From positions 2,112,001 through 2,176,000 of the forward strand of contig OY970208.1 of the NCBI GenBank assembly GCA_963713865.1: a stretch of DNA of 64,000 nt, written 5' to 3'. The position numbers were made by a program, and so were the translations under genes. Below the pieces are notes generated by a model. It did not search any database and had not been told where the DNA came from. It saw nothing but the letters and a program-made list of their open reading frames with translations. Shown piece by piece: positions 1-64,000 of this stretch; the stretch's first letter is position 1; each line of letters starts with the position of its first letter. This DNA is from an uncultured candidate division Zixibacteria bacterium. Its GTDB lineage: Bacteria > Zixibacteria > MSB-5A5 > RBG-16-43-9.

Positions 1-551
1 GGATTAACCACCTGAGCTGGCTTAAAGGTTAAATTTTTTAAATTCCGACAGGATTTATAGAAATTATTCTCTTTATTTTCTCCGAGCAGTAAAGTTTTTG
101 TCTCGCTTAATCCTAATTTTTTCAATAGATTTGCGATGGTTTTAGTTTTTGGTTGTTCCAGGGATATATCTTCAATTATTTTTATCGCCCCTTCAGAAGC
201 TTTAGAAGAAAAAACTGACCTCAAAGCTAACCTCGATATCTTCTTAGGAAGAGCAGTCTTCCAATTCCTCTGGAATGGACCAAAAGTCCTCCCACCACCT
301 ACCCAAATAGGTGAAGTATTAGATCCAGCTCGAGCTCTTCCGGTTCCTTTTTGCCTCCAGGGTTTTACACCTCCTCCTCTTACCTCAGCCCGGGTCTTCT
401 TTCTAACCGTTCCCTGTCTCTGGTTAGCAAGATAGACCTTGACATACTGTTGTACGGCTTCAGGATTAGGCTTTATCCCGAAAAGCTCGGCTTTGAGCTC
501 AAATTCACCTGTTTGGTCACCTTCGATATTATATTGGCTTACTTTACTCAT
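1..551 (-). CDS. rplD: 50S ribosomal protein L4 (3' end runs off window)
   Basis: Manual translation MSKVSQYNIEG...RQGTVRKKTRAEVRGGGVKPWRQKGTGRARAGS; follows rplC; absent from ORF track because it is truncated. Confidence 0.95.
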   Translation of the reverse strand, partial: MSKVSQYNIEGDQTGEFELKAELFGIKPNPEAVQQYVKVYLANQRQGTVRKKTRAEVRGGGVKPWRQKGTGRARAGSNTSPIWVGGGRTFGPFQRNWKTALPKKISRLALRSVFSSKASEGAIKIIEDISLEQPKTKTIANLLKKLGLSETKTLLLGENKENNFYKSCRNLKNLTFKPAQVVN

Positions 552-570
552 AAACGATCAAGCTTCAAAT

Positions 571-1203
571 TTATTTTTTCTTAAGTTTCTTAATCAATAA
601 AATCGAATTTTTCTTTCCTGGAACTGCTCCTTTTACCAACAAAATATTCTTTTCTGCCTCTACTCCCACTACTTCTAAGTTACGAACAGTTACCCTTTCG
701 TTCCCCATTCTTCCGGCCATTCTCTGCCCTTTAAAAGTACGTGATGGATAGGAGCTTGCTCCCACAGAACCAGGTGCTCTAACCCTATCCGATTGTCCAT
801 GGGTCGTAGGTCCACCTCTGAATTTATGCCTTCTGACCACTCCTTGAAAGCCAAGTCCCTTGGAGGTTCCAGTAATATCCACTTTTTCACCTACGGAAAA
901 GAGATCAACTTTTATCTCCTGACCTATCTCAAACTGTTTATCGAACTTATCCTTTCTGAATTCTTTCAGAACCCTTTTGGGTTCAACTTTAGCCTTTTCA
1001 AAGTGACCAGTTATGGGTTTATTGAAAAGAGATTTCCTCTTAATGCCAAACGCTAACTGCAAAGCATCATACCCTTCTTTTTCCTTGGTCTTTATCTGGA
1101 CTATCGGACAGGGATCTGCTTGAATCACCGTCACGGGAATAAACTCTCCTTCTTTCCCAAAAATCTGGGTCATCCCCACTTTTCTGCCGATTATACCTTC
1201 CAT
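571..1203 (-). CDS. rplC: 50S ribosomal protein L3
   Basis: GRKVGMTQIF, GTSKGLGFQG, MAGRMG motifs; S10 operon position. Confidence 0.98.
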   Translation of the reverse strand: MEGIIGRKVGMTQIFGKEGEFIPVTVIQADPCPIVQIKTKEKEGYDALQLAFGIKRKSLFNKPITGHFEKAKVEPKRVLKEFRKDKFDKQFEIGQEIKVDLFSVGEKVDITGTSKGLGFQGVVRRHKFRGGPTTHGQSDRVRAPGSVGASSYPSRTFKGQRMAGRMGNERVTVRNLEVVGVEAEKNILLVKGAVPGKKNSILLIKKLKKK

Positions 1204-1224
1204 GCTTTTTACCCTAAAAGAAAT

Positions 1225-1533
1225 TTAAACTTTGATCTCTACATCCACTCCGGCTGGTAGCTCTAACTTCATCAGAGCATCTACCGTCTGAGGAGTAGAT
1301 TCATATATATCAATCATCCTCTTATGGATTCTGGTCTCAAATTGTTCCCTGGATTTTTTATCAGTATGCGGTGATCTTAAAACAGTATAGACTGTCCGCT
1401 TCGTAGGTAAAGGCACAGGGCCCGAGATCTTGGCACCTGTTCGGGTAACAGTCCTTACAATTTCCTGAGCTGATTTATCCAGAGAATTATGGTCATAAGC
1501 TTTAAGCCAGATCCTGATCTTTTGTCCTTCCAT
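1225..1533 (-). CDS. rpsJ: 30S ribosomal protein S10
   Basis: [10 protein letters not shown]...GPVPLPT...[16 protein letters not shown] at 1533 preferred (AAGGA upstream). Confidence 0.97.
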
Positions 1534-1584
1534 TCTCAATCCTTATCTTTCAAAGAACATTATTTTTTAACGTTTGAACCTTTG

Positions 1585-1601
1585 TCCCGCCAAAGGCGGG
1601 A
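1585..1601. repeat. TCCCGC-N5-GCGGGA hairpin downstream of tuf (family also at 17496, 39507, 48121, 50061)
   Basis: tcccgccaaaggcggga perfect inverted repeat. Confidence 0.75.
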
Positions 1602-1612
1602 TTAAACTTTTT

Positions 1613-2818
1613 TTACTCTATTATATCCGTTACTGCACCTGCTCCTACCGTCCTCCCACCCTCCCGTATGGCAAATCTTAACGTCTTCTCCATCGCTATT
1701 GGCCCTATCAACTCTACACTCATATTCACATTGTCTCCCGGCATCACCATCTCCACCCCTTCCGGCAACTTGATTATCCCGGTCACGTCTAAAGTCCGAA
1801 AATAAAACTGCGGACGATACCCGTTGAAAAAGGGCGTATGCCTGCCTCCCTCCTCTTTGGTCAATACGTATACCTCTGCTTTAAATTTGGTATGCGGGGT
1901 TATACTACCCGGAGCCGCTATCACCATCCCTCGCTCTAACTCGTCCTTCTCTATCCCCCTTAATAATATCCCGATGTTGTCTCCGGCCTGCGCCTCGTCT
2001 AATAACTTCCGAAACATCTCTACCCCTGTCACTACGGTCTTACGCGTCTCCTTCAATCCTACTCGCTCTACCTCATCCCCTACCTTCACCCGTCCTCGCT
2101 CTACCCTGCCCGTCCCTACTGTCCCCCTGCCGGTTATACTGAAGACATCCTCTACCGGCAGCAAAAAAGGCTTGTCTACGTCTCGCTTGGGTAACGGTAT
2201 GTAATTGTCTACCGCTTCCATTAACTCATAGACGCTCTTGAACTCCGGCGAATCCTTTACCTCCAGCTTGGCTGACTCGGTCATGACCTTTAACGCACTA
2301 CCCCGTATCACCGGTACCTCATCACCGGGAAATCCATACTTCTTCAGTAAATCCCTCACCTCTAACTCCACTAAATCCAATAACTCCGGATCATCTACCA
2401 TGTCTACCTTGTTCAAATATACGATGATATACGGCACTCCTACCTGACGCGCTAATAATATGTGCTCACGGGTCTGCGGCATCGGCCCATCTGCTGCCGA
2501 TACTACTAATATCGCCCCGTCCATCTGCGCCGCTCCAGTCACCATGTTCTTTACATAGTCCGCATGCCCTGGACAATCTACGTGCGCATAATGCCGCTTG
2601 TCGGTCTCATACTCCGCATGATGTACGTTGATGGTTAACCCCCTGGCTTTCTCCTCCGGCGCATTGTCTATCTCCTCGTAACTCTTGGCCTGCGCTAATC
2701 CACGCCGCGATAATACCATGGTTATCGCCGCGGTCAACGTGGTCTTCCCATGATCTACATGCCCTATCGTCCCAATGTTTACATGCGGCTTGGTCCGCAC
2801 AAATTTAGCCTTGGCCAT
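1613..2818 (-). CDS. tuf: Elongation factor Tu (str-operon copy)
   Basis: [18 protein letters not shown] GTPase motifs. Confidence 0.99.
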
Positions 2819-2856
2819 CTTACTTTACCTCCAAAAAATAGTATAATTCACTTTAA

Positions 2857-4938
2857 TTAATAACCTCTAACTTTTGATAAAATTTTCTCAGAAAGGTTTT
2901 CCGGCACCTCCTCATATCTTAAGAATTCCATAGAGAAAACTGCCCTTCCCTGAGTAATAGATCTTAATCTGGTAGCATAACCAAACATCTCAGATAGCGG
3001 CACCATAACAGAAATTACCTGAGCATCTTTTCGAGGGTGAATCCCTGAGATATTACCCCGTCGGGCATTAAGGTCACCTATAACATCTCCCATATATTCT
3101 TCCGGAACAACCACCTCCACATCCATCATCGGCTCTAAAAGTTTGGGGAAAGCTCTTCTGGCACCATCCTGAAATGCCATCGAGGCTGCAATCTTGAAAG
3201 CCAACTCAGTTGAATCGACCTCATGGTAGCTACCATCATAAAGGATCACCTTTATGTTCACCATCGGGTATCCAGCCAGGACCCCATTCTCCATCGCCTC
3301 TTTAACACCTTTTTCGATCGAAGGGATATACTCTTTGGGAATTACACCACTGGAAATTTGTTTCTCAAATACAAACTTTCCTCCTGGAGGTAAAGGCTCT
3401 AATCTTATCTTCACATGACCGTATTGACCTTTCCCTCCAGACTGACGTATAAACTTACCCTCTGCTTCTACCGGGATAGAGATAGTCTCTTTATAAGCCA
3501 CCTGAGGTTTTCCAACATTAGCCTGTACTCTGAACTCTCGTATTAACCGTTCAAGCAAAATTTCTAAATGAAGCTCGCCCATGCCTGAGATTATCGTCTG
3601 TCCAGTTTCCTCATTCAAACCCACCTTAAAGGTTGGATCCTCATCCGCTAATTTGGATAAAGATGCACTTAATCTATCCTGATCCGTTTTGGTTTTCGGT
3701 TCAATCGCCACAGAGATTACTGGATCTGGGAAAACCATCTTCTCCAAAACTATGGGATAGTGCTTATCACATAAGGTGTTGCCCGTCGAAATGTTCCTGG
3801 ATACGACAGCCGCGGTAATATCACCGGTAAAAACTTCCTGTATGTCTTCTCTTTGATTAGCATGCATCCTTAATATCCTGCTTAACCTTAGCTTCTCTTC
3901 GCTATTGCTATTTAATACCATAGACCCCACCTTTACCCATCCGGAATAAACTCTGAAGTAAGCTAATTTACCTACAAAAGGGTCACTTACTATTTTAAAA
4001 GCTAATGCAGAAAATGGTTCATCATCCGACACTTTCCTCTCTTCAACTTCTCCACTTTCCGGGTTAATCCCTTTTACCGCAGGTAGATCCAGAGGTGAAG
4101 GTAGAAAATCGACCACTGCATCTAAAAGCTTCTGCACCCCTTTATTTTTGAAAGCCGCACCACATAATACTGGAACCACTTTCGCATCCAAACACGCTTT
4201 TCTTAAAGCTTTTTTAATCTCTTGCGGCTCAATCGGCTTTTCATTTAAAAAATTTTCCATGAGCTTATCATCATAATCTGATAAAGCCTCTAAAATTTCC
4301 TCTCTTTTCTTTCGGGCTATGTCTGTAAATGATTTAGGGACAGGATGGTCTTCAAAAGTAGCTCCAAAAGTTTCCTCGTGATAAATTCGATAGTTCATCT
4401 CAATCAGATCAATAATTCCGGCAAACATATCTCCCTGACCTACCGGAATCTGAATAGCCACTGCTTTAGTACCCAATCTATCTCGCATCATCTGTAGAGT
4501 ATTCTCAAAATCAGAACCAACCCGATCCATCTTATTGATAAAAGCTATTCTGGGAACACCATATTTATCCGCTTGCCTCCAGACCGTCTCAGATTGTGGT
4601 TCAACCCCTCCAACCCCACAAAAAATGACAATAGCGCCATCTAAAATCCTTAAAGACCTTTCAACTTCAGCCGTGAAATCTACATGTCCTGGAGTATCAA
4701 TAATATTTATCCTATGCTCCTGCCAGTAACAGGTAGTAGCGGCCGAGGTTATGGTTATACCTCTTTCTCTCTCCTGGTCCATCCAGTCCATAACTGCAGC
4801 CCCTTCATCCACCTCTCCCATCCGATAAGTTTTTCCAGTATAATAGAGAACCCTTTCGGTGGTGGTGGTTTTCCCTGCATCTATATGTGCCATTATGCCT
4901 ATATTCCTGATTTTTTGTAAGGGAAATTCCCTTGACAT
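2857..4938 (-). CDS. fusA: Elongation factor G
   Basis: [29 protein letters not shown] at 4938 with AGAGG SD. Confidence 0.98.
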
Positions 4939-4940
4939 AA

Positions 4941-5013
4941 AAAAACCTCTACTTATTCTACTTGCTGTGGAAACCTTTACAACACGGAATTCCACTCAGC
5001 AAGTGGAGGTTTT
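4941..5013 (-). promoter_or_regulatory. Long bulged hairpin sequestering the fusA Shine-Dalgarno
   Basis: Minus strand AAAACCTC/GAGGTTTT, ACTTGCT/AGCAAGT and GTGGAA/TTCCAC pairings. Confidence 0.55.
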
Positions 5014-5242
5014 AAACCTGATCCGTATTTTATGTTTCCAACCTTTATTTCACTTTCCCCCTCTAAACCAACCACTGGTCAGAAGGGAATTTAATTCATT
5101 CCTCGTTTGGAGTTTTAGATCCGATTTTTGAATACTTTCTGAACTCTAATCTCAATCTACGCTAAAAACTCCTTTAAATTCTGAATTTTATTTACTTCAA
5201 GCTGCCATTCTACTAACCTGATTTATATTACCTGCTCCATTT

Positions 5243-5713
5243 TTACCATCTGAAATGAGCAAAAGCCCGATTAGCTTCTGCCATCTTATGAGTATCTTCT
5301 TTCTTCTTTATAGAGCTTCCTTCATTTTTAGATGCGGCGATTAATTCAGCCGCTAATCTATCCAACATAGTATGCTCAGCTCTTGCCTTGGTGTATGATA
5401 TTATCCATTTTATAGCTAAAGAAGTCCTTCTATCAGATCGAACTTCAATTGGCACCTGATAGGTTGCTCCACCTACTCTTCTTGGCTTCACCTCTAAAAC
5501 CGGTTTTACATTATTAACCGCTTTCTGGAAAACCTCAATCCCTGGTTGACCGGATTTTTTCTCTATAGTCTCCAATGCTCCATAAAATATATGTTCCGCA
5601 GTACTTTTCTTGCCCTTTCGCATAATGTCGTTTATAAACTGTGTAACCAGTATATTCCCATACTTAGTATCAGGTAACAACTCTCTTTTGATCGTTTTTT
5701 TCTTTCTTGCCAT
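5243..5713 (-). CDS. rpsG: 30S ribosomal protein S7
   Basis: [26 protein letters not shown]. Confidence 0.99.
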
Positions 5714-5723
5714 ATTTCCTTAC

Positions 5724-6104
5724 TCAAGTAACCTTTTTAGGTTTTTTAGTTCCATATTTAGATCTTCCCTGCTTTCTTTCACCCACTCCACTGGCATCCA
5801 GGGTGCCACGAATAATATGATATCTAACTCCAGGAAGGTCTTTTACTCTTCCACCTCTAATCAGAACAATCGAGTGTTCCTGAAGGTTATGCCCTTCGCC
5901 AGGTATATAGGAGGTTACCTCTATCCCATTAGTCAATCTAACCCGGGCTACTTTCCTTAACGCAGAATTAGGCTTTTTGGGAGTAGAGGTGTATACTCGA
6001 GTACAAACCCCTCTTCTTTGAGGAGATCCATGCAGGGCTGGTGTCTTTTCCTTCCCTTTTTCCTTTTTCCTGCCGATTCTTATCAGTTGATTAATAGACG
6101 GCAA
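5724..6104 (-). CDS. rpsL: 30S ribosomal protein S12
   Basis: [26 protein letters not shown] start. Confidence 0.99.
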
Positions 6105-6201
6105 CTTCTACTCCTTTTAATGAACAATCTCTCTATCTTATGCTCTTCAAATCAAATTCTTAATACATAAATTTTTTAATATAGAGGTAATTACATCATT
6201 G

Positions 6202-9200
6202 TCAAGCATTTTCTTTGACAATTTTCGCTTCTTCTTCAATTTTTTCTTCCTCTTTCAGTTGAATACTTCTGTAATATTCCAGTCCGGTACCTGCAGGGAT
6301 AAGACGACCGATGATCACATTTTCCTTCAACCCCAAGAGAAAATCTGTCTTCCCTGAGACAGCCGCCTCAGTCAATACCCTGGTTGTTTCTTGAAAAGAA
6401 GCAGCAGAAATAAAGCTGTCAGAAGTCAAAGACGCTTTAGTAATCCCTAAAAGCAGGGGCTGGAATCTTGCTGGCTCACCGCCTTCAGCAATTACCTTTT
6501 CATTCTCTTCCCTGAATCTTATCTTATCCACCTGTTCACCTTCCAGGAAATTAGTGTCTCCTACATTTTCCACCCTGACCTTTTGAAGCATCTGCCTGAC
6601 TATGGTCTCGATATGCTTATCATTAATCTTCACCCCTTGCAATCGATAGACTTCCTGGATCTCATTAACCAGATATTCCTGAACTGCATTAGGGCCTTTG
6701 ATCCTTAAAATGTCATGTGGATCTATCGATCCTTCACAAATCCTATCACCTGCTTTTACCCGGTCATCTGAATGAACTCTCATATGCTTTCCGTGAGGAA
6801 TAAGATATTCTCTGATCTCCTCTTGATCCCCGCGCACAAACACCTGCGTAGTCCCGCGGATTATCTTGCCGAATTCCACCACACCATCTACTTCGCTGAC
6901 AATAGCTGGGTCTTTTGGCCTTCTAGCTTCAAAAAGCTCTGCTACACGGGGGAGCCCACCAGTGATATCTCTGGTCTTGGAAAGCTCTCTCGGTATTTTC
7001 ACTAAAGCATCACCAGCTTCAACCTTATCACCGTTATGCACTAATAGATAAGCTCTGGTTGGAACAGAGTAGTTCCCGACCTTTTTCCCTTTTTCATCTA
7101 TAACAGCTATATGGGGTCTGAGGTTTTTCTCCCTCTGTTCAACTACCACTCTCTGACGCAACCCTGTGGTCTCATCCAGTTCTTCCCTGAAGGTCACATC
7201 TTCGATCAGATCAATGAACTCCACTTTTCCACTGTTGTCTGAAAGTATAGTGCTGGAGTAGGGATCCCATTCAAACAAAACATCTCCCTTCTGAACCTGG
7301 CTTCCTTCATTTATCTTTATAACTGCAGCATAAGGGACATTATATTTTGCCCATACATTTCCCTGTGCATCCACCAGATCGATCTCACCTTCTCTACCCA
7401 AAACTGCCTTTGCTCCATCTTTTCTGGTAACCATTTTAACCTTTTTAATAGTTACCTTCCCATCGGCTTTAGCAGTTGCTTTAGAATGTTCAACAATACG
7501 GGCAGCTGTACCTCCGATATGGAAGGTCCTCAGGGTAAGCTGTGTGCCCGGTTCTCCAATGCTCTGAGCAGCCACCACCCCAACCGCTTCGCCTAACTCT
7601 ACCATTCTACTGGTAGCCAAATTTCTTCCGTAACATTTGGCGCAAACTCCTCTTTTGGATTCACAGGTTAGAACCGATCTTATCTTCACGGTCTCAATAC
7701 CGCGCTCCTCAATTCGAACGGCTGCATTTTCATCGATCTCCTCACCTGCTAAAGCTATTACCTCATTCGTAATTCGATCGATGACATCTTCCAAAGCTAC
7801 GCGTCCTAAGACTCGATCCCTTAAAGACTCGATTACCTCTTCGCCTTCTTTCAAAGCTACAACATTTAAACCCAAAATCGTTCCACAATCTATCTCATTT
7901 ATAATCACATCCTGAGCCACATCCACTAACCGGCGAGTAAGATAGCCGGCATCTGCTGTTTTAAGGGCTGTATCAGCTAACCCTTTTCTGGCTCCGTGCG
8001 TGGAGATGAAATATTCCAGCACACTTAAGCCTTCTTTGAAGTTAGAGGTGATTGGAGATTCTATAATCTCCCCTATTTGACCGGTGATCTTTTTCTGAGG
8101 CTTAGCCATCAACCCTCTCATTCCGGCTAATTGTCTTATCTGGTCCTTACTACCTCTGGCTCCAGAATCTGCCATCATAAATACAGGATTAAATCCATCT
8201 TCAGCTTTCTTCAACTCCTCAAACATCACCTCTGCCACCTCATTGGTGATATGGGTCCAGGCGTCGATAACTTTATTGTATCTTTCTCCGTTGGTAATCA
8301 CTCCTTTCTCATACTGCTGCTGGATCTTCTCAACCTCTTTTTTGGTTCTTTCAATCAACCTCTGTTTTTCCTTCTCCGGGATTATCATATCGTCTATTCC
8401 CACAGTGATCCCGGCTAAGGTAGCATATAGAAAACCGACCCTTTTTAACTCATCTAAGAGAAAAGCTGTACGAGAATTACCTAATTGACTATAAGCCTGA
8501 GAGATCAACTCTTCAATCTTACTCCTATTGGCTAGATCATTAAAAAAACCGAGTTCTGGAGGTATAACCTGATTAAATATCAGTCTGCCAGGAGTAGTTT
8601 CCACTAACTTGCCATTTAATCTTACCTTCACCTGGGCATTGAGCCCAACCAACTTATCCTCTAAAGCGAACAGTACTTCCTCCACCGATGAGAAAATCTT
8701 ACCCTCACCCTTATCATGAGGTTTAATCTTGGTAAGATAATAGGCTCCCAGAACAATATCTTGAGAAGGAGTAGAAATGGGCCTGCCATTAGAAGGAAGG
8801 AGAAGGTTATTTACCGAAAGCATCAAGACTCTTGCTTCTAACTGTGCCTCGAAGGACAAAGGAACATGCACTGCCATCTGATCACCATCGAAATCAGCAT
8901 TAAAGGCTGCGCACACCAGTGGATGAATTCGGATAGCTTTACCTTCAACCAGCACCGGATAAAAGGCTTGAATACCTAAACGGTGTAAGGTAGGAGCACG
9001 ATTTAAAAGTATCGGGTGATCCTGAATGATCTCTTCTAAGATATCCCATACTTCAGGCTTTTCCTTTTCCACGAACTTCTTGGCTGACTTAACCGTTGAA
9101 ACAAATCCTTTTTCTTCTAATTTCATTATAACAAAGGGTTTGAAAAGCTCTAAAGCCATATTCTTAGGAATACCACATTGATGGAGTTTAAGTTCTGGAC

Positions 9201-10263
9201 CAACTACAATAACCGATCTTCCAGAGTAATCTACCCTTTTACCCAAAAGGTTCTGTCTGAATCTTCCTTGCTTACCTTTAAGAAGATCTGAAAGTGATTT
9301 CAAAGGTCTTTTAGTATCACCCCTCACCGATTGTGATCTTCTCCCATTATCTAATAAGGCATCTACTGCTTCCTGTAACATCCTCTTTTCATTTTTCAAA
9401 ATAACTTCCGGGGCTTTTATCTCTATCAACTTCTTCAATCGATTATTTCGATTGATAACTCGACGATAGAGGTCATTTAAATCCGAGGTTGCAAATCTTC
9501 CGCCCTCTAATGGAACCAAAGGTCTTAAATCTGGAGGGATAATCGGAAGGACCCTCATTACCATCCATTCGGGTTTATTACTAGACTGTCTGAATGATTC
9601 TATAACTCTTAATCTTTTTAAAATATCTTTTTTTCTCTGAGCTGAGGTTTCCATTCTGACCTGTGCTCTTAAAGAGATAGAAAGTTCCTCGATATCGATC
9701 TGTCTTAAAAGCTCCAGTATAGCTTCAGCCCCCATTTTGGCTACGAATTCCTTACCAGATTCTTCCAGCTGTTGGTATTCCTCTTCAGTTATGATGTCCT
9801 TATATTTCAGAGGGGTATTTCCAGGATCGAGCACAATATATGACTCATAATATAAAATCCTTTCCAGTTCTCGAATAGATAAATCTAAAAGGTAGCCCAT
9901 CCGGGTGGGAATCGACTTAAAAAACCAGATGTGGGAAACCGGAACTGCTAATTCGATATGTCCCATCCTCTCTCTTCTAACCCTGGATTGAGTAACCTCT
10001 ACCCCACATCTATCGCAGACTATTCCTTTAAATCTAACCCTTTTATACTTACCGCAGTTACACTCCCAGTCCTTTACCGGGCCGAAAATCCTCTCGCAGA
10101 AAAGTCCATCCCTTTCTGGTTTAAAGGATCTATAGTTGATAGTCTCAGGCTTGGTAACTTCTCCATAGGACCAGGATCTAATAATTTCAGGGGAAGCCAG
10201 CTGAATTTTAATAGCATAAAAATCAGATGGTTTCCTCAAATTCTTAGTCTGTATCTCTGCCAC
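6202..10263 (-). CDS. rpoC: RNA polymerase beta' subunit
   Basis: [12 protein letters not shown] catalytic motif, N-terminal Zn finger. Confidence 0.99.
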
Positions 10264-10371
10264 TTAAAACCTCCTTTCCACCAAGGTGGAAACTAAGGAT
10301 AGTCTTAGGCTAAAGTTAAATTACTACATTTTCTAAAAATCTTACCACCATTTACTTATCAAAAAACTTCT

Positions 10372-13300
10372 TTACCCTTCGACAAGATCCACATCTAACC
10401 CTAAGCTCTGCAATTCCTTGACTAATACATTAAATGACTCTGGAACACCCGGCTCAGGCGGATTCTCTCCTTTAACAATAGCCTCATAGATTCTGGACCT
10501 GCCAGCTACATCATCCGACTTCACCGTAAGCATCTCTTGCAGGGAATAAGCAGCTCCATAAGCTTCTAATGCCCATACTTCCATCTCTCCGAACCTCTGC
10601 CCTCCAAACTGAGCTTTACCACCCAAGGGTTGCTGAGTAACAAGCGAGTAAGGTCCAATAGAACGAGCGTGAATTTTATCATCGACAAGATGAGATAACT
10701 TCATTATATAGATATATCCTACTGTAATCGGTTTATCAAATGGTTCTCCAGTTATTCCGTCATAGAGGATAGTTTTACCATTATCTGGAAGTTCTGCTTC
10801 TTTTAAAGCCTCTTTAATCTCCTCTAAAGTTGCTCCATCAAAAACTGGGCTGGAGACATAAATCCCCATTTTCTTGGCAGCCCAGCCGAGATGGGTTTCT
10901 AAGAGCTGTCCCACATTCATTCTCGAAGGAACTCCCAAAGGATTCAATATAAGGTCAATCGGTGTACCATCAAGCAAGTAAGGCATATCTTCAGCCGGAA
11001 CGACTTTAGCCACAACCCCTTTATTACCATGTCTACCAGCAATTTTATCTCCTACCGATAACTTTCTCTTGGTAGCCACATTCACCTTAACTAATTGAAC
11101 CACTCCTGGAGGTAACTCTGCACCCCTGGATATTTTTTGCAACTCCGTATCCTGTTGGGCTTCCTTATCTTTAAATAGTTTATTATATTTAGACCAGATC
11201 TGCTCTATACGTTTATTTGTCTTTTGATCCTGGGTATATCCCTCATCAATTACTAAATCATCAAAAACGATACCATCGAAAGAATCCTTTTTGAATTTAA
11301 ATCCGGAACGGAAAGCGATTGAACCATCAGAAATTTTACGAATCGTCTTAGCAGTCTGTCCATCTAAAAGCTCTATAAGTTTCTGATCCCGTATCTTTTT
11401 CAAATTTTCCATCTGCTTCTGATGAGCTCTCTTCAGTTTGGCAATCTCGCTTTTCTCCTGCTTCTTAGATTCCTCAGTCCTTTCCTTTCGAGAGAAAACC
11501 TTAGAATCTATGACGACCCCTTTCATTCCCGGAGGCGCTTTTAGGGAAGCATCCCTGACATCACCTGCTTTTTCACCAAAAATCGCCCTTAAAAGCCTTT
11601 CCTCAGGGGAAAGCTCAGTTTCTCCTTTAGGAGTAACTTTTCCTACCAGAATATCCCCGGCTTCCACCTCCGCTCCATTTCTGATAATCCCCCTCTCATC
11701 TAAATTCATTACCGCATCCTCTGAAACATTGGGTATCTCACGGGTTAACTCCTCAGGTCCTCTTTTGGTATCTCTTACCTGAAGCTCAAATTCCTCAATG
11801 TGAATGGAGGTAAATCTATCCTCGGAGACCAGCCTTTCACTGACAATTATCGCATCCTCAAAATTATATCCCCTCCAGGGCATAAAAGCGACCAGCACAT
11901 TAGCTCCCAGGGCAAGCTCACCTCTATCGGTAGAGAAGCCGTCCGCCAGGCAATCTCCTGCTTCTACTTTCTCTCCTAGCCTAACCAAAGGTCTCTGATT
12001 AACGCAAGTGTCCTGGTTGGACCTCTTAAATTTCAGTAGTCGATATTCATCTGATTCTAAGAATTCATCTGTATCCTTATGTTTATCTGAAGGTCGAATA
12101 ACTATCAAGTCAGAGGATACGCTCTCGACTACACCACCTCTGGTTGCAACAATAGTTGCACCTGAATCTAAAGCTGCTTTTTTCTCCATACCGGTTCCGA
12201 CAATAGGTGCATCCGGGATAAGCAAGGGGACTGCTTGTCTTTGCATGTTAGACCCCATAAGAGCACGGTTAGCATCATCATGCTCTAAGAACGGAATCAA
12301 AGCAGCGGCAACGCTTACCAACTGTTTGGATGAGACATCCATATAATCGATCTTCTCTGAGGGTACTATAGGATAATCCGCTTTAAAGCGAGCTTTGATT
12401 AAAGGATTAAGGAATCTACCATCCTTTTTCAAAGGTTCATTCGCCTGGGCTATACTATATTTATCCTCCTGATCAGCAGTTAAATATTCTATCTCGTCAA
12501 TCACTTTACCATTCTTTACCTTTCGATAAGGAGTCTCTAAGAATCCATATTTATTTATCCGGGCATAAGTAGAAAGGGAAGCGATCAATCCAATGTTAGG
12601 ACCTTCTGGAGTCTCAATCGGGCACATCCTTCCATAATGGGTATGATGCACGTCCCTGACTTCAAATCCAGCTCTTTCTCTGGTTAACCCTCCTGGTCCA
12701 AGAGCGGAAAGTCTCCTTTTATGAGTTAACTCCGCCAGGGGATTAGTCTGATCCATAAACTGTGAGAGCTGACTGGACCCAAAAAAACTCTCAACCACTG
12801 AAGATACAGTTCGGGCATTAACTAAATCATGCGGGGTAATGGAGTCTGTATCTCTCAAGCTCATCCTTTCACGGATGGTGCGAGCCATTCGAGTGAGCCC
12901 AATCGAGAACTGATTGGAAAGAAGTTCTCCCACCGAACGAGCTCTTCTGTTACCCAGGTGGTCTATATCATCAACCTCGCCCTCGCCATTACTCAACTTT
13001 ATAAGAGACTTTATAATTTCAATGAAATCCTTTTTGTCTAAAGTAGTTTGTTCCAGAGGAATTTCCAGGGAAAGGCTCTGATTTAACTTATACCTTCCGA
13101 CTTCTCCTAAGTCATACCTCTTTGAACTGAAGAAAAGCCTTTCTAAAAGTAACTGAGCCATCTCCACGCTGGGGGGTTCACCTCCAGGCTTCAAAATCGA
13201 ATAGATTTTGAAAAGAGCTTCTTCTTGAGATATGGTTTGGTCCTTATGTAAAGTGTTAATAATGACCAAGGAATCCTTGCTCGAATCTGTTTCTATAATC

Positions 13301-14142
13301 CTGAGTTTTGGGATTTTATATTCTCTTATTTTCTCTAGATGATCTTCAGTTATAACCTCGCCACTTCGCAAGAGAGTAACTCCGTTCTCCTTTACGATTA
13401 CACCTTCTGCGGAGATCTTACCCACGATTTTATCTTTGCGAACACCAGGTATCTCGATGGTCTCTACTTCATAGAAAAGTTTGATGAGCTCAAGATCAGT
13501 AGAAAAACCTAATGCTCTTAAAAAGGTGGTCATCGGCAACCTTCTACGGGTGTCTATATATACATACATTATGTCATTTATATCAATATTGAACTCTACC
13601 CAGGAACCCCGATAGGGTATGATTCTGGCAGAATATAGCCTTTTGCCGTTAGGGTGAATCTCATCGTCAAAGAAAACACCCGGAGATCGATGAAGCTGGC
13701 TAACTATAACCCTTTCCGCGCCATTGATCACAAAAGTACCAGTAGGAGTAAGCAGAGGCAGTTCACCTAAGAAAACATCCTGCTCAATTATATCCCTTAC
13801 CCTTTTGCTTTTCCCTTCGGGTTCCCGGATAACCAGGCGTAACGTAGCTTTCAACGGAGCAGCATAAGTCATATTCCTTTCTTGACATTCTATAATGCTA
13901 TATCTTGGTAAACCAAGCATATATTTAACAAACTCAAGGGAATAGTTCTCATGCACATCTGTTAAAGGAAAAGTCTCGCTAAATACAGCCTGAAGCCCTA
14001 TGCTCTTCCTTTTTTCGGGTTCAATCTCTGCCTGTAGGAAATTTCTAAAAGACTCTCTCTGCACTTCCAAGAGATAAGGCAGATCCAGGATCTCCTTAAA
14101 CTTGGAATAGGACTTCCTTTCGATTTTTCTTACCTTTGCCAA
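10372..14142 (-). CDS. rpoB: RNA polymerase beta subunit
   Basis: [39 protein letters not shown]. Confidence 0.99.
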
Positions 14143-14214
14143 TTAAATCACACTCCTTAAGTGTGGCAAAAACTACTAATTCCAAAATTTTGCCCGTAGA
14201 ACTTCGCCAAAAAA

Positions 14215-14607
14215 CTATTTAACTTCTACTATTGCTCCAGCTTCAACTAATTTTGTCCTGATAGATTCTGCCTCTTCTTTGGAAATTCCCTCTTTAATCG
14301 GCTTGGGAGACCCATCCACTAAATCTTTAGCTTCTTTCAATCCTAACCCGGTCAATTCCCTGACCACCTTTATTACCTGTATCTTCTTTTCACCAGCCGC
14401 ATTGAGAAAAACTGTAAATTCAGTTTGCTCCTCAGCGGCCGCCCCGGCTGGAACTGTTCCTGCACCTGCAGCTGGAAATGCTTGAGCCATAGATACTGCT
14501 GGAGTCACCCCGAACTTGTCTTGCAGACTCTTTGATAACTCAGATAATTCCAGGACGGTCATCTTCTCCACCATCTCCACGATTTTCTCTACATTACTTT
14601 TCTCCAA
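14215..14607 (-). CDS. rplL: 50S ribosomal protein L7/L12
   Basis: EEQTEF...[27 protein letters not shown] start with GAGGAGG SD. Confidence 0.97.
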
Positions 14608-14698
14608 TTTAACCTCCTCTGCTTTTTCCTCTTTTTTAATAGATGATTTTTTGGTTATACCTTTCTCTTCTTCACTCAGAAAAAATTTACTTCCAGAT

Positions 14699-15220
14699 TC
14701 AATTCTCTTTTTTAGAACTGATTATTGCGTTCAATGTGCCCACAAACTCTCTAAGGATCCCATCCAAACTTCCAATCAAGTTCCTCATACCTGAATCAAG
14801 ACTAGCTATAATCTGTGCATAAAGAATTTCTTTCGGAGGTAGTTTAGCTAATTTTTCTAATTCCTCTCCTTTAAAAAACTTACCTTCCACCCAGAAGAGC
14901 TTTATTCTAGGCTTATTCAGTTTCTTGTTCAACTCGTAAAGTACTTTAGCCGGGGTAACTGGATCCTCATAGCTGAAAGCAATGCCAGTTGAACCCTCCA
15001 GATGCTCAATCACTGAATCTAAAGACAGACCCTTAGCCGCCAATCTGATTAAAGTGTTTTTAGCTACTCTATAATCAACTCCTTTAATCCTTAAATCTTT
15101 TCTTAAGCCTGTTATTTCTTCCACATTGAGCCCTCGGAAATCAGTTAGAAAGAAACTCTTACTTCGACTGAATTTACCTTTTAGTTCCTCAACCACTTTA
15201 GCTTTATCTTCTCTGGACAT
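14699..15220 (-). CDS. rplJ: 50S ribosomal protein L10
   Basis: DFRGLNV...VAKNTL...LAKLP; lies between rplA and rplL. Confidence 0.96.
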
Positions 15221-15239
15221 CTTTAGTTCCTTTATTCTT

Positions 15240-15941
15240 TTATTTAAATAGAGCTATGATCGATTGGGTATTCAACTTTACACCTATTCCCATGGTAGAG
15301 GAAAGGGTAATATTTTTCAGATATTGCCCTTTAGCTGAGGATGGCTTAGCTCTGATGATCGCATCTAATAGCATCTTGGCATTATCGTAAAGGTTTTCCG
15401 CAGAAAATGATGCTTTACCTATAGCCACACCTACATTACCAGCTTTATCCACTCTGAACTCAACCTTTCCAGCCTTTAGCTCTTTAACAGCTTTAGCCAC
15501 ATCAAAAGTTACAGTTCCAGATTTTGGGTTAGGCATAAGCCCTTTTGGACCTAAGATCTTTCCTAATTTTCCTATAGTACCCATCATATCCGGGGTAGCT
15601 ACTATGGCATCTACATCTGCCCAGCCAGAACTGATTTTCTCTGTATATTCATCCGACCCAACAAAATCTGCACCAGCTTCTTTGGCTTCCTTTTCTTTCT
15701 CTCCTTTGGTCAAGACTAAAACTCTAACTTTTTTACCAGTACCAAAAGGAAGAACCACATTACCCCTGACTATCTGATCAGAATATTTAGGGTCCACCCC
15801 TAACCTGATTGATAGCTCTATGCTTTCATCGAATTTGGCAAAAGCATTCTCCTTTACGAATTTTATCCCCTGGTTTAAAGTGTACTCTTTAGAACTATCT
15901 AATTGCTCTGTAGCTTTTCTATACTTTTTGCTTCTTTTCAT
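15240..15941 (-). CDS. rplA: 50S ribosomal protein L1
   Basis: [21 protein letters not shown]. Confidence 0.98.
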
Positions 15942-15966
15942 ATTAACTGACCTTTAGAAAAAAAAA

Positions 15967-16392
15967 TTAGTCGATAACCTCAATTCCCATATTCCTTGCT
16001 GTTCCTTCTATCATTAACATGGCTTTTTCCAGACTACCAGCATTCAGGTCCGGCATTTTCAGTTCAGCAATCTCCTTGATCTGGGCTTTAGTTACTTTCC
16101 CTACTTTTAATCGATTAGGCTCTCCAGAACCTTTCTCAATCTTAGCTGCCTTTTTAAGCAATACTGCGGCTGGAGGTGTTTTGGTGATAAAGGTAAAAGT
16201 TTTATCCGCATAGATAGTGATAATAACAGGAATAATCAGCCCAGATTGACTCTGAGTTTTAGAATTAAAAGCTTTGCAGAATTCCATAGTATTCACACCG
16301 TGCGGACCTAAAGCTGGACCAACAGGCGGCGCAGGGTTGGCATTACCTGCCGGGATCTGAAGTTTAACTGTTGCAATAACTTTCTTTGCCAA
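15967..16392 (-). CDS. rplK: 50S ribosomal protein L11
   Basis: [17 protein letters not shown]. Confidence 0.98.
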
Positions 16393-16421
16393 TTTTTCTC
16401 CTTGATGTAATAAATTTTAAA

Positions 16422-16961
16422 CTATACTGGCTGAACCTGTAGAAAATCAAGCTCAACTGGAGTAGGACGACCGAAGATACTCACCATAACTTTAAGCTGT
16501 TTCCTCTCCATATTCACTTCGCTGACAAAACCTGAGAAATCGGTAAAGGGACCATCGATTACCTTAACCGGGTCACCAGCTTTAAAGGGAACCTCTTCAA
16601 AATCTCTGGTTTTCCCTCTTTCCGCCTGGCTCAAAACTCTTTTTACCTCATTTTCCCTAAGCGGAACCGGTTTCCCTCCGGTACCTACAAAACTTGTTAC
16701 CCCCGGAGTAGAGGTAACCAGATGCTGTGTTTCTTTGGTGAGCTCCATCTCAATCAGAATATAGCTGGGCAAAAACTTCTTTACGGTAGTGGTCCTTTTC
16801 CCCTGTTTCATCTCTAAAACAGTCTCAGTAGGAACTAAAACCCTACCCACTTTATCCTGTAACCCTCGATTCACCACCTCATTCTCCAGATATCTCTTTG
16901 CTTTTTGCTCATGACCGGAATAGGTATGAGCAACATACCATTTTTTCTCAGACTTTGTCAT
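16422..16961 (-). CDS. nusG: Transcription termination/antitermination factor NusG
   Basis: [12 protein letters not shown] motif [13 protein letters not shown]. Confidence 0.98.
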
Positions 16962-16962
16962 A

Positions 16963-17148
16963 TTATCTGAATATGAAACTTATGAAAACTGCTAATACTT
17001 TATCTACTCCTCCGATAAAGAGGGCTAAAATTAAAGATAGCAGTATGACAATTACCGTGGAGCCCATTAACTCCTGTTTAGATGTCCAGGTAACTTTGGT
17101 CAGCTCTAACTTTACTTCTTTTAAAAAATTCTTAATCTTTTCGAACAT
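16963..17148 (-). CDS. secE: Preprotein translocase subunit SecE
   Basis: FLKEVKLELTKVTW plus one TM helix; upstream of nusG. Confidence 0.95.
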   Translation of the reverse strand: MFEKIKNFLKEVKLELTKVTWTSKQELMGSTVIVILLSLILALFIGGVDKVLAVFISFIFR

Positions 17149-17198
17149 TCTATTTAAAATTTTTAAAGGTTATAAAAACAAAAATATTTAACCCTTTA

Positions 17199-17272
17199 CA
17201 GGTCTGGAGGGATTCGAACCCCCATCATCCGGTTTTGGAGACCGGCGCTCTAGCCATTAGAGCTACAGACCT
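17199..17272 (-). tRNA. tRNA-Trp(CCA)
   Basis: AGGTCTG...CAGACCTG acceptor stem, anticodon loop CTCCAAA, GTTCGAATC; CCA not encoded. Confidence 0.95.
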
Positions 17273-17308
17273 GTGAAACTAAACTGTTTATTCTCCTTTT
17301 CTTCTAAA

Positions 17309-17461
17309 CTACCTAACCTCTTTATGCAAAGTATGCTTACGACAGAAGGGGCAATATTTTTTGAATTCCACCCTATCTGTATGTTTCTTTTTATTCTTCG
17401 TCTCAGTGTAATTCCTTTGTTTACACTCACCACAGGCTAAAGTAATAATTTCTCTTGGCAC
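17309..17461 (-). CDS. rpmG: 50S ribosomal protein L33 (Zn-binding form)
   Basis: Manual translation [18 protein letters not shown]...[20 protein letters not shown] start; shorter than the ORF-track cut-off. Confidence 0.96.
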
Positions 17462-17523
17462 GATTTTCTTTTATTTTTTAACGTTTGAACCTTTGTCCCG
17501 CCAAAGGCGGGATTAAACTTTTT

Positions 17524-18729
17524 TTACTCTATTATATCCGTTACTGCACCTGCTCCTACCGTCCTCCCACCCTCCCGTATGGCAAATCTTAACGTCTTCT
17601 CCATCGCTATTGGCCCTATCAACTCTACACTCATATTCACATTGTCTCCCGGCATCACCATCTCCACCCCTTCCGGCAACTTGATTATCCCGGTCACGTC
17701 TAAAGTCCGAAAATAAAACTGCGGACGATACCCGTTGAAAAAGGGCGTATGCCTGCCTCCCTCCTCTTTGGTCAATACGTATACCTCTGCTTTAAATTTG
17801 GTATGCGGGGTTATACTACCCGGAGCCGCTATCACCATCCCTCGCTCTAACTCGTCCTTCTCTATCCCCCTTAATAATATCCCGATGTTGTCTCCGGCCT
17901 GCGCCTCGTCTAATAACTTCCGAAACATCTCTACCCCTGTCACTACGGTCTTACGCGTCTCCTTCAATCCTACTCGCTCTACCTCATCCCCTACCTTCAC
18001 CCGTCCTCGCTCTACCCTGCCCGTCCCTACTGTCCCCCTGCCGGTTATACTGAAGACATCCTCTACCGGCAGCAAAAAAGGCTTGTCTACGTCTCGCTTG
18101 GGTAACGGTATGTAATTGTCTACCGCTTCCATTAACTCATAGACGCTCTTGAACTCCGGCGAATCCTTTACCTCCAGCTTGGCTGACTCGGTCATGGCCT
18201 TTAACGCACTACCCCGTATCACCGGTACCTCATCACCGGGAAATCCATACTTCTTCAGTAAATCCCTCACCTCTAACTCCACTAAATCCAATAACTCCGG
18301 ATCATCTACCATGTCTACCTTGTTCAAATATACGATGATATACGGCACTCCTACCTGACGCGCTAATAATATGTGCTCACGGGTCTGCGGCATCGGCCCA
18401 TCTGCTGCCGATACTACTAATATCGCCCCGTCCATCTGCGCCGCTCCAGTCACCATGTTCTTTACATAGTCCGCATGCCCTGGACAATCTACGTGCGCAT
18501 AATGCCGCTTGTCGGTCTCATACTCCGCATGATGTACGTTGATGGTTAACCCCCTGGCTTTCTCCTCCGGCGCATTGTCTATCTCCTCGTAACTCTTGGC
18601 CTGCGCTAATCCACGCCGCGATAATACCATGGTTATCGCCGCGGTCAACGTGGTCTTCCCGTGATCTACATGCCCTATCGTCCCAATGTTTACATGCGGC
18701 TTGGTCCGCACAAATTTAGCCTTGGCCAT
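17524..18729 (-). CDS. tuf: Elongation factor Tu (tRNA-operon copy)
   Basis: Identical to 1613-2818 except one V/A substitution. Confidence 0.99.
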
Positions 18730-18801
18730 CTTACTTTACCTCCAAACTTTTTGTTTTCTTTTTTTCTTTTTTAACTCTTTTAAAATTTATTACGCTTAAT
18801 G

Positions 18802-18874
18802 AGCCCACGACCAGGATTGAACTGGTGACCTCATCCTTACCAAGGATGTGCTCTACCGACTGAGCTACATGGGC
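18802..18874 (-). tRNA. tRNA-Thr(GGT)
   Basis: GCCCATG...CGTGGGCT, anticodon loop TTGGTAA, GTTCAATC. Confidence 0.95.
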
Positions 18875-19032
18875 TAATAAATTTTTCTAATCCATCTAAC
18901 TTTTTATTTAACCGTTAACTATTATTTTATCAGTTCACTTAGGTTCAAATTTTAAAAAAATAAATAATATCTTCTCACTCAGTTGAGTGTAAAAATTATA
19001 AAAACACTCAACTGCTTATACGACAAAAATTT

Positions 19033-19060
19033 AATATAATATCACTATTTTTTTTGTCAA
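19033..19060 (-). promoter_or_regulatory. Sigma70-type promoter for tRNA-Thr/tuf
   Basis: TTGACA-16 nt-TATATT. Confidence 0.6.
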
Positions 19061-19070
19061 GCAAAATATT

Positions 19071-19619
19071 TTAAATTTTTGTATGTGGGAGGCTGATGTC
19101 TACCTTGTCACCATTTAACTTTACTATCCTGCCCGGACTACCAACCACTGTAGCATTATCAGGTATATCGTGCATAAATATGAAAGTGTTTGCCCCTATT
19201 TTTACATTATTCCCCACCCTGACCGACCCCAGGATAATAGCTCCGGTTCCAATTGTTACATTATATCCCAGGGTAGGATGCCTTTTACCTTTATGTTTAC
19301 CAGTTCCACCTAAAGTGACATTATGAAACATCACACAACTTCTCCCAATCTCAGCAGTCTCTCCTATGACAACTCCCATCCCGTGATCGATAAAAAAACC
19401 TTTGCCAATTTTTGCCCCGGGATGAATTTCCACTCCGGTCAGGAAGCGGGATATCTGCGAGATCAATCTTGGGAAAAAAGGGATTTTAATTTTCCAGACC
19501 AGATGACAGAATCTGTGAATCAAAATCGCATGCAATCCCGGATAAAGTAAAAATTCGATATTCCTAATTGCCGGATCATTCCGGTATATCGCTTTTATAT
19601 CCTCAAATATTGTAATCAT
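19071..19619 (-). CDS. cysE: Serine O-acetyltransferase
   Basis: DPA...YPGLHA...TGVEIHPGAKIG...FIDHGMGVVIGETA...KRHPTLG. Confidence 0.95.
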   Translation of the reverse strand: MITIFEDIKAIYRNDPAIRNIEFLLYPGLHAILIHRFCHLVWKIKIPFFPRLISQISRFLTGVEIHPGAKIGKGFFIDHGMGVVIGETAEIGRSCVMFHNVTLGGTGKHKGKRHPTLGYNVTIGTGAIILGSVRVGNNVKIGANTFIFMHDIPDNATVVGSPGRIVKLNGDKVDISLPHTKI

Positions 19620-19655
19620 AGAATCCTTTTTAGATAAATTTAAGCTATACTATAT

Positions 19656-20570
19656 TTATTCTTTGAAAAGGTCAGTACTCAAGTATCTTTCAGCTGAATC
19701 TGGTATAACCACAATTACAAGTTTACCCTTTCCAGCCTTTTTAGCTACGGTGAGAGCAACAAATAGATTTGCCCCGGCGGATATACCGGCTAAAATCCCT
19801 TCCTCTTGGGCTAATCTTTTTGAGGTGGCAATAGCATCTTCATTCGAGACACAGATTATCTCGTCAACATTTTGTGGGTTATAGATTTTAGGAACAAAAC
19901 CAGCACCGATCCCCTGAATTTTATGTTTACCTGGTTTACCACCGGAGAGAACCGGTGAATCTTTAGGTTCCACTGCGATATTCTTACAGCCATATCTCTT
20001 TTTCAGAACCTCTCCTGCTCCGGTTATAGTTCCTCCTGTGCCAACTCCTGCTACAAAATAATCCAATTTCAAATCTCCTAAATCATCTATTATTTCCTTG
20101 GCTGTAGTCTCTCTATGGATTTTGGTATTAGCAGGATTCTCAAATTGTTGAGGTTGAAAATACCCTTCTTGTTCTGACATCTCTCTAGCTTTATCTACGG
20201 CTCCTTTCATTCCCAAAGCCCCATCCGTTAATACCAACTCAGCCCCTAAGAATTTCAACAAAGCCCTTCTTTCTAAACTCATCGTCTCTGGCATAGTGAA
20301 AACACACCTGTATCCTTTAACGGCTGATACCATCGCTAAAGCAATTCCGGTATTTCCGGACGTGGGCTCTACGATAGTCATTCCAGGTTTTAACTTACCC
20401 TTCTTTTCAGCGTCTTCAATCATTGAAAGCCCGATTCGGTCTTTAATCGAGCCAGCCGGATTAAAAAACTCTAATTTTGCTAAAAGAGTCGCATCTTCTG
20501 GACTGGTAAGCTTATCGATTTTAACTAACGGAGTCCGTCCAATAGTCTCCAGGATATTATTATAAATCAT
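19656..20570 (-). CDS. cysK: Cysteine synthase A
   Basis: [14 protein letters not shown] lysine, [22 protein letters not shown]. Confidence 0.96.
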
Positions 20571-20676
20571 AAAATCCTACCTCTTAAGACAACTACTACT
20601 TTACGTAAGTTTTTGCTTTAGATGGAATTACAGATATGTTATCGCCAGATTGTTCAAAATCTTAACAGGGGAATGA

Positions 20677-20755
20677 GAGTTCGTTCGTTTGATCGTTTGG
20701 AGTTTGAAGATTTTCGAACAAACTAACAAACTAACAAACTTCCAACTGTATTTCC
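20677..20755. repeat. tRNA-downstream palindromic spacer made of AGTTTGTT-like octamers (copies at 21604-21654 partial, 21729-21814, 21884-21971)
   Basis: Shared minus-strand GG(G/A)AATACAGTT..AGTTT start; gttt tracts face inverted aaac tracts. Confidence 0.85.
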
Positions 20756-20838
20756 TGGAGAGGGGAGGATTCGAACCTCCGAAGGCGATAGCCGACAGAT
20801 TTACAGTCTGTTCCCTTTGGCCGCTCGGGAACCTCTCC
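20756..20838 (-). tRNA. tRNA-Tyr(GTA)
   Basis: GGAGAGG...CCTCTCCA, anticodon loop CTGTAAA, long variable arm. Confidence 0.95.
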
Positions 20839-20880
20839 AAAAAGCAGTTTAGGAGTTTATAAGTTTAAAAGTTTATACCC

Positions 20881-21258
20881 TCAATCTACTTTACGGAATG
20901 AATTTATAAGGGCTACCAGTAAGGTTAAAACCTCCTTACTTTTATTTATTAAAATATCCTAGCTAACTTTATCAAAATATTTTTGCCGAAAGGCTAATTC
21001 AAAATAGGTTATTGCTTCAGCTAAAGATCCTTTGGCAACAAACAGGAATTGAATAAATTCCTTTTTTGACTGCCTAAAACTACCTTCGGCAATATTAGCC
21101 GGAACTGAATTAATCGCTTTAAAAAGCTGAGGTATAAGTATGTTCGACTCCCTTTTAGGAAATTTCTCTGAAATCTGGTAAACAGTATCTGCCAGCTCAA
21201 CTGCTTTTTGCCAGACAATCAATTTTCTGAATCCAAAATCTTTTTCTTCTTTTTCCAA
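20881..21258 (-). pseudogene. Four-helix-bundle protein (23S rRNA IVP/Avd-like family) with in-frame TAG at 20959-20961
   Basis: FRKLIVWQKA...FP...QL...SVPANIAEG...F...AKGSLAE; reading through the TAG gives DILINKSKEVLTLLVALINSFRKVD, consistent with the missing last helix. Confidence 0.85.
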
Positions 21259-21302
21259 CTCTTAAACCTTCTAAACCTCTTACACTTTTAAACTGTCTTT
21301 TT

Positions 21303-21364
21303 AGCGGGAGACGGTATTCGAACCCGCAACCAATCCAGATGGATGACTCTAGCCAATGGAGTTA
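21303..21364 (-). pseudogene. Partial tRNA-Gly-like copy with anticodon arm replaced; overlaps the GIY-YIG stop codon
   Basis: TAACTCCATTGGCTAGAGTC-ATCCATCTGGAT-TGGTTGCGGGTTCGAATACCGTCTCCCGCT. Confidence 0.85.
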
Positions 21365-21603
21365 ATGTTTCTCAACAATTTCTTGAAATCCTTACTTTTT
21401 ATATCCTTTAAAACCCTCTCTCTCTTTATCGCTTTCCCTCTGGTTGGAAATTTTTCCACATAAATCAACTCAAGAGGTACTCGTTTTTTTGTTGACTTAA
21501 TCCTTCCAGAATTGTGATACTGTAATCTCTGTTCAAGGTTCGAGGTTTGGCCAATATAAAGATTCCCATCCTTCTGGCTTTTTAAAACATAAACGTAATA
21601 CAT
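21349..21603 (-). CDS. Small GIY-YIG nuclease
   Basis: MYYVYVL...YIGQT..LEQRL..HN.G...ST...E...RE..LK; ATG at 21603. Confidence 0.92.
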   Translation of the reverse strand: MYYVYVLKSQKDGNLYIGQTSNLEQRLQYHNSGRIKSTKKRVPLELIYVEKFPTRGKAIKRERVLKDIKSKDFKKLLRNINSIG

Positions 21604-21654
21604 TTTAATTTCTCTTACCAACGAATAAACTGACAAACTTTAAACTGTATTCCC

Positions 21655-21728
21655 AGCGGGAGACGGGATTCGAACCCGCGACCAACAGCTTGGAAGGCTG
21701 TGACTCTAGCCAACTGAGTTACTCCCGC
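21655..21728 (-). tRNA. tRNA-Gly(TCC)
   Basis: GCGGGAG...CTCCCGCT, anticodon arm ACAGC-CTTCCAA-GCTGT. Confidence 0.95.
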
Positions 21729-21814
21729 AGAAAGAGAGTTTGTTCGTTTATTTGTTTGGAGTTTGAAGATTTTCGAACAAACTTACAAACTAATAAACTC
21801 CAAACTGTATTCCC

Positions 21815-21883
21815 AGCGGGAGATGGGCTTCGAACCCGCGACCAATCCAGATGGATGACTCTAGCCAACTGAGTTACTCCCGC
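21815..21883 (-). pseudogene. Full-length tRNA-Gly-like copy lacking an anticodon loop
   Basis: Matches 21655-21728 except that the 17-nt anticodon arm is replaced by ATCCATCTGGAT and there are two T-arm substitutions. Confidence 0.9.
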
Positions 21884-21971
21884 AGAAAGAGAGTTTGTTC
21901 GTTTGTCAGTTTGACCGTTTGGAGCTATTTCGGACAAACGTACAAACTAACAAACTCCAAACTGTATTCCC

Positions 21972-22043
21972 AGCCGATGAGAGGGATCGAACCTCCAACC
22001 AACTGATTACAAATCAGTTGCTCTACCATTGAGCTACATCGGC
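21972..22043 (-). tRNA. tRNA-Thr(TGT)
   Basis: GCCGATG...CATCGGCT, anticodon loop TTTGTAA. Confidence 0.95.
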
Positions 22044-22064
22044 GAAATTTCTTTTATTATGTTA

Positions 22065-22092
22065 ATTATAATTTTTCAAAGAACAAAGCCAA
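22065..22092 (-). promoter_or_regulatory. Probable promoter of the tRNA cluster
   Basis: TTGGCT-16 nt-TATAAT about 20 nt upstream of tRNA-Thr. Confidence 0.5.
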
Positions 22093-22130
22093 AATCTATA
22101 CGAAATATTTTTGTTGTTAATACAATTTAT

Positions 22131-22961
22131 TTAAAGCTTCTCAGACCCTACCCCTGCTGGAGCTAAAACTTTGAATTCATCCCTTTCAATTAAGCTGATA
22201 GCTTCATTTGGACAAACCGCTCTACAAATTCCACACCCGTAACATCTTTGAGGGTCTATACTGCATTTTTCATTAAAAGCAGAAAAAAGTATAGCTCCAT
22301 ACTGGCAGAACTTCTTGCATTCCTTACACCCGGTGCATTTATCCCAGTCTGTGACACCCACGTATTCTGCTTTAAAGAACATGGGGATATTATAATTGAA
22401 GCTCATCTGATATGCTAAACAATCAGAATCGCAGTTGCAAAGCCCGCCGATAAAGGGAGTTTGGAAAGTCCAGACCGAGTGAACCAGCCCCTGCTCATCC
22501 ATCACTCTGAAAGCCTGCTTGGCCTGCTCCTGGCTCAGAACTTCGAAATCGCGAGTGAGGTCAGGAAATTCATCAAAAATTCCCTTCACCGGCGCACTGA
22601 TCCCAAAACAGTATCTCACTTCCTTGCCCAACGTAACTTTTCGGCACACACAGGGAAGCCTGACCACCACTTTCACCAGATCCACGATCTTCTCAATATC
22701 CTCAATCGAAACGATCTGCCCATAGTGAACCTTCTTCTGTTTTCTTACCACCAGATTCCTCATAAATCTCTTGACAAAATTAGGTCCTTTGCGAAGAGAA
22801 TCCATTTCAGAAAGTATTTTGGATGTATCCCCGGTAAACTCCCTGAAAAATTTCCGCATAAACTCATCGCTTTTCTTCTGGTGAAACAGCTCCTCAGAAT
22901 AGTTTTTCATCAGAAGATACCATTTCTTCCCCTCGCCGTGCTGATGACAGAACTCACACAT
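22131..22961 (-). CDS. 4Fe-4S dicluster ferredoxin-domain protein
   Basis: CTGCKECKKFC and CYGCGICRAVCP plus CVCR and LCNCDSDC; ATG at 22961 with AGGAG SD. Confidence 0.85.
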   Translation of the reverse strand: MCEFCHQHGEGKKWYLLMKNYSEELFHQKKSDEFMRKFFREFTGDTSKILSEMDSLRKGPNFVKRFMRNLVVRKQKKVHYGQIVSIEDIEKIVDLVKVVVRLPCVCRKVTLGKEVRYCFGISAPVKGIFDEFPDLTRDFEVLSQEQAKQAFRVMDEQGLVHSVWTFQTPFIGGLCNCDSDCLAYQMSFNYNIPMFFKAEYVGVTDWDKCTGCKECKKFCQYGAILFSAFNEKCSIDPQRCYGCGICRAVCPNEAISLIERDEFKVLAPAGVGSEKL

Positions 22962-22999
22962 ATATTTCTCCTGGATTAAGTTGGAATCCAATCCCAGTG

Positions 23000-23025
23000 C
23001 TTGCCAGGTCCCCTGACCTGGCAAG
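23000..23025. repeat. CTTGCCAGGTC-CCCT-GACCTGGCAAG palindrome (degenerate copy at 29893-29918)
   Basis: Perfect 11-bp inverted repeat; second copy shares gtgcttgccaggtcccct. Confidence 0.75.
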
Positions 23026-23063
23026 TCAAGGGGTGGAAAAGTTTGACTAATCTCTTTCTCTTT

Positions 23064-24461
23064 TCAGGATCTCTTTTTCCACTTAGTCCCTCCAGAAGTA
23101 TCCTCAAGGATAATCCCTAAAGCTTCTATCTCTTTTCTGATTCTATCTGCCTCTTCCCATTTTTTATCTTTACGGGCCTGGTTTCTTTTCTGAATCAGCT
23201 CCACAACTTTTTCGTCTAAGGTAATCTCTTCCCTTTTTAAAATCCCTAAGACCGAATCAAATCTCTCTATTAGAGCTGATGTTTTTTCTGCATCCTGGCT
23301 GGAAAAATCACCCTCATCTATGAACTTGTTGATTTCCTTAACCAGATCGAAGATTTTCCCTAAGGCAGCAGAAACATTCAAATCATCATCCATCGCCTCC
23401 TCAAATCCTTTCTGAGCTTCTTTTAAAATTTCCTCAACCTCCGGATGACTTTTCTGGCTTTTTACATCTTTGAGCCTATCGATGAAATCGTACAATCTCT
23501 GCAGAGCATTTCTGGCTCCATCCAATCCTTCGAACGTGAAATTCAACTGCTGGCGATAATAAGTGGCTATAAGCAGATAGCGAATGGCCATAGGATTATA
23601 TCCTTTTTCCAGAAGATCCCTTAAGGTATAGAAATTCCCTAACGATTTTGACATCTTCCTGCCTTCAACTAAGAGATGTTCATTATGTATCCAGTAATTT
23701 ACGAATTTCTCACCGGTGACCCCTTCACTCTGGGCTATTTCGTTCTCATGATGAGGGAAAATCAGGTCCACTCCGCCGGTGTGAATATCAAAATGTTTCC
23801 CTAAGTATTTCATGCTCATAGCCGAGCATTCGATATGCCAGCCCGGACGACCCTTGCCGATCTCCGTCTCCCAGGATACCTCGCCATCCTCTTCATCCCA
23901 ACCTTTCCACAAAGCAAAATCCCCTACCTCTTCTTTTTCGTACGTATCCTTACTTATCCTGACACCAGCTTTCAAATCCTCCCTCTTCATTTTAGAGAGC
24001 TTTCCATAATCTTTAAATGAGGAGATCTTATAATAAATCGAACCTGCAAGCTGATAAGCATGTCCTTTTTCTAAAAGCTTTTTTACCAGCTCAACCATCT
24101 CCTTTATATGAATAGTAGCCTCTGAATAGATATCAGCCATCTCTATATTCATACTTTTAATATCCTGGAAGTAAGCTTTCTTATACCTTTTGGTATATTC
24201 GTTTAAAGGGAATTGTTTTTCTTGAGAACCTTTAATCGTCCTGTCATCCACGTCTGTCAGGTTAACCACCTGTTTGACCTCATACCCTTTATATTTTAAA
24301 TACCTTTTTACTAAATCAGCCACAACATAAGCCCTGAAATTGCCGATATGAGCAAAATCATAGACCGTAGGTCCGCATGAGTACATTTTAACTTTACCGG
24401 GTTCTATCGAAATAAATTCTTCTTTTTGACGGGTCAGGGTATTAAACAGCCTTAAGCTCAT
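23064..24461 (-). CDS. cysS: Cysteine--tRNA ligase
   Basis: CGPTVY, HIGN, PGWHIECSAM, KMSKS. Confidence 0.98.
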   Translation of the reverse strand: MSLRLFNTLTRQKEEFISIEPGKVKMYSCGPTVYDFAHIGNFRAYVVADLVKRYLKYKGYEVKQVVNLTDVDDRTIKGSQEKQFPLNEYTKRYKKAYFQDIKSMNIEMADIYSEATIHIKEMVELVKKLLEKGHAYQLAGSIYYKISSFKDYGKLSKMKREDLKAGVRISKDTYEKEEVGDFALWKGWDEEDGEVSWETEIGKGRPGWHIECSAMSMKYLGKHFDIHTGGVDLIFPHHENEIAQSEGVTGEKFVNYWIHNEHLLVEGRKMSKSLGNFYTLRDLLEKGYNPMAIRYLLIATYYRQQLNFTFEGLDGARNALQRLYDFIDRLKDVKSQKSHPEVEEILKEAQKGFEEAMDDDLNVSAALGKIFDLVKEINKFIDEGDFSSQDAEKTSALIERFDSVLGILKREEITLDEKVVELIQKRNQARKDKKWEEADRIRKEIEALGIILEDTSGGTKWKKRS

Positions 24462-25219
24462 ATCTTCTCCTTAAGGATTAGATTTCTATTGAAATTTCTG
24501 ATAACCTCAGGAAGTTCAACCAGATCCTTGATTACCTTATCCGGAATTATCGGAGCAGTATAATCTCTTCCCTCTTTATATTTTAAAATACCTCTCATTC
24601 CTAAATTCTTAGCTCCCCCGACATCTTCAATCAGCTTATCTCCAATAAAAACTGATTCCTCTGGCTCAACCTTTAACCTGTTTAGAGCCTGAATGAAGAT
24701 CTCAGGATGAGGTTTTTTGTAACCTACTTCAGAAGAAAACAAAACTGAGTCAAAATAAGGTAAAAGTCCAAATCTTTCAAGCTCTTTCAGGTGATATTTG
24801 GCTGGGAATATCGTATTCGAGATTAGCCCCAATATATAACCCTCTTCTTTGAAATATCTCAGAGTCTCAACTGCACCCTCGATTAAGGTAAGCTGTTCAG
24901 TTACCGGTTGATAATACGCATTTAAAAATCCGTCATAGTTTCCATCCTGTAATTCGATGTCAAGCTTTCGGAAAATATCTTCAGCTAAATCCTCAAACCT
25001 GAACTCCTCTAAATTCTGCTCTGATAATTCAAAAGAAGAGGAGAGTAACTCAGACAGAAGAACTGTGAAAAGATTAAAATCTACATCTATCAAACCTTTG
25101 TCTTTCAAAAAAGTGAAACTTCTCTCTGCCGATCTTTTACCTAAAACCACCCAGCTCGAGTTCTCAAACTCGAGCAGAGTACTTCCCATATCAAAGATTA
25201 TTCCTTTTAGTTTTGTCAT
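24458..25219 (-). CDS. HAD-family hydrolase
   Basis: FDMGSTL, SNT, KPHP, IGD..D. Confidence 0.88.
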   Translation of the reverse strand: MTKLKGIIFDMGSTLLEFENSSWVVLGKRSAERSFTFLKDKGLIDVDFNLFTVLLSELLSSSFELSEQNLEEFRFEDLAEDIFRKLDIELQDGNYDGFLNAYYQPVTEQLTLIEGAVETLRYFKEEGYILGLISNTIFPAKYHLKELERFGLLPYFDSVLFSSEVGYKKPHPEIFIQALNRLKVEPEESVFIGDKLIEDVGGAKNLGMRGILKYKEGRDYTAPIIPDKVIKDLVELPEVIRNFNRNLILKEKI

Positions 25220-25237
25220 TGTATTTACCTTGAGCTT

Positions 25238-26278
25238 TTAAACCTTTGAGCCTTTGAACCTTTTTATCGCCAATTTAGCAATTGTATCCACTAATTCAGT
25301 AAATTCAACCCCTAAAGCTTTAGCCGCTTTTGGAACTAAACTTGTACCTGTCATCCCCGGGAGGGTATTCACCTCCAGACAATAGAATTTATCGTCAGTT
25401 CCGTATCGAAAATCCACCCTGGCATAACCTTCGCACCCTAAAACTTTGAAAGCTCTGTATCCTGATTCCTGAATCTCGCTGGTCTTTTCTTTTGAAATCT
25501 CAGCCGGGCATATATAGCTACTTTTCCCTTTGGTATATTTGCATTCGTAGTCATAAATCCCATGCTCCGGTACTATCTCGACTACTGGAAGAGCAGAATC
25601 TCCTAAAATCCCTACAGTTAACTCCCTTCCCGGAATATATCTTTCAAAAAGAATTTTCTCCGCATAAATTTTTGCATCTTCGATCGCTTTTACTATATCT
25701 TTTTCTTCTTCAACTACAGTCAAACCTACAGTAGAACCCTGGTCATTGGGCTTCACTACCACCGGGAAGTTAAAGGAGCCTTTTATTTTATCAATAATTA
25801 TTTTTAAGTCTTTAGAATCATAGCTTTCCAAAAGGAACCATTCAGGAGTAAGAATCCCTTCTCTCTCAAACAATTTCTTAGACATTGCCTTGTCCATTGC
25901 TAAGGCGCTGGCTAAAACACCTGAGCCAGTATAAGGCATACCAGATAACTCTAAAAGAGCCTGGATTGTGCCATCTTCCCCCTGTCCACCGTGTAGAGCT
26001 AAGAATACTACTTCTACATCTGACAGGCTAAAAGATTCTATAGTTTTCAAAGCAAGTTTTTTCCCTTCAGATTGCAAGGCTTTTATATCCGGTGGTTCAG
26101 TTTTAACCCCTTCTGGTAAAAATCTTTTCTGACTCTCAGGTAATCTATTTCCTTTGACTGTATCAATTGCCATTACCTGATGACCAGCTTCCCTAAGCCC
26201 CTGGACAATAGCCTCACCTGAAGCTAAGGAGACATCTCTTTCCGCTGAAGTTCCTCCCATCAAAACCATTATTTTCAT
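25238..26278 (-). CDS. ddl: D-alanine--D-alanine ligase
   Basis: GGTSAERDVSL, LHGGQGEDG, LEVNTLPGMT. Confidence 0.96.
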   Translation of the reverse strand: MKIMVLMGGTSAERDVSLASGEAIVQGLREAGHQVMAIDTVKGNRLPESQKRFLPEGVKTEPPDIKALQSEGKKLALKTIESFSLSDVEVVFLALHGGQGEDGTIQALLELSGMPYTGSGVLASALAMDKAMSKKLFEREGILTPEWFLLESYDSKDLKIIIDKIKGSFNFPVVVKPNDQGSTVGLTVVEEEKDIVKAIEDAKIYAEKILFERYIPGRELTVGILGDSALPVVEIVPEHGIYDYECKYTKGKSSYICPAEISKEKTSEIQESGYRAFKVLGCEGYARVDFRYGTDDKFYCLEVNTLPGMTGTSLVPKAAKALGVEFTELVDTIAKLAIKRFKGSKV

Positions 26279-26922
26279 TTTCCCGTTCCTGAAAAATTTT
26301 TATTTGACCTTTTCCTTACTATCCGGATAAGCCAGAAGATAAAAATTAAAACTACTGCAATAAAAATAAAACGGTTATATAAACTTAAAAATTTGTAAAG
26401 TTTTTGCCAGTTCTGATGTGTAAGAGCACCTAAACTGATTATAAATCCATTCCAGGCAAAAATACTTATCAGGCTATAGATGGTCATTTTCCATAATTCT
26501 ATTTTACCCAAACCAGCTGCTATCGCAATCCCGGACCTGACCCCGGCTATGAACCGACTAACTAATATAACCTTCCCCCCATATTTTCTAAACCAATTTT
26601 CTATCCTGTTAAGTTGAGTTCTGTTTAAAATCTTTCCTTTGTCTTTTTCGAAAAGCTTCCTTCCCTTTTTCATTCCAAGATAATAAAGTGCCAAAGCACC
26701 GCACAAGCTACCAGCACACGGAATAAAAAAAGCTAAAGGTAAACTCAGAACCTTGCTGGAAACTAAATATCCGCCCATGAAAGTAACTGTATCTCCAGGA
26801 TAAGGCGGGAAAATAGTCTCTATAATAGCGCTGATAAACAGAAAAAAATAGATCCACAAAACCCCATGAGAAGATATGAAATTAAGAAGCTCAGCTCCTC
26901 TACTATTAAAAAACTCTTCCAT
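26275..26922 (-). CDS. DedA-family membrane protein
   Basis: IETIFPPYPGD, SRFIAGVR, TM helices. Confidence 0.88.
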   Translation of the reverse strand: MEEFFNSRGAELLNFISSHGVLWIYFFLFISAIIETIFPPYPGDTVTFMGGYLVSSKVLSLPLAFFIPCAGSLCGALALYYLGMKKGRKLFEKDKGKILNRTQLNRIENWFRKYGGKVILVSRFIAGVRSGIAIAAGLGKIELWKMTIYSLISIFAWNGFIISLGALTHQNWQKLYKFLSLYNRFIFIAVVLIFIFWLIRIVRKRSNKNFSGTGK

Positions 26923-26925
26923 TGC

Positions 26926-27408
26926 CTATTGCCTGTTACCTTTTGCCTGTATTAAAACCACCGCATAAGCTCCAATCCCTTCTTTCTTTCCAGTAAACCC
27001 CATTCCTTCAGTTGTGGTGGCTTTGATCGAAACATTTTCCCTGGATATACTCAAGGAATCTGCGATATTTTTTCTCATCTTCTCAATATATTTAGCCATT
27101 TTCGGCTCTTCTGCCACAATCATCGAATCGATATGCAGAATCTCAGCTTTTCTAATCTTCTTTTTAATCAACATTAGAAGTTTTAAACTTGAAATACCTT
27201 TGAATTTCTTATCAGTATTTGGAAAATGTTTACCTAAATCACCTAAGGAGAGCGCCCCTAAGATAGCATTGCCAATAGAATGGGACAAAACATCCGCATC
27301 CGAATAACCCAAAAGCCCCTTTTTATAAGTAATCTTCACCCCACCTAAGATTAAATCCCTCCCCTTCACCAACCTGTGAGCATCATATCCAAATCCTATT
27401 TTTAGCAT
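26926..27408 (-). CDS. ispF: 2-C-methyl-D-erythritol 2,4-cyclodiphosphate synthase
   Basis: IGFGYDAHRL, SDADV..H, KATTTEGMGFTG. Confidence 0.96.
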   Translation of the reverse strand: MLKIGFGYDAHRLVKGRDLILGGVKITYKKGLLGYSDADVLSHSIGNAILGALSLGDLGKHFPNTDKKFKGISSLKLLMLIKKKIRKAEILHIDSMIVAEEPKMAKYIEKMRKNIADSLSISRENVSIKATTTEGMGFTGKKEGIGAYAVVLIQAKGNRQ

Positions 27409-27430
27409 CTTATATACCTCTCTTACTGAG

Positions 27431-28099
27431 AACCTCCCCTTTATCCCCTCCTTAAAAAGGAGGGGATATTCTTCCCCCTCTCCTTCCCAAGGAGAGGGTT
27501 GGGGTGAGGTTATTACAAGTTTTTAATATATCCGCTAGAACTCCATCTATATTCCATATCACATCATTATTATTGTATCTAACCACTGTAAAACCCCGCC
27601 TTTCCAACTCTTGTTGTCGCCTCTTATCATTTTTAATTCTCTGGGGATCAACATGAACATCTCCATCGACCTCAATTACGAGACACAATTCGGGACAATA
27701 AAAATCTACAATAAAGTGACCTATCTGATGTTGTCTTCTGAATTTAAACCTAGCTAACTGTTTCAATCTAAGCTTTTGCCATAATTTTCTCTCAGATGGA
27801 GTAAGATTCTTTCTTAATTTTCTTCTTTGTTCTAAACCCCCTCTATATCCCCTCCTTAAAAAGGAAGGGACTTTTCTCCCTCTCCTTTCCAAGAAGAGGG
27901 CTGGGGTGAGGTTATTATTTTCTTCCTCTCCTTTATAAGAAGAGGGTTGGGAGGAGGTTCTTTCTCTCATTTTTCCATTTAAGTGAAGTAACATCCTTTT
28001 ATGATTTTCCCTCTGTTCTAAACTCCCCTTTATCCCCTCCTTAAAAAAGAGGGGATATTCTTTCCCTTCTCCTTACCAAGGAGAGAGTGGGAAAGATTA
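27431..28099. repeat. Clusters of CCCCTCCTT/CCCTCTCC...GGAGAGGG palindromic repeats flanking the DUF559 gene (27431-27511, 27834-27959, 28021-28099)
   Basis: Repeated AACCTCCCC..TCCCCTCCTT-N-AAGGAGGGGA and CCCTCTCC-N-GGAGAGGG..GGGGTGAGGTT units. Confidence 0.88.
27452..27994 (-). CDS. DUF559 (Vsr-like) endonuclease-domain protein; start uncertain, both termini repeat-encoded
   Basis: LRKNLTPSERKLW...KFRRQH.IG.FIVDFYC....VIEVDG..H...D..R...L...G..V.RY.N. Confidence 0.88.
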   Translation of the reverse strand: MLLHLNGKMRERTSSQPSSYKGEEENNNLTPALFLERRGRKVPSFLRRGYRGGLEQRRKLRKNLTPSERKLWQKLRLKQLARFKFRRQHQIGHFIVDFYCPELCLVIEVDGDVHVDPQRIKNDKRRQQELERRGFTVVRYNNNDVIWNIDGVLADILKTCNNLTPTLSLGRRGGRISPPF

Positions 28100-28109
28100 T
28101 AACTTCTCT

Positions 28110-28790
28110 CTATCTTTCTAAAATTCTTTTTGCCAAAACTAAATCCTCAGGTGTGGTGATTTTTATATTCTGAGATTCTCCTTCCAGAACCCTCACTTTA
28201 AATCCTAATCTTTCAACTAAAGAGGAATCGTCTGTTCCTATGAAACTATTTTCTGCCGCTTTTTTATATGCCTCTAAAATTAATTTATATTCAAACGTTT
28301 GAGGAGTCTGCGCAATCCAGAGCTTTTCCCGGTCCAGAGTAGTAACGACATATTCCTCATCCACTCTTTTTACGGTATCATTCACCGGCAGAGCTAAGAT
28401 AACTGCTTTTTCTTTTTTACACATCTCGATAGATTTACCAATCTTTTCTGTCGAGATAAAAGGCCTGACCCCATCGTGAATGAGAACTATGTCTGTATCC
28501 CTGGATAAAGCTAAAAGCCCTTTATAAACTGAATCCTGCCTTTCTTTCCCGCCGGAGAGAATCCTCTTTACTTTCTTGATATCACATACATCCACTATGT
28601 TATAGGAGCAGAAAGACATATAATCCTCAGGCACCACTAAAATTATCTCATCTATTAACTCGCACTTCTCAAATTTCTCTACAGTATAAGCCAAGACCGG
28701 TTTCTTTTTTATCTCGACAAACTGTTTGGGCAGAATACCTCCAATCCTCTCCCCTCTGCCACCTGCCGCTATAATCGCTTTTACTTTCAT
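28110..28790 (-). CDS. ispD: 2-C-methyl-D-erythritol 4-phosphate cytidylyltransferase
   Basis: AAGGRGER...PKQF, GGKERQDSV, IHDGVRP, QTPQ, NIKITTPEDL. Confidence 0.96.
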   Translation of the reverse strand: MKVKAIIAAGGRGERIGGILPKQFVEIKKKPVLAYTVEKFEKCELIDEIILVVPEDYMSFCSYNIVDVCDIKKVKRILSGGKERQDSVYKGLLALSRDTDIVLIHDGVRPFISTEKIGKSIEMCKKEKAVILALPVNDTVKRVDEEYVVTTLDREKLWIAQTPQTFEYKLILEAYKKAAENSFIGTDDSSLVERLGFKVRVLEGESQNIKITTPEDLVLAKRILER

Positions 28791-28814
28791 CTTTTTCCTA
28801 CTTCCTCCTACTTT

Positions 28815-29840
28815 TTATAGAATCAACATCGCATCACCGTAACTATAAAATCTATATCTTTCTTTTATTGCCTCTTCATAAGCCTTAAAGATAAGCTCTC
28901 TCCCCGCAAAAGCACAGACTAAAAGAAACAGGGTTGATTTAGGCAGATGGAAATTGGTAACCATTCCATCCACTATTTTAAAATCATAAGGAGGATAGAT
29001 AAACTTCTCTGTCCACCCTCTATAAGACCAAAGTTCATCCCTGGCTGCAGTTTCTAAAGCCCTCACCACAGAGGTCCCCACTGCAAATATTTTTCCTCCA
29101 TTTTCTTTAACCGAATTTACCCTCGTAGCAGACTCTTCACTTATCTCAAAAAACTCCTCCTCCATTTTATGTTCTTTTAAATTTAAAGCTCGGACAGGTT
29201 TAAAAGTCCCCCAGCCGATATGCAATGTGATCGGAATTATTTCTATCCTCTTATTTTTTATATTTTCCAGAAGTTCTTCTGTGAAATGCAAACCAGCAGT
29301 TGGAGCTGCAACTGCACCTTTCTCTTTAGCATAGACAGTTTGGTATCTATCTATGTCTTTTATATCAGGCTCTCTTTTAATGTAAGGTGGTAAAGGGGTA
29401 TTGCCTATTTTCTCTAAGAGATTATAAATATCTCCGGAATAATCAAATCGGGCTAAATCTGCCCCGGATGAGCTTTTTTCTAAAATCTCACAAGTCAGTT
29501 TCCCTTCATTGAAAACGATGATTGAACCAGTAAGGTTTTTCTTTTTAGGTTTTAACAAAACCTCCCAGATTCCATCATCTATTTTCCTGAGCATAAAAAC
29601 TTCGGCTTTTGCACCACTTGTTTGATTTATCCCCATAAGCCTGGCAGGAAAAACCTTAGTCTGATTTATAACTAAGGCATCTTTCGGCTTCAGATACTCG
29701 GTTATCTCATAGAATTTTTTATGCTCTAACTCACCCTTGTCGCGATGCAAAACCAGAAGCCGGGAAAGATCCCTTCTCTCAACAGGATATTGAGCGATTA
29801 ATTCTTTGGGCAGTTTGAAATCAAAATCTGTAAGTTTCAT
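28815..29840 (-). CDS. queA: S-adenosylmethionine:tRNA ribosyltransferase-isomerase
   Basis: PLPPYI, YQTVYA, AAPTAGLHF, TNFHLPKST, YRFYSYGDAMLI. Confidence 0.97.
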   Translation of the reverse strand: MKLTDFDFKLPKELIAQYPVERRDLSRLLVLHRDKGELEHKKFYEITEYLKPKDALVINQTKVFPARLMGINQTSGAKAEVFMLRKIDDGIWEVLLKPKKKNLTGSIIVFNEGKLTCEILEKSSSGADLARFDYSGDIYNLLEKIGNTPLPPYIKREPDIKDIDRYQTVYAKEKGAVAAPTAGLHFTEELLENIKNKRIEIIPITLHIGWGTFKPVRALNLKEHKMEEEFFEISEESATRVNSVKENGGKIFAVGTSVVRALETAARDELWSYRGWTEKFIYPPYDFKIVDGMVTNFHLPKSTLFLLVCAFAGRELIFKAYEEAIKERYRFYSYGDAMLIL

Positions 29841-29958
29841 ATCCTTGTAATTGTCCAATTCATTGGGTTATTTCCTATCCATCTCTTTTGTGCTTGCCAG
29901 GTCCCCTTGCCTGACAAGATTTTGCCATTGTCACAGGAGTAGTAACACTACAGTTTAT

Positions 29959-29982
29959 AGACGCATTGCTATGCGTCTCTAT
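29959..29982 (-). repeat. REP-like (A/G)TAGAGACGCAT..ATGCGTCT (related copies at 40159, 47910, 49933)
   Basis: 8-bp palindrome with TAG tail overlapping the creatininase-gene stop codon. Confidence 0.8.
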
Positions 29983-30707
29983 AATTTATCCCACTTCCTG
30001 AACACTTCTAAAATTAACTTCTTGATTTTCTCTGCTACTTTCTCCAGATAGATTTTCGCCTTTTTCTCATCGAAATCCGGGTAACCTTCTTTTTCTTTAT
30101 AAAGGATTATAGAGGAAGGTGTGGGCATAACGTTCATGGCTTCATCGTATTTGTAAGCCATCTCTTTTTTATATCTTTCTTTTTTCACTAAAGTCTTATC
30201 GATAGCCAAAATCCCGGCAGTCTCATCGACTCCTGCATGACCTCCGGGTACTCCATAAACCTGTTTGGTAATATCCTCACACAGGAGCCACCAGTGGATT
30301 ACCGCTATTTTAGCTTTTCTGTTTTTATAGACTTTCAGAGCCGCATTTTTGAGCTCGTTCAGATGACCTCCATGCCCGTTGATTACCACGATCCTGGAAA
30401 ACCCTTTCTCCGCCATAGAATCCAGAATCTCATAAAGGTAATTTTCAAAAGTCTGCGAGGTCACGCTTAAAGAGCCGGGGTAAAAATAGAGGTTTCGGGT
30501 AACGCCATAATAAACTGGTGGTGCAATTATCGCCTTTAAATCTTCAGCCATCATTTCAGCAATCTTCAGAGGGATCTGCACATCCGTTCCCAGGCTGATC
30601 ACACCGTGAGCCTCAATCGTTCCCACCGGCAGGATTACTGTCTTTATTTTCTTGGGAACCAGTTCTTTAAACTCCATCCAGTTAAGATTTTCAAGTTTGT
30701 AGAGCAT
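29979..30707 (-). CDS. Creatininase-family protein
   Basis: LPVGTIEAHG..GTD, NGHGG, HAG..ET. Confidence 0.9.
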   Translation of the reverse strand: MLYKLENLNWMEFKELVPKKIKTVILPVGTIEAHGVISLGTDVQIPLKIAEMMAEDLKAIIAPPVYYGVTRNLYFYPGSLSVTSQTFENYLYEILDSMAEKGFSRIVVINGHGGHLNELKNAALKVYKNRKAKIAVIHWWLLCEDITKQVYGVPGGHAGVDETAGILAIDKTLVKKERYKKEMAYKYDEAMNVMPTPSSIILYKEKEGYPDFDEKKAKIYLEKVAEKIKKLILEVFRKWDKL

Positions 30708-30775
30708 AGAAATATCCTTTTTGAGGTTTGAGATTACAGAATATTCGTCTTACTTCTTACATCTTACGTCTTACT

Positions 30776-31522
30776 TTATTTGTACTCCAGAACGTAAACC
30801 GTCATCTCCTTTGGCAGAGCATCCTTTTTGAGGGTAATAGAACTTTTTCCAACTTTATTTACATTTTTCTTCCCCTTCAAAAAAGGCTCAATCCCGGAAA
30901 TAGGAAAACCAGAACCCATAACTGCGGTTTTGTAATGCATTGGAAAAACTACCCTGGGGTTCAATTTGTTTACGATTTTAGTAGCCTGATCAGCATTGAT
31001 GGTAAAATAACCTCCTACCGGTATGAAAACCACATCCACTGCACCAATCTCTTTGAATTGCGAATCGGTCAGATCAACTCCTAAATCTCCGAAATGAGCG
31101 AATTTTAAGCCTTCAAGCTCCCAGATGCGAATATAATTATCCCCCCTGCCCGCACCATGAGAAGTTTTGACTGCTTTGAAGGTTATCCCTTTTAAAGTCT
31201 TTTCACCTGCACCTCTTACTACCTCAGGTTTTCCACTTATGGCTGAGACATTGTTATGGTCAGAGTGTTCATGACTGACCAGTACTATATCTGCACCAAC
31301 ATCGGGTAAAGGATAACCTACGTTTTTGTCAAATGGGTCGGTAACGATTTTGACTCCATCTGAAATCAAAAAGCAGGAATGTCCAAACCATCTGACAGTA
31401 AGTTCTTTGTTATCCATTTTTACTCCTTTCTCCTCTTTTTTTTGAGCTTGAGCAAGACTAAAAATCAGGGTTAAAGAAAACAACCCGAAAAATAACATCG
31501 ATATTTTGATTTTCTTAAACAT
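30776..31522 (-). CDS. MBL-fold metallo-hydrolase with N-terminal signal peptide
   Basis: WFGHSCF, TDPF, SHEHSDH, HFGD, PMHY; ATG at 31522 with AAGGAGG SD. Confidence 0.88.
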   Translation of the reverse strand: MFKKIKISMLFFGLFSLTLIFSLAQAQKKEEKGVKMDNKELTVRWFGHSCFLISDGVKIVTDPFDKNVGYPLPDVGADIVLVSHEHSDHNNVSAISGKPEVVRGAGEKTLKGITFKAVKTSHGAGRGDNYIRIWELEGLKFAHFGDLGVDLTDSQFKEIGAVDVVFIPVGGYFTINADQATKIVNKLNPRVVFPMHYKTAVMGSGFPISGIEPFLKGKKNVNKVGKSSITLKKDALPKEMTVYVLEYK

Positions 31523-31553
31523 AAAAACCTCCTTATTTGTTTTGAAGTAATAA

Positions 31554-31578
31554 GGGTGGAGACAAGCTCCATCCCTAC
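31554..31578 (-). repeat. GTAG-type REP
   Basis: GTAGGGATGGAGCTTGTCTCCACCC. Confidence 0.75.
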
Positions 31579-31596
31579 GCAACTAAACCTTTAGGT

Positions 31597-32523
31597 TTAA
31601 TAGGCATCGTCACGGATGATGGACTCCATATCCTGTTTCAAATCATATAGTTTCTCAAACAAAACCATCTGGGATGAATAATAGACCAGTCGGTAAAACG
31701 ACCGGAAAAGGCTGTAAGCCTGCTGTAAGATAAATAAAGAAAGTATAAGAAATTTCTCCATAAATACAAAATGCAAAATTTTATTCAGTCCGAAATAAGC
31801 CATTAAACTTCCCAGAAAAATTATTGTTACAAGATAATACAGAAAAACCGTTTTGTCAAAATTCTTAAGGATAAATCTTAAAATTGGTTTTATAATCCTT
31901 CTGAGTTTTTTCTCCTCGAAGTAAATCCGGTAAATCCGAAGATAGTCGCTCCACATAGCCAACCACATAAAGAAAATCGCCAGGACAAGAAGGTTTAAGA
32001 CAAGGATTACAATGTGACCATTGTATGAAAGTTCTTTTCCGGCTATAGTAGAGATTAAGGAAAAAATAAGCAGGGCCAATAAGAAAGCCAGTAAATAGAT
32101 CAGGCAGGTGAGGATGAAGATTTTCAAAAAACTCCAGAAGTATCTAGCGCAATCCCCAAAGAATTTTTCACCTTTAAATTTCTGCTCCCCCTCCTTTAAA
32201 TCCCTGAAGAAAGCGCCCCAGAGACCACCGGAGAGGAATATATAGCTGAAAACTGAGAATGCGCCGAGGATTAAAAATAACACCTGGTATAGACCAATGG
32301 TTTTACGCCACTCCACCAGAAAATCTACCAGGAGAGAGAAATCGTATCCATTCAGGAAATTCAGGGATAAAGGGGATAAGGAAAAAGTCCTGGAGAACAT
32401 ATAATAAGCCGGGATTAAAAGGAGAAGGGCAAAAAACAGCTTGAACAGAAATAGAATCAAGGCCAGGATTTTATTCTCCCAGACTTTTTTGATTCCATCT
32501 CTAAATGAGTTCCATATAACCAT
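31597..32523 (-). CDS. Hypothetical multi-pass membrane protein
   Basis: Several hydrophobic helices; lies downstream of the M1 peptidase; start uncertain. Confidence 0.75.
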   Translation of the reverse strand: MVIWNSFRDGIKKVWENKILALILFLFKLFFALLLLIPAYYMFSRTFSLSPLSLNFLNGYDFSLLVDFLVEWRKTIGLYQVLFLILGAFSVFSYIFLSGGLWGAFFRDLKEGEQKFKGEKFFGDCARYFWSFLKIFILTCLIYLLAFLLALLIFSLISTIAGKELSYNGHIVILVLNLLVLAIFFMWLAMWSDYLRIYRIYFEEKKLRRIIKPILRFILKNFDKTVFLYYLVTIIFLGSLMAYFGLNKILHFVFMEKFLILSLFILQQAYSLFRSFYRLVYYSSQMVLFEKLYDLKQDMESIIRDDAY

Positions 32524-32548
32524 TCTTTTAACCTTGAGGAAACCTTCT

Positions 32549-32600
32549 GGATTGTAAACCTTTAGGTTTACCAAAAAGTAAAGCTTAAGCTTTACACTCC
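32549..32600. repeat. GGAG-type REP doublet
   Basis: GGATTGTAAACCTTTAGGTTTAC...GTAAAGCTTAAGCTTTACACTCC; the TAAACCTTTAGGTTTA core also occurs at 31584-31599. Confidence 0.7.
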
Positions 32601-32661
32601 AATTAATTTTCAGATAACAATTTTTTACCTACAACTTATTATTTACCACCTAAAACCTTCT

Positions 32662-34515
32662 CTAAAACAAATCCATCATCCACTGAATAACGCTTTCCAT
32701 CCAGAATAGATAATCTGAGAAAAACTTAAAAACCGGCCAGCGATAAGGATTGGTTGAAAGTGCGTTGTTATTGATATTTACATCTAAAATATTTACATAC
32801 TTCGGACCTAGGGTAGCTGATTTGATTTTAGCTTTAGTCTTGAGTTTCAGCTTGGCCCATTTGTCTTTCCCATTCCAGCTTTCTTTGAGTTTCTCTCCAT
32901 TCTCCAGTTCAATCTGAACTTCTACCGGTATAATTATCTCGCCATTCCGCCATAACTCAACTGTAGTCTCATAGAGTTTTTCTTTTTTATTCTTAGAGCT
33001 GCCTAGTTCTTCACTTTTTATTTTTCGCACTTCATAATCACAAGTTTTCGTCGAATAAAGCCAATCCTCGAAAAAGCTATCTAATTTTTGACCTGCTATC
33101 TCTTCTGTAATTATTATGAAATCCTCTATTTTCGGATGTTTGAACTGGTATCGGTTATAATATTCTTTAAGGAGCTTATCCATCTTCTCTTTTCCAATGG
33201 TATTTTCCAGAAGTTCCAAGATCAGAGAGGCTTTATAATAGACGTTTGTCGAATAGCTGAATAAATTTACAGATTTCCAGGCAGGTGTGACAACCAGGTC
33301 AAGTTTGGGAGCAGTTAAATAAGCCAGTCGAGATATATCCTGGTCAGAAAGCACAACTCCCCAGCGATTCAAGATATTCCCTTTCTCCCCGAATTCTTTT
33401 TCCATTATTTTTCGAGTAGTATAGGTAGTGAACCCCTCATCTAACCAGGCTTCCTCCGTCTCATTTGAAGCCACTATCCCATACCACCATTGATGAACCA
33501 GCTCGTGGACTATAACCCATTCATCGAGTTTCATATAACATAATAAGAAAGGAGTCTTGGGAGTCACAGTTATCATCATGGGACATTCCATTGCCCCTGC
33601 ACCCATACCAATAGAGATATCAGCTATAACTAACTTATTATAAGGGTATTTACCAAAATGAGAGTTGCAGTATGAAAGTGTAAACTCGGTTGCTTTTAGC
33701 CATCTTTGAAATTTATATAAATCCTCGGGCAGGATAAGGAAAATCACTTCTACCCCTTCAATATTTGCTTTTCTTATTTTAAAATCAGGGGAAGCGCAAA
33801 AAGAAAAGTCATGTACTTTTTCAGCATGAAAGGTAACTGTTTCTGTAGAATCTGGATTCTTTTTCTCATTAGTTATATCCCCCGTTCCATCAATTATATA
33901 TTTCAAAGGTAAGGTAATCGTAACATCATAAGTCCCAAAATCTGAATAATGTTCGGTTAAAAAATGCTGTGGTTGAGCGCTCCAGTTCCCATCTTTCTCT
34001 AAAACCGCCATCTTGGGTAACCAATCGCGCATAATATAATTATCCTTGTCATATCCCGATTCAAGGACTATTTTAGGCAGCTTCAGTTCAAATTCCAGCT
34101 CAAATTCGATATTCTCTCCGGGTTTCAGAGGCCTGGACAAAAAGATTTGCATTATGGTTTCATACATTTTGTATCTGAGTTCTTCTAAATGACTATTGAT
34201 CTTTTTTATCTTCAGATACCCTTTATATTCCTTTTTCTCCATCAATTTCTTTAGATCATCGCTTTCCTTAACAAAAATGGTTGAATCCGAGGAGAAGGCA
34301 TTAAGATTGAGATGAAGATATAATGTGCCTATGTCTTTATTCGAGGTGTTCAGGAAATAAATCCTTTCCTGTCCGGAGATTTTCTTTTCTTTATCCTCCA
34401 ACCTGATATCGACCTTATATGAAGCTACGGGAAGATATTCTGATTGAGCCTGAGAGAAAAAAAGGGCGAAGAGAAAAATAAAGATGAATTTATTTGGCTT
34501 GAGAATTTTATTCAT
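32662..34515 (-). CDS. M1-family metallopeptidase with signal peptide
   Basis: GAME motif, HELVH-x18-E (WLDEG), YYKA. Confidence 0.9.
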   Translation of the reverse strand: MNKILKPNKFIFIFLFALFFSQAQSEYLPVASYKVDIRLEDKEKKISGQERIYFLNTSNKDIGTLYLHLNLNAFSSDSTIFVKESDDLKKLMEKKEYKGYLKIKKINSHLEELRYKMYETIMQIFLSRPLKPGENIEFELEFELKLPKIVLESGYDKDNYIMRDWLPKMAVLEKDGNWSAQPQHFLTEHYSDFGTYDVTITLPLKYIIDGTGDITNEKKNPDSTETVTFHAEKVHDFSFCASPDFKIRKANIEGVEVIFLILPEDLYKFQRWLKATEFTLSYCNSHFGKYPYNKLVIADISIGMGAGAMECPMMITVTPKTPFLLCYMKLDEWVIVHELVHQWWYGIVASNETEEAWLDEGFTTYTTRKIMEKEFGEKGNILNRWGVVLSDQDISRLAYLTAPKLDLVVTPAWKSVNLFSYSTNVYYKASLILELLENTIGKEKMDKLLKEYYNRYQFKHPKIEDFIIITEEIAGQKLDSFFEDWLYSTKTCDYEVRKIKSEELGSSKNKKEKLYETTVELWRNGEIIIPVEVQIELENGEKLKESWNGKDKWAKLKLKTKAKIKSATLGPKYVNILDVNINNNALSTNPYRWPVFKFFSDYLFWMESVIQWMMDLF

Positions 34516-34605
34516 CTTTTAAACCAAACATGTAGAGCATCCGCTTATAGCTTTGCATCAGCGTCCCTTAAAAAAAGGTCGTACTACAAAAACCAAAGGA
34601 AGAAT

Positions 34606-34629
34606 GGGTGTATTGCAATACGCCCCTAC
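34606..34629 (-). repeat. GTAG-type REP (degenerate partners at 34532-34587)
   Basis: GTAGGGGCGTATTGCAATACACCC. Confidence 0.75.
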
Positions 34630-34644
34630 GTATATCTTATCCGA

Positions 34645-35613
34645 TTAATTACATTTCTCTTTCTCACTCTGATCTTTGCCCATTAAAGCCAGAAGATGAG
34701 CTTCAACTGAGCAGGCTAAGGCTTTGAGATTATACCCACCCTCTAAAACTGAAACTATTCTTCCCTGACAGGTTTTATCTGCTAATTCCTTTATCACCTG
34801 AGTCATCCCCTTAAACCCATTTGACGTTAGTTGTAGATTGGTCAGAGGATCGTTCTTATGCCCGTCAAAGCCTGCAGAAATGAAGATAAAATCTGGAGCA
34901 AATTTTAAAGCAGCTGGATATAAGATGGTCTCAAATACTTCTTTGTACTCTAAGTCACCACTTCCGGCAAACATCGGGATATTCAACGTATATCCCATGC
35001 CCTCTCCTGAACCTTTCTCACTTTCCTTTCCTGTGCCAGGATAGAAGGGGGACTGATGAATGCTGAAGTAATATACTGAAGGATCAGAATAAAATGCTTT
35101 CTGGGTTCCATTACCATGATGGGCATCCCAGTCAACGATCAATACTTTTTTCAACCCGTATTTTTCCTGAACGTATCTTGCGCCTATGGCTACATTATTG
35201 AAGATACAGAAACCCATCCCCCGATTAGGCTCCGCATGATGACCAGGAGGCCGAATTGCGCAGAAAACATTATTAAACTTACCTTGCATCACACCATCTA
35301 CCCCTACCAGAACCCCTCCCACTGCCAGAAGGGCTATCCTGTAAGTTTCTGAGCTGATAACTGTACCCATATCCAGATTCCCCGGGGCATGTTTGGAGTA
35401 TTCCTCAATCAACTGAATATATTCAAGCGGATGGATTTTATTCACCCATTCTAAAGAAGGATTATGTGGTTCAATTTTCACCAGTTCTGCATAATAATTT
35501 TTTCTCTCTAAACAATCTAAAAGGAAAGAAAGTCTGGAAGGACTCTCTGGATGAATTTTACCAGTCTCGTGCTTAAGATAATCCGGGTGATATACTAATC
35601 CAGTAATTGACAT
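34645..35613 (-). CDS. Histone deacetylase-family protein
   Basis: HPE, RPPGHHA, GFCIFNN, DWDAHHGNGTQ, SAGFD, LEGGY. Confidence 0.94.
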   Translation of the reverse strand: MSITGLVYHPDYLKHETGKIHPESPSRLSFLLDCLERKNYYAELVKIEPHNPSLEWVNKIHPLEYIQLIEEYSKHAPGNLDMGTVISSETYRIALLAVGGVLVGVDGVMQGKFNNVFCAIRPPGHHAEPNRGMGFCIFNNVAIGARYVQEKYGLKKVLIVDWDAHHGNGTQKAFYSDPSVYYFSIHQSPFYPGTGKESEKGSGEGMGYTLNIPMFAGSGDLEYKEVFETILYPAALKFAPDFIFISAGFDGHKNDPLTNLQLTSNGFKGMTQVIKELADKTCQGRIVSVLEGGYNLKALACSVEAHLLALMGKDQSEKEKCN

Positions 35614-35833
35614 CTTTTCAACTGTTGTACATTATCTTTTAGACCTAATAACCTACATTTATATAATAATTAAATCTTTAAAAGTGAGAAGTCAAGTATG
35701 TTAGAATAAATTTTTTTGCTTCTCTTTTTAAAATGACTTACCCTCCGTTGCTGGGGATACCAACGAAGAGCACACACCCAATAATCGTTGGTCTCCTGAC
35801 CACCGACCTTTATCTCGTTGGTACGGAGATTTT

Positions 35834-37204
35834 TTACACTTCTCTGCTTTTCCACTTCCCTAATTTAAACCAGAAAGCTAAAACTATCCCTTTCACCATA
35901 GAGGTCAAAGTTATTGCCCACCAGACTCCCGACACACCTAAATTAATCTTTATAGCCAAAAAATATGCTATGGGAATCCTCAAGATCGATCCGGGAACAG
36001 AAACTATCATCGGTGGAAGGGTATTACCAGCTCCGGAAAAGGCTCCTTCAAGAACTATCTCTACAGCCATAAAGATTTGAGATAATCCTAATATTTGCAG
36101 ATATTTAACTGCTATCCTGATCACCTTTTCATCCGATATAAAGAAAGCTGCGATATATCTGGGAAAAGAAAAAAACATCACCGAGATAAAGCCGGTGACC
36201 AGGATCACAATCAGGACCGTTCTCCAGGCAGATTTCTCTGCCCTCTCCGGTTTTTTTGCACCCAAGTTCTGACCAACTAAAGCTGCTGCTGCCATAGAGA
36301 AACCAAAGCAGGTAAGGTAGGATAGAGATTCAGACCTGTTTCCTATGCCTAAAGCTGCAACCGCATCCGTTCCAAAATGAGCGGTTATTTTATTGAGAAA
36401 AAGATAAACCAGACTAAAAACAATACCTGCAATTGAAGTAGGTATACCTATTTTTAAAATTCGGTAAACAGTTTTAAGATCGATTTTTGTCCTATCTCTC
36501 AAACTTATTTTGAATGGAAGTTTTCCTTTATTAATATGACGCATAAAAAGGAGCACTCCTAAGAACTGTGAAGTAACTGTAGCTATGGCGGCACCTGTTG
36601 CTCCTAATTTTGGAAAAGGACCTAACCCGAAGATTAACACCGGGTCTAATAAGATATTTACTCCTACCGCTATCAGAGCTACCCTTAAAGGGGTTTTGGT
36701 ATCCCCGGATGCTCTGAATACACCACTTAAAGTATCTATCAGGAAGAAAAAGGGAGCACCTAAAAAGATTATGCGGAGATATTTTGATCCGATCAGAGAT
36801 ACTTCTTTTTCAGTCCCCATCAAATTGAAAAACTGCGGAGCTAAGATTATACCTATTAAAGTTAATAAAGATGCGGCTAAAATTGCAAACTGAAATGCCT
36901 GGCTGGATATGTAACCTGCCTGTTCTGGGTCCTTTGACCCAATAGACCTGGAAACCAAAGCTACTACTCCCACCGAGATAATCGAAGCTAAAGAATATAT
37001 GATCCAGATTACAAAGACAGAAGAAATCACCGCCGCCAAAGAAGTTGCTCCTAATTTCCCTACCCAGAAAGCGTTTGCAATGGAGAAGAAGGTCTCCAGG
37101 AACATCGAGGTAACCGCAGGCCAGGCAAGATTGAAGATGTTTCTGGTTATGTTACCGGAAGTCAAATCTAATCTATTGCTCTTTGTTTCCATTATCTCAG
37201 TCAT
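35834..37204 (-). CDS. MATE-family efflux transporter
   Basis: Two repeats of the MATE pattern (GDTKTP, GQNLGA), about 12 TM helices. Confidence 0.92.
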   Translation of the reverse strand: MTEIMETKSNRLDLTSGNITRNIFNLAWPAVTSMFLETFFSIANAFWVGKLGATSLAAVISSVFVIWIIYSLASIISVGVVALVSRSIGSKDPEQAGYISSQAFQFAILAASLLTLIGIILAPQFFNLMGTEKEVSLIGSKYLRIIFLGAPFFFLIDTLSGVFRASGDTKTPLRVALIAVGVNILLDPVLIFGLGPFPKLGATGAAIATVTSQFLGVLLFMRHINKGKLPFKISLRDRTKIDLKTVYRILKIGIPTSIAGIVFSLVYLFLNKITAHFGTDAVAALGIGNRSESLSYLTCFGFSMAAAALVGQNLGAKKPERAEKSAWRTVLIVILVTGFISVMFFSFPRYIAAFFISDEKVIRIAVKYLQILGLSQIFMAVEIVLEGAFSGAGNTLPPMIVSVPGSILRIPIAYFLAIKINLGVSGVWWAITLTSMVKGIVLAFWFKLGKWKSREV

Positions 37205-37255
37205 ATTTAAGCTTTAAGCTTTCAACTTTTAGTTATTGACTTTAACCTATAGACT

Positions 37256-38122
37256 TTAGACTAAATTAGAAGCCTGCTTCTTTGCGTGATATGAGCTTCT
37301 GACCAGAGGTCCAGATTCCACTTTTAAAAAACCGAACTTTACACCAATTTTCCCCAACTCAACAAACTCTTCAGGAGAATAATATTTCTTCACTGGCAGA
37401 TGTTTATCCGAAGGAGAAAGATATTGTCCTATAGTAAGCAGATCGCAATTAACCTTTCTAAGATCCTTTAGTAGTTCGACTATCTCCCCCCATTCTTCCC
37501 CCATCCCGATAATAATCCCGGATTTAGTAATAATCGAACTATCATATTCTTTTGACTTCTCCAGTAAAATCAAAGACCTCTTGTAATCCGCACCTTTTCT
37601 AACCACAGGGTAAAGCCTTTTTACCGTCTCTAAATTGTGATTCAAAACCTCCGGTCTTTCCTTAAGTACAATCTTTAATGGTTCAATCTCACCCCTAAAA
37701 TCCGGAACCAAAACCTCGATTTTACAATCAGGATTCAAATTTCTAATCTCCCTTATCACCTGAGCGAAATGTGATGCACCCCCGTCTTTTAAATCATCTC
37801 TGGTAACAGAGGTTATCACTGCGTATTCCAAACCTAAGTTTTTTACTGCTTGAGCAATATGCAGAGGCTTTGAAGGGTCTAAAGGTAGAGGTACCCCTCT
37901 ATCCACATCGCAAAAATTACAACCCCGGGTGCAGATTTTTCCTAAGATTAGAAAAGTTGCAGTCTTCTCCTCAAAGCAGGTACCGATATTAGGACAATTA
38001 GCCTCCTGGCAAACCGTATGTAAATTTAACTGAGCTAAAAGAGATTTTACTCTTCTATAATTTTCTCCAAAAGGGGGGGTAACTTTTAGCCAGAGAGGTA
38101 ATCTTTCTCTTTTAATTTTCAT
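37256..38122 (-). CDS. lipA: Lipoyl synthase
   Basis: CQEANCPNIGTC, CTRGCNFC, RSSY. Confidence 0.97.
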   Translation of the reverse strand: MKIKRERLPLWLKVTPPFGENYRRVKSLLAQLNLHTVCQEANCPNIGTCFEEKTATFLILGKICTRGCNFCDVDRGVPLPLDPSKPLHIAQAVKNLGLEYAVITSVTRDDLKDGGASHFAQVIREIRNLNPDCKIEVLVPDFRGEIEPLKIVLKERPEVLNHNLETVKRLYPVVRKGADYKRSLILLEKSKEYDSSIITKSGIIIGMGEEWGEIVELLKDLRKVNCDLLTIGQYLSPSDKHLPVKKYYSPEEFVELGKIGVKFGFLKVESGPLVRSSYHAKKQASNLV

Positions 38123-38155
38123 ATCATTAATCTATTCATTGTCACTGCGAATTTC

Positions 38156-38226
38156 GTAGCGTCGGGCTTTATGCCCGACGTTTAACTTATTCACGGATAA
38201 GAGGGGCGAGGAAACCTCGCCCCTAC
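38156..38226. repeat. Convergent pair of different GTAG REPs
   Basis: GTAGCGTCGGGCTTTATGCCCGACG (identical copy inverted at 51711-51735) and GGGGCGAGGAAACCTCGCCCCTAC (matches the REP inside the RAYT gene). Confidence 0.85.
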
Positions 38227-38306
38227 AAACCCAATCCGCCATTGGTTATTCGTAATTCGTATTTTTTGTCTTCTTTTTGCATTTTCCTTCTCTCCCTAAA
38301 TTCATA

Positions 38307-38335
38307 TTGACAAAAATAAAAATTTCCTTTAAAAT
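38307..38335 (+). promoter_or_regulatory. Sigma70-type promoter for trxB
   Basis: TTGACA-17 nt-TAAAAT. Confidence 0.7.
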
Positions 38336-38461
38336 TAATAACCGAACCGCCTGAGGCGGGAGAAATAAAATTTCTTTAATCTAACGTATGAAGATTTAAA
38401 AATCAAGCCAAACCAAGGACTTATATGTTTAAAACACATTATTAACTTCAGAGGATAAAAA

Positions 38462-39436
38462 ATGACAGAATTATTTTTCAAAACCCCTTCCGAAAAAAAA
38501 TCACCGCAGGATAAAGATAAAGTTTATGATCTGATAATCTTAGGAGGAGGACCAGCAGGTTTAACTGCAGCCATCTATGCCACCCGTTCCAAACTGGATA
38601 CCCTATTGATTGAAAAAGCCGTGCCCGGAGGATACGTCTCTTCAACTGACTGGATAGATAATTATCCTGGTTTTACAGAGGGTGTCTCCGGGATGGAGCT
38701 TTCCAAAAAGATGGAAGACCACGCTAAGAGATTCGGCGCGAATATAATCTTAGATGAAGTTGTAGAGGTGGATTTGAAATCAGAGCCAAAAACAGTTAAG
38801 ACCAATCAAGGTAAGTATCAAGCTCGAGCCATAATCCTTGCCACCGGAAACGAGCCTAAGAAACTGAACGTTCCCGGAGAGGAGAAATTCAGAGGCAGAG
38901 GGATATCTTATTGTGCCACCTGCGATGGACCTTTTTTCAAGGATAAGGACATTATCATTGTTGGATGTGGAAATTCTGGTATTCAGGAAGGGCTTTACCT
39001 TTTAAGATTTGTCAAAAGCATAACCTATGTGGAAATTCTTCCTTACATAATTGCTGAAAAAATCCTCCAGGAAAAAGCCCTGCGGGAACCGAAGATGAAA
39101 TTCTATTTAGAGCATGAGCTTTTATCCATAGATGGAAAAGACAGGGTTGAATCCGTTACTATCCAGAATCTAAAAACTAAAAATAACATTATAATTCCTG
39201 CCCAGGGTGTATTTTTCTACGTGGGCTTAGTACCAAAAACTGAACTTTTTAAAAGTAAAATTGATTTAGCTAAGGATGGCTATATTATATCTGATGAAAA
39301 TACAAAAACCTCGTTACCTGGAGTTTTCGCGGCTGGAGATGTAAGGCAGAAAAGTCTCAGACAGATTGCAACCGCAGTAGGAGATGGCGCTATTGCTGCA
39401 GTTATGGCACAGAAATATTTAGAGGAGAAAGTGTAG
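38462..39436 (+). CDS. trxB: Thioredoxin-disulfide reductase
   Basis: GGGPAG, CATCDG, FAAGD; the only long plus-strand gene in the window. Confidence 0.93.
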   Translation: MTELFFKTPSEKKSPQDKDKVYDLIILGGGPAGLTAAIYATRSKLDTLLIEKAVPGGYVSSTDWIDNYPGFTEGVSGMELSKKMEDHAKRFGANIILDEVVEVDLKSEPKTVKTNQGKYQARAIILATGNEPKKLNVPGEEKFRGRGISYCATCDGPFFKDKDIIIVGCGNSGIQEGLYLLRFVKSITYVEILPYIIAEKILQEKALREPKMKFYLEHELLSIDGKDRVESVTIQNLKTKNNIIIPAQGVFFYVGLVPKTELFKSKIDLAKDGYIISDENTKTSLPGVFAAGDVRQKSLRQIATAVGDGAIAAVMAQKYLEEKV

Positions 39437-39503
39437 TAGAGGTCTTCAGACCTCCTAAAAAATGGAAGACTGAAGTCTCAAGACCTTGATGGCCTTCCAC
39501 TAC
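39433..39503. repeat. REP doublet (REPIN-like); related copy at 51613-51668
   Basis: GTAGTAGAGGTCTTCAGACCTC...GGAAGACTGAA[extra]GGCCTTCCACTAC; GTAG includes the trxB stop. Confidence 0.8.
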
Positions 39504-39577
39504 CCGTCCCGCATAAATGCGGGACGCCACATCTTTTTTCCCTATCACCTATTACCTATAACCTACCACCTGTTTTA

Positions 39578-40132
39578 TTAATATTCAATCCCCTCCTGGG
39601 CTAAAATCCCCTTTCTGAAAGGATGCTTTATCTCTTTCATCTCCGTAATTAAATCCGCAACCTGAATTAATTTCTTGGGAGCATCTCTGCCGGTTAAAAC
39701 TATATGAACCTTATTCTTTAATTTTTTTATGAATTTAATCACCTCATCTATCTTAAGCAATCTCAGCTTTAAAGCCACATTTATCTCATCTAAGATTATC
39801 ATAAAATACCTGCTGGATAAACCCCGTATCTTGGCAAATTCCAAAGCCCTTTTAGCTGCTTTTTTGTGTTCAGACAACGGAAGCTTATCACCAAAAATTC
39901 CCACGTAACCTTTGCCCATAGAATAAATCTCTATTTTATGTGGATGTTTTTTACAGAACTTTATCTCCCCATAATCTAAGAAATCTTTAATGAACTGAAC
40001 CATCAAAACTCTTTTCCCCTGTCCGGCAGCCCGTATCGCCATCCCCAGGGCAGAGGTGGTTTTCCCCTTGCCATCCCCGGTGAAAATCATCACCAAGTTT
40101 TTTTGATTTTCTTTTGATCTTTTTTTCTTCAT
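39578..40132 (-). CDS. cobO: Cob(I)alamin adenosyltransferase (CobO/BtuR/CobA family)
   Basis: TGDGKGKTT, VQFIK, ILDEI, LTGR, KHPF. Confidence 0.9.
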   Translation of the reverse strand: MKKKRSKENQKNLVMIFTGDGKGKTTSALGMAIRAAGQGKRVLMVQFIKDFLDYGEIKFCKKHPHKIEIYSMGKGYVGIFGDKLPLSEHKKAAKRALEFAKIRGLSSRYFMIILDEINVALKLRLLKIDEVIKFIKKLKNKVHIVLTGRDAPKKLIQVADLITEMKEIKHPFRKGILAQEGIEY

Positions 40133-40158
40133 TTTTACAACCTCTGAATTATTCGTTA

Positions 40159-40218
40159 AGACGCATTCAATGCGTCTCTACAAGAACCACAAGGGCAGGC
40201 ACAGGGGTCTGCCCCTAC
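40159..40218 (-). repeat. Two tandem GTAG REPs
   Basis: GTAGGGGCAGACCCCTGTGCCTGCCC and GTAGAGACGCATTGAATGCGTCT. Confidence 0.8.
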
Positions 40219-40332
40219 AAATTTCGTTCGTTATCCATCATCCCTCATATCTATTTTTTCTTTCTTATTCATTATTCGATATCCGTCATCAGTAATTTAT
40301 TATCTTTCTTATCTTCCTTCTCCCTTTTTCTT

Positions 40333-41664
40333 TTATTCCGGTGGCTGTGGAATAATATGTGAATCCATTAAAACTTCCGCTTGCTTTCTGGCTCTTTTTA
40401 TCATTTTAGTTGCCTGTTCTAACAGCTCAGATTTAGATGGCTTTACCCTTGCCAGACCTTGCTCAATTGCCTTTAAGCCCACTGCCACAGCTTCCCGCGG
40501 ATATACTTCCCAATCCTCCATCGTGGGAATAAGATATTCCTCATGTATCCCTCTATCCTGGGCAGTCTGAGCCAGTTCGTAAGCCGCAGTAATAACCATC
40601 TCATCCGTAATCGTCTTAGCCCTGACATCTAAGGTTCCTCTGAAAATACCCGGAAAACCCAAAGAATTATTTATCTGATTTGGGAAATCAGATCTTCCGG
40701 TTGCAACTATCCTGGCACCAGCTTCTTTTGCCTCCCAGGGCCAGATCTCCGGCACCGGATTGGCACACACGAAAACTACCGGATCTTTTGCCATATCCGC
40801 AATCCACTCTTTCTTAATAACACCAGGACCAGAGGCAGAAAGAGCTATAACCATATCCATCCCTTTCATCGCCTCTGCAATCCCACCTTTTCTTTTATCC
40901 TTATTAGTTATCTGGCAGAACCTGTATCTTGGATCGTTTTTTCCAAAATCTTTCCTGTCCGGATGAAGTGTCCCATTTATATCCGTCATAATTACCTTGG
41001 CCGGATCAACTCCAGCCGATAATAAAAGTCTTAAAATAGCAGTATTAGCCGCCCCAGCTCCGATCATGGAAATTTTAACCTCTCCCATCTTTTTGCCAGT
41101 GATCTTTAAAGCATTAATCAACCCCGCTAGGGTTACTGCCGCAGTTCCCTGCTGGTCATCATGCCACACTGGAATGTGAGCTTCCTGCCTAAGTCTATCC
41201 AGGACATAGAAACATTTGGGTTGAGCAATATCCTCTAAATTCACTCCTCCGAAAGAGGGCTGAATCAATTTCACTACTTTGATCAGCTCATCCGGGTCTT
41301 TAGTCTCAACGCAGATCGGGTAAGCATCCACCCCGCCGAGATATTTGAATAATAAAGCTTTCCCTTCCATCACTGGTAACCCAGCTTCTGGACCTATATC
41401 CCCCAAACCTAAAACCCTGGTTCCATCAGAAACCACTGCCACTGCATTCCCTTTGTTGGTATGTTCATAAACCTTGTTCGGGTCTTTAGCTATTTCTTTA
41501 CAAGGTTGTGCTACTCCGGGAGTATACCAGATGGCAAAATCGTTAAAATCCCGGATAATACATTTCGGGGCTATCTCTATTTTACCCTTATAAAAAGGGT
41601 GCAATTTTAAAGCATCCTTACCCGGCTTTTCAGCATTAGCTATCTTCTGCTCTTTGGTTAACAT
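40333..41664 (-). CDS. NAD(P)-dependent malic enzyme
   Basis: [44 protein letters not shown]. Confidence 0.94.
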
Positions 41665-41731
41665 AAACTACAAATCTCCTTTCTCTAATCTACTCTTATC
41701 TGTTCTTTAATTCCAACTATTTTTGTCTTTC

Positions 41732-41842
41732 GTAGGACAATCCTGAAGGGTTGCCCTACATTTACTTCATTTACTTGTAGTGAGGAGGGTGGAGACCCTG
41801 TAAAATCTGGGTTTCGCTTAGCTTAACAAGCTCCATCTCCAC
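41732..41842. repeat. REP cluster, including a 31554-type REP with extra sequence in its loop
   Basis: GTAGGACAATCCTGAAGGGTTGCCCTAC; GGGTGGAGAC[about 30 nt]AAGCTCCATC. Confidence 0.7.
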
Positions 41843-41894
41843 GCTATTTTTTTGTTTTTATACCCTTTAACCTTTGATCTCTATTAGAAAGAGC

Positions 41895-41925
41895 AATAGC
41901 ACAGGGTTATCTTTCCTGTGCTATT
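41895..41925 (-). terminator. Probable terminator after porB
   Basis: AATAGCACAGG/CCTGTGCTATT stem 26 nt after the stop; weak U tract. Confidence 0.55.
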
Positions 41926-41951
41926 TCTTCTTAAGAGATAAATAAAATCGA

Positions 41952-42875
41952 TTACATCAGGTTGAACTTTCTTATATTTTCATCCGCCATCGCCTGAATC
42001 CTCTTCAGCTCTTCCTCAAATCCTTCTTTTCTAAAGAGATGCCTGAACCTTCCCTGCAGTTTCAAATATTCCTCAACCGGCATCTTCTTGGTTATCTTAC
42101 GGACTGAGGTGATTACTCCATTTTCCATCTCATAAACAGGTATAAGTCCGGTTTGTACTGCAAGTTTAGCTACTTTTATAGTATCGTGAGGCTCATGTGC
42201 CCAGCCCAAAGGACAGGGACAGTGGATCTGAAGATATTTAGGTCCAACTATATTTAAAGCCTTTTGAACCTTCTTCTCTATGTCTTTCAAATAGGCAACT
42301 GAGGCGGTTGCTACATAGGGTATTCCGTGAGCTGCGGCAATGGCTGGCATATTCTTTTTGTCAGTCTGGTTTCCCCAGGAAACTTTTCCTGAAGGGCTGG
42401 TAGAGGTCCACGCTTCAAACGGGGTTAAACCGCTTCTCTGCACACCGGTATTCATATAAGCTTCATTATCATAACATATATATAATATATTATGCCCTCT
42501 TTCGAACATACCGGATAGACAACCTATACCAATATCTGCGGTTGCTCCATCTCCACCCTGAGCAATAATTTTAGCCTCTTTTTCCCTTCCCAACGCTTTC
42601 AGGGCTACTTCTATTCCGGAGGCAACTGCGGCTGAATTCTCAAATAACGAATGAATCCAGGGCATCTTCCAAGCAGACTGAGGATAAGAAGTAGAGAAAA
42701 CCTCTAAACAGCCGGTGGCGGCAGTTACAATCACATCTTTTCCTGCAGTATTCATAGCTGTCCTGGCAGCCAGGGCTAAGCCACATCCAGAACAGGCTTT
42801 ATGTCCTGGTGCAAGCTGGCTCTCAGTTATCTCCTCTTTTACCTTTTTACCGATAGTAAGTTCTTCTTTTGCCAT
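41952..42875 (-). CDS. porB: Pyruvate/2-oxoacid:ferredoxin oxidoreductase beta subunit
   Basis: [18 protein letters not shown] motif, [15 protein letters not shown]. Confidence 0.92.
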
Positions 42876-42876
42876 C

Positions 42877-44052
42877 TTATTTCCCTCCACCGATTAAATG
42901 CTCTTTCAAATCGACAAAACCATTCTCCACCACCGAAGTTTCACCTTTCTCAATTACCTTAACAATTGATTCCTTGGGAATATCTCTCCCTCCTAAGCCG
43001 GCAATAAACCCTGAAACTTTTGGCTGAGTCGGTTTACCATATAAGGCTGCCTTAATATCATCATACAACATCCCAGAAGCACCTAAGGAGATAGCCTTTT
43101 CGATCACAATTACGTTCTTGACATTTTTAAGAGCATCATAAACAGCTTTCTTAGGGAAAGGTCTGTATGCTCTGATTTTTAAGACTCCGACCTTTTTACC
43201 TTTATCTCTTAACTCATCCACAACTTCTTTTATAGTCCCAACTACTGAGCCCATAGAGATAACTGCAGTCTCTGCTCCATCTAATCTATAGTTTTCCACT
43301 AAACCACCCGAATATCTGCCAAAGGTTTTATTGAACTGGTTTGCTACTTCCTCGATCATATCTGCGGAAACCTCGATCGCTTTCTGCAGTCTGTACCTTT
43401 CTTCCATATACCAGTCTGGCTCCGCTAAAATTCCGAATGTTAAAGGATTTTTAGTGGTCAGGTATAACTCCGGTTTATAAGGCGGTAAAAATTCATCTGC
43501 CATCTTCTGGTCTAAAAGTTCAATCGGCTCAAAAGCATGAGTCAGGATAAACCCATCCATATTGACCATTACCGGGAGCATAATCTCCGGATGCTCCCCG
43601 ATCTTGAAAGCCTGTAATTGCATATCTGCGGCTTCCTGATTATCCTCAGCAAAAAGCAAAATCCAGCCTGAATCCCTGACCGTCATCGCATCCTGCTGGT
43701 CGTTCCAGATATTGATCGGAGCAGAAATCGCCCGATTAGCACAGGTGATAGACACCGGCAATCTTAATCCTGCAATGTTAAACAAAACCTCCGCCATTAA
43801 AAGAAGACCCTGAGCGGTTGTGGTCGAATAAGCCCTGGCACCAGTAGCTGAGGCACCCAGGACCACTGAGGCGGCACCAAATTCGCTCTCTACATTTATA
43901 AACTGGGATTTAAGTTCCCCATCTGCTACAAACTGCGAAAGATTCTCCACAATATGAGTCTGGGGAGTAATCGGATAAGCTGATATCACGTGTGGTCGGC
44001 AGACTTTTACCGCCTCTGCTACGGCCATTGATCCTTCGATAACTTTTCTCAT
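42877..44052 (-). CDS. porA: Pyruvate/2-oxoacid:ferredoxin oxidoreductase alpha subunit
   Basis: [25 protein letters not shown]. Confidence 0.92.
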
Positions 44053-44053
44053 C

Positions 44054-44311
44054 TTATTTAACCTCCACGATCATCTCGATATCTTTAACCGGACACTCTT
44101 CAGCGCATATCCCGCATCCCTTACAGTAATCTAAATCTGCCCAGTATTTCTTGTTTGCGCCAAAGACAACTCCATCCGGACAAACTGCCACACAGATCCG
44201 GCAGTCGTTACACTTTATCTGCTTGAAAATAGGTTTCTTAGTTCTCCAGGCACCGGTTTTATACGCTTTGCTTGAGCCTGGCTTGGAAACCGTTCCTTCA
44301 GGTTTAGGCAT
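44054..44311 (-). CDS. porD: Oxidoreductase delta (ferredoxin) subunit
   Basis: KTGAWR, CNDCRIC..VCP, CKGCGIC..ECP. Confidence 0.9.
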   Translation of the reverse strand: MPKPEGTVSKPGSSKAYKTGAWRTKKPIFKQIKCNDCRICVAVCPDGVVFGANKKYWADLDYCKGCGICAEECPVKDIEMIVEVK

Positions 44312-44858
44312 TTTTAGCTCCTTTCATTATACCATAAGCTTTTTCAACTGCTGCTACATTTTTCTTCCCCAGCTCACCAGGAAATCGTTCCATAACGCTT
44401 CTTTTGATAGCCTCAAGGGAGATAAGGCCAGTTGCTCCGGCAAAAGCTCCCATCAATGTTGTATTCTGAATAGGCCTTCCTAAGATTTCCATGGCGATTT
44501 TTGATGCGGGAATAGTTAAAACTTTAGCTTTGGTCTTCAAGCCTACTTCTTCTGGACTTTTCTCTGTATCGACGATAACCAATCCATTTACCTTAAGGCC
44601 CTTCAGTAGATCGACCGCACCTATGAGTGTATAATCCTGAATAATCAGGAAATCCGGCTCGTAGATCTGGTTTCTGGCTCTGACCTTATGGTCTGCAATC
44701 CGCACAAATGATTGTACTGGTGCACCCATCCTCTCGCTGGTAAAGGTAGGAAAGGCTTGAGCATATTTGCCATCCTCAAAAGCAGCTACTGCCAGAAGCT
44801 CAGCCGCGGTAACCACACCTTGACCTCCTCTACCATGTATCCTAATCTCTTTTAACAT
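44304..44858 (-). CDS. porG: Oxidoreductase gamma subunit
   Basis: EIRIHGRGGQGVVT, ERMGAPV. Confidence 0.9.
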   Translation of the reverse strand: MLKEIRIHGRGGQGVVTAAELLAVAAFEDGKYAQAFPTFTSERMGAPVQSFVRIADHKVRARNQIYEPDFLIIQDYTLIGAVDLLKGLKVNGLVIVDTEKSPEEVGLKTKAKVLTIPASKIAMEILGRPIQNTTLMGAFAGATGLISLEAIKRSVMERFPGELGKKNVAAVEKAYGIMKGAKNA

Positions 44859-45039
44859 ATACCTCCTTTAAAGAATCAATTAAATTTATACGCTTTTTCT
44901 TCGTTTCAATTTGCTTTACTTCTAAGTCTTATATCTTTTAGAGTTTACTTGTCGAAATTTCCAGTCTTTTGAACTCTTCTTTAAACCCTTGAGCTCTTAA
45001 ACCTTTGAATTTTTAAACCTTTCTTAACGTTCACGTCTT

Positions 45040-45594
45040 TTACATTCTCGGGAGAGTGATCTTCTTCTGAGCCTGATATTTCCCTTTTTTATCCTTATAA
45101 GAAACTTCACACTCCTCATCCGCTTCAAGAAAGATTATCTGGGCGATCCCTTCATTGGCATAGATCTTGGCTGGCAGGGGTGTGGTATTGGAAATCTCCA
45201 AGGTGGCATACCCCTCCCATTCTGGTTCAAATGGGGTAACGTTTACAATTATACCACAGCGGGCATAAGTAGATTTTCCTAAACAGATTGTCAAAATGTT
45301 ACGGGGAATCTTGAAATATTCAACTGTCCGGGCAAGAATAAAGGAATTGGGGGGGATAATACAGTAATTCCCCTTTACATCAATTAAAGAACGGGGATCG
45401 AATCTTTTAGGGTCAACTATGGTAGTATTGGTATTGGTGAAGACTTTAAATTCATCTGCCACTCTTATATCATAACCATAAGAAGATAAACCATAGGAGA
45501 TCTTTTTTCTGGAAATCTGCCTTTTAGAAAAAGGTTTTATCATATCATATTTTAAAGCCATTTTTCTTATCCATCTATCCGATTTAATAGACAT
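45040..45594 (-). CDS. dcd: dCTP deaminase
   Basis: [32 protein letters not shown]. Confidence 0.96.
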
Positions 45595-45660
45595 AAAAAT
45601 ACCCCTTTAATCTCTTTTATTTATGAAATGAAAAAAAAAGAATTCGTACTATTATAAAAA

Positions 45661-46063
45661 TCAGGTAGAGATCAGGTCTGCTAAGGTTTTTTTAGCTAAA
45701 AGATTGTTTAGATAATCCTGGGCTTTAACCCAGACTTTCCTTAATGAGCAGGTATCTTTTCTCTCACAGGGATCTGCATCATTCATACATCTGGTTAAAT
45801 AGATTGGACCCTGCACGCTCTCTAAAACATCTTTGACGGTAATCTTGTCTGGCGGTTTAGCCAGTGAGAATCCGCCTCTAGCACCACGATGTGATTGTAC
45901 TAAACCAGAACCTGGTGTAGCCCTGAAAGATCTTGGCTAAGAATTTCTCGGGAATATCCTCATTTTCGGAGATTTCCGACAGACGAACTATCCTTTTTGC
46001 GGGCTGTTGAGCTAAATATAAGATACCCAGAAAACCATAATCTCCTGCTTTGGTCAATTCCAT
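45661..46063 (-). CDS. Rrf2-family transcriptional regulator, apparent +1 frameshift at 45905-45911
   Basis: MELTKAGDYG...IPEKFLAKIFQ, then shifted frame SGLVQSHRGARGGFSLAKP...C..C..C to TGA at 45661. Confidence 0.88.
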
Positions 46064-46093
46064 AATAACCTGCCTTTTAAGTTAAAAAGACTA

Positions 46094-46138
46094 TTACTAT
46101 CTACAAAGTTAAGATAGTAACTTATTTGATTCTGTCAA
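46094..46138 (-). promoter_or_regulatory. Rrf2 promoter with overlapping inverted repeat (candidate operator)
   Basis: TTGACA-16 nt-TATCTT; TTACTATCT-N9-AGATAGTAA covers the -10. Confidence 0.6.
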
Positions 46139-46262
46139 TAAAAATCTTTGAGAATTTGTTACTTTTTTCACAAACAAAATAAGGCTAACTTAGTCTTTAT
46201 TATTATTAATCAATAACTTACAAAGACAAAGCCCAGTGTATAACATTAAGATACATATAGGT

Positions 46263-47762
46263 TTATCTTTTATCCCAATTTCTCAGGAATTCTAAAAACA
46301 ATCGGACTCCAAAACCAACCGGGCCTTTAGGTATATAAGGCTTACTTTTTTCCTCCCAGTCTCTACCAGCAATATCTAAATGTGCCCAGGGAGTTTTTCC
46401 TATAAACTTCTTTAAAAAAGCGGCTGCCGTTATTGTTCCTGCAGGTCTGCCACCTGAATTTTTCATATCTGCTAAATCACTCTTTATCTGCTCATCATAT
46501 TCCTCATGCAAAGGTAATTCCCAGACCTTTTCCCCGGTTTTTTCTGCTGACCTTTTCACTTTATTTAACAGCCTCTGGTCATTACCCAAAAGACCAGCCA
46601 CTACATTCCCTAAAGCGATCACACAGGCACCGGTTAAAGTTGCTATATCTAAAATCGCTTTAGGTTCATATTTCTGGGCATAAGCTAAAGCATCTGCCAG
46701 GATCAAACGCCCTTCAGCATCAGTTGAGATTATCTCAATCGTCTTGCCAGAGTATGATTTGATTATATCCCCTGGCTTATAAGCTGTTCCGGAGGGCAGG
46801 TTTTCTGTGGCCGGGACCAACCCTATCAGATGAACCGGAATACCTTCTCTGGCTGCACAAGCCATTGTTGCTATCACTGCGGCACCACCTGCCATATCCC
46901 CCTTCATCTCCCACATTCCATCTGATGGCTTTATAGATATCCCGCCAGAATCAAAAGTTATGGCTTTGCCAACTAAGACTATTGTACCCTTTCTCTTTTT
47001 CTCCGGCATATGCTCCATAACAATAAATTTAGCTGGCTGCTGGCTCCCTTGTGCCACAGCTAAAAGAGCCCCGAATTTTAGCTTTTCCAAATCAGCAGGG
47101 GATAAGACTTCACATCTGAATTTATATTCTTTGGAAAGATTTAAAGCGATTTCAGCCATCTTGCCTGGAGTCATCACATTACTCGGATGGTCCACCATAT
47201 TCCGTGCTAAATTAGTTCCCCAGGAGTTTATCTCACCGGTTTTCATCCCTTTTTCGATAACATTCTTTTTTGTTTTATCTTCTTCAAAGATGGTCATACT
47301 ATCGACTTCAAACAGCTCCTCTTTACCTTCGGTTTTATACTGGGCCAGATGATAAGAAGAAAGCAAAGTCCCCTCAGTCAGGGCTTGGGCAGATGATTGA
47401 AAATCGATCCCTTTCTGCCCTCTGCCATAAAGACAGCTTACGTAGTTTTTTATCTTTAGCTCCTTAACTTTTTTATAAACCGTACCTGCCGCTTGTCTGA
47501 TCTTGTCCAGTTCAAACTTCTCCCTTTTACCCAGCCCAACCAGGATAACCCTCTTCATTACAAAACTCTTAGGATACAGAACAGCAGTTTGGTTCAGCTT
47601 TGCAGTGAAATCACCGCTTTTCAGAAGTTGAGAGATTGCTCCCTCTAACTTTTTATCTAAAACCTTAGCTTCTTTAGCTAGTCCCTGTCCTTCAAAAATT
47701 CCTAAAGCCAGAGCTTCAGCTTTTGGCTCTTCCATCTTCCCTAATTTAAGCTCAACTTTCAT
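46263..47762 (-). CDS. pepA: Leucyl aminopeptidase (M17)
   Basis: VGKAITFDSGG, MKGDMAG, TDAEGRL, ATLTGA, HLDIAG. Confidence 0.95.
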   Translation of the reverse strand: MKVELKLGKMEEPKAEALALGIFEGQGLAKEAKVLDKKLEGAISQLLKSGDFTAKLNQTAVLYPKSFVMKRVILVGLGKREKFELDKIRQAAGTVYKKVKELKIKNYVSCLYGRGQKGIDFQSSAQALTEGTLLSSYHLAQYKTEGKEELFEVDSMTIFEEDKTKKNVIEKGMKTGEINSWGTNLARNMVDHPSNVMTPGKMAEIALNLSKEYKFRCEVLSPADLEKLKFGALLAVAQGSQQPAKFIVMEHMPEKKRKGTIVLVGKAITFDSGGISIKPSDGMWEMKGDMAGGAAVIATMACAAREGIPVHLIGLVPATENLPSGTAYKPGDIIKSYSGKTIEIISTDAEGRLILADALAYAQKYEPKAILDIATLTGACVIALGNVVAGLLGNDQRLLNKVKRSAEKTGEKVWELPLHEEYDEQIKSDLADMKNSGGRPAGTITAAAFLKKFIGKTPWAHLDIAGRDWEEKSKPYIPKGPVGFGVRLFLEFLRNWDKR

Positions 47763-47801
47763 TTTAAACTCCTTTTGAAGTTGGTTTTTAACCTGGGTAA
47801 A

Positions 47802-47830
47802 ATTATAATAGATAAGAAAAAGATAAGCAA
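47802..47830 (-). promoter_or_regulatory. Probable pepA promoter
   Basis: TTGCTT-17 nt-TATAAT. Confidence 0.55.
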
Positions 47831-47857
47831 GGAATATTTGAATACTGATTGAAAGGT

Positions 47858-48177
47858 GTAGGGGTTCAAAATTTTGAAATCCTACAAAAAAATCCTGTCA
47901 TAAACGTCGAGACGCATTGCATGCGTCTATACTAATTATTATGGAGTGCATCAGCTTGCTGATGTTCCTTAAATGCAATTATGATGACTCGGGAATAGTC
48001 TCTAGATCCCCTATGGGGAAAATTCTCAAAACTAATCAGTATCGGCATTCCCTAATGCTGACGCACCAACATGGCATCCGTAGGATGCACTCCACTCCAA
48101 AAAACTGTAGGGGCACATTGTCCCGTCATCGGCGGGATGCCCTCCTCTAAACTCCTAACTAACAAACTCTAAACTGT
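47858..48177. repeat. Composite cluster of GTAG/GGAG REPs, small hairpins and octamer repeats
   Basis: GTAGGGGTTCAAAATTTTGAAATCCTAC; AGACGCATTGCATGCGTCT; GGAGTGCATC...GATGCACTCC; GTAGGGGCAC[TCCCG hairpin]TGCCC. Confidence 0.8.
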
Positions 48178-48179
48178 TT

Positions 48180-49721
48180 TCAAATACACGGTGCCGGTCC
48201 AAACTTGAAAAGATAATTGATTAAATAAACTATATCGCCAAGCGATACTTTCCCATCACAATTTGTATCTCCAGTCTGAATCGGTTCAGGTGCAGGACCA
48301 AATTTGAAAAGATAGTTTATCAGATAAACTATGTCTGAAAGACTTACCTTTTTATCACTGTTAGCATCCCCGCGCAGAAACTGGACATACTTGATCGTGA
48401 GAAAGTCATAATCAGTGTTACCGAAGCTTCCACCGGTTACGTAGACACTACCTTTGTCATCGAGAGCTATGGCATAAGCCTTATCGCTATCACTGGCTGG
48501 TCCATCATATATTTGTTGCCAGAGCAGATTTCCAGTTGAATCATATTTTAAGGTAGCATAGTCCCACCTGGGTGGGTCGCCAGTACATATAGTAAAACCT
48601 GTGACGTAGGTGTTACCCTTATGGTCTATTGCTAAGTCAAAAGCATTATCCCCGCACCCTGGTGGTCGATTGTATCTTCTCACCCAGGCGGTATCCCCAT
48701 TGGGGTAATATTTTATGGTAGCGAAGTCATGGCTGGTGGTGGCATCGCCCACACTCTGTCCGGTTACATAGGAATTACCTGAACTATCTACAGCTATGGA
48801 CATCACGACGTCAAAGCCATTCCCCGGTCCATTATATCTTTTATCCCAAAGCTTATTTCCTGAGGGATCATACTTTATAGTTAAATAGTCCAGAGCTGTC
48901 CCTATGCCGGTGCTTGCTCCAGTAACATAAACATTGCCTGAGCCATCGAGAGCTATTCTCAAGGCGCCATCCATAGAATCTCTCGGTCCGTTATATCTTC
49001 TAACCCAGCCAGTATCACCATTAGGCTTATATTTTATCGTGGCAATGTCATAATCGGTCCCGATACCGTAACTCCATCCGGTTACATAGACATTGCCGGA
49101 CGAGTCCACTACCAATGCTTCAGCAATATCCTGACCATTTCCAGATCCATTATACCTGCTTACCCAAAAGATGTCTCCGTTAGGGTAATACTTTACGGTA
49201 GCATAATCACCAGATGTCCCGCTCCCATTACTGTGTCCTGTCACATAAACATAACCAGAATCATCCACTGCCAAACCATAAGCCCAATCGTGCCCGTTTG
49301 CCAGACCGTTGTATCTTCTTACCCAGGCAGTGTCACCGCTAGGGGAATATTTGATAGTAGCATAATCATTGTCTGACACGCTGCTCTTACTTCCTCCCGT
49401 CACATATACATTACCGAAGCCATCTATCGCAATAGCTGAAGGCCAGTCACTGGCATTCCCTGGTCCGTTGTATCTCCTAACCCAAGCAGTATCTCCATTA
49501 GGAAAATATTTTATGGTGGCATAATCATCGTTAAGCCCACCACTCGAACTATTACCAGTCACATAGATATTGCCGGAATTATCTATAGTTATTGCCTGAG
49601 CTATATCTGTTGAGTTTCCAGGGCCATTATATCTTCTCACCCAGGCGGTGTCAACTGACTGAGCGAAAAGGGGTAAAGCTAAAAATAAAACCAAGAGGAA
49701 AGTTAAAAGCAATCTGGTCAT
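48180..49721 (-). CDS. Secreted beta-propeller (SBBP-like) repeat protein with C-terminal dockerin-like duplication
   Basis: Signal peptide; seven WVRRYNG...D.SGNVYVTG...DYATIKY-type repeats; two GD.N.D..V...D..YLINYLF..GP.P units. Confidence 0.9.
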   Translation of the reverse strand: MTRLLLTFLLVLFLALPLFAQSVDTAWVRRYNGPGNSTDIAQAITIDNSGNIYVTGNSSSGGLNDDYATIKYFPNGDTAWVRRYNGPGNASDWPSAIAIDGFGNVYVTGGSKSSVSDNDYATIKYSPSGDTAWVRRYNGLANGHDWAYGLAVDDSGYVYVTGHSNGSGTSGDYATVKYYPNGDIFWVSRYNGSGNGQDIAEALVVDSSGNVYVTGWSYGIGTDYDIATIKYKPNGDTGWVRRYNGPRDSMDGALRIALDGSGNVYVTGASTGIGTALDYLTIKYDPSGNKLWDKRYNGPGNGFDVVMSIAVDSSGNSYVTGQSVGDATTSHDFATIKYYPNGDTAWVRRYNRPPGCGDNAFDLAIDHKGNTYVTGFTICTGDPPRWDYATLKYDSTGNLLWQQIYDGPASDSDKAYAIALDDKGSVYVTGGSFGNTDYDFLTIKYVQFLRGDANSDKKVSLSDIVYLINYLFKFGPAPEPIQTGDTNCDGKVSLGDIVYLINYLFKFGPAPCI

Positions 49722-49769
49722 AAATCCTCCTTTTTTAAAAGAGCGGTTAGGTTCGTTATTTTCAAAATT

Positions 49770-49797
49770 AATATAAGTAGTTTTTTTGATTTTGCAA
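49770..49797 (-). promoter_or_regulatory. Probable promoter of the beta-propeller gene
   Basis: TTGCAA-16 nt-TATATT. Confidence 0.5.
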
Positions 49798-49878
49798 AGG
49801 GTTTTTTTATTAAAGGGAGATGTTAAATGGAAAACGTGAGACGAAAGAAGAGTTCAAAGACTCGAAGGTCCAGAGCAT

Positions 49879-50114
49879 AACCTCACCCTAAACCGTAATC
49901 CCACCTTGCGAGCAAGGTCGGGGGATTTAAGCGTAGAGACGCATCGCATGCATCTCTGCAAATATCTCGACCCAGGTTGAGGGCAACCTGGGTCTACCGA
50001 TCGTACTACGAATCGGTAACCCCACCTCGCCTACAAAGTGGGATTTTATGTTGTAGTGCGTCCCGCTGTTAGCGGGATTAACCTCGCCAAAGCGAACCTG
50101 AAGGTTCGTACTAT
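49879..50114. repeat. Composite repeat cluster downstream of nuoN
   Basis: AACCTCACCCT fragment, GTAGAGACGCATCGCATGCATCTCT, GACCCAGGTTG..CAACCTGGGTCTAC, GTAGTGCG[TCCCGC hairpin]..GCGAACCTGAAGGTTCGTACTAT. Confidence 0.8.
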
Positions 50115-50121
50115 GAAAAAA

Positions 50122-51583
50122 TTAAAAAATCGAATAGTAGGCTAAATCTAAGAGGGGTTGAGGGAAGATACCGAAAGCTAAAACTCCTATTCCTGCAAGA
50201 AATATCACAAGCCCCAAAGAGAAAGGTATCGAAACTGGTTTTAACTCTTTCTCTGCTGGTTTCATAAACATATAGACAATAACTCTTAAATAATAATAAA
50301 CCGAGATAAAACTATTTATCACCGCGATTATCACCAATCCCAAATATCCAGAACTTTACCGCAGAACTGAAGATATAAAATTTACCTAAGAATCCCGCAG
50401 TTGGTGGGAAACCTGCTAAAGAAAACATAAAGATAGCCATAAAAACGCCTAAGAACGGATTTTTCAAACCTGCACCAGCATATTCCTTGAAAAGGTCAGT
50501 CCCTTCTTTCTCTTTTGAGCCCATTGAGATAATCACCGCAAAAGCACCCAGGTTCATCAAAACATAAACAAACAGATAAAACATAACAGATGAAATAGCA
50601 GTATTCCCTCCTGCCACCAGAGCAATTAGAATATATCCTACATGAGCAATGGAAGAATAAGCCAAAAGTCTTTTTAAATTGGTTTGCCATAAAGCTAAAA
50701 GATTTCCAGTGGTCATAGAGAGGACCGATAAAATCCAGAAAACCATAGTCCAGTCAGGCTTGATCGAAGAAAAAGCTAAAAGGAAAACTCTTAATAAAAC
50801 CGTAAACCCGGCTGCCTTGGGACCGGCGGAGATGAAACCGGCAACCGGTGTCGGAGCACCCTCGAAAACATCCGGCATCCACATATGAAAAGGAACCGAG
50901 GCGATTTTAAACCCGAACCCGACTATCAAAAGCCCTATGCCGGCGAAAAGGAGAAAGTCTTTTCCTCCGCCTGAGACAGCTTGTGTAAAAGGAACTAAAA
51001 ATATTATCTTTTCTAAATTGGTAGTGCCCAAACTTCCGTAAATTAAAGCGATCCCGTATAAAAGAAAACCGGTAGCAAAAGCACCCATCAGGAAGAACTT
51101 CATCGAGGCTTCATTCGACCTCAAATCCTTCTTTCTAAAACCGGATAGGATATAAAGCGAAACCGATACGATTTCCAATCCCAAGAATATCACTATAAGA
51201 TCAAGAGTAGAAGCCATCAGCATCATTCCCATTGTAGCAAAGAGAACTAAAGCGTAATAATCCCCTCTCACTAATTCTTCTCTTTTAAGATAGCTTAAGG
51301 AAAGAAGGATCACAAAGAAAGAGCTTAGAAGAAAAATAAAAGAGAAAAACAAAGCGAAATTATCTGCTAAAGCCATTCCCTTAAAAGCAATGAGCTGATA
51401 GTCATAAAGGTTGAAACAGAAAATGAAAGATATGACAATCCCGATCCAGGCAAGATGAGCTAAAATCCCTTTTTTATCCTTAGGTAGAAAAGCCTCCAAG
51501 AGCAAAAGGAGAAATCCGAAAACCGCTAAAGTGATTTCCGGCATGATCACATTCCAGTTAATTCCGATTGAACTCAAATCCAT
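50122..51583 (-). CDS. nuoN: NADH-quinone oxidoreductase subunit N, apparent +1 frameshift at 50348-50354
   Basis: GFKIASVPFHMW.PD, RLLAYSSIAH, SLAGFPP; C-terminus (NSFISVYYYLR) continues in the next frame. Confidence 0.92.
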
Positions 51584-51612
51584 ATTGTTTTTCTTTTTAA
51601 ATCAGTTTTAAT

Positions 51613-51735
51613 GTAGCGGAGGTCTTCAGACCTCCATTAATATGTGGAAGGCTGAAACCTTTCACTACATTCAACCTCTTCCTGTCCCTCTCCTTATAAA
51701 GGAGAGGGAACGTCGGGCATAAAGCCCGACGCTAC
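51613..51735. repeat. REP doublet, DUF559-type palindrome and REP in tandem
   Basis: 51613-51668; AACCTCTTCCTGTCCCTCTCCTTATAAAGGAGAGGGA at 51673-51709; 51711-51735. Confidence 0.85.
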
Positions 51736-51743
51736 TTTCCCAC

Positions 51744-51760
51744 TCTGACCCACGGTCAGA
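51744..51760 (-). promoter_or_regulatory. Candidate bacterial SECIS hairpin
   Basis: TCTGACC-GTG-GGTCAGA, apical G 19 nt downstream of the in-frame TGA. Confidence 0.65.
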
Positions 51761-51762
51761 AT

Positions 51763-51978
51763 TTAAAATCCTCATGCACCTCCGAATCCGACTGTTACTT
51801 TCCCATCCTCCACCATCACCGGCACAGCTTTTCTCTTAGCTAAATTCAATAACTCTTCCTGATATTCCGGATTCTTTATCACGTCAATCTCTTTATATTT
51901 GATCCCTTTTTTATCCAAATCCTCTTTCAAGGTTTTACAAAAAGGACATCCCTCTCTTATATAAATTGTAACCGCCAT
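51763..51978 (-). CDS. Glutaredoxin-like protein, probable Uxx-star selenoprotein (...GFGGA-U-G-F-stop)
   Basis: CPFC, VP, GFGG; TGA GGA TTT TAA followed by a SECIS-like hairpin. Confidence 0.78.
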
Positions 51979-52033
51979 AATCTCCTCCTTCCTTCCTATA
52001 ACCTATTACCTACCACCTATTACCTGTGAATTA

Positions 52034-53608
52034 TCATTTACAACCTTGAACCGACCCTGTTACCTCCATCATTTCACATTTATTAATGGATTCCTTTTCC
52101 ACCGAAGCTGATGAATTGGTTTTATCATTTACATACTCCAGCATACTCTTAACCGAAGGCTCTATCTTAGACAAAAACGGCTTGGGATAAAAGCCGATCC
52201 AGAAGATTAAAAGAACTATCGGTATTAAAATCAGCTTCTCCCTTAGATTCAAATCTATAAGTTTTTTGTTCTCCTCATTTTTTACTTCTTGGAACAAAAC
52301 TCTCTGAATCATCCAGAGCATATAGACTGCAGCTAAGATAATACCCACTGCTCCCAAAACCGCATAAACCGTTTTAGAATTAAAAGCTCCCAACAGGATT
52401 AAAAATTCACCTACGAATCCGTTGGTTCCGGGTAATCCGATAGAAGATAAAGTTACGATCATAAAGAAAGTCGCAAAAACTGGAACCACTTTGGCGATTC
52501 CACCATAATCCTCAATTAAGCGAGTATGCCTCCTCTCGTAGATCATCCCCACGATTAAGAACAATGCACCGGTGGAAATCCCATGATTTATCATCTGCAA
52601 AATCCCGCCCTCGATTCCCTGCATATTCAAAGCAAAAAGACCTAACATCACAAATCCAAGATGGCTCACGCTGGAAAAAGCCACTAAACTTTTTATATCC
52701 TTCTGCATAGTGGAGACTAAAGCTCCATATATTATTCCGATGATAGCCAGAATGGAGAAAAGAGGAACGAAATTCATAAAGGCATTCGGGAACAAAGGCA
52801 AGCAGAATCTCAAAAAACCGTATGTCCCCATTTTCAGTAATACACCTGCCAGAAGGACACTTCCGGCAGTTGGAGCTTCAACGTGTGCATCTGGAAGCCA
52901 GGTATGAAAAGGAAACATTGGCACTTTAATTGCAAAAGCCAATGCAAAAGCTAAAAATAGCCAGGTTTGAGCACCCAGGGGGATAGGGAGTTGTAAAATC
53001 TTTATAAGATCGAAACTGTATTCGCCCGTATAACTATAGTTCATAAAGTATAAAACCAGAATCGCCACCAGCATAAAGATACTGCCTAACATCGTGAACA
53101 GGACGAACTTGATAGTTGCATAGATTTTGCGTGGACCTCCCCAGATCCCGATCAGGAAATACATGGGAATGAGCATTGCTTCCCAGAAAACGTAGAATAA
53201 AAACAGGTCCAGGCTCACAAAAACACCGATCATACCTGCTTCTAGGAGAAGCATGGTGATCATATACCCCTTCACCTTATCCTGAATAGCGCTCCAGGAG
53301 AAAAGTATAGCTAATGGCGAAAGGAAAGTAGTAAGAAGAACCAGAAATAAACTTATCCCGTCTATACCTAAATGGAAGTTGATCCCTAAACTCTGAATCC
53401 AGATACGGTCGATCTCAAACTGGAAACCTGAATTACCTGTTTGAAAATTAAAATAAAGATAAAGAGATAATATGAAATTCAGAAAAGAGACAATAAAGGC
53501 AAACGATTTTATCGTTCCAACCTTTTCTCTACCAATTAAAAGAAGTAAAAGTCCGCCTACTAGCGGGATAAAAACCAAAAGTGTTAAGATATATCCTGAC
53601 ATATTCAT
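52034..53608 (-). CDS. nuoM: NADH-quinone oxidoreductase subunit M
   Basis: [31 protein letters not shown]. Confidence 0.96.
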
Positions 53609-53616
53609 CTCGAGAT

Positions 53617-53653
53617 AACCTCACCCTGACCCTCTCCTTATAAAGGAGAGGGG
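53617..53653. repeat. Solo DUF559-type palindrome
   Basis: AACCTCACCCTGACCCTCTCCTTATAAAGGAGAGGGG. Confidence 0.85.
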
Positions 53654-53666
53654 AAAATAATCATAA

Positions 53667-55575
53667 TCATCTCCATATAAAATAGGCTAAAATTAAAAGT
53701 GCACCCAGGACCATTCCTAAGGCGTAATTGCGAACATAGCCGGTTTGAATCTTCCTGCCCATTCCCGCAAACCAGTTAACTATATCCGCTAATCCATTTG
53801 CCATCCCATCGATGACTTTAATATCAATGAACTGCCATAAGAAAGTGGCGAATTTCAATAAAGGATTAACAATTACTTTGAAATAAAGCTCGTCTATATA
53901 ATACTTATTCAAAACGACTTTATAAAGGAAACTGAATCTTTCCGCTAACCTCTTGGGCAGCTCAGGGGTTTTGATATAAAATCTATAGGCGAAAAATATG
54001 CCTAACAAAGCCACTGCAACTGAGACTGCCATCACCAGATATTCAGTTAAAGGAGAATGTATTGCCATCTCCCCTTTTTCGCCAAAGACCGGAGATAAAA
54101 AGTGCTCAAAACCATTTCCTCCACCTAACGATTTGGGAATTCCCACATAACCACCGATAACCGATAGAACTGCCAAAATCATCAGGGGTATGGTCATCAC
54201 CTTTGGAGATTCGTGGATGTGATGTTTAACTGATTCCTCCACTCTGGATTTTCCAAAGAAAGTCAAGAATAGTAACCGGAACATATAAAATGCGGTCATC
54301 CCCGCAGTTGCAACTCCGATAATCCAGAGGAAAATGTTTCCTTGAGAGAAAGCTTTCCATAAAATCTCATCTTTGCTAAAGAAACCAGAGAATAAAGGAA
54401 TTCCGGAAATAGCCAAGACCGCCATAAAAACTGTCCAGAAAGTAGCTGGAAGTTTTTGTTTGAGAGCTCCCATCTTCTGCATATTCAGTTCGCCGGACAG
54501 AGCATGCATCACGCTTCCTGCACCCAAGAAGAGCAGAGCCTTGAAAAAAGCATGAATCATTAGATGGAAAATCCCGGCCGCAAATGCACCCACTCCACAT
54601 CCAAGGAACATATAGCCAAGCTGGCTGATGGTTGAATAAGCCAGGACTCTTTTGATGTCGTTCTGCACCATCCCGATGGAAGCGGTATAGATTGCAGTAA
54701 TTGCACCGATAACGGCAACCAAACCCATGGTAAAAGGAGCTAACTCATAAAGTATGTGACATCTGGCTACCATATAAACCCCGGCTGTTACCATAGTAGC
54801 TGCATGAATTAAAGCTGAGACCGGGGTAGGTCCCTCCATTGCATCCGGAAGCCAGAACATACAAAGGTATCTGGGCAGACTTCCCCACTGCTCCCATAAA
54901 GAGAAGCAGGGTAATTGCAGTTACCAGACCACCACCTGCGATAAGGGTCGAGGGTGCAGACTGGAAAACCTCTGTATAGTTAAGGCTCCCGAAAGTCCAG
55001 AAGATAAGCATAACTCCTAAAGCGAAACCGAAATCTCCAATTCGATTTACGACAAAAGCTTTCTTGGCCGCATCCGAAGCAGATTTCTTCTCATACCAGA
55101 AACCGATTAAAAGATAAGAGCATAATCCCACTGCTTCCCAACCCAGGTAAAGCAAGAGGAAGTTATTAGCTAAAACCAGCATCAACATCGAGAAAACAAA
55201 AAGGTTAAGAAAAGAGAAGAACCTGGAAAATCCTTTATCCTCATGCATATAACCAACAGAATACACGTGAATTAAAAATCCCACTCCGGTTACCACTAAA
55301 AGCATAACACAGGACAAGGGGTCAACCAAAAAAGAGATATTAACCTTGAAAAACCCGGAGTAAATCCAAGGAAAGACTATTTTTTCAAAAACCCTTCCGT
55401 TTGCAGGTAAAGCTAAAAGCTCAAAGAAAATTTTTATCGATATAAGGAAAGAAAGCCCGACTGAGCCACATCCGATCCAGGAGACAAGGGTCTTTCCCAG
55501 TTTTTTACCCAGTAGTCCGTTGATTAAAAATCCTGAGAGCGGAAGTAAAGGTATTAACCAGATATAATTAATCAT
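53667..55575 (-). CDS. nuoL: NADH-quinone oxidoreductase subunit L, apparent +1 frameshift at 54852-54858
   Basis: GKSAQIPLYV | WLPDAMEGPTPVSALIHAATMV split across two frames. Confidence 0.94.
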
Positions 55576-55593
55576 CTTCTTTCCCTACTTTTT

Positions 55594-55647
55594 ATAGGGT
55601 AACCCTTTAGGGTTGCTTATTTTCGCAAGGCTAAAGACTTACCCTAC
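55594..55647. repeat. REP doublet between nuoK and nuoL
   Basis: ATAGGGTAACCCTTTAGGGTTGC...GCAAGGCTAAAGACTTACCCTAC. Confidence 0.7.
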
Positions 55648-55697
55648 TTTCTCCTTGTTATCCGTCATCCGTAATTCATCATCCGTCATCTCTTTTC

Positions 55698-56000
55698 TCA
55701 CCATTTCATCAAATTTCCTTCATCCACGTTTGCGCTTTTTCTGTTTCTATAAAAAAGAATTATTATGGCTAAACCAACCCCAGCTTCCGCTGCCGCTACA
55801 GCCATCACTAAAAAGACTATCACCTGCCCGGATAATGAACCCATCTCCTTAGCAAAAGATACCAGGGCTAAGTTAGCTGCATTTAACATAAGCTCGACTG
55901 ACATAAAAACCACCAGCACGTTTCGTCTAATCAGAAAACCTAAAACTCCTATAGAGAAAAGGATTGCGCTTAACAGGATATAGTAAGAAACCGGGACCAT
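55698..56000 (-). CDS. nuoK: NADH-quinone oxidoreductase subunit K
   Basis: [22 protein letters not shown]. Confidence 0.96.
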
Positions 56001-56001
56001 C

Positions 56002-56505
56002 CTACTCCTCCCTCTGGGCTAAAAAAATGGCACCCACCATAGCGATCAAAAGGAGCACTGAGGTTATCTCAAAAGGAAAAAGGTAATCAGAGAAAAGGAG
56101 TCTGCCGATAAGTTGAGGAGTGCCAAAATCTGCCTGTGATGATAAAACCTTTCCTGCCTTTCCCGAAATGGCATAATTCACAATGAGAAAAAGCTCAATC
56201 AGAAAAAGAGCCGAGAAAATCAGAGCGAAGAACCTCTGCAATTTCCTTTTTTCCGGACCGAACTCATCTTTTCTTAAGTTCAAAAGCATAATCACAAAAA
56301 GGAAAAGCACCATAATGGCGCCAGCATAGATAATCACCTGAATGAAAGCTAAAAAGAAAGCATCCTGAAGTATAAAAAGACCGGCTATGCTACCCAGGGT
56401 AATGATCAAAGACAGGGCAGAATAGACAGGATTTTTCTGCAGTATCACGCTTAAGGCGGAAACAACAGCCGCCAGACCAAAAATTATAAAGAAAGCCAAT
56501 TCCAT
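56002..56505 (-). CDS. nuoJ: NADH-quinone oxidoreductase subunit J
   Basis: [30 protein letters not shown]. Confidence 0.95.
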
Positions 56506-56508
56506 TTT

Positions 56509-56976
56509 CTAATCTATCTCCCCTCCGATAATCTTCTTTCGATTTTTCCTATCTCTGGGGAATAAAGACAAAAGCTTTTCTTTGCTGTATATGTAATTAA
56601 CACGGTTATCATAGATGAACTCATACTCCCTTCCCAGAAAGATCGCATTTTCCGGACAAGCCTCCTCACAATAACCGCAGAAAATACACCTCAGCTCATT
56701 TATCTCATATACCTTGGCTCGCCTTTCCCCTTTTTCATTCTCTTCACCCTCCATATAAATACATTCAGCCGGGCAGGCAGCCGCACAAAGTCCGCAGCAG
56801 ACGCATCTTTCCTTCCCATCTTCATACCGGGCTAAATAATGCAGACCCCGGTACCGGGGAAGCATCTCCCTTTTTTTCTTCGGGTACCTATCAGTAGTAG
56901 GAGGCTTGAAGATGTGCTTGAAGGTGACCGCAAGACCTTTCACCAATGCAATTATATATTTCACAAAATTAAACAT
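56509..56976 (-). CDS. nuoI: NADH-quinone oxidoreductase subunit I
   Basis: CVCCGLCAAACP, CIFCGYCEEACP. Confidence 0.95.
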   Translation of the reverse strand: MFNFVKYIIALVKGLAVTFKHIFKPPTTDRYPKKKREMLPRYRGLHYLARYEDGKERCVCCGLCAAACPAECIYMEGEENEKGERRAKVYEINELRCIFCGYCEEACPENAIFLGREYEFIYDNRVNYIYSKEKLLSLFPRDRKNRKKIIGGEID

Positions 56977-56980
56977 AGAC

Positions 56981-57967
56981 CTATGCCATTATTATACCGG
57001 TTATAAATATATTAAAAAGAGCTAAAGGCAATAAGACCTTCCAGCCAAAATTCATCAACTGATCATATCTGAAACGGGGAACTGTTGCCCTGATCCAGAT
57101 ATATAGGAAAAGGAGTACGAAAACCTTTACGAAGAACCAGATAAAAGAAGGCAGGATCGGACCCTGCCATCCGCCTAAGAACAATGTTGTGGTAAGGGCC
57201 GAGATATTTATCATATTGCCATATTCACCTAAAAAGAACAGGGCGAATTTCATACTGGAGTATTCGGTGTAATATCCAGCTACCAGTTCATTTTCTGCCT
57301 CCGGCAGGTCAAATGGTGAGCGGTTATTATCTGCTATTCCGCAGATGAGAAAAATTATAAAACCAAGAGGTTGTCTGAAGATATACCAGTGGAAAAAACT
57401 ATCCTGTGATTTTACAATCTCCACCAGGTTCAAACTACCGGAGATCATCAAAAGCCCTATCAAAGAAAGACCCAAAGAGACCTCATAGCTTATCATCTGG
57501 GCAGTTGACCTGATCCCGCCTATAAGCGGGTATTTGCTGTTGGAGGACCAGCCAGCCAAGACTATCCCATAGATTGCTACAGAGAAGACTGCTAAGACAT
57601 AAAGTACACCTACGTTCAAGTCAGAGACCACCAACTCTATATCTTTCCCGAACAGTGTTATTTTATCTCCTATAGGAATTACCCCGAAAATGATAAAGGC
57701 TGGCACAAAGGTCAAAAGCGGAGCCAGAGTGTAGATCAGTTTAGATACAGAGGAAGGGGTAATATCCTCTTTGAATAAAAGTTTCAAACCATCTGCCATT
57801 GGCTGCAAAAGTCCATAGGGACCAACATACAGAGGTCCGAACCTCACTTGAAAATCACCTAAAAGCTTCCTTTCCAGCCAGGTAAGATAAGCCATCCCTA
57901 AAAGCCAGATGACAAAGAAGACTATAATTTTTATTAAAGTTATGATGATGAACTCAAGCATAATCAT
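56981..57967 (-). CDS. nuoH: NADH-quinone oxidoreductase subunit H
   Basis: ERK, GLLQPMADGLKL..KE, PFDLPEAE, PRFRYDQ. Confidence 0.96.
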   Translation of the reverse strand: MIMLEFIIITLIKIIVFFVIWLLGMAYLTWLERKLLGDFQVRFGPLYVGPYGLLQPMADGLKLLFKEDITPSSVSKLIYTLAPLLTFVPAFIIFGVIPIGDKITLFGKDIELVVSDLNVGVLYVLAVFSVAIYGIVLAGWSSNSKYPLIGGIRSTAQMISYEVSLGLSLIGLLMISGSLNLVEIVKSQDSFFHWYIFRQPLGFIIFLICGIADNNRSPFDLPEAENELVAGYYTEYSSMKFALFFLGEYGNMINISALTTTLFLGGWQGPILPSFIWFFVKVFVLLFLYIWIRATVPRFRYDQLMNFGWKVLLPLALFNIFITGIIMA

Positions 57968-60616
57968 CCAATCTTAGTCAATTTTACTCGATCAATAGAT
58001 TTATCTTTATCTAAAAGCAAATTCAACTTAATCTCTTTAAAATTCAAAGGGATAAAAACCGTACCTGGATTTAAAGAATCATCTGTTTTCAATCTCATCT
58101 TTATTTTCCCCTTTGATGATTCTACCCAGACCTCTTCTCCGTTTTTTAGATTTAATTTATCAGTATCCGAAGGGTTAATCTGGCAGAATCCTTCAGACAT
58201 AATTGAGCAAAGGTTTTCCGAGTAAGAAGTTAATCTCCCGGAGTGATTAGCTGAGGAACCGGTTATTAAAATAAACGGAAATTCGCTATCCTCTGGAATT
58301 TCCACAAAATCGACCAGTTCAAGCTCTGCCCCTTTGTTTAAGAAATTATCTGGCAGAAGCTCTTCAGTGCCTGAATCGTTGAGATTCAAACAGGGCCATT
58401 GCAATCCGCAGTTATCTAACCTGTCAGCTTTTATCCCTCCATATATGGGTGAAACCTGGGCTATCTCCTCAGTTATCTGGAAGGTCGAGGCATAATCCTG
58501 TTTAAACCCCATAAGCGATGAAAGCTCACAGATTATTTGCCAGTCGGGTTTGGATTGATGAAGCGAGACTAAAGCCCGATCAAGTTTCTGTACCCTTCTC
58601 TCGACATTGGTGAAGGTCCCGTCTTTCTCGGCAAAGCTGACTCCTGGAAGAACTACGTCCGCAGTTTTTGCGGTCTCCGAGAGAAAGATATCCTGAACCA
58701 CTAAAATATCCAACTTTTTCAGGGTTGATTCCACATAATCTCTATCCGGAAAATTTTCTACTGGATCTTCTCCCATTATATATAACCCTTTGATCTTCTG
58801 AGCATTGACAGCTAACAGAATCTCGGTAAAATTAAGACCTCTCTCTTTAGGTATCTGTGCATTCCAGATTTTCTCTAATCTTTCCCTGCCTACTTCGTCT
58901 TCAATAGGAATAAATCCCGGCAGTCTGTCCGGCAATACCCCCATATCCAGAGCACCCTGAGAGTTATTCTTCTCCCGGAGGAGATTAAATCCAGAGTGCT
59001 TTTCACCCCATTTCCCTATTAAGAGCAACAGATTATTCAGAGATTTTATCAGCCCCTCTGCCAGTGGACTCTGGTTAATCCATCTGCCGGAAAGGATAAT
59101 CAAGTTTTTTGAGCTGGCAGTTTTTCTGGCAAAATCCCTGATTTCTTCTTCAACTATCCCGGTAATTAGTGAAACTCTTGAGAGAGGATAATTTTCTACT
59201 CCTCTCTTCAGTTTTTCTATTTCTTTCTCCGCTACCTTTTTGGAATATAAATTTTCAGCTAATATGACATTCATCAGACCATTGATCAATATCCCTTCAG
59301 AACCGTATTTATAAATTAACTCCTTCTCTGCTAAAGGACTGAACTTTATCCTTTTTGGATTAGCAATTAAAAGGACTGACTCATTTTTACACACCGCTTT
59401 TCTAACCCTTAAACTTATTATGGGATGTTCTGAATTGAGGTCTGAGCCGAAGATTAAAATCGTTTTTGCTTTTTCTATCTCTTCTATGGAATTAGTCATG
59501 GTGTAGGATTTAGAATAATCAAAAAGACCGGGGCTTTCCAGAATCTTTTTGAAACTTACCCGGTGGTCTAAATTATTAGTTCCCAGAACCGTTCTGAAGA
59601 ATTTCTGGAAAGCATAGTTCCCTTCGTTCGTAGTTCTCTCCGATCCTATACCGGCTAAAGCTTTAGGACTAAATTTTTCTTTTATCTCCAAAAGCTTTGT
59701 TATAATATAACCGTAAGCCTTCTCCCAGGTTGTCTCCACTAATTTCCCGTCCTTTTTAATCAAAGGAGATTTAATCCTCTCAGGATGGTTAACCAGATCA
59801 TAACCCCATCTCCCTCTATCGCAGATGAACCCCTCATCTATTTTATCGTTCCTTCTGGAAGTCATTCGATAAAGCTTGTTCTGATCAACCCATAGAGTTA
59901 GATTACATCCATCCCCGCAAAAAGGACAGATGCTTTTTATCTTTTGAGTTTTCCAGAACCCTGATTTTATATCTAAAAGATTTAGCAGTTAATGCTCCAA
60001 CCGGGCAGATTTCCACAGTATTCCCGGAATAGATGTTAGTCACAGGTATACCCGGGAGAACATTTATCTCGCTTTTTGAGCCTCTTCTAAATGCCCCCAG
60101 ATCGTATTCGCCTGCTATCTCTTTCAAGAAACGGATACATTTTAAACAATAGATACAACGGTTCTGATTCCTGATTATCTGGGGACCGATTTTAAGGTCA
60201 TCAAAAGTAAAGTTTTTATCTACAATATACTTTCTCTTCTCCTCAACAAACCTGCTTCTATCAGAGCCATATTTGAAGGTGATATCCTGCAGGTCACATT
60301 CACCACCCTTATCACAGGTAGGACAATCCAGGGGGTGGTTAATCAGGAGTAATTCCACTATCCCTTTTCTGGCTTTAACTACCTGCGGGGTATTTGTTCT
60401 AACTGCCATTCCCTGAGCAGCCTGAGTATTACAGGCGATCTGCAGTTTGGGCCATTTCTCTATCTCTACCAAACAGATCCTGCACCCTCCTAAAATCTTC
60501 AACTTCTCGTGCCAGCAGAAAGTAGGGATTTCTATCCCGGCTTTTTTAGCTGCCTCCAAGATAGTTTTCCCTTCTTCTATCTCAACCAGTTTATCATCTA
60601 TAGTTAAACTAATCAT
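57964..60616 (-). CDS. nuoG: NADH-quinone oxidoreductase subunit G, apparent +1 frameshift at 59953-59959
   Basis: CRIC, HPLDCPTCDKGGEC, ICPVGAL; the shifted frame gives SICPFCGDGC and joins the 633-aa molybdopterin-fold ORF. Confidence 0.92.
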
Positions 60617-60632
60617 CTCTTTATACTCTATC

Positions 60633-60710
60633 TGTCATTCTGAGCCCTAAGGGCGAAGAATCTGTAAGGATTCTTCGGTCGTCCCCGTAGGGAACTCCCT
60701 CAGAATGACA
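60633..60710. repeat. TGTCATTCTGAG...CTCAGAATGACA multi-stem palindromic element
   Basis: 12-bp terminal inverted repeat enclosing GCCC/GGGC and CGAAGAATC/GATTCTTCG stems. Confidence 0.8.
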
Positions 60711-60721
60711 ATTTCTCTAGT

Positions 60722-61990
60722 TCACCTTTCCATTGGACATTTCTTATTTCTAATATGATATTCATACTCATCTCTGAAATATTGTAAAGAGCTGCTTATA
60801 GGAATCGTAACAGAATCACCTAAAGGACAGATGGTTTTTCCGAAAATATTATCGCACAAGTCTAATAGCAAATCGATATCCTCCATCCTTCCCTGTTCAT
60901 ATTCTATCCTTCTCATTATTCTGGAGAGCCAGTACGTCCCTTCCCGGCAGGGCGTGCATTCGCCGCAGGACTCCTCCTCATAGAATCTGACTAATCGATA
61001 AGTTGTTTTGACCATACAGGTATCCTCATCCATAACTATAACCGCGCCGCTACCTAACATCGAGCCTGCTTCGACCAAAGATTCAAAATCCAATTTCACC
61101 TCCACCTTACTTGCAGGTAAAATCTGGGTTGAAACACCTCCTGGTATAACTGCTTTGAGTTTTTTCCCATTTTTTATCCCGCCACCATATTCATAGATTA
61201 ACTCTTTCAAAGGTGTCCCCATCGGAAGCTCATAGTTGCCGGGTTTATTCACCTGACCGGACAGGCAGAAGATTTTTGTGCCGGTGCTCTTGGGAGTCCC
61301 GATTTTACTATACCACTCCGCACCGTTCAGGATAATATGAGGTACATTCGATAAGGTCTCTACGTTGTTTACCGCGCTGGGACAGGAATAACACCCGGAT
61401 ATTGCGGGATAGGGCGGCCTGAGCCTTACCAGAGGCCTTACCCCTTCGATTGATGATAAAAGGGAAGTCTCCTCTCCACAGATATAAGCTCCTCCGCCAC
61501 GATAGACTTTTATATCCAGATCATAACCTGTACCCAGTATATTTTTTCCTAAAAAACCTTTACTTTGTGCTTCATCTATGGCTTCCTCTAATCTTTTTGC
61601 TTCAAAAGCGAACTCACCCCGGATATAGATGAATGAAAGATGTGCACCGATGGCATAACTCCCGATAATAATCCCTTCTAACAGCTGGTGTGGATTCTTT
61701 GCCATTAATTCCCGGTCTTTGAAAGTTCCCGGCTCCCCTTCATCGGCATTGCAGAGTAAAAATCTGTTCTTGGGAGAATCCTTAGGTACAAATCCCCACT
61801 TCAGACCAGTTGGAAATCCTGCTCCACCCCTTCCTCTCAAACCCGATTTTTTAACTATATCTATTACTTGTCCAGGAGAAAGTTCTTTTAGGACTTTAGG
61901 AATTGCCTGATAACCACCGTTTTTAATATAGGTGTCAATTTTATACTGCTCAGGTTGATCGATATATTTAAAAAGAATCTTCTCTGGCAT
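60722..61990 (-). CDS. nuoF: NADH-quinone oxidoreductase subunit F
   Basis: GRGGAGFPTG, NADEGEPGTFKD, YICGEET, ESCGECTPCREG. Confidence 0.96.
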   Translation of the reverse strand: MPEKILFKYIDQPEQYKIDTYIKNGGYQAIPKVLKELSPGQVIDIVKKSGLRGRGGAGFPTGLKWGFVPKDSPKNRFLLCNADEGEPGTFKDRELMAKNPHQLLEGIIIGSYAIGAHLSFIYIRGEFAFEAKRLEEAIDEAQSKGFLGKNILGTGYDLDIKVYRGGGAYICGEETSLLSSIEGVRPLVRLRPPYPAISGCYSCPSAVNNVETLSNVPHIILNGAEWYSKIGTPKSTGTKIFCLSGQVNKPGNYELPMGTPLKELIYEYGGGIKNGKKLKAVIPGGVSTQILPASKVEVKLDFESLVEAGSMLGSGAVIVMDEDTCMVKTTYRLVRFYEEESCGECTPCREGTYWLSRIMRRIEYEQGRMEDIDLLLDLCDNIFGKTICPLGDSVTIPISSSLQYFRDEYEYHIRNKKCPMER

Positions 61991-61993
61991 AGT

Positions 61994-62464
61994 CTATTTA
62001 TGGGAAAGCTCATCCAAGAGCTTATCTATTTTTGCTTTAGAGAGGTTCTCGTAATATTCCTCATTTACCATCATAACCGGTGCAGTTCCGCAGGAACCAA
62101 GACATTCTACAGTTGAAAGGGTAAAAAGACCATCGAGCGTCGTCTGATTTACTTTTATTTTCAATTTCTCTTCTAAATATTTAATTAATTCTTCTGCACC
62201 TAAAAGGGAACAGGAAAGGTTATCGCATACCCTGATCCAGTATTTACCAATCTTTCCCACGGGGAAAAAGGTGTAAAAAGATGCCACCTCATAGATCTCT
62301 AAAATAGGAACCCCTAATAGCTCAGAGATCTTCTGCATCCCTCTCTCATCCAGATATCCCACCTCTTGATACAGGATATGGAAAGCTGGAAGGATAGCAG
62401 TTTTAACTTTGGGATATTTACATTTCAAACTGCGAATTTTTTCTTCTGTTTCTTTAGTCATCAT
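61994..62464 (-). CDS. nuoE: NADH-quinone oxidoreductase subunit E
   Basis: VASFY, CDNLSC, ECLGSC..APVM. Confidence 0.95.
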   Translation of the reverse strand: MMTKETEEKIRSLKCKYPKVKTAILPAFHILYQEVGYLDERGMQKISELLGVPILEIYEVASFYTFFPVGKIGKYWIRVCDNLSCSLLGAEELIKYLEEKLKIKVNQTTLDGLFTLSTVECLGSCGTAPVMMVNEEYYENLSKAKIDKLLDELSHK

Positions 62465-62483
62465 CTTTTTATTTTACATTTTT

Positions 62484-62544
62484 GTAGGGGCGAACCTACG
62501 TTTTCGCCCAAATTCACAGGCCAGACACACAGGTCTGCCACTAC
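62484..62544. repeat. REP doublet flanking the RAYT 3' end
   Basis: GTAGGGGCGAACC..TTCGCCC...GGCCAGAC..GTCTGCCACTAC. Confidence 0.8.
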
Positions 62545-62559
62545 AATTTCATCTATCAA

Positions 62560-63156
62560 TCATTTAACCATCTGATTTGTCGTTCTTGAATTAAAAATCT
62601 CCTCTTCTAATCCATCTATGCCATCCCTTTCAGGATTTTCCCTGTCCAGATGCCAATTCAAGGGATTGGTTTGGATATAATATCTAATTTTGTTTAATTC
62701 ATCCTCATTTCGAACGACATGTTCGTAATAGTTCCTCTGCCATACCTGTAACCCTGGGGTTGAACGAATTTTATTTATTATCTTAGTTGTTTGATATTTA
62801 AAATAGGCTACTATCTGCCCCAATTTTGGTATTTGTAGGGGCGAGGTTTCCTCGCCCATGGGCGGGGTAACCCCGCCCCTACATTCGTTATTAATTACAA
62901 TAACTCCATGAATATGATTGGGCATAACCATAAACCAATCGCTTTCTATATTAAAAAAATGATTGGGTAACTCGTTCCATAATTGGTTAACAATTTTCCC
63001 ATATTTATTCAAAACTATTTCTTCTCTAAAAACATTTCCAAAAAATGATTCATGATTACGTGCACATACTGTAACAAAATATGCTCCATTTTGTGAATAA
63101 TCATAATCCTTTAACCTAATAGAATTGTATCTGGATTTTTCTAAATCATGTTTCAT
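62560..63156 (-). mobile_element. REP-associated tyrosine (Y1/HUH) transposase, RAYT-like
   Basis: SIRL..YDYS..GAYFVT.C, MPNHIHG (HUH), WQRNYYEHVVR, YIQTNP. Confidence 0.92.
62835..62882. repeat. REP doublet embedded in the RAYT coding sequence
   Basis: GTAGGGGCGAGGTTTCCTCGCCC-AT-GGGCGGGGTAACCCCGCCCCTAC, encoding CRGGVTPPMGEETSPLQ. Confidence 0.9.
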
Positions 63157-63196
63157 TATTTGTAACTCTGCTACGAGCTACCTGCTAAAAGCTGTT

Positions 63197-64000
63197 TTAC
63201 CTATCTATTTCTCCTAACACGATATCTATACTCCCGATAATTGCCACCACATCAGCTATCAACCTACCAGTAACCAGTCTATTTAAAACACTTAAATTTA
63301 CAAATGAAGGAGGCCTTACTCTTACTCTATAGGGCTTGCTTGAGCCATCTGAAACAATAAAATAGCCCAATTCCCCTTTAGGCGATTCGATCGAGTGGTA
63401 AACTTCTCCTGCAGGAACCCGGAAACCCTCCTCCGCGATCTTGAAATGATAGATCAATGCCTCCATCTCTTTTTTCACTATCTCTTTGGGAGGATAGGTA
63501 ACTCCCGGGATTTTAGCAATATAATCACCTTGAGGAATACCATTTAAAGCCTGTTTGACGATTTTCAAAGACTGTCTCATCTCTTCGACCCTGATCAGGT
63601 ATCGATCATAAATATCTCCATTCTTACCAGTGGGAATATCGAACTCAAATTTTTCATAACCCGAATAAGGATTCGATTTCCTTAAATCCCATTTTAAACC
63701 ACATCCTCTTATAATAGGTCCAGAAAGGCCACAATTGAGAGCTTCTTCTATAGTAATAGTTCCAATTCCAACTGTTCTCTGGAGCCATAGTTTATTCTTG
63801 GTTAAAAGGTTCTCGTAATCCTGGACTTTCGAGGGAAAAACTTTTATGAACTCCTTGACTCTTCTTTCGAATTCGCCGGTTGAGGGTAAATCCCTGGCTA
63901 AGCCTCCAACCCTGAAATAAGAGGTCATCATCCTCTGCCCGGATACGGTCTCGAAGATATCCATAAGCATTTCCCGTTCACGGAAAGCATACAGGAGCAT
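63197..64000 (-). CDS. nuoD: NADH-quinone oxidoreductase subunit D (5' end outside window)
   Basis: RERE, G.RM, GDIYDRY, ESPKGELG, GSIDIVLGEIDR. Confidence 0.95.
   Translation of the reverse strand: MLLYAFREREMLMDIFETVSGQRMMTSYFRVGGLARDLPSTGEFERRVKEFIKVFPSKVQDYENLLTKNKLWLQRTVGIGTITIEEALNCGLSGPIIRGCGLKWDLRKSNPYSGYEKFEFDIPTGKNGDIYDRYLIRVEEMRQSLKIVKQALNGIPQGDYIAKIPGVTYPPKEIVKKEMEALIYHFKIAEEGFRVPAGEVYHSIESPKGELGYFIVSDGSSKPYRVRVRPPSFVNLSVLNRLVTGRLIADVVAIIGSIDIVLGEIDR

Follow-up and report, generated by a model that had tools for sequence, protein, structure and literature searches.

Why should a gene for a very small endonuclease lie within a bacterial tRNA array, between an intact tRNA-Gly gene and a copy of that gene in which a short palindrome stands in place of the anticodon arm? 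The question is raised by a locus of an uncultured Zixibacteria bacterium, contained in the 64,000-nt stretch of contig OY970208.1 that we analyzed (referred to below as the window). The original prediction, made from the sequence of the window, was that a nuclease-driven element may duplicate tRNA genes at this site and rewrite their anticodon hairpins.

Organization of the locus

The order of the parts on the minus strand agrees with that given in the original prediction. The locus and its surroundings comprise the following features (window coordinates).

22065..22092, minus strand: promoter-like site upstream of tRNA-Thr (TTGGCT-16-TATAAT, 10/12 matches; a consensus match only)
21972..22043, minus strand: tRNA-Thr(TGT), with which the array begins (ARAGORN; Rfam, 75.1 bits)
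21884..21971, minus strand: inverted-repeat spacer of 88 nt (repeat families D1, D2 and D4)
21815..21883, minus strand: hairpin-marked tRNA-Gly copy 1, full length (Rfam, pattern match; bridged by independent contigs)
21655..21728, minus strand: intact tRNA-Gly(TCC) (ARAGORN; Rfam, 68.1 bits)
21604..21654, minus strand: linker: half a normal spacer (its 5' half), then a short leader up to the ATG (sequence comparison)
21349..21603, minus strand: gene of an 84-aa single-domain GIY-YIG nuclease (Pfam PF01541)
21303..21364 (about), minus strand: hairpin-marked tRNA-Gly copy 2, spanning tRNA position 8 through the 3' end (pattern match, homologous copies in relatives)
20959..21258, minus strand: ORF of a four-helix-bundle protein (23S rRNA IVP family; PF05635, E = 1.4e-27; TIGR02436)
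20755..20839, minus strand: tRNA-Tyr(GTA), next gene of the array (ARAGORN; Rfam, 54.5 bits)

The promoter-like site is likely to serve the whole tRNA array, including the cassette, and since no terminator-like site was found across positions 20600-22250, the parts of the locus are probably co-transcribed. The 88-nt spacer recurs after Gly copy 1, after tRNA-Tyr and, as its 5' half only, after tRNA-Gly. The tRNA-Gly(TCC) gene is the sole intact gene of this kind detected in the genome by ARAGORN, and is 100% identical to the tRNA at a cassette-free site in the related genome G035. The IVP-family ORF, in which a TAG interrupts the full family match (20914-21228), probably represents a second small passenger gene and is at most a candidate member of the cassette; ORFs of this family also accompany the cassette in G001, G006, G007 and G008.

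The altered copies might have been an artefact of assembly. This objection fails, as contigs of the public runs X2 and X3 (one study) span positions 20791-21603, 21679-21823 and 21798-21970, and the same order of parts is present in the independent assemblies G007 and G008. There is no integrase among the ORFs of positions 20000-23500, and copy 1 is of full length; the locus is therefore, as had been proposed, unlike an ordinary integrase att remnant.

The marked tRNA-Gly copies

Each altered copy has ATCCATCTGGAT (21845-21856 in copy 1 and 21333-21344 in copy 2), a hairpin of the form ATCCA-NN-TGGAT, in place of the 17-nt anticodon arm. This 12-mer occurs four times in the 2.72-Mb genome, twice within these two copies, and a reversed control pattern does not occur at all. 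Copy 1, which has a full acceptor stem and a collapsed anticodon loop, scored 39.3 bits with the Rfam tRNA model (cut-off 29), while copy 2, owing to the loss of its 5' acceptor strand, was not reported by this model at E ≤ 1. ARAGORN called neither of them. Each copy carries one mismatch in the T-stem, and neither combines the 7-nt anticodon loop and paired acceptor stem of a functional tRNA (copy 1 is loopless in the Rfam alignment). As had been noticed, the final codons of the nuclease gene (N-S-I-G) and its TAG stop are located in the D-arm of copy 2, homologs of which were identified in G007, G008, G020, G027 and G031.

Folded as single-stranded DNA, the two copies gave z-scores of -1.8 (copy 1) and -1.4 (copy 2, whose minimum-energy fold does not contain the hairpin), and neither fold was significantly better than those of shuffled sequences. 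The stem of the window hairpin is just 4-5 bp long and thermodynamically marginal in this form.

The nuclease

The 84-aa protein matches the GIY-YIG domain of Pfam (PF01541) over residues 1-71 with E = 1.7e-19 and 70.3 bits, well above the curated cut-off of 22.6, and Pfam revealed no DNA-binding domain beyond the catalytic one. Its signature residues (the tyrosines of the GIY/YIG motifs, Arg and Glu) are retained, as predicted, and Y5, Y16, G18, R26, N31 and E62 are invariant in an alignment of six members of the clade. No NCBIfam model scored above its own cut-off. The best matches among solved structures were the UPF0213 proteins EF2693 (1ywl, E = 6.6e-10) and BH0048 (1zg2, E = 5e-8), structural-genomics GIY-YIG proteins which, like the window protein, are of this size and consist of a single domain. 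In having the catalytic domain alone, a length of 84 aa and similarity to these solved members, the protein corresponds to the stand-alone UPF0213/YhbQ type. Its closest solved relatives are thus proteins with no assigned function and not a characterised nuclease of the Ssn family (see below), and there was no Ssn chain among its PDB matches.

The nuclease gene is under purifying selection: comparison with the homolog of G007 gave pN 0.11 versus pS 0.77, and the values ranged from 0.11 to 0.22 for pN against a saturated pS of 0.77-0.91. Among 50,697 phage records there were only seven matches, all of them weak and below 40% identity. The PHROGs collection yielded a single weak N-terminal match (E = 1.4e-4), and the libraries of defence families gave weak N-terminal matches only, none better than E 1e-4.

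Recurrence at other tRNA genes

If the window held a single mutated copy that had been duplicated once, the arrangement should be confined to it. This is not the case. Six of the eight small GIY-YIG genes of the same genome are located directly 3' of a tRNA gene of the same strand, and each of the six has an altered copy of this tRNA behind it (Gly, initiator Met in three cases, Ser and Ala); the seventh is a pseudogene, followed by a fragment of tRNA-Ser. By chance, such proximity to a tRNA is expected for about 1 in 100 ORFs.

The association extends to the relatives of the organism. In a survey of 41 genomes (40 relatives plus the genome of the window) comprising 106 GIY segments, an intact tRNA was found within 300 nt of 63, in all 63 cases on the same strand, and a tRNA fragment within 200 nt of 65; an intact tRNA together with a fragment of the same species accompanied 50/106, and 29/106 had neither nearby. 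The wider set, consisting of the best 80 loci from about 20 other phyla (95 segments), gave a similar picture: an intact tRNA accompanied 60 segments, a fragment 64, and at least one of the two 78, involving about 20 tRNA species, while 17 had no tRNA or fragment nearby. Independent tRNA species bear independent hairpin replacements. The predicted link of the nuclease homologs with tRNA genes and aberrant copies of the same tRNAs is thus massive, both in the 41 genomes and among the best 80 loci elsewhere, and the phenomenon is general and linked to the nuclease. The genome of the window also has plain 3' tRNA fragments devoid of hairpins; they are found at Pro(GGG), Leu(CAA) and Glu(CTC), where they lie behind cargo of other kinds.

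The nucleases of Gly(TCC), Ala(CGC), Ala(TGC), Thr(GGT), Met, Ser(GGA) and Ser(GCT) each form one clade (SH-aLRT support 97-99%). The tree contains 16 changes of tRNA label versus a mean of 59 after shuffling, and a larger tree 52 versus 125. All 11 rows of the Gly clade are kin of the lineage of the window, within which the Gly cassette looks vertically inherited; the match between clades and tRNAs may consequently be due in part to orthology and not to target-specific homing.

The hairpin family

The stems of the hairpins found in tRNA-Gly copies are ATCCA/TGGAT, GTCCA/TGGAC or CCCA/TGGG, with AA, AC, AT, GA or TC loops, and a Gly cassette of Ignavibacteria carries ATCCCGC-AA-GCGGGAT. Those of other tRNAs are of the (T/C)CC(C)GCC-N-GGC(G)GG(A/G) types, including the compensated pair CCCGTC/GACGGG. 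Where one tRNA has been invaded by different nuclease lineages, the hairpins are different. The stems of marked copies are unchanged across G000, G007, G008, G020, G021, G026, G027 and G031, though the copies are non-coding and pS of the ORF is saturated. The stem is held by compensatory changes and the loop is free to vary.

Hairpins of the same family also replace or interrupt D-loops, variable regions and T-arms. Of the element originally predicted, the general connection with the nuclease was borne out by the two surveys, but the rewriting is not specific to the anticodon. The junctions fall in the anticodon, D and T arms and not solely at the tRNA 3' end; most marked copies lack one acceptor strand, and some are 5' halves.

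Two origins of the palindrome were considered and rejected: fold-back (P-nucleotide) synthesis from the TCC anticodon, because hairpins in tRNAs other than Gly likewise start with TCC, and a footprint in which two terminal inverted repeats remained once the ORF had been lost, because complete and even double hairpins occur on one side of intact ORFs. Nor is there a consistent rule of replication strand. With an origin near 2.70 Mb and a terminus near 1.91 Mb (cumulative GC skew), the Gly and Ala cassettes run in the direction of replication and the tRNA-Met cassettes are head-on.

Turnover among relatives

The unit is variable in number and occupancy. At the initiator tRNA-Met gene of the genome of the window there are three tandem units, 344 nt apart, that encode identical nuclease proteins, and locus L111 contains two tandem units at tRNA-Gly. 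At the syntenic Met site of G001, a member of the same genus, the tRNA abuts the native flank and there is no ORF; this difference between G000 and G001 could reflect a loss through repeat-mediated deletion instead of a gain. The empty sites sought among related genomes were found, in the form of cassette-free tRNA-Gly genes in G035 and G040.

Decay is also evident. At the Gly locus of G001 and G006 the ORF is truncated or frameshifted and the marked copies are lost, while in G007 and G008 the 3' part of the upstream marked copy has decayed. Marked copies with no accompanying nuclease gene were identified at Gly in G026, at Met in G001, and at Val(GAC) and Ser(GGA) in the genome of the window, which indicates that the ORF is not needed for their survival. 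Copy number is variable, and 5 of the 41 genomes gave no GIY hit. The Gly locus is nevertheless kept across two families of the order.

A proposed homing-like cassette in tRNA loci

The recurrence of the nuclease and the hairpin-marked copies at other tRNAs and in many phyla gives the unit the look of a selfish element. Together with the architecture, the selection acting on the ORF and the hairpin, and the turnover among relatives, it leads us to regard the window locus as one member of a widespread selfish, homing-like cassette living in tRNA loci (a reading to which we assign a probability of roughly 0.6). The cassette would consist of a single-domain GIY-YIG gene, an intact host tRNA by which the viability of the cell is preserved, and at least one disabled tRNA copy with an arm replaced or interrupted by a hairpin of the conserved family. 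The usual order (5' marked copy, intact tRNA, ORF, 3' marked copy) would fit a unit that is inserted into a tRNA gene and brings as much tRNA sequence as is needed to restore a functional one.

The available text of two accounts (PMC2330249, PMC13096335) describes a comparable system, SegB of phages T4 and T6, a free-standing GIY-YIG homing endonuclease encoded in tRNA gene clusters. Here too a GIY-YIG gene is lodged among tRNA genes. SegB is described there as recognising tRNA-gene sequence and driving both its own preferential inheritance and tandem amplification of tRNA-nuclease segments; tandem units are present here at Met (three) and at Gly in L111 (two), and both filled and empty sites occur among relatives. 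On the other hand, SegB is phage-borne and is reported to cut double-stranded DNA at a 27-bp site, whereas the window nuclease is chromosomal, has 84 aa and a single domain, and the portions of these accounts at our disposal contain no hairpin-marked disabled tRNA copies.

A strict SegB-like process is the strongest of the alternatives, yet we consider it unlikely. The nuclease would make double-strand cuts in the native tRNA of cassette-free genomes and repair would copy the cassette into them, the hairpin being a destroyed target that protects the spare copy and lowers the homology between repeats, and not a recognition site. Such a process would agree with the destruction of an essential tRNA arm in every marked copy, with the tandem units at tRNA-Met and in L111, and with the properties of SegB as far as they are given in the available text (recognition of a T-arm motif, near-100% inheritance in crosses and amplification of tRNA-segB segments). 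However, the intact tRNA beside the ORF has the native sequence and would stay a target, and the mere destruction of a site needs no perfect, compensated hairpins of a conserved family. The 84-aa protein has no DNA-binding domain, and the few weak phage matches provide no phage-encoded SegB homologue.

The second system to which the cassette may be compared is the Ssn family of single-domain GIY-YIG nucleases, associated with NTS/SRM hairpin repeats (Chenal et al. 2025, PMC11893778). According to the available text of that paper, these enzymes bind a hairpin in single-stranded DNA and cut upstream of it, the identity of the loop is dispensable, and hairpins flank their genes. The resemblance, to the extent that the text allows comparison, includes a size of about 90 aa and the single domain, and may extend to the flanking short hairpins with conserved stems and free loops; the NTS core with its 5' flank (GTCAT-TCCCGCG...CGCGGGAAT) resembles the sequence GAGTCAT-CC..., with its GAGTCAT flank, and the TCCCGC...GCGGGA hairpins observed here. 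The unit of tRNA and ORF has the 12-nt hairpin to either side; this hairpin does not reach the 20-50 nt given there for SRMs, and folds weakly. The hairpins described here differ in being located inside tRNA gene copies and in their small number in any one genome. The search motif published for SRMs is not enriched in the genome (4 hits versus 1-13 in five Markov controls), and none of its hits is within 500 nt of a GIY gene. The main text of the paper does not contain the word "tRNA", which appears only in gene descriptions in the 12 of its 14 supplement files that were searched.

Within the reading of the unit as a selfish cassette, we infer the target of the nuclease and the way in which the unit moves from the analogy with Ssn. 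The hairpin with the adjacent sequence of the D-stem and variable region would be the cognate single-stranded site of the nuclease. Nicks at such sites would provoke homologous recombination between the tRNA-derived repeats, which could amplify, delete or copy the unit and allow it to enter the same conserved tRNA gene of other genomes; the tRNA duplications would then be the work of the nuclease itself. We tentatively propose, at somewhat less than even odds, that the marked copies serve as cognate single-stranded DNA sites for a large branch of Ssn-like nucleases specific to tRNA loci, and that nuclease, site and tRNA homology arms together form a mobile module of about 350 nt which, free of any transposase or integrase, invades, rebuilds and amplifies tRNA genes in some twenty bacterial phyla.

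It is rather improbable that the nuclease and its hairpin sites perform a domesticated host function, either influencing how transforming DNA is taken up or integrated, as has been proposed for Neisseria SsnA, or counteracting foreign tRNA-bearing DNA. Purifying selection on the ORF and retention of the Gly locus in two families would be expected of such a function, and a role of SsnA in transformation is reported in the available text, but the decayed ORFs of G001 and G006, the genomes with no GIY hit, the variable copy number with tandem amplification, the lack of any defence-family match better than E 1e-4, and the restriction of the few sites to tRNA copies all speak against it.

Less probable still is a role of the altered copies as functional tRNA-like RNAs, such as the decoys or processing signals (here of the operon transcript) that the original prediction had suggested, or the ends of an element that acts at the RNA level. 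Copy 1, with its full acceptor stem and its score as a tRNA, and the probable co-transcription of the parts are compatible with this idea. A conserved decoy or RNase P/Z processing role is nevertheless unlikely, because one acceptor strand is missing from copy 2 and from most marked copies elsewhere and the 3' part of the upstream copy has decayed in G007 and G008; moreover, both window copies have T-stem mismatches, hairpins strike D-loops and T-arms as well, and SsnA, which offers no more than an analogy, is inactive on RNA according to the available text.

Integrase islands share with the cassette a seat at a tRNA gene, tRNA sequence that restores the gene, and a displaced partial copy, and differ from this unit of about 350 nt with its 5' halves, its hairpins, its junctions in several arms and no integrase. 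Ordinary debris, whether a tandem tRNA duplication followed by random decay or the leftover att sites of an integrase element, could account for the hairpin-less 3' fragments of three other tRNAs noted above, but for the marked copies it has hardly any probability, being contradicted by their recurrence at many tRNAs, genomes and phyla and by the conservation of hairpins with compensatory changes, and being at odds with the 5' halves and the missing integrase ORF.

Implications

In the literature searched, which did not extend to subscription journals, we found no description of small bacterial GIY-YIG genes flanked by hairpin-marked tRNA copies. In genome annotation, such copies should be left out of the count of tRNA genes. 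If the proposed module is real, it would account for many aberrant tRNA and pseudo-tRNA calls, and for many scrambled loci of tRNA genes, in bacterial genomes and metagenome-assembled genomes. The very common tiny "GIY-YIG nuclease family proteins", so far without an assigned function, would be the engine of a minimal selfish element, whose movement would need only a nuclease of 10 kDa, a short hairpin and tRNA genes that are universally conserved. Each pair of nuclease and hairpin would then be a candidate site-specific tool for single-stranded DNA, as has been proposed for the Ssn enzymes.

Organization of the tRNA-Gly(TCC) locus

All of the parts named in the original prediction were found in the sequence, on the minus strand and in the order that it had proposed:

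22043-21972, minus strand, tRNA-Thr(TGT), the first part in order (ARAGORN)
after tRNA-Thr, minus strand, inverted-repeat spacer of 88 nt (from the sequence)
21883-21815, minus strand, full-length tRNA-Gly copy (copy 1) with ATCCATCTGGAT in place of the 17-nt anticodon arm
between copy 1 and the intact tRNA-Gly, minus strand, second occurrence of the same spacer
21728-21655, minus strand, intact tRNA-Gly(TCC) (ARAGORN)
between the intact tRNA-Gly and the ORF, minus strand, 5′ half of the spacer only
21603-21349, minus strand, ORF of 84 aa with a GIY-YIG domain (E 1.7e-19)
about 21364-21303, minus strand, tRNA-Gly copy (copy 2) starting from tRNA position 8, with the same 12-mer ATCCATCTGGAT as in copy 1

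The canonical tRNAs were the sole ARAGORN calls at the locus. Copy 1 scored 39.3 bits with the Rfam tRNA model (cut-off 29), with a collapsed anticodon loop, and copy 2 was not detected by this model. The ORF terminates inside copy 2, whose D-arm supplies its TAG stop and the four codons before it. Copies 1 and 2 account for two of the four occurrences of the 12-mer in the 2.72-Mb genome, and the reversed 12-mer, used as a control, is absent from it. An assembly artefact was ruled out, because the junctions are spanned by contigs of other public runs and the order of parts is identical in independent assemblies of relatives.

The spacers at 21884-21971, 21729-21814 and 20671-20754 are copies of one imperfect inverted repeat of approximately 85 nt, located after tRNA-Thr, copy 1 and tRNA-Tyr, respectively, with the 5′ half alone following the intact tRNA-Gly; this repeat may serve the tRNA operon as a processing stem. 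Between copy 2 and tRNA-Tyr there is an ORF of the four-helix-bundle/23S rRNA IVP family (20959-21258, minus strand), which ends at a TAG interrupting the full family match (20914-21228). The ORF is intact at the corresponding position in G001 (a relative of the same genus) and occurs also in the relatives G006, G007 and G008. Seven copies of this ORF exist in the genome (G000), among them one noted at G000:C1:206665-206985, and a copy other than that of the window lies between tRNA-Arg and tRNA-His. The ORF may represent another type of small passenger gene in tRNA operons.

Other cassettes in the same genome

The genome contains eight small GIY-YIG ORFs, plus one 614-aa UvrC-like gene. For six of the eight, a tRNA gene on the same strand lies immediately upstream, and in each case a modified copy of this tRNA comes after the ORF. 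The possibility, raised with the original prediction, that the tRNA-Gly locus is a local accident is contradicted by this shared design. We refer to the small GIY-YIG ORF, the intact tRNA and its disabled, usually hairpin-bearing (marked) copies as a cassette; the six are:

Gly(TCC), the locus described here
initiator tRNA-Met, three units in tandem, spaced 344 nt apart and encoding identical proteins, each tRNA-Met copy with TCCGCC-TGC-GGCGGA in place of the D-loop and TTCGCC-AA-GGCGAA in place of the 3′ anticodon stem and variable region
Ser(GCT), with TCCCGCC-GCT-GGCGGGA in place of part of the anticodon arm
Ala(TGC), within an rRNA operon, the altered copy having the anticodon arm deleted

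The seventh ORF, a pseudogene, precedes a 3′ fragment of tRNA-Ser. The eighth (G000:C1:321520-321732) has no tRNA nearby, as is the case for all 10 rows of its clade. It is flanked on both sides (G000:C1:321285-321800) by copies of a 40-52-nt element, with two weaker copies elsewhere in the genome; the element starts with GTCATACT, which is also the start of an NTSvar repeat as printed in the paper on the Ssn single-domain GIY-YIG nucleases (PMC11893778).

Marked 5′ copies without an ORF were found upstream of tRNA-Val(GAC) (TCCCGC-AGATAT-GCGGGA for the anticodon arm; G000:C1:1963800-1963900) and tRNA-Ser(GGA) (a hairpin in the D-loop, with a double one in the anticodon loop; G000:C1:2062340-2062445), and both have the appearance of relics from lost cassettes. 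Two other tRNA-associated regions were observed. At G000:C1:1898360-1899008, a 158-aa ORF lies behind tRNA-Pro(GGG), and after it comes an exact, hairpin-free copy of tRNA positions 30-77, an insertion of a different kind that resembles an att remnant. At G000:C1:2664289-2676122, behind tRNA-Glu(CTC) there are a 450-aa ORF and three plain tRNA 3′ fragments, the fragments being scattered along 12 kb, which suggests serial integrations at that tRNA.

Distribution in relatives and other phyla

Small GIY-YIG matches, often several per genome, were found in 36 of 41 genomes, this one included, ranging from the same genus to the same class. All listed places were retrieved, and 106 GIY segments were scored. 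An intact tRNA lay within 300 nt of 63 segments, always on the same strand (upstream in 41, downstream in 22), and a tRNA fragment lay within 200 nt of 65; in 50 cases an intact tRNA was accompanied by a fragment of the same tRNA species. The 29 segments with neither belong mostly to two separate clades.

In a 93-row protein tree, the nucleases at Gly(TCC), Ala(CGC), Ala(TGC), Thr(GGT), Met, Ser(GGA) and Ser(GCT) each formed a single clade (support 97-99%), and the tRNA labels required 16 changes (shuffled mean 59). The tree thus demonstrates clustering of labels, which is not by itself target-specific homing, because kin share labels.

A wider scan of species-representative genomes revealed 527 relatives in the first 600 candidate stretches. 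According to the sequence records, the best 80 of the 527 loci are from Zixibacteria (the nearest kin), Ignavibacteria, Bacteroidota, CPR/Patescibacteria, Acidobacteriota, Elusimicrobiota, Chloroflexota, proteobacterial groups and others; four or five are genomes already in the set of relatives. These 80 loci hold 95 GIY segments, with an intact tRNA within 300 nt in 60, a fragment in 64, either in 78, and both from the same species in 45, and about 20 tRNA species are represented. In a joint 177-row tree the labels required 52 changes (possible minimum 25; shuffled mean 125); targets are therefore conserved within clades, yet have been switched many times. tRNA-Gly(TCC) is also the site of an Ignavibacteria nuclease that falls outside the Gly clade of Zixibacteria.

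Tandem units of ORF and marked copy, or 5′ marked fragments, were observed at several tRNAs, also in other phyla, in loci L111 (a Zixibacteria MAG, array at 780-1520), L124, L149 and L172 (up to five 5′ marked fragments). These arrays parallel the segmental amplification attributed to the phage homing endonuclease SegB (PMC2330249, PMC13096335).

The hairpin as a conserved module

Cassettes of the Gly type have an ATCCA/TGGAT stem, and their loop is AA, AC, AT, GA or TC. In two lineages of Zixibacteria the stems are instead GTCCA/TGGAC and CCCA/TGGG, in which two-sided changes preserve pairing, and the Ignavibacteria Gly cassette carries ATCCCGC-AA-GCGGGAT. Across tRNA species and phyla (33 distinct segments in the main list, plus further ones), the replacing or inserted segments are mostly (T/C)CC(C)GCC-N2-4-GGC(G)GG(A/G), sometimes doubled, with compensated variants such as CCCGTC/GACGGG and CCCGAT/ATCGGG.

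The swap had been read as a rewriting of the anticodon arm, but it is not peculiar to that arm: hairpins of the same family also occupy D-loops, variable regions and T-arms. The hairpin is not dictated by the tRNA either, because one tRNA carries different hairpins with different nuclease lineages (for Gly, Zixibacteria differ from Ignavibacteria; for Ala(GGC), from Elusimicrobiota). Judged from these sequence comparisons, the hairpin is a conserved module. An extra mini-hairpin, CCCTACGGG, is present in the copy 2 T-arm of the public-run lineage and of the relatives G007 and G008, and replacement is thus ongoing and patchy.

Architecture, selection and turnover

The commonest layout comprises at least one 5′ marked fragment, the intact tRNA, the ORF and a 3′ marked fragment, which is the order of the window locus (copy 1, tRNA-Gly, ORF, copy 2); alternatively, the ORF lies between a 5′ marked fragment and the intact tRNA. 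At the far left, the marked copy retains the upstream spacer and the native 5′ end; the native 3′ end is found in the copy at the far right, and the ORF-facing ends of marked copies are truncated. This pattern is expected if an ORF unit were inserted into the resident tRNA together with sequence to rebuild the gene. The logic is similar to that of integrase islands at tRNA genes, although none of the ORFs at the window locus encodes an integrase.

Comparison with five other Gly-clade genes (pN 0.11-0.22; pS 0.77-0.91, saturated) indicates that the nuclease gene is maintained by selection. The non-coding hairpin stems are identical in G000 and seven relatives (G007, G008, G020, G021, G026, G027, G031), which points to constraint or to ongoing conversion between the copies.

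The cassettes do not look permanent. G001 has a truncated ORF and neither marked copy, G006 has an ORF that is frameshifted and truncated, and G026 keeps a marked Gly copy with no ORF. G035 and G040 have tRNA-Gly genes without a cassette, one of them 100% identical to the window tRNA. At initiator tRNA-Met, three units separate the tRNA from its native flank in G000, whereas in G001 the tRNA abuts that flank and a solo marked copy, with both hairpins identical to those of G000, lies 125 nt further on; either G000 may have gained its units or G001 may have lost them by a repeat-mediated event. Homing endonuclease genes pass through a cycle of invasion, amplification, decay and loss, and the cassettes match this life cycle.

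Possible role of the marked copies

We favour, by analogy, the view that the marked copies are the cognate single-stranded DNA sites of the nuclease, at which nicks would provoke recombination among the tRNA-derived repeats, because the Ssn enzymes are of like size and their NTS resembles the cassette hairpins. As described in the text on Ssn (PMC11893778), these are 94-aa single-domain GIY-YIG proteins, the nearest characterised enzymes by size, which bind the NTS hairpin in ssDNA only, cut upstream of it and tolerate any loop, and whose genes are flanked by hairpins. The NTS consensus given there has a core TCCCGCG...CGCGGGA after a GTCAT flank; in the window, GAGTCAT precedes the hairpin, and related cassettes contain TCCCGC(C)...(G)GCGGGA. 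Against this view, the published SRM motif of Ssn is not matched by the hairpins here (it is not enriched in the genome and has no hit near a GIY gene), the window hairpin is short and weakly folding, and the closest solved proteins are uncharacterised UPF0213 proteins.

The main rival is double-strand homing of the SegB type, the hairpin being merely a destroyed target. It leaves unexplained both the sparing of the intact tRNA and the use of a conserved, compensated hairpin as the replacement. Roles of the marked copies at the RNA level, also envisaged in the original prediction, are unlikely, because most copies lack one acceptor strand and their tRNA-like parts decay differently among relatives.

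In a full-text literature search, no account turned up of bacterial small GIY-YIG genes with hairpin-marked tRNA copies at their flanks. In the Ssn paper (PMC11893778) tRNAs are absent from the main text and, in 12 of its 14 supplement files, occur in gene descriptions only; the SegB papers (PMC2330249, PMC13096335) deal with phage systems. The cassette is a variation on two known kinds of element, free-standing homing endonuclease genes and Ssn nuclease-hairpin pairs, and the window locus is a clear, well-preserved representative of this class.
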